This document shows, in pieces, positions 1 through 64,000 of a stretch of DNA of 64,000 nucleotides. Every line of letters begins with the position of its first letter. The first letter of the stretch is position 1. The notes under the pieces were generated by a model. It was not told the DNA's origin. It saw nothing but the letters and a program-made list of their open reading frames with translations, and made no database searches. The stretch comes from Eledone cirrhosa (taxonomy: Eukaryota), in assembly GCA_964016885.1 (NCBI GenBank), contig OZ024757.1:24118001-24182000 (forward strand), in the 5' to 3' direction. The position numbers and the translations under genes were made by a program.

Positions 1-159
1 TTGGATTTGAACTTAGAGCCAAGAATAAACATCATATCAAACCTACCTCTTTATTTGTGTAATTCCCTATTTCAGAAATTCTTAATTACTTCATCAGCTG
101 ATGCTTACTTACTACAGGTTGCTAAGGTAGAAGATGTATATATTTTCCTATAGATATTG

Positions 160-897
160 TGATCTCCGTCTTGCACTCGATAGATTTGATGCCGAATGCT
201 GCACGCCTGGAATGACTGTCAGTGCCTCAAAAAAAAAATGAGGCATTCGTCCTTACAAGAAAGCCTGCGCAGTGCACTCTACATATGAATGGAGTTCCAC
301 TGAAGCGGGTAGAGAAGTTCAAGCTACTTGGGGCTGTTTTCAGGAGTAATGGAAGGCAGGCGGCAGAATTAAGCGCAAGAATTGCTGGAGTTAGTGTAGT
401 AATGCGCCAGCTTCAGCATTCAGTAATCAGAAAATCAGAAGAAGGAAAGTAGACGTAAAAGCCAAACACGCTATCTTCAATTCGATATCCATGCCAACCC
501 TTAGCTATGGTCACGAATCTTGGGTAATGACCGAAAGATTACGATCTCGAACACAAATAGTGGCCTCGGAGTAACGTTACTCGACAGAGTGCGTAGCTCA
601 AAGATCAGAGAGTCACTCCAGGTAGAGGTGCTACTCCTCCGAACTGAGAGATCACAGCTTTGTTATGACAGACTTGTGGTTAGAATGTCTCGGGAAAGAA
701 TCGTTGAGCAGATTTTTAATGAGCAAAACCAGGAGACCCAGGGGTAGATCCCAAGCAAGATTGATGGATAACATTCATGAGCTTGGCTGGTCTCGCTTGG
801 GGATCCAGCCGGACCAGATGGGGATGGTTGCTTCTGACAAGGCCCACTGGAAGGAGTGTTTGATGACTCTACCTCCACGAAGAAGAAGAAGTACAGT
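160..897 (+). mobile_element. RTE-clade LINE, degenerate 3' fragment
   Basis: RT C-terminal motifs (VEKFKLLG, YGHESW, LLDRVRSSKIRESL); homologous to 62463-63080, 5385-5738 and 56235-56600. Confidence 0.8.
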
Positions 898-2147
898 ACA
901 GTTTTGATGGGCTAGTATTAATTGGTTATAGAACTAACACAGCGTGTTTCAGAATAAAAGCTTATATGACTTCCTATACAACACAATGGCATACATACAG
1001 GCTTACTGTGGTCATTTGAAGCTGTGATATAATGACATCCTATTAAACATAATCAGTGAAATCTGTGAAGACGCCAGGCCTAGTGGTTAGGGTGTAGGTT
1101 TCATGATCATAAAGCTATTGTTTCGATCACTGTTTTTGAGCCAGCCATTTCATATCATGTTCCTTTTCATGAGATGAGGGCTCCCTATCTTTACAACACC
1201 CCTGAAACATCGTAGGACGACAACTACACCTACATATGTGTGTATCTCTAACAAGATAGAACTGAGTCCCCGTGCATTAAAACACCTCTGAAACATCCTA
1301 TATTATGCCAGTTAAACCTGCTTACTCAGCTCTAACAACAACAATATGATAGACCTGGATTCCCTATCATTAAACTACCCAATAAACCTCCTATAATATG
1401 CCTCTTTGTAGGAGGCCAGCCAATTCTACATAGGTGCGAGTTGTAACATGTATGATAGAATTGGGGTTCCTCTCATTAAAACGCCCACATCGGTGTAAGC
1501 TGTAAATTTCATTTTGTTTTTCAAACAGCGGAAGCATTTGGTGTTCTTGAACTTCTTCACTTTATGCCAGCGACCTACCCAGGGTGATTTCGACAGTGAT
1601 GACACCGCAAATGTTAGGCCATTGCCATTTCTAAATTTACTCTGCATATATGTTTTGTTTTATTCTTTTTCTAAAACTGAAAGCTATGTACTCGATTTCT
1701 CTGGTGACTATTATTTTCAATGTCAGGTTATGTGCTCTCTGTTCATAAATAGAGACTTCTGCTGAAAGATCTGTGGTTTTCACATACATGGACATACCAT
1801 ATCCAACGTGACGCACAGTAATATTGACTAGGAAGATAGCTTCAAATGTGGCTGAAGCTCATTCAATATTTTTTCCAATTCTTGACTTAACAATCACACA
1901 TTTCTTCCATTTACTAACCAAATAATGAATTACCATCAATGTAGACATTATATAGTCGGTCGTTTAACTTGCATCAAATAGCAGATAAATGTTGCTGAAA
2001 CCAGACAGCTACGACTACCTCACAAAAGACGAAATGATTACGGCTGAAAGACCTTTGATCATAGCTTCTGTCAGTTACAGCTACGTTAGTTGACTTTCTT
2101 CTTTCATTTTCCATTTTGTTTCATTTAAATATTATTATTTGTTAAGA

Positions 2148-2582
2148 TCGGTTGATTGGCAGTATCGGTAGGGCTCCGTACAACATGCTTAGTGTCATAC
2201 ACTTACATCCCTTTACGTTCTGATTTCGAATCCCGCCGAGGTTAGCTTTGCCTTTCATCCTTAAGGGGTTGATAAAATAATATACCAGTAATGTACTGGA
2301 GTTGTTGATGTAATCAATTTTCCCCTCACCCCTTGTATCTAAATCAGGAACTATTGTTAATAGGGCGGTGGATTGACAGTATTGGTAGAGAGTCGTTAGT
2401 TTGACAGCATAAAATTACGTCCCTTTACATTCTGAGTTCAAATCCCGCCCAGGTTAGTTTTGCCTTTCATCCTTACGGGGTCGATAAATTAAAATACCGG
2501 TAATGTACTGAGGTTGATGTAATCGATTTGCCCCTCACCTCAAAATTGTTGGCCTTGTGTCTGAATCAGAAACAATTATTTG
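2148..2582 (+). mobile_element. Two adjacent tRNA-derived SINEs
   Basis: A-box-like TGGCAGTATCGGTAG, B-box GAGTTCAAATCC, shared body ctttgcctttcatcct...gtcgataaaataa..taccagt repeated throughout the window. Confidence 0.8.
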
Positions 2583-3043
2583 TTAAGTTATATTCCTAAC
2601 ACAGGCTTACGAATTGAGAACGTTAGTTATATTAGTGGATTATTTTTAAAAGATGGTAACCTGTTCTCAGTTTCACTACAGCAATTAGAGAAAGCTAGGA
2701 GAAAAACCACCTTTCGGGTGGTTTTCTGCTAGCATGTATAGTGTGTATATTGATATTATACACAGGTATATATACATGTAGATATGATACATCAAATAAA
2801 ATCGTAATTGACAATATACACAGAAATTGAATGAAGAGTGTGTTACACTGTCTTATGTAATCAGTAACGTAATCCATGATACATTAAAAAAAGACGATAT
2901 TATATATAAACAGCATTAGGAAAAAATTAGTATGTTTATTTAGGCGATCGCCAACCGGAAGTGTTGACATTTCAGAAATAAACAAAACATATTTAATCAA
3001 CAGCCACGAAATTTAGTAGATAAATTATGTAATATTCATTCAT

Positions 3044-3853
3044 TATTTATTCAAGGGCGGGATTGGCAGTATCGGTAGAGGGTCAGACACCATGCTTTCC
3101 AGCATAGTTACGTCCCTTTACGATCTGAGTTCAAATCCCGCCGAGGTTGACTTTGCCTTTCATCCTTACGGGGTCGATAAAATAAAGTACCAGTAATGCA
3201 CTGGGATAATTGCTGGCCTTGTGCCTAAAGTAGAAACAATTATTTATTCAAGGGCGGTGGATTGGCAGTATTGGTAGAGGGTCGGACGCCATGCTTTGAC
3301 GTATAGAGTTACGGCCCTTGCCATTCCGAGTTCAAATCCTGCCAAGGTTAACTTTGCCTTTCATCCTTACGGGGTCGATAAAATAAAGTACCAGTAATGC
3401 ACTGGGTAATTGCTGGCCTTGTGCCAAAAGTAGAAACAATTATTTATTCAAGGGCGGTGGATTGGCAGTATTGGTAGAGGGTCGGACGCCATGCTTTGAC
3501 GTATAGAGTTACGGCCCTTGCCATTCCGAGTTCAAATCCTGCCAAGGTTAACTTTGCCTTTCATCCTTACGGGGTCGATAAAATAAAGTACCAGTAATGC
3601 ACTGGGATAATTGCTGGCCTTGTGCCAAAAGTAGAAACAATTATTTATTCAAGGGCGGTGGATTGGCAGTATTGGTAGAGGGTCGGACGCCATGCTTTGA
3701 CGTATAGAGTTACGGCCCTTGCCATTCCGAGTTCAAATCCTGCCAAGGTTAACTTTGCCTTTCATCCTTACGGGGTCGATAAAATAAAGTACCAGTAATG
3801 CACTGGGTAATTGCTGGCCTTGTGTCTAACGTAGAAACAATTATTTATTCAAA
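3044..3853 (+). repeat. Tandem array of four ~200-bp SINE copies
   Basis: Units start at 3044, 3241, 3441 and 3642, each separated by TATTTATTCAA; copies 2-4 near-identical. Confidence 0.92.
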
Positions 3854-6800
3854 GTAATCCAACTTATTTTACTAATGGGATAAAAAATTATAAACCGTAT
3901 GCAGTCCCGCGCTCCTCCTTTTATTATAGTTTAGATTTACTGTTTGCTAGCGTTTATAGTCTGTTATTGACGGCGACGAATTGAGAGAATCGTTACAACG
4001 TCGGATAGAATGGTTTGTAATGTTCAAATTCCGATGACGTCAACATTGCGTTCCACCCTCAGCGGGTCGGTAAAAAAAAGTACCAGTCTAATACTGATGG
4101 TAATTCTCTCTTTCTCCCCCCCCCCCCAATCTCTCTCTCAGGAAGAAATCTGCACTATTCAGACCTGGAGAAGAGATGATGGTCTCCGCAAGGCTTAAAA
4201 ATGCCCTGTGAAATGAAATGCCCAGGGGTTACGCGGGACGAGCAGAAATAATATGCTGGTCTGGTATTTAACTGGTCACAGGCCCAAGCTTTGCAGCCGC
4301 TCGTGATGAGATGGAGAGAATGAAAGCCAAATACTAGGACTGGACTGCTCGCTCTCCCTCCGTGCCCATCACATTCGAGGCTTCTGTACACCTCCTTGGT
4401 CCCTTAACTACTGTTTTCCTGCAAAATATTGGGTGGAGCGCACCCCATACCCGAGTAAGGAGCCTTGTGTACTGGAGTTAACTGGATGATTTCCTCGGGA
4501 ATAGTTTCGCCATTTTGTCCGAGTGGAACAGCTGAGATTTCCGGTGTAGAGTTTGCCGCTGTCCACTTGTTTCCCCTTAATTTCGCTATTCCTTTTTTCT
4601 TTCTTTTTCTTTTTTTATTACAAACATTATATAACCAAATTGACATTTGTTAAATAAATAAATGTTTGTTGTTAACTAAATTATCATGGCTGATAGAACG
4701 TGGGATTGAAAATCTTGCAGAGTTCGTTCTTGGTTTTCTGTGGTCTGAAGTTAAATCCTCTGAGGTGAGATTTTCTTTTATTTATCGCCTTCGATGTCAA
4801 TAAAAACAGTACCAACCCAGTGTGATAGAGTTCATATTCGGTTGAGATAAGCTTTGGCGTTCATTCTTCCACGTATCGATAATCGGCAATTTTTTGAGAG
4901 CGTCGGACGGGACGCCCTGTGTTAAATATTCCTGCTCTTTGCGTTCTGAATTCAAATTCTGTTCGGGTGCTGGTGGTCAGGGTTATTCACCGGACCATGG
5001 GTACACCTACTCCAACTGATACTTGGCCAGTGAGGAAAGGTAGACCTAAAACCAGCATTGTTGCTCAACTTTCATCAGACAATGGATCAAAATCGACCCG
5101 ATAGAAAATTATTGAGCCAAACTTATTTAAAACAAATACAAAACTTCTAGGGCATTTTAAACCTGGAGGTCTCCACCCTTTCTCAACATCTTAAAATAGT
5201 CAGTTTCTTACAGAAATGGTGACAGAAAGAGTGATAGGGAGGAGGTAAAAAGAAGATAGAGAGGAAGACCCTAGCAGTGAACTCGAGAGGCAGAAAGAAT
5301 ACTACAAAAGATTCTACCTGACCTAATTCACCGCCTCCATTAGATAAGGATTGTGTGATTATAATTACATATCCGAGTAATATCTTGGGTAATGACCGAA
5401 GGAATACGATCGTTAATACAACCAGCAGAAATGGGGTTCCTCCGAATGGTCCTGAAAATAATATTACTTGATAGAGGGCGAAACTCGGAGATCAGGGAGT
5501 TGTTCCAGGTAGAGCCACTACTTCTCCTATATGAGAGATCACAGCTCCGATACTACGGGCCTGTGGTTAGAATGTCTAAGGGAATAATTGCTGGGCAGAT
5601 TTTACAGGCAAAACCATACAACAGGAAACACAGGAGTAGACCATGAGCTCTGTTAATCTCACTTGGGAATTCAGTCAGATCAGTTGGAGACGGTTGCTTT
5701 TGACAGGACCCGCTGGAAGGTGCGTCTAGGGACTTTGCGAGGTCAACTTTGCATTTCATCCTTTCGAGGTCGATTAAAAAAGTACCAGTCTAGTACTGGA
5801 GTTGACTATCTTTTCAACTTCCACTCTCTCACTATCCCCCCCTCTCTCTCTCTCTTTCCTTCGCTGGAAAAAATCAGTTGTGTTTAGCCTTGGGGATGGG
5901 ATGGGCGCCGCCAAGTTTTAAATACCAAAGAAACGCCGTGTGACACTACAGCTTTTTCAGGAATCACGGATCCATGCATACATCATATATATTGTGCTAC
6001 TGAATTCAACAAACCACCCGAACAAAAGAAATAGAGCGAAGAATATTTGGAAGAAAATTCTTGTGAATATATTTGCAGTGATAGAAAATAGATTGGCACT
6101 GGTTTTGAATAATATTCTAAAACCTCTAAACACAGTTTAATTCCTTCCTTTATATCATACTTGCAGATAGACAAATCATAAGCCATGATAACAACCAAAG
6201 TAATCTAATTTAATAACGAAATTACTTTCAATTAACTTGTTCTGAAAATTCAAACTAGAGTGACCCACAACTACGTTACACCATGAAAATATCAATATTT
6301 AAAATTTACAAACTACCATTGTGCATATCAGACTTAAATGCAGCATTTGTAATGATATTGAAATAACTTTTATCTAGAAAGAAGTTACTAATTCTAATGG
6401 ATTCCTATAATATGCCTATCTGATATGTATATTCCCTTTCAAAGAGATGGTTATCCACAAGAACAAACTCCATGACTTTTACTGGCTCTTTCAGTACATC
6501 TCTCTCGTCATTCTGTCAGTTGAGACCATGAGACAGCAACAATAAAATAGATACAATTCATAATGTAAAGGAGACATTCGCTTATATTGATAGTAAGAAT
6601 GGACCCAGTTCGACAATGTAGACCAAGAAAATATCTTGTACTTTGTAGAACTTTCAGGAATGTTGACACCCTAGGACGTTAAGAACTAGATGCTTAACGT
6701 TTAAAGGTAGAATGTGGAAAGAGAGAACCAAACGTAAGTCAGGGTGATTTTATAAGAGAAAGAAAGGGACGAAACTCAGTTTAGGTCTTTGTGAACGACG

Positions 6801-6875
6801 ATTATGATGTGTAGAAGGCTTAATAGATAGAATAAAGAAGCTGAAAATCAAATGTAAACAACATATTTCACTTAC

Positions 6876-7321
6876 TGTTCACGCAGATCTTCAACTTCTT
6901 CTTCAAGCCCTTCATTGCGGGAGTTTGCTTCTGCAAGTTGCTTATCCTTCTCTTCTAGCAGCCTTTTCAAATCATCCAGCTGCTCATCATACGCTCTCTT
7001 AATTATCTCAACGTTAAATTCAACCTTGGATTTACTTAAGAGTTCTTTAAGATGTCTGTTCTCAGCCTCCAAGTAACGTGTTTTTTCAAGGTGATTGGCA
7101 AGCTTACAATTCAAACCTTGCATTTCATGCTTTTCTCTGTCATTGCAAGATTTTATATTGGCAACACTTTGCTGGGACGATGTGGCCGCCACCCCAGCTT
7201 GTAAACTCAATGGTGCGCTTACCATGGAATAAGAATTTGCCCCTATTGATTTCCTGCTATTTGCTGGACGAACAGACAACCTGCTTGACATTCTCCGTCG
7301 TTGACTCATGCCTGTAGACAT
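6876..7321 (-). CDS. IF paralog copy A, exon 1 (no further exons seen in window)
   Basis: Same length (446 nt) and donor as copy B exon 1; codons 42-148 encode the same residues; head diverged (MSTGMSQRRRMSSRLSVRPANSRKSIGANSYSMVSAPLSLQ). Confidence 0.9.
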
Positions 7322-7496
7322 TTTCGTAGTTGTTCTTTAAGCACTTGACGTCAAATAAAATACCAGAATGGGATGAAGTACGGTTCACTTTCTTGGAAAT
7401 GAACTGAACACTGGAGAAAAATTACCAGAGAAAGATCTTACACCTGAACAAGTTTCCCGACACTGCTAAGTGGCCAATAAGAAGGCGTTACCTTCC

Positions 7497-7505
7497 TTAT
7501 ATATA
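7497..7505 (-). promoter_or_regulatory. TATA box of IF copy A
   Basis: Identical sequence and spacing to 59029-59037. Confidence 0.65.
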
Positions 7506-8930
7506 CCAACGAAGGGTTGTAGTGAGAGGTCCAGAAAGTGAGATGGAATGATTGAGACATAGAGTGAGTGAAAGAGTCTAGAGCGGTGGAGAGAGAGAGA
7601 GTGAGAGAGAGATCAAGTATCAGAAAAAGTAAGAGTAACGTGGGAGTGGGGTATGTATTTTATACAATATAACAACAAAAATTATTCCATTCATTTTCCT
7701 CTTAAAAAGAACAAGAAAAAAAGAGACACCATTTAAAGAAAGTGGCACATCATGCTTCAGTGAACATTACGAATGAGCTCAGTATATTGTTAAGACAGCA
7801 CCCACCTACGTTCACATGTTGCTAGCTAAGGATGCCGACATGCAGATCATATTTGTTGCTTAGATTCGCCTACAAACAATTCAAAGTTTCCTTTTGTAAA
7901 AATATATATTTATTTATCTATTCATTCGTCACACCATAATTTCTCGTCGTTAAATAATCTTTTGTCAAGACAGTTTAACTTGACAAACAACGTCGCCTGG
8001 CCGTATTTTATTATAGTTACGTCTCTCAATGGTTTGAGTTCAAATCCCTCCAAGGCTCAATATTATCGTTCGTTGTTCCGTCCATGAAGAAATAATTGTT
8101 TCTACTTTTAGCACGAGGCCAGCAATTATCCCAGTGTATTACTGGTACTTTATTTTATCGACCCGTCCATGAAGAAATAATGAAATACAGCCACCAGTCG
8201 GAGTTTTCACACCATCACTGTCACTCTCTATGTGAGGTTATCTGCGTGGAGTATCTTCTGTTGAAAATATGGTAGCCAGGAAGGCGTGTTAAAGAAAACT
8301 TCCTCATAAAACTACCCTGCTTCATCCGATTGCATTATCATCATCAACATCATCATCATCATCATCATCATCAACATCATTATCATCATCATCATCACCG
8401 CCGACTCCACTAGGGGTCACGGGACTATACCATACCATTACATTCCGAACGTATAATATTCCGAACGTAAAGTTCTGAACTTAAATCCTGTGAAGGTTAA
8501 CGTAGCTTCGGGGTCAATAAAATTAGTACCATTCGGGGAAATCGGACAGCAGCCCGGTTAAGGAAGGGGTTTCACGAAGTGGGGTGACTGTTGCAGCGGG
8601 TCTCGATGGCCATTGTCCGCGGGGCGCAGTCGAAACACTGCTCTGTCTTAGGTGTAGAGTCTGTCACCCTCTCCCCCTCTCCATTTCTTTTGTCACCGAA
8701 TAATCCTTGCTCTTCCCCATTTTCCTCTCGTTTATAGCATTTATAGTCCTTTCCAGTACTACTTTCCATTTCTATATATTTGACTTAATATTAAATTCTT
8801 TATCATTTTTATGTAATTTTATCCTAGAGATATATTTGAGTATGTTGAAATAAAATGTTTGTACCACGAAAAAAAAGAAAGAAAAATAAGACATTCATTG
8901 GTTGAATTGTAAATCAAAAGTTGAATATGA

Positions 8931-9287
8931 TTCCCTACTGTTCCTTAGAACCCTACTGTTCCCTAGAACCCTAGTGTTCCTTAGGACCCTAGTGTTTCCT
9001 AGAACCCTACTGTTCCCTAGACCCCTAGTGTTCCCTAGACCTCTAGTGTTCCCTAGAACCCTACTGTTCCCCAGAACCCTAGTGTTCCTTAGAACCCTAC
9101 TGTTCCCTAAACCCCTACTGTTCCCTAGAACCCTAGTGTTCCTTAGAACCCTACTGTTCCCTAGAACCCTACTCTTCCCTAGAACCCTACTCTTCCCTAG
9201 AACACTAGTGTTCCCTAGAACCCCACTGTTCCCTAGAACCCTACTGTTCCCTAGAACACTCGTGTTCCGTAGAACCCTACTGTTCCG
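8931..9287. repeat. 18-bp minisatellite, ~20 units (TTCCCTAGAACCCTACTG)
   Basis: Directly visible; produces the RTLLFP/VLGNSR pseudo-ORFs. Confidence 0.95.
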
Positions 9288-10634
9288 CAACAGGTCGTTA
9301 ATGGTTTCGTGAGAAACATAATTTCTCGTCGTTAAATAATCTTTTGTCAAAATATTAGGAAAAAACATTGAATCAATGTGAAATGATTTAGACGTTTATT
9401 AATAACTCTGTGTGTGAAACTATTGTCTCAGATTAAAAATTCTTGTAATGCTTTTATTATTTATACTATTATTAATATTAGATTAAGGGTTTCTACTTTA
9501 ACATTGAAAGTGTTAACGTATTGACCTTTAGATTGTTTAAATACATTTAATTCTGGTTTCCGTATTTTCTAAATCTTATATCTTATATATTTGATACCTT
9601 TAATGTATTCAGACTTGTAAACCGTTTAATTACTTTGAATGGTTGTTTACGATTCACGAGGATATGATTATACATTTATAGTATAAAAGTCTCCTTAGAT
9701 CCAAGTTAATAATTTTTTTTTGTATACTTAAATTGATGTAAAATTTTAAATACAGTAAAATCTAGTTGAATTAAATTTATAACACTCTTAACAGAAATTA
9801 TACTACATATAAGTGACTAATATCGTCTTAAACCTTAAAATTTATAGTCTATATATAAATTATATAAATGTGTATATCCAGATAAATCTGGTTTAATAAT
9901 ATCTTATTAGATACATTTATAATGCTTTATGACTTATTAATAACATTTTATTTTAAGGTTTTTTTGACGGTATTGATTGTATTCTTGATTTTAATATACT
10001 TTTAAATATACTTGTGAATACCTTTCGAGTTATGATAGACATAAATTTATCTCTTTCACGTTACATTTGCTTGAACTCAGATATAATACAATAATATAAA
10101 TCCTTTAAAATTTTATAGTCTAAAATCTTATGTCATTTGATTAATTGACTATTTTCAATTAACTTAAAATTTGAAAATAAACGGTCACGCATTATTCTTT
10201 CCCCCTATCTAATTATACGCTATTTACATCTTACAATGCATATCTTACGCCCTTTGATTATACGATTTAACTTATTTTCCTCTCTCTATCATTTGATCAT
10301 TTCTCCCTTCTCTTGTTCCTACGATCAAATCTCCTTCTTTTTTTCTCTCTTTCCTCATGATTTGTTATCTCGATCTATCACTTCCACTATCAACAATAAT
10401 GAGGTATGAATATAATATTATTATTTAAATTTTTAACAGTTATATAAGTTTATGTATTATATATTATTAATTATTTATATATCTTTTTACACATTCTCAT
10501 ACGCACCCTCTGTATTATATGTAATTTTTCATGTTTCAACTTAAGGTATATAAATATCGAGTTTTGTCATAACTAATCACTGCCATGACTAAATTATAAC
10601 CATCAACATAGTCAAGGTATGTCAGACATCAACT

Positions 10635-10700
10635 TATTTTATCTGATGAGGACGTACTGTTGAAATAGCTCAGTACCTCTGAAATATGTATAATAAAATA
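10635..10700 (+). ncRNA. Type I hammerhead ribozyme motif
   Basis: tattttat CTGATGA ggacgtactg[loop]cagtacctct GAAA tatgtat A ataaaata: stem I 8 bp, stem II 9/10 bp, minimal stem III. Confidence 0.75.
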
Positions 10701-10742
10701 TATTTGATCACATGAATGTCTATATTTATTAATATTTTGAAG

Positions 10743-10805
<63 letters not shown>

Positions 10806-11911
10806 CATTATCGGAGAAAGCTTTTTTGCGATACTCCGGCCAAATTCCAACTCACTCAACAAACATTAGGAAATAAGTGAGTATATTCCTAATTAAACGT
10901 TCGGGGTGCGAACTAAATGTATTGTGTGGAAAATTGGCTGTATTATTTCATATGAGACATATCGAATATATCTCTTCCCAGACGGACGTCTCGTTTCATT
11001 ATAAGTTTCCTACAATTTGAGTGAAATTATACCATTTTATGTAGGAGCTTGTATAAAATCAACAGATATATATTCAAGTGGGCTCTTATAATTCATTAGT
11101 GGGTATATAAATGTCATGGTTTTGTTTTGATGTCTATGTTGCATTGACTATATAAGGGTTCCCTGAGATGAAAAATATTGTCATTCTTAGATAATAGAAT
11201 GTCAAGATGCTTCTTGAAATATCTACACCGACATATTAAAGAGCAAGCGAAGGTGGTAGAGCGTTCGTCAACATGCTTTGTGCCATATAGTTACGGCCGT
11301 TTAGGTTCTGATTTCATATCCCCCCGAGATTACTTTTCGTCATTATGGGTTCGATAAAATAAAGTACCAGTAACGCACTGAGGTTGACTCAATCGACCCC
11401 CTCCCCCACAAAAAAAATTGTTGACCTTATGCCTAAATCAGAAATCATATTAAAGAGCTAGCGGCCCTTAAAGCACAAGCTATTGCAGTATCTAGGTAGT
11501 GACTTTCTGTTTGGGGGTTGGCCCTGTTCTTATTACCAAAGTTTTGTGCTACCAGGATTTTCCATATATATGTGTGTGTAGTGTGTATATCTGTATGTGT
11601 GCGTGCATATATATATAAAATTATAAGTGGGAAGAGCGAATAAATAGGAATTTACATAATTTTAGTTCAATGTCCTGACAGAAGTTTCGCCGATTTATGT
11701 GCAGCTTTGTTGGAGCTACAGCTGTGAAGCTACAGGCTTTTCAAGACACCCCTCAGACTACTGAAAATTTCCTCGAACTGATAGGTGCCGATGATATTTT
11801 CGAAAGGGAAAAGTGGTAACCCAGAAGGGTGGAAAAGGGTAGGCTATTGGCAAGTATCAGAGTTGCTAGAAGAAGTAGTCTATTTCAGAATAATCTTTTA
11901 CTCAACCGTAA

Positions 11912-12011
<100 letters not shown>

Positions 12012-12212
12012 CGGGGGAGTTGTGGTAAGGAACCAGATGGACCATAACGCACCAGAGTACTCAATACTTAGGGTAGTAGAGTGGGTAATAGGAGAAAGTA
12101 TGACCCCGACGGCAGAGCTCAAGCCGTTTCGACCGTCATACTTTCTCCTATATATGTAGACTGAACACTTTCTTGTTGACAAGTGTTTTTAGGCCTCATA
12201 TCATGTTACCTT

Positions 12213-12280
12213 ATTTTATCTGATGAGAACACAATTTTTGTCCCAAGATGATGTTGTTTTCGAAATGCGCATAATAAAAT
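12213..12280 (+). ncRNA. Type I hammerhead ribozyme motif in a PLE terminal fragment (12165-12404)
   Basis: attttat CTGATGA gaac...ttttc GAAA tgcgcat A ataaaat; palindromic stem III ATGCGCAT; flanks homologous to 44880-45122. Confidence 0.78.
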
Positions 12281-12402
12281 TTATGGAACCTTTTTAACCA
12301 TCTTTTAATTTCTTCTTTAATATATATTCCAGTTCTACCAACCGTTGAGTGCTACTTATCTGATATATGCATAGTTTTATTGTTCTACAATATTACTCAC
12401 CT

Positions 12403-12480
<78 letters not shown>

Positions 12481-13235
12481 ACAAAGGAATTGTGGTAAGG
12501 AACCAGATGGACCATATCGCACCAGAGTACTCAATACTTAGGGTAGTAGAGTGGGAAATAGGAAAAAGTATGACCCCGACGGCAGAGCTCTAGTTGAAAC
12601 GGCTAGAGCTCTGCCGTCGGGGTCATACTTTTTCCTATATATATAAAGGACGAAATGAAATGTAAAGACAACAATCATATTCGCTACCTCCTCCTCTCTA
12701 CAGTCACCTGCGACTACTATGTATGCGTGTATGTATGCATACGCAGAATTTCATATACATATTTGTACATCTCTCTCTGCGTTGAACAGTTCACGCGCGC
12801 ACGCTCATTCACGCCTCAAACATTCTTACAGCAGCCAGCCACGTCACGGTCCAAGGCCCATCCTTCAAACCTTTGCACAAAGACATGAACAAGCCTAGAC
12901 ACACATACGCACGCACACACACATACAGTCAAAGTATACAATGATTATTTCCCTTTCTAAACCTCTCTAATACCTAAGATATCCAGACCAGCAGTTCTCA
13001 AAATTGGCTGACTGAATACGGACGTGTTTTTTTTTTTCTTCTTAAAAAAAAATGTTTTCTATTTTTTCCTCTTCTCACACTCTATCTTTCTATCTAATCT
13101 TTTATGTTTCATTCTATCTCCTGATGAAGGACTAGTGCCCGAAACGTAAAAACTATTTTCATACTATATCAAGTGTCAAACTAATATATTTCTTCATTGT
13201 ATTGTGTCGTTTGGTTTTTATTTCTGTTTAATATT

Positions 13236-13317
<82 letters not shown>

Positions 13318-13321
<4 letters not shown>

Positions 13322-14450
13322 AAAATGTATGACCCCGACAGCAGAGCTCAACCCGTTTAGACGGCTATTTCTGGACTAAATTAGAATTTTTAGCGGGGTA
13401 AATAAATATCCAATCTTTTCAAGGGGTAATTCTTTATATGGGAAGATTGTTGTTGTCAAGAGGATTAGTCAAAATTTCTTGTAAACACAATTAAGTCTAT
13501 CCTGGCAGTGGGTGGGAGCTGGGTGTGGTTGAACTTGCCTGTAGAACAATGAGGGAGTGGGTGGAGCCGGTCAAGCGTTGAAAGTGAATTCTATATACCA
13601 AATTCTAAGGATTGTTTATGAAACTAGGCTAGAGGAAACAGGCGAAAAAGGATTCTGGAGAAAATAGAGAAGGGACGTTTTAGAATAGGTAAATCAATTG
13701 AGATTAGAAGATAATAAATAAATAAGGAAAAAATATATAAAAATATAAAATTGGATAGTAAGAAGTGATAAAAAATCTCTAGAGTCTAAAACAGCTGCTA
13801 TATTTAGTTGGTATTTCGTTTTCGGCCAATGCTATACAATAGGTTAATAAGTTGAGAATAGAAGATACTAAATAAATAAAAAATTTATTAAATTATAGAA
13901 TTGGGTAGTAAAAAGTAATACAAAATCTCTGGGGTCTAAAATAGCTGCTATAATTAGTTGGTATTGCGTTTTCGGCCAATGCTATCTATAATTTACTGGG
14001 GTGGGGGTACTGAGGCTACAAAGGCCCGATGGGCTGCCTTGGGGTAGGCGAAAGGAGGAAAAGGAAGAGGATAGGGAGTGGAAGGAAGTGATAGGAAGAG
14101 ATAAAGGGAAGAAGAAAATAAAAATGAAAAGAAAAGAAGTATATCTACCTATGTTAGCTGGGGTTTCCCCTAATTTGGTCGGCAAGTAGGGAAAAGGAGG
14201 ATGTTGCAGCCATTATCTACCCACCCGAGTCATTAGGGGGTTTAAGGGTGAGGTAAGTCCTACGCAATCGGTGTTTGCATGCAGTTACAAGTTCGTCTTT
14301 TTTGTTTAGGAGTTGGTCCTTCGTAAACAGCATTTGTAATGTTTCCTCTGAAAATAAGTTACACGGACAGCGTCCTCCCGTGTAGGAGTTAGCCCTGGAC
14401 AGTAAGCTCCAAGTAAGATTGTATGTTATGTTATTATCTTGGAGGTTCAG
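13318..14450 (-). mobile_element. Inverted 3' end (pseudo-LTR) of the adjacent Penelope-like element
   Basis: Encodes the GIY-YIG C-terminus ([17 protein letters not shown]...CNLFSEE); 14415-14450 is the reverse complement of ~16325-16357; degenerate hammerhead at ~13331-13428. Confidence 0.8.
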
Positions 14451-16357
14451 TTCCACCGAGAAAACTTTACCTTCGGATGCTCACGCAAAAAATCGACCTG
14501 TTTGCGAAAATACTAAGATGGAGAACTTTTTTCTACAAGAGATACCGCGTCAACCAGGACTTCGATACCAAGGAGAGATTCGGATTCAATACCTACAAAT
14601 CTCCCCCACCGAACCCTATGCTCTCACCCTTCAAGAACGACTTTTTCCACCTGGTCAAGGGTATAAAATTCAAACCCAGACACTACCGATTCCTACAACA
14701 ACTCCGTATCAAAATAACGGCGTATGAAAGCACCAATGACATCCTGGTGCATTCGGACAAAACTGGAAACCTCTATTTTGCCAACCCTAACAGATACCAC
14801 ACACTGCTCAGGAGCAGCCTGAACTCCATCTACAAAAATGCTAACCATTCAATTATCGAGGACATAAATCTAGATGGACAAAAACTTACCTCCAGCCTCG
14901 GGGTCGCCGACCGTACTGAACCCCTCGACCCACAGACTCCCTACTTCACACTGAAGGACCACAAATCCGACTTCGACCGCAAACCATCCATCAGGCTTAT
15001 AAACCCGAGGAAGTCGGACATACGGAGAATCAGTAAAAAGATCCTAGACCGCGTTATACCAAAAGTTAAGCGAAACGCAAGACTTAGCCTATGGGTCACC
15101 CAGGAAGTAATCTAATGGTTCAGGAATATTGAGGACAAACGGGACACCAAATTCATCCAGTTTGACATAGAGAGTTACTATGCATCTATTACCTTACCGC
15201 TCCTTACGGCCTCTTTGGACTTTGCCAAAACACTCATACCCATCACCGACCAGGAAAGAAATATCATTCTCCACGCCAGGAAGACAGTCCTACTTTTCGA
15301 CAACTCCAAGTGGATAAAGAGAACTCCTGACCCCCCCCCCCTCGACGTCAGTATGGGCGCGACCGATACGGCCGAGGTGACCAATCTTATAGGATCATTC
15401 CTACTATATAAACTCACCGAAATGTTTCCTGCATTCGGCGGTGGATTGTACCGAGACGATGGGCTCCTTACCCTCAAAGGGTACAACCCCAGTAGTACAG
15501 ACCAGGTCCGTAAACAACTAATCAACTTCTTCCGGGACTGGGGATTTAAAATCACCCTACAAACGTCCCTAACCCGAGTCAATTTCCTGGACGTTACCCT
15601 CAACCTCGAAAATGATCTGTACTACCCATACAGGGAACCAAACGACAACCTGCACTACATCCACCGCCGCTCTAACCATCCTAGAAACATCAATAACCTG
15701 GTTAAAAACATCTCCCTCCGCATATCTCGTTTGTCCGCTCATGAGCAGATATTCGATGAACATGCGCCTCATTACAACCAGGCCCTCAAGCGAAGCGGCT
15801 TCCGGGAGGAAATATCCTTTTAGCCAGCTTCCCTTAGCGGAACCAGCAGGCGACGCCGCCGCTCACGCCACGTAACCTGGTTCAACCCTCCTCACAATGC
15901 CGAGGTGGCAACACCTATCGGGAAAATCTTCTTTAGGCTCCTCGAAAAACACTTCCCACCACGACACCGCTACCACAACATAATCAACTAAAATACTATC
16001 AAACTCACCTACAGCAACACACCCAACTTCGCACAAAACATCCCCTCCTCAAACAACAAAATACTCAAACCCTATGGAAGAAACAACCTAGACATTAGTG
16101 GACAACCGACCAGGAGGTGTAAATGCCCTGATAGATCTACGTGCCCCCTCAACAACATATACCGAGAACGTAACGTGATTTACCAATGCAACATGAGGAT
16201 GGACACCTCCAACAAAGCTTATATAGGATTAACCGCTTGTGAGCTTTAAGACCCGGCTCTACCAACACCGACATACGTTCCGAAACCCACCTGGCGACAT
16301 TCCACTACACTTTCGGGTCCCATCTGGAACTTCCAAGATAATAACATAACATACAAT
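14451..16357 (+). mobile_element. Penelope-like retroelement (RT + GIY-YIG), disrupted by stops/frameshifts
   Basis: DKTGNLY, KDHK..F..KPSIRLINP, FIQFDIE, MGA.D.AEV, GLYRDDGL, FLDVTLNL, SNHP, then WFNPP, CKC....CPL and YIGLT. Confidence 0.9.
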
Positions 16358-18590
16358 CTCTCCTGCACACCACAACTTATCCCTCTTATACTCAGTTTCT
16401 TTCTCAACTCGTCTATGCTTGGTCGTTCACGCACATTGACATTGCAAATCCAACGGAGCATACTTGCTTCATTTCTCTCCAGCCGTCGCATATCTTCTGC
16501 AGTGCCCATGTCTCACTACCATGCAGCATCGCGCATCTCCCACAGCCATCATATAACCGTCCTTTCGTACGCAGGGAGAAACCCTTCTTTGACAACAGAG
16601 GAAGCAGCTCCCTAAACTTCTTCCAATCCGTCCTTATTCTAGATACTATGGCCTCAGACCCCCCTCCCTGCTAATCTGATCACCTAGGAACCGGAAGCTA
16701 TCAACCACTTCTATAGAACCCACCTGCATTGGAAAAATGTGTCTATCACTGCGATCACTACTGCCAAATTTCCCTGTGCATCTACTGCATACGTAGTTTT
16801 CCCTACGTGTTAGTTTGCCTGCTATCCCACTACATCTCTTGTGTACCCAAGAACTGCATTGCGTACATTTTATGGAATTTATGCCAGTTCCTTTCCTACA
16901 TATCAAACATGGCCATTTCCCTGATGGAATCAGAGTATTGTCCTCTCTTCTACTTATCAACACTTTTGTTTTAGCTATGTTCACTCTCAGGCCTCTTGAT
17001 TCCAACTGCTGTTTCCATAGCCAGAATTTATTCCCTAGCTCCTCTAGTGATTCTGCTATAAGAACCAGATCATCAGCATAGAGAAGTTCCCATGGACAGC
17101 CAGTCTTAAACTCCTCTGTTATGGCTTGGAGGACTATAATGAACAAGAGGGGGCTGAGGACCGAACCCTGATGTACACCTACTTGAATCTGGAATTCCTC
17201 GCTAAACTCCATTCCTATTCTCACTTTACTGACAGCAACCCTGTACAAAGCTTGCACTATCCTCACAAACCATTCCTCTACACCTAGTTTCCTTAGAAAC
17301 CACCAGATCACAGATCGGGATACCCTATCAAAGGCCTTCTCTAGGTCAACAAAAGCTAAGTATAGTGGCTTATTCTTCTCTAAGAACCTCTCTTGTAGTG
17401 GCCTCACTGAGAAGAGGGCATCTGTTGTACTTTTCCGAGGCACAAAACCAAACTGCATCTCATCTAATTTGACCCTTTCTCTAATCAGTTGCGCTAATAT
17501 TCTCTCTGCCACTTTCATAACCTGATCCATCAGCTTTATGCCCCTATAATTGCTCCTCTCTAGAGCATCCCCTTTACCTTTGTAGAAATTTATGAGAATA
17601 CTGCTGCACCAGTCTTTGGGTATGACACCACCATATATAGCTTGATTAATGATGCGTGAAACTAGTTTAGTGCCTACTTCTCCTGATGCCTTCAGCATCT
17701 CAGCAACTATCACCGACGGTCCAGCAGCCTTACCATTCTTCATTTCCTTAATTGCCTCTTGTACGTCAATCTCAATAGCTGGTCCCTCTGTCGGGTCCAC
17801 TGATGGTAATTTCTCACTGTCCCATTCGTTCTCCAAATTCATCAGTCTCTCATAATGACATTTCCAGGCCTCCTTTTTTTTGATCATTCGTGACACTAAG
17901 TACACCGGTATCATTCCGGACACATTTATTTCCAACAACATCCTGATTTGTAATGACACACTGCCTTGCAATGTGAAATACCGCACGTCTTTGATCTTCC
18001 CGTCACAGAACATTGGCAAACCTCCCCCTCTCAGCCTCCCTGCGTGCTAAGTACACCTGACGTCTAGCTTCTCTCTTAGCGGCTGTGTATCCTTTTCTAC
18101 TCCCACCATTTTTCCAAGCCTTCCATGCCAGTCTTTTGTCTCTAATGGCCCTATCTACCGTGCTGTTCCACCACCAGGTCACTCTTTGTCTGGTTGGAGC
18201 TCTGCCCCAACCACAAATTTCTTCAGTAGTCTGCAGTAAGTTGTCATGTAAGAAATTCCAGTTATCATCTATGTCATACAACTCTAAATGGTCTTCTTTT
18301 TTGCCATACACATTTGAAGGGCTTTCCTAAATTTATATTTTAATGAAAGGTCTTTTAGTTTCCAGACCTTTCTTTTCCACACCTTCCTGTATGACTCATT
18401 CCATCTCTTGCTTACTGAGATATCACTAACGACTAACCTATGCTGTGGGGTACATTTTTCTCCGGGGTATGCCTTAGTATTTGACACCATCTGTCTGTCT
18501 CGCAGGAAGTTAATCTGGGTTATGTGCTTCGCCTGATTTGTAGGTTATTAGGTGGTTGGTAGGCTTCTGGAAGTTAGTGTTGCAAATAGT
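16358..18590 (-). mobile_element. RTE-clade LINE (EN remnant, RT, PHD-like finger) abutting the truncated PLE 3' end
   Basis: 457-aa ORF: NYRGIKLM, FVDLEKAFD, GVHQGSVLSPLLF, LLYADD, then CLIC...CTQC..WVHKRC...VCSRC; upstream QHRLVVSD endonuclease motif. Confidence 0.92.
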
Positions 18591-19229
18591 TATGTATATA
18601 TATATATGTGCAAATAGTTATGTATATATATATATTGGTGCTACTGGTAACATGTATCTCAGTACAACCTGTCCCATGGTCGGGTCGTTGGCGACTAAAC
18701 TGGCAACCCCACCAAGGTTTCTTGGTGAGGAGGGTGACTTTGGACATCCTTCAGGACTAAAAACAAAACCTGTCAAAGGGCAAAGGAGCTCTTAAGAGTC
18801 AATGGCCATCCAAAATCACCGGGAGGGATGACCCCTTAGCCTTTGTCAAGGCAGAATTCTAGGAGAAGGAAAACTCTGATATAACACCTGCAACCCTGAT
18901 GGTATCCAATGATGTTGACTTGTTCTTCTTTTTGGTAAATATCATCTTGGTTAAGAGAGTGGGACTGGCTTTGTGCAATGCCTTTGCTCACTATAAAAGC
19001 TTCACGGCACAGGCATTGCTTTATATCTGGAGATCTCTCTGCACTTGTCGTCACATGGTACCATGGGCCCAGCACTATGTGTCAATAATTGTCACAGGTG
19101 TAGTGTTTGTACCAGAGTTTTCAAGTCGCTGGCTGGACTAAAAAGTCACACTCGTTCAGCGCATCGGTAGGGGTTCTCCTACATGGATATAAAGTAGTGG
19201 CCGTACTCGAAAACGAGTTGGCAGCCACC

Positions 19230-19279
<50 letters not shown>

Positions 19280-19522
19280 GTATATATATATATATGCATA
19301 TATATATATATATAATATAATATATATATATATATATATAATATATATATATATGTATATATATATATAATATATATATATATGTATGTATATATATATG
19401 TATATGTATATATATATAATATATATATATATATATAATATATATATGTATGTATATATATGTATATATATATATAATATATATATATATGTATATATAT
19501 AATATATATGTATATATATATG

Positions 19523-19573
<51 letters not shown>

Positions 19574-19586
19574 GTATATATATATG

Positions 19587-19687
<101 letters not shown>

Positions 19688-19898
19688 GTATATATATATA
19701 TGTATATATATATGTATATATATATATATGTATATATATATATGTATATATATATGTGTATATATATATGTATATATATATGTATATATATGTGTATATA
19801 TATATGTATATATATATGTGTATATGTATATATGTGTATATATATATAATATATATATATGTATATATATATAATATATATATGTATATATATATAAT

Positions 19899-19930
<32 letters not shown>

Positions 19931-20211
19931 ATATATATATATATAATATATATATATAATATATATATATATATAATATATATATATAATATATTTTTTT
20001 CTCTTAATATCCTCAAACAACCAATTAACCAAAAACTTTTAACAACCTTAAACAACCAAATAACCAAATCTCACATCCATAAAAGAGAATACATATCTAT
20101 ATATATAATAGGAACGATCGACTTTCGTCAAATCGGACCGAGGAAACAATGTTTCCATTGGTCTTTCCAATTGCTAATACTATCTATGGGTCGCAACCCC
20201 AGGTAGAAGTT

Positions 20212-20815
20212 ATCTATATATACGCGACTTTAATATCTTCAAATGTGAGTGAGCCTTTGGTTATTTGAAGATATTAAAATATCTATATATACGCGACTTT
20301 AATATCTTCAAATGTGAGTGAGCCATTGGTTATTTGAAGATATTAAAATATCTATATATACGCGACTTTAATATCTTCAAATGTGAGTGAGCCTTTGGTT
20401 ATTTGAAGATATTAAAATATCTATATATACGCGACTTTAATATCTTCAAATGTGAGTGAGCCATTGGTTATTTGAAGATATTAAAATATCTATATATACG
20501 CGACTTTAATATCTTCAAATGTGAGTGAGCCTTTGGTTATTTGAAGATATTAAAATATCTATATATACGCGACTTTAATATCTTCAAATGTGAGTGAGCC
20601 TTTGGTTATTTGAAGATATTAAAATATCTATATATACGCGACTTTAATATCTTCAAATGTGAGTGAGCCTTTGGTTATTTGAAGATATTAAAATATCTAT
20701 ATATACGCGACTTTAATATCTTCAAATGTGAGTGAGCCTTTGGTTATTTGAAGATATTAAAATATCTATATATACGCTACTTTAATCTCTTCAAATAACC
20801 AAAAGCTCACTCACA
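20212..20815. repeat. 69-bp tandem repeat (8 units + partial), each with a 16-bp-stem hairpin
   Basis: Unit atctatatatacgcgac TTTAATATCTTCAAAT gtgagtgagcctttggtt ATTTGAAGATATTAAA at; period 69. Confidence 0.95.
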
Positions 20816-20984
20816 TAAGGAAAAAGTATATACAAATACACGGCCTTTCCCTGCAAACTCTCAAGTAAGTGTTCTTTACTACAAATTATTATATACACTC
20901 GTTTTTCCTTGGATATCTTCAAACAACCAAATAACCAAAAACTATTAAACATCCTCAAACAACCAAACTCACATCCATAAGAGA

Positions 20985-21026
<42 letters not shown>

Positions 21027-21203
21027 AAATAACGAAACGAAATTAAATTTCGTTTCGTTTGTAACTCACTTTTGTATCGTCTCCGTTGAACCGGTACGTA
21101 CTCACGCTCTATGCAAATTAGTCTGCCCACTACTAATTTTCATAGAAAAAGCATATAACGATATGTGCTTTTACGATTCTCTAGAGAGGCCGGAAGATAG
21201 GTA

Positions 21204-21248
21204 AATATTGCTGATGAGATGTAACAACATCGAAACTAGTTCAATATT
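21204..21248 (+). ncRNA. Minimal type I hammerhead ribozyme motif
   Basis: aatattg CTGATGA gatgt aaca acatc GAAA ctagt T caatatt: perfect stems I (7 bp) and II (5 bp), palindromic stem III ACTAGT. Confidence 0.82.
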
Positions 21249-21653
21249 CCTTGTCTGGCTTTCTGGAGAATAGAGGAAAGGTGTTTCCTCAAAAACCAGT
21301 ATGACTCTAAAAACCGGTTTGTCTGTGTGTTTACATACAGAATAGCTGGACACTCACAGTAAAGTGACCAGTGAAAAACTCGGTACATCTACATATGTAT
21401 ACGTGTGTGTATTCATATGCATACTAGTATTTCAGTATACATATGTGGATGTACATTTTTAACTTAATTGTTTATATATATATATATATATACATATATA
21501 CACGATTCTTTAATTCTTCAAATAATATTATATACACCCGTTTTTTTTTCAAATAATATTATATACACTCGTTTTTCCTTGGATATCTTCAAACAACCAA
21601 ATAACCAAAAACTATTAACATCCTCAAACAACCAAACTCATATCCATAAGAGG

Positions 21654-21692
<39 letters not shown>

Positions 21693-21879
21693 AATATGAT
21701 GATAATAATGGAGCTGCGGCGTTGCAAATGGGATACATATGAAAAAGCGAGTCCTTCATCAGTGACCCTCCAACCGTCCTCGGCATTTCATCGCTTTAAT
21801 AATATATATATATATATATACACGATTCTTTAATTCTTCAAATAATATTATATACACCCGTTTATTTTTTCAAATATTT

Positions 21880-24821
21880 ACTCAGATGGACAAACACATA
21901 TTTACTCCAATGGACAAACACAATAACAGCAACAACAACAACAGTCAGAAAACCAGGAGCAACCACTGCTGAATTCAAGCATAATAGCTGAATTACTGAA
22001 TAACAGTATCCCTCAGCCACTCACTCAGCCATCATTATCGCCATCGCCATCACCACCGTCACCATCTTCTGCCACATCAATTGCTAGTAATGGACCACTG
22101 CTCTCTCTCCCACCACAGTTGTCATCATCATCATCACCAATAATGCTTTCTTCCCCACATCACCACCGTCACCATCTTCTGCCACATCAATTGCTAGTAA
22201 TGGACCACTGCTCTCTCTCCCACCACAGTTGTCATCATCATCATCACCAATAATGCTTTCTTCCCCCACATCACCACCGTCACCATCTTCTGCCACATCA
22301 ATTGCTAGTAATGGACCACTGCTCTCTCTCCCACCACAGTTGTCATCATCATCATCACCAATAATGCTTTCTTCCCCACATCACCACCGTCACCATCTTC
22401 TGCCACATCAATTGCTAGTAATGGACCACTGCTCTCTCTCCCACCAGAGCCATGCCATCATCATCATCATCACCAATAATGCTTTCTTCCCCCACATCAC
22501 CACCGTTACCATCTTCTGCCACATCAATTGCTAGTAATGGACCACTGCTCTCTCTCCCACCACAGTTGTCATCATCATCATCACCAATAATGCTTTCTTC
22601 CCACATCACCACCGTCACCATCTTCTGCCACATCAATTGCTAGTAATGGACCACTGCTCTCTCTCCCACCATAGTTGTCATCATCATCATCACCAATAAT
22701 GCTTTCTTCCCCCACATCACCACCAGAGCCATGCCATAGTCAAAAGAACTCTAAAAAAAAAAAAAATCTATGGAGCTGTATGCACCGCCACTACACATAC
22801 TAGAAACCCCATAATATGCCCCTGCTCAATACATGAGAGGCTATGCACACGTAGCGACTGTATGTTTACCCATTTACGGGGTACTAGGCGCACTGACACT
22901 GCCAGCCAACACCAAAGCACGCTGCCCGCACGTATAGGTCGCAGTCCCCAAATCTGCCAACATTCCCAACGTGAGAGGCTATGTCTGCTGACTGACTGTC
23001 CCTTCACTCATCTTCCTGGGACACAACGCACGAACAAAAAAGGGGCTCCATGTCAACCCACAAACCACAATAAAGCCACACCCTGCTGCGGTAATGCTGC
23101 TCCAGTCTCCTCACAAAGACATGATTGCAACAACAAAAACACCAAAAGTAATGCTGCTCCAGTCTTTTCACAAAGACACGATTACAACAACAAAAATAAC
23201 GATGCTCCAGTCTTTTCACAAAGTCACAATTACAACAAATACAACAACAACAACAACAACAAAAGAGGGAACTGCAACCCTATCCAATGTTGTAACCACA
23301 AATCCAATCAAAAACTGCTCCCTGAACAAAAAAAATCTTTCTTTTTTAGCCATGAACCTGGCAAAAGAGATAGAGAAAAACATTTTAGTCATCACCCAAC
23401 ACCATCCTTGCTGTCACTAACACACAATCACAAAACAAGCCCCCTGCAACAGTCAAAACCAGCCACCACACTAGCCTCCACATTCTTACTCAATATAAAA
23501 GGTATCAGCCCATCCATCAATGCACAGAAATGGAGGATTGGGTTGGTAACCATCCATTTCACATCCCCTTCTTCATTCTTACTGAGACCCACCTTGGAGG
23601 CCGAAGTCAGAGTGAGAAATTTCACAACCATCCGTGCGGATCGTATTGGCAGAAGGAAGGGTGGAACTGCCATTTTCCTGCATGATTCCTTTACAGCAGA
23701 TGGTAACACAACATTCTCTAATGGATACAGTGAATCAGTCACTGTGCACAATAAAGCCAATGATCTGACATAAGTTGGGCTCTATAGGCCACCACAAACA
23801 CCCATAATCTGCTTCAAAGAATGCCTCAACAGTATTAAATGCTTTATTAAACAGTGCCATTCTAGCAACATACTTTTGATGGGAGACTTTAATCTACCCT
23901 GTGTCGATTGGTCTAGAAACAATTGGAACCAGGCACCCCAACCTCAACCAATGACAAAGAAGCAGTCGAGTCACTTCTTGACTTCATGAATGAGTTTTTC
24001 TTGTCCCAACTTGTCCTTGCACCAACAAGGCATAAGAAGAACATTATGGATCTAGTGTTTAGCAACCACACTAACACACTACAAAATATTACAGTGGAAA
24101 AAACCCTTCTCTCAGACTATGACATGGTTCTTTGTAACCTGAGATTCCACCAGCCGAAAGCTAACCATAGGGACCTATTTGAAGCCCACCTATTTGATAA
24201 CATGGATCTCTACAATGCCAACTGGGATGCAATTATGAACGAACTATCACATGTTGACTGGTCTTTTACACACGCACACATTTCCACCAACATCAAAACA
24301 TATTGGCAGATCTTTGTAGACACTGTCACAAATATATGTACAAAACACACCCCACCAAAACCTGTGAACAAAACCAAGTGCAGTATCAGTATCCCCCAAA
24401 ACAGAAAAACAATTATCAGAAAAATAAAAAGAACAAAGAAAAAATTTAACACACTAAAATACTGCCAACAGCAACACACACATTCAATGGCTATTGCCCT
24501 GCTTGAGTCAAAAATATATAACCTCCAACAATGTATGAAGACCCTCATCAATAACCAGAGAACAGCTGAAGAGAGGTGGGCCATTGAGAAAATCAAACTC
24601 AACCACAAAGTGTTCTTTTCATTTGCTTAATAACACAAGGTCACTGTCTCCACTGTTGGCCCTCTAGTTGATGAAAATGGCACACTCCAAGATAATGCCA
24701 AAAGAATGGGCGAGATACTGCAGAAGCAATACTGCTCTGTTTTCAGCAATCCTGATATGGCCGATCTGGGCCGTATCAGTGATGTTAATCCCCAACACAC
24801 TATATCAGACATAACGTTTGG
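21880..24821 (+). mobile_element. CR1/L2-group LINE, 5' part (ORF1 with tandem repeats and CCCH-like fingers; APE endonuclease), 3'-truncated
   Basis: LLNIKGI, RADRIGRRKGGTAIF, LYRPP, MGDFNLP, MDLVFSN, SDY endonuclease motifs; two C-x7/8-C-x4-C-x3-H motifs near 22817-23010. Confidence 0.85.
22045..22735 (+). repeat. ~111-bp tandem repeat (~6 units) in LINE ORF1
   Basis: Encodes TSPPSPSSATSIASNGPLLSLPPQLSSSSSPIMLSSP repeats; 1-nt indels break the frame. Confidence 0.92.
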
Positions 24822-25260
24822 GTCGTTTATAGTCAATAGGTGTTTGTTAAATGTAGATTCCTCCGAATTACTGGCCATGTTGTTATTGTAGGTATATTAT
24901 CTTTATATCTATATATCTCTCTCTCTATATATATATCTCTCTCTCTATATATATATACTATATATGTATATATATATACTATATATGTATATATAATATA
25001 TATATACTATATATATGTATATATATATATATAATGTATATATATATATATACTATATATATGTATATATATATGTATATGTATATATATAATGTATATA
25101 TATATATATATATATGTATATGTATATATATAATGTATATGTATATATATAATGTATATATATATATATGTATATGTATATATATAATGTATATATATAT
25201 ATATGTATATGTATATATATAATGTATATGTATATATATAATGTATATATATATATATAT

Positions 25261-25655
25261 ACTAGCAGATGTACCCGGCGTTGCTCGGGAAATGAATAAC
25301 AGCCTGAATTGTTCAAGGTCGTTTATGGCTTAGCTAGCAATTTCGGAGTGCATGTCAGTTTATGTCACCTAATTGGCGAGCCAATGAGAGGTCGCTTCAA
25401 TAGCACGTGCCAAATCGGCCTAGTACTTCAAAAGTTAAAAGGAGCCTAGTATTTGTACACAGATAGATACACACACACAAAATCGATTTTTCGGCCCCAA
25501 TATCAAATTTGTTTTTGTCCAAAACCTGCTCTGGCATATGAGCAACATGTGTGCCAAATTTGGTTGAAATCGGCCAAGTACTTCAAAAGTTAAAAGGAGT
25601 CTAGTATTTGTACACAGACAGACAGACAGTCAAACAGACAGACAGACACACTTTT
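25261..25655 (-). mobile_element. Non-autonomous Helitron-like element
   Basis: Minus strand ends with hairpin CCCGAGCAACGCCGGG then CTAGT inside (TA)n; (CAGA)n near the other end; related end at 50269. Confidence 0.6.
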
Positions 25656-26259
25656 ATATATATATATATAATATATACATATATTATATATATATGTATA
25701 TATATATATATATATATATAATTATTTGCTCTACTGTTATATATTTGATATATACTTATCCTTATCGAGCCCTCTTTGGATCTTAATCTTCAAATTTATT
25801 ATTATTACTATATATATATATATATATATATAATCTTGCATCAATCTGAAACCTTTTCTCCGCCAGTACCAACAGTTTTGGACGAGATGTCAACATGAAT
25901 GGACCTGTTATTTTTATCTAAAACATTTTTTTCCAATTCCAACTTGCCCGTCCCCTCAATCTATCCTATTTCTCATTCTTGTTTATGATGAATGACTAGC
26001 GTCCGAAACGTTAAAACCCTCTTCCTGCTATATCAAACGTTCACCTAATCTATCCCTTCCATACACTGTACGATCGTGTTGTTATTTCTGTTTAGCTTTC
26101 ACACACACACACGCACACGCACACATGTGTATATATATATATATATTGTCTATTTAAAGAAAAAGATATTCTTTAAATACTTATGTATGTATTTCCAATA
26201 GAGAGAGTAGAAAGAAAGGAAAAAAGAGAGAGAAAACAACATAGTTATGTATTTATAAT

Positions 26260-26265
26260 TTTATT
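26260..26265 (-). terminator. Likely polyadenylation signal of IF copy B
   Basis: AATAAA on the minus strand ~640 nt after the stop; same site in the upstream paralog (63206-63211); paralog similarity drops sharply ~30 nt downstream. Confidence 0.65.
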
Positions 26266-57023: not shown

Positions 57024-58407
57024 AGGCGGTAAAATTCCCGAGATCCATGGACGAGTTCTCTCCAGCGGTCTCTGTCCCTCATTATCGCTGCCATGTCCTG
57101 CGTCTCCAACAGACCAGTGTCTGTCCTTAGGGCATCAACATACGTTAACCTTGATTACATAAGGCGTTAAAATGTTGGATAGAATGCGTTGTGGTATTTG
57201 TTTCGCCTCTCTACGCTCTGAGTTCAATTTCTCCATAGTCAACTTTGCATTTCATCCTTTCCAGGTCGATCAAAAAAGTACCAGACTAGTACTTGGGTTG
57301 GCTCTTCCTCTATAACTTTTTTTACTTCCTCTCTATTACACACTCTCTCACCATCGCTATCTCTCTCTCACTCTCTCTCTCTCACCATCTCTCTCTCGCT
57401 CTCTCTCTCTCTCTCGCTCACCATCTCTCTCTCTCTCTATGGAAGAAATCAGCTGTGTTCATACGTAGGAAACGCCGTGTGACACTACAGCTTTTTCAGG
57501 AATCCATGCATACATCATATATATTGTGCTACTGAATTCAACAAACCACCCGAACAAAAGAAATAGAGCGAAGAATATTTGGAAGAAAATTCTTGTGAAT
57601 ATATTTGCAGTGATAGAAAATAGATTGGCACTGGTTTTGAATAATATTCTAAAACCTCTAAACACAGTTTAATTCCTTCCTTTATATCATACTTGCAGAT
57701 AGACAAATCATAAGCCATGATAACAACCAAAGTAATCTAATTTAATAACGAAATTACTTTCAATTAACTTGTTCTGAAAATTCAAACTAGAGTGACCCAC
57801 AACTACGTTACACCATGAAAATATCAATATTTAAAATTTACAAACTACCATTGTGCATATCAGACTTAAATGCAGCATTTGTAATGATATTGAAATAACT
57901 TTTATCTAGAAAGAAGTTACTAATTCTAATGGATTCCTATAATATGCCTATCTGATATGTATATTCCCTTTCAAAGAGATGGTTATCCACAAGAACAAAC
58001 TCCATGACTTTTACTGGCTCTTTCAGTACATCTCTCTCGTCATTCTGTCAGTTGAGACCATGAGACAGCAACAATAAAATAGATACAATTCATAATGTAA
58101 AGGAGACATTCGCTTATATTGATAGTAAGAATGGACCCAGTTCGACAATGTAGACCAAGAAAATATCTTGTACTTTGTAGAACTTTCAGGAATGTTGACA
58201 CCCTAGGACGTTAAGAACTAGATGCTTAACGTTTAAAGGTAGAATGTGGAAAGAGAGAACCAAACGTAAGTCAGGGTGATTTTATAAGAGAAAGAAAGGG
58301 ACGAAACTCAGTTTAGGTCTTTGTGAACGACGATTATGATGTGTAGAAGGCTTAATAGATAGAATAAAGAAGCTGAAAATCAAATGTAAACAACATATTT
58401 CACTTAC

Positions 58408-58853
58408 TGTTCACGCAGATCTTCAACTTCTTCTTCAAGCCCTTCATTGCGGGAGTTTGCTTCTGCAAGTTGCTTATCCTTCTCTTCTAGCAGCCTTTTC
58501 AAATCATCCAGCTGCTCATCATACGCTCTCTTAATTATCTCAACGTTAAATTCAACCTTGGATTTACTTAAGAGTTCTTTAAGATGTCTGTTCTCAGCCT
58601 CCAAGTAACGTGTTTTTTCAAGGTGATTGGCAAGCTTACAATTCAAACCTTGCATTTCATGCTTTTCTCTGTCATTGCAAGATTTTATATTGGCAACACT
58701 TTGCTGGGACGATGTGGCCGCCACCCCAGCATGTAAACTCAATGGTGCGCTTCCCATGGAATAAGAATGTGCCCCTGTTGATCTCCTCGGATTTCCTAGA
58801 CGAACAGATGGTTGTCTCGATTTCCGTCGACTACTTATGTTTATAGAAGACAT
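58408..58853 (-). CDS. Cytoplasmic IF gene, copy B, exon 1 (head, coil 1A, start of coil 1B)
   Basis: ATG at 58853; Ser/Arg-rich head then REKHEMQGLNCKLANHLEKTRYLEAEN (IF coil 1A); donor CA|gtaagt at 58407; 446 nt, phase 2. Confidence 0.95.
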
Positions 58854-59028
58854 TTTCGTAGTTGTTCTTTAAGCACTTGACGTCAAATAAAATACCAGAA
58901 TGGGATGAAGTACGGTTCACTTTCTTGGAAATGAACTGAACACTGGAGAAAAATTACCAGAGAAAGATCTTACACCTGAACAAGTTTCCCGACACTGCTA
59001 AGTGGCCAATAAGAAGGCGTTACCTTCC

Positions 59029-59037
59029 TTATATATA
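59029..59037 (-). promoter_or_regulatory. TATA box of IF copy B
   Basis: TATATATAAGG ~180 nt upstream of the ATG in non-repetitive context; identical in copy A. Confidence 0.7.
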
Positions 59038-60399
59038 CCAACGAAGGGTTGTAGTGAGAGGTCCAGAAAGTGAGATGGAATGATTGAGTAAAAGAGTCTA
59101 GAGCGGTGGAGAGAGAGAGAGTGAGAGAGAGATCAAGTATCAGAAAAAGTAAGAGTAACGTGGGAGTGGGGTATGTATTTTATACAATATAACAACAAAA
59201 ATTATTCCATTCATTTTCCTCTTAAAAAGAAAAAAAGAGACACCATTTAAAGAAAGTGGCACATCATGCTTCAGTGAACATTACGAATGAGCTCAGTATA
59301 TTGTTAAGACAGCACCCACCTACGTTCACATGTTGCTAGCTAAGGATGCCGACATGCAGATCATATTTGTTGCTTAGATTCGCCTACAAACAATTCAAAG
59401 TTTCCTTTTGTAAAAATATATATTTATTTATCTATTCATTCGTCACACCATAATTTCTCGTCGTTAAATAATCTTTTGTCAAGACAGTTTAACTTGACAA
59501 ACAACGTCGCCTGGCCGTATTTTATTATAGTCACGTCTCTCAATGGTTTGAGTTCAAATCCCTCCAAGGCTCAATATTATCGTTCGTTGTTCCGACCATG
59601 AAGAAATAATTGTTTCTACTTTAGGTACGAGGCAAGCAATTATCCCAGTGCATTACTGGTACTTTATTTTATCGACCCCGTAAGGATGAAAGGCAAAGTT
59701 AACCTCGGCGGGATTTGAACTCAGATCGTAAAGGGGCGTAACTATGCTGGAAAGCATGGCGTCCGACCCTCTACCGATAATGAAATACAGCCACCAGTCG
59801 GAGTTTTCACACCATCGCTGTCACTCTCTATTTGAGGTTATCTGCGTGGAGTATCTTCTGTTGAAAATATGGAAGCCAGGAAGGCGTGTTAAAGAAAACT
59901 TCCTCATAAAACTATCCTGCTTCATCCGAATGAATATGCACCACCAACACAACCTCCGCCAGTGAAACCACTGTCCTCACCACCGCCGCCACAACCGACC
60001 TCCTCCTCCACATTCCTTACAAGCTGCTGGTCTTGTGTCACATGTAGAAACAATTATTACTTTTGCCAAAAGCGGTAAATTGGCTGGATTACTTGAGCAT
60101 CGGTATATATTCCACATTGCGGTGAATTAGCAGTCATTAGAACGTCGGATAGAATGCTTTGTGGTATTTGTTTCGGCTCTCTGCTCTCTTAGTTCAAATA
60201 CCGCCGAGGTCAACTTTGCCTTTCATCCATTCGATAAAAAAAAGTACCGGTTTACTACTGGGGTCTATTTTTCCTCTATTTTGTATTCGTAATTGAATTT
60301 TTCATTTTCGTGGGTCTGCGAAAGTACCAGATTGATGACTGGCGCGAATAAGACCGTCAAAACTGTAATATGGAAAGAGATACGAAAGAGAACCATACC

Positions 60400-63100
60400 G
60401 CATCGTCCTTCGTGTGGGTTATCAAGGGTTGCGTTCAGGACTTAGGTAGCGGGACCAATTCGAAAAATATACCGCAAAAACTGGCGATGGTCCTGCGACC
60501 TGTCCTGGGAGGTATGGGATGGACGGACGAAGATTGCGTAGCTCGAGACCACAAAGAGGGTTCGGAAGTGAGCAAACCTTGACAACTGAAACCTGGAACA
60601 TCGCAACTCCTTAAGGAGCAGAAACTAGTGGAGTGAAGATGCTACCGGCTAGATATAGTCGGTGTTTCCTCAACAAAGCTCCGTGGCTCTGATACTGTAG
60701 ATTTGGATGGAGGATGGAAACTCCACTATTCAGGTTTGGTACCAGAATTGACTGCACAGGTGGGAGTGGGGATACTCACAAGGCCCCGGCTATCAGAATG
60801 CGTTATGAACTGGATCCCATTAGGTGGGAGGATTTGCCTTTTGAAACTTAGGTTGAGAAATAGGTCTGTGGGTGGTACAAGTTTATTCACCAAACAAGGA
60901 GTCCCAATACAGATCCTTCCTTTATGAAGTCACTGCTGCATTAGATGTAGTTAAGACTACAGAGTCATATCTCCTGATGAGAGTCTTCAATGCACATGTT
61001 GGCACTGATCACCTGACATGGAAAAGAGTGATTGGAAGGTAGGGCGACCCCAATCTAAATACGAATGGAGAAGCCTTATTAGACTTCTGTTCTAGCAATG
61101 GACTCACTGTTATGAACATCTTCTTCCAGTACAAACACTTCCATAAATATAATGGTATAAAGGGAATCAGGGTCAGAGATCAATAATTGATTTTGTTTTT
61201 GTCTCTGATCTCTTCGATTCTGTTTTGGACGTTCGTGTTAAGACAGGGGCTGAGCTATCAACTGATCACAATATAGTTATCTGTAACTTAGATTACCTAA
61301 AGCCAAAGAAGCTCACAAGACCTACAGGATAAAGTGTGAAGCGTTGGTGGATGAGGAAGTCAGAACCAGAAATGCAGATACTATTTATTACATTGAAATT
61401 CAGAGAACTCCCTGAGAAAACTGAAGGCGTTGAGACATAGTGGAAATTGTTCGACTCAGTAGTTTCTGCTTCAGCTGTTAATTGCTGCGGGCGAAATAGG
61501 TTTGGTGTGGCGCCGGATGGCAGGAAGACTACTTGGTTCAATCAAGAGTTCAAAGACGCCATCCGAGCAAAGAAGGAGACTTACAAAGCTGACAGTACAA
61601 GCTGGCACGAAGAACCGCAGCAGAGTCAGTAAAGGCGTCCAAAGTTCAGGCTTGGGAGGACTTTGGGGTTAAGCTAGAATCTGATTTCAGATCAGCAAGT
61701 AAAGTGTTCTGACAGATCATCCACCGACTTCGTAATACGAAGTCCACCTGCTATCAGGAACGCATGCAGGTTTCTCCTCTCTTCAGAGAAGTGCATCCTC
61801 GCGAAGTGGAGTAAATACTTTACTGATCTCCTAAACCCTATCAGGACAACATCTTCTGAAGTACATGAGGTGCATCTGAAAGCGGTGACTAATTTCTCTG
61901 ATGCTGAAGTCACAAGAGTAGTTAAAGAGCTCATATGTGGCAAGGCCGTCGGGGAAGATGAAATCCTACTAGATATGTTAAAAGCCTTAAATAGAGAAGG
62001 TATTCTTTGGCTGACTCGTGTGTGCCGGGTGGCCTGGATCTCTGGAATGGTACCTAAGCAATGGCGATCAGGATTGATAAAGCCAATTTTCCGAGAGATT
62101 GTTCCAATTACAGAGGGATCTCCTTGTTAAGCCTCCCTGGTAAGGTCTATGCTAAGTATCTGGCAAAGAGATACAAGGACATTGTCGTGTACAAGCAAGC
62201 TGATGAATAGTGTGGTTTTCCCCCTGTACACAGCACAGCTGACCAAATATTCACACTACAGCAGGTATTCTAGAAATCGTGGGAGTATTGCCAAGAAGTA
62301 TATTTTTGTTTTGTCGACCTTCAAAAGCATATGACCGCGTTCCTCGGGACCTGCTGTGGAAGGTTATGTAAGAGTATGAGATCAATGGTCAGCTTCTTGT
62401 TGCTGTGATGCCCGAGTATTTGTATTTGCAGACGACATGGTGTTACTTAACTCGACAGAAGGTGATCTCCGACTTTCACTCGATAGGTTTGATGCCAAGG
62501 GCTGCATGACTGGAAGGAAAATCAGTGCTGCGAAAACTGAGACATTTATCCTCTCAAGGAAGCCTGCGTAGTGCACTCTACTTATAAATGAAGTTCCACT
62601 GAAGCAGATGGAGAGGTTCAAATCTCTGTGGACCGTGTTGACGAGTGATGGAAGGCAGGAAGCCAAATTAAGTGTAAGAATTGTAGGAGCTGGGGCAGTA
62701 ACGCGTCACCTTCAGCATTCTGTAATCAGAAGACGGGAGGTAGGTGTTAAAGCCAAACTCGCTGTCTTCAATTCGGTATTCGTGCCAAACCTAACCTGTA
62801 GCCATGCATCTTGGGAAATGTTTGAAAGAATTCGATCGCGAATACAAGCGGCCGAAATGGAGTTCCTCCAAATGGTGTTTAGAGTAACATTACTCGATTT
62901 AATGTGTGGCTCGGAGATCAGAGAGTCACTCCAGCTAGAGCCGGTAATTCTCTGAATTGAGAGATCACGGCTTGTCTGGTCTCGCTTGGGGATTCAGTCA
63001 TATCAGTTGGAGACGGTTGCTTCTGACAGGACAAGCTGGAAGAAGTGTTTGAGCACTCTGCCCTATGAGCCTCTCAGGAATAAGTGGGTGAAGCAGAAGG
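60400..63100 (+). mobile_element. Near full-length degenerate RTE LINE between IF copies C and B
   Basis: TWNI, RLDIVGVSSTKLRGS, GWKLHYSG, STDH endonuclease motifs; NYRGISLLS, FVDL.KAYDRV, FADD RT motifs; many stops and frameshifts. Confidence 0.85.
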
Positions 63101-63852
63101 AGATATGTATAGAAGATTTTCTTTAAATACACATCCGTGCATTTCCACTCGAGTGAGTACAAATAGAGGAAGAGAGAGAAAACAACATAGTTATGTATTT
63201 ATATTTTTATTGCCCTTTTTTTTATACAATTCAAAGAAAAAAACATTAGGAAACGTATTTCAATGTAATAAATGAACACATAATGCACTCTTAACTGCTA
63301 GAAAACTTAATCATATATCGAAAATATTGCTGCCTATGTTTCTGGATTTTCTACTTCATAGATTTGCTATACGTATATCTTTGTGTGATTATATATAGCA
63401 CACATACCAGTCTAACATGTTAAGGAGCAACATTTAGCAGAGAGCAGTCATGTTGTTGTCTTATCTCGATTCCTATATAAGCAGCCATTATGGACACCAT
63501 GGTTACAAGTTATATCAAGCGAAAGCGTTTTTTAATATTTTATAATGAATCGTGTAGCAATGGCCCAGAAAAACATATAGCACTGAAAACTGAATGCAAT
63601 CTTGTTCCTTATAATTCTTGCCTTAAATTTAAGAGAAATGCGTAACGTTTTTTTAAAAACATTTAAGTTAAATTTTTCAGAAGATTTCTTTAAAATTATG
63701 ATTTTACGGGAAGTGTAAGTATTACTAATGTTATTTTTATGAAGCAATTTTATTATCAAAAAAGCTACGTTCTGAAACTTGGTGTTAACTTCAACAAACC
63801 AATGGATACTTCTCAGTGGAGAAAGAGGGCACACAATTTCACAGGTCAATCT

Positions 63853-63885
63853 TTAGTTCAGTTTGATGTTAAGGACAGCGATTTC
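63853..63885 (-). CDS. IF paralog copy C, last exon coding part (EIAVLNIKLN*); 3'UTR to ~63180
   Basis: ttccag|GAA ATC GCT GTC CTT AAC ATC AAA CTG AAC TAA; 63177-64000 aligns with 26231-27060. Confidence 0.88.
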   Translation of the reverse strand, partial: EIAVLNIKLN

Positions 63886-64000
63886 CTGGAAAATGTATAT
63901 TAAGAATCGAATAAGAAATACTGAGATCGATTAAGGTATTTGTGTGACAATAAGGTTTTCCAGCTTGTATTAAACTATTAACAGTCATACAGCGTGATTC

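Follow-up and report, generated by a model that had tools for sequence, protein, structure and literature searches.

[quoted passage not shown] In these systems, a narrow peak of coding divergence with an excess of amino acid changes stands between flanks of low divergence, and the peaks were confirmed by a second species or by a known function (PMC3924837, PMC2588116). In the Tigriopus paralogs GOT1p1/GOT1p2, divergence islands likewise persist amid conversion and novel haplotypes arise from transfer between the paralogs, although that system is an enzyme pair with population data and not a filament array (PMC3728101). Among intermediate filament (IF) genes, the mammalian keratins K6A/B/C, K81/83/86/87 and K31/33A/33B/34 are tandem genes that evolve in concert; conversion was significant there for no more than 3 of 19 groups, and the text seen of that study describes no island restricted to the head (PMC5540548). 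An abrupt switch of the pattern at the start codon was reported for KRTAP1, with a polarity opposite to ours, the coding sequence being homogenised and the flanks diverged (10.1101/282418).

The window, i.e., the whole stretch of 64,000 nucleotides of Eledone cirrhosa DNA that we analysed, shows ongoing conversion and a narrow peak flanked on either side by sequence of low divergence. It has a tandem arrangement like the opsin and Drosophila pairs, and possibly an excess of amino acid changes like theirs. It differs from them in having three copies with nested islands, a segregating hybrid, and a disordered cytoskeletal head as the target. We consider the locus a clear new example of the known pattern, with more copies than were first seen; adaptive divergence of the heads is plausible and unproven.

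The genes are arranged head to tail in the order X, B, A, with the last exon of X, a complete gene B (11 exons, from 58853 to 26907) and exon 1 of A lying within the window (see the table). Both copies A and B are on the minus strand, positions 7321 (A) and 58853 (B) being the start ATGs of their first exons. No exon 2 of A was found within the remaining 4.2 kb of the window (1-4225), and A may therefore not be a whole gene; the A/B homology ends about 270 bp short of the position matching exon 2 of B. The possibility that A is an alternative first exon of gene B was ruled out by its position downstream of B on the coding strand. Between the last exons of X and B there are 3 base differences, which fall in 2 of 10 sense codons and alter the residue in each, while the adjoining 200 or so bases of the 3'UTR are identical. 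On a small scale, this is a second instance of divergent coding sequence next to non-coding sequence that has been homogenised.

Coordinates of the features of the array and of the divergence islands (all positions refer to the window)
Feature	Position	Strand	Basis and remarks
Gene B, exon 1 coding part (head, pre-coil, coil 1A, coil 1B start)	58408-58853	-	ORF and GT donor; Pfam Filament E 9.4e-10 from residue 63
Gene B, exons 2-11	26907-54807	-	AG/GT borders; exons 1-10 form a stop-free frame of 553 residues; last exon carries the stop
Gene B, exons 2-6	54807-54621, 40071-39976, 39356-39192, 38796-38677, 37566-37346	-	Rod ends in exon 6
Gene B, exons 7-11	37039-36960, 31425-31313, 29134-29024, 27817-27698, 26939-26907	-	Lamin tail domain in exons 8-11
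Gene A, exon 1 coding part	6876-7321	-	Frame and donor intact
Upstream paralog X, 3' end	63113-64000	-	Last exon 63885-63853 and 3'UTR; 94.8% identical to B 26163-27060
Duplicated block around A exon 1	4225-8349	.	Homologous to 55077-59949; divergence patchy, 0 to 16%
Head island of A, codons 3-41	7199-7315	-	A/B alignment; head seen in X3 record 21, depth 4.5
Head island of B, codons 3-41	58731-58847	-	A/B alignment; 58731-58777 also variable among B haplotypes
Start codon, codon 2, 5'UTR, TATA box (59035)	58848-59084	-	A = B; merged with C at read level
Zero-difference tract of B (rest of exon 1 and proximal intron 1)	57502-58730	-	A/B alignment; 960-bp contig
Longer island of C (codons 3-72), in coordinates of B	58639-58847	-	X1 record 3 and joint 58765-58848, depth about 5.4; C not assembled in the window

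Besides the filament genes, the window holds about four copies of a 200-bp tandem unit derived from an interspersed repeat (3042-3852) and an 18-bp minisatellite (8933-9286). Long ORFs at 14417-15823, 16646-18046, 22700-24891, 33611-36116 and 42488-43699 looked, by eye, like reverse transcriptase/endonuclease sequences of LINE and Penelope type, and some of these sit within the introns of gene B.

The Pfam Filament profile matched exon 6 of gene B with E 4.8e-13 (49.9 bits); the match to exon 1 scored 39 bits, as a fragment just below the 40-bit cut-off. The rod is long and of lamin type, with 345 residues from the coil 1A motif to the rod-end motif, compared to 347 in the O. sinensis protein P0013. 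The rod of vertebrate cytoplasmic IF proteins is shorter, at about 310 residues. The lamin tail domain (LTD) was detected with E 0.0034 on one exon 9 fragment, below the curated cut-off, and exons 8-10 align with the tails of the O. sinensis proteins P0001 and P0002, which carry PF00932. On these sequence features, the predicted product of gene B is a protostome cytoplasmic intermediate filament protein with a long rod and an LTD. Lamins are marked by an NLS, a CaaX or, in cephalopods, an aromatic C-terminus, and a CDK1 site in the head (PMC10125929). A nuclear lamin was rejected, as exons 6-10 hold no basic cluster after the rod and the C-terminus is neither aromatic nor CaaX; the absence of S/T-P sites from the first 45 residues of the head also counts against a lamin. 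The name "neurofilament" is the database source label of the relatives, and proteins under this label were reported from the skin mucus of O. vulgaris (PMC11431876).

Structure prediction gave a continuous helix from residue 45, while residues 1-40 were predicted to be disordered with a mean pLDDT of 44-50, so that the divergent head island would span the disordered segment. The heads of A and B are alike in composition, with 7 Lys/Arg, 12 Ser/Thr and no acidic residue among 45. A dibasic kinase motif at residue 12 is common to both; in B, a further two Arg-directed motifs follow at residues 16 and 26. Paralogs in the mammalian keratin clusters named above differ mainly in their end domains.

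When A and B were compared without gaps, 18 of the first 41 residues differed, as the earlier note had stated. Also as listed there, all eight unlike codons in the range 16-41 (10 bases) change the amino acid: P/L, A/G, S/P, K/R, I/T, N/H, V/G and Q/H. The count of eight in eight with none silent holds for codons 16-41; it leaves out codons 1-15, which contain three synonymous differences in the ungapped and one in the gapped comparison. In coordinates of A, the head had 19 substitutions in 117 bp and four gap events. On one side of it, no base differed in the rest of exon 1 downstream of codon 41 (codons 42-149; 0 of 323 bp) or in proximal intron 1 (0 of 912 bp); on the other side, codon 2, the 5'UTR, the TATA box and the sequence beyond were free of substitutions as well (0 of 237 bp). 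The contrast between the head (19/117) and the flanks (0/1472) was highly significant (Fisher p 7e-23), and recent duplication alone cannot explain it.

The proposed identity of the flanks stood for 1235 bp on one side and 237 bp on the other; the duplicated block as a whole is patchy, with diverged distal parts. Distal intron 1 differed at 12 of 1499 bp, and a non-coding island at 5739-5963, beside a microsatellite and an insertion, at 25 of 225 bp (11% divergence). Upstream of the identical 237-bp stretch we counted 1 difference in 465 bp, and then, far upstream, 13 in 159 and 11 in 173. A stretch of about 630 bp in intron 1 of B (56589-57220), missing from A, lies beside GA microsatellites between the tract with 0% and the tract with 0.8% divergence, and may bound conversion.

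Within one block, divergence thus moves in steps of 0, 0.2, 0.8, 6-8 and 16%, which fits tracts of different age. Since other duplicated parts differ by 5-8%, the copies are older than their identical tracts. In simulations of uniform neutral mutation and conversion, a lone island arose in 0 of 3600 runs. The earlier suggestion that the array is homogenised by gene conversion is, on the sequence evidence, well supported by the patchy divergence, by a third head, a hybrid allele and a third gene end, and by concerted evolution in Octopus.

The read evidence came from contigs of four out of seven public runs (X1-X4); X1-X3 are of one sample, possibly the assembly's own source, and the run contigs drop small variants. 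We found in these contigs the A head, the B head and a third head, C, which bore out the proposal of a filament family with a constant rod and variable heads. In X1, the depth was 18.2 over 57679-58638 (960 bp with a single letter throughout) and 18.9 over 58848-59088, compared to 6.0 at the tip of B, 5.4 for C and 12.4-12.6 at the flanks of A-type indels. These depths (about 6+6+6) fit three diploid loci; by the same arithmetic, A and B as alleles were rejected, and a collapse does not fit. The scenario by which the earlier note would have been refuted, with flanks collapsed or mis-polished, is disfavoured by the run contigs, in which three heads at depth 4.5-6 lie under flanks about three times as deep. 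That the flanks do not diverge at all is backed by the depth, yet falls short of proof because small variants are dropped from the run contigs. In X3, a variant with four differences at 57772-57816 (intron 1) occurred at one-copy depth, together with one difference at 58279, neither being present in contigs of X1 or X2; at least one copy or allele is incompletely homogenised at these sites.

Head C was present in X1, X2 and X3 at depths of 4.9-5.5, with 14 other letters in 58609-58765. Judging by the length of its contigs, the C head would be about 9 bases shorter, and C may be gene X. Compared with A/B over codons 42-81, all 10 changed codons of C alter the residue. The contigs of A, B and C all return to the common path at 58848, right after codon 2.

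We also observed a hybrid B head. In record 13 of X2, the B tip is continuous with A-type letters at 58769 and 58777, and the window's own B letters at these positions had a depth of 2.7 out of 24.8 in X1 and of about 8000 in X4. The hybrid contig and the minority status of the window's letters in X1 imply that B has at least two haplotypes over about 58731-58777, and B indeed splits into two half-depth haplotypes. The hybrid tract contains four differences in 47 bp (p 0.0014 at a background of 1%, 0.016 at 2%) and fits a segregating conversion tract. A protein from this haplotype would lose the kinase motif at residue 26. The window's letter at 58731 (codon 41, His) was in no contig of X1-X3, and in X4 it had about 4600 out of a summed depth of 68900; it may be a further B haplotype or come from a different individual.

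The summed contig depth in X4 was 18,000-99,000 across exon 1 (58358-58949) and 2-4 in the intron. Because depths in the tens of thousands are confined to exon 1 and the 5'UTR, X4 is likely RNA, and its depth suggests a very abundant transcript. Both B haplotypes and letters of the A head were seen in X4. Contig depth cannot rank the expression of A, B and C, and the lack of C letters in the X4 contigs carries no evidential weight.

Proteins of Octopus sinensis and O. bimaculoides that carry the label "70 kDa neurofilament" were the best relatives in the database; the one from O. sinensis is 64% identical to exon 1 of gene B. In a FastTree phylogeny, the window gene fell within an octopod clade including Argonauta members (support 1.0). 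The cluster of "70 kDa / 60 kDa neurofilament protein-like" sequences that we compared comprises O. sinensis P0001, P0002, P0004, P0006, P0008 and P0011, O. bimaculoides P0003 and P0005, and Argonauta hians P0007 and P0010. These proteins share the Filament and LTD architecture, the listed longest contig is the same for the paralogs of a species, and each species has several more distant paralogs. Unlike a close ortholog, they match the window gene at best with 45-71% identity per rod or tail exon. A search for relatives the size of exon 1 had no hit in 32 candidates; among the 150 matches listed by a search of representatives without a profile, no relative exceeded 62% identity.

Concerted evolution at the scale of exons was seen in the octopod cluster as well, in a comparison that uses database gene models, which may be chimeric. 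In exon 2, Octopus paralogs within a species were 98% and 95% identical, compared to 90% and 92% for orthologs. The heads, on the other hand, follow orthology, with 42% and 32% identity between paralogs and 51% and 71% between orthologs; the rod part of exon 1 reached 83% and 90% between orthologs. Informative sites between O. sinensis and O. bimaculoides, counted as shared by orthologs versus shared within species, were 21:0 in exon 1 and 0:3 in exon 2 (Fisher p 0.0005). The whole of exon 1 is distinct between the Octopus paralogs and exon 2 is homogenised, whereas in the window the rod part of exon 1 is homogenised too and only the head is distinct.

Some O. sinensis models looked like patchworks. 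P0004 and P0006 match completely over exons 1-2 and 9-10 and only at 36-67% over exons 3-8; P0001 and P0002 have the N-terminal half in common and unlike tails. Such models could reflect alternative splicing of exon blocks across tandem units, exon-scale conversion, or chimeric annotation. In the open-access literature, we did not find the octopod filament cluster or its conversion described; the one mention encountered there was the skin mucus proteome (PMC11431876).

The earlier note had placed the head tip under diversifying selection. Our tests, made with our own pairwise codon model under three frequency schemes, are suggestive only: A/B alone was not significant against omega=1, and significance was approached only when C was pooled in. 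For A/B, codons 16-41 gave p 0.09-0.13, and the whole head an omega of 1.5-2.1 with gaps (p 0.23-0.50) and of 0.4-0.6 without. For A/C, codons 42-81 gave an omega of 3.7-3.8 (p 0.16-0.18). Pooling A/B and C brought omega to about 5 (p 0.035-0.06) with codons 16-41, and to 2.0-2.5 (gapped, p 0.07-0.18) or 0.7-0.9 (ungapped) with the whole head. The estimate thus hinges on the alignment of codons 3-15.

Counted over A, B and C, 20 of 21 single-base codon differences were nonsynonymous (one-sided binomial p 0.012-0.031), and so were six of six multi-base ones; these pooled counts omit two of the 14 other letters of C, for which there were no C-specific rows, and the tip sequence of C. At four of its ten changed sites C keeps the family-consensus residue, and A/B keep it at another four, so both lineages have changed. 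Many of the A/C changes are conservative. Taken together, the codon signal leans towards selection without establishing it.

How the head escaped homogenisation can be explained in several ways. We lean, a little beyond even chances, towards the following account. In an octopod tandem IF array of at least three copies, gene conversion is most likely the cause of the identity, and selection against overwriting of the heads likely preserves their differences. Conversion tracts would land repeatedly on both sides of the head, and those replacing head residues would mostly be purged by selection. Amino acid differences would persist owing to this purging, while silent and non-coding differences would be erased. 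The proteins are predicted to co-assemble through the identical starts of coil 1A and coil 1B, with the basic, Ser-rich, disordered heads tuning assembly or phosphoregulation.

A serious rival, which we regard as possible and still rather unlikely, combines conversion with a neutral barrier: a weakly constrained, indel-prone, disordered head diverged early, and its mismatches now stop the tracts, with no selection needed. The predicted disorder of the head speaks for it, as does the fast evolution of heads between orthologs too, which weak constraint predicts. The head of C. elegans IFA-2 is reported to be dispensable (PMC4351089). The non-coding island at 5739-5963, in the same block, shows that islands can arise without selection on coding sequence; omega=1 was not rejected for A/B; and the hybrid B haplotype has lost four of the amino acid differences of the head, which therefore are not strongly protected. 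On the other hand, the 5'UTR and the intron, which are unconstrained, were homogenised in each of the three copies, on the 5'UTR side as far as codon 2, and silent changes were 1 in 21 of the single-base codon differences when 23-27% were expected. Simulations with a neutral barrier produced a lone island in 0 of 480 and 0 of 28,007 runs; these runs are weak evidence as they were poorly tuned, and the second set does not test this rival because divergence ran away to 25-55%.

It is improbable, in our view, that short conversion tracts imported pieces of head from older, distant members of the cluster into young, identical duplicates. Octopod genomes do have several more distant paralogs per species, the O. 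sinensis proteins resemble patchworks by exon type, and C keeps consensus residues at 4 of 10 sites. Still, the family state is kept by A/B at another four, so that both lineages changed, and no donor was seen; moreover, all three heads differ, and imports would thus need at least two events with the same 5' edge.

A recent duplication of the whole gene followed by very fast adaptive change of the head, with no conversion, is very unlikely and largely contradicted. It would account for the near-identical flanks and the predominance of nonsynonymous changes, but other parts of the same duplicated blocks differ by 0.8%, 5% and 6-8%, a hybrid haplotype exists, and, given the 0.8% rate seen in the adjacent intron, 1235 bp would be free of differences with p 2.5e-5. 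Equally remote is an assembly artefact, in which A and B would be two alleles arranged as a tandem, or older paralogs with flanks overwritten by polishing: the possible identity of the X1-X3 sample with the assembly's source, the dropping of small variants, the extra X3 differences and the window's letter at 58731 would be in keeping with it, whereas the three heads under flanks of threefold depth, the two half-depth haplotypes of B itself and the third gene end are against it, and flanks diverged at the percent level would have broken up the 960-bp contig or reduced its depth, the effect that the C island and the A-type indels had.

A stronger form of the account with selection is doubtful at present, though worth stating. 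The array would diversify heads, with conversion keeping the promoter and the start of the rod, positive selection driving the heads apart, and partial conversion making hybrids, so that co-assembling subunits would differ only in their heads. Such diversification may extend to first exons or exon blocks spliced across neighbouring genes, if the O. sinensis patchwork isoforms are real.

In this cluster, paralogs are probably mixed up in gene models and in expression values from short reads. The locus draws attention to a cluster of octopod filament genes evolving in concert, the evolutionary pattern itself being already known from other gene families. If selection holds, the array would be a natural head-swap experiment, with promoter and rod start fixed and the head as the sole variable. 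In vertebrate filaments, the heads control assembly, are essential for it, and are phosphorylated (PMC11121635), in contrast with the dispensable head of IFA-2 (PMC4351089). The octopod genes would then offer a direct test of what the heads of invertebrate filaments do.
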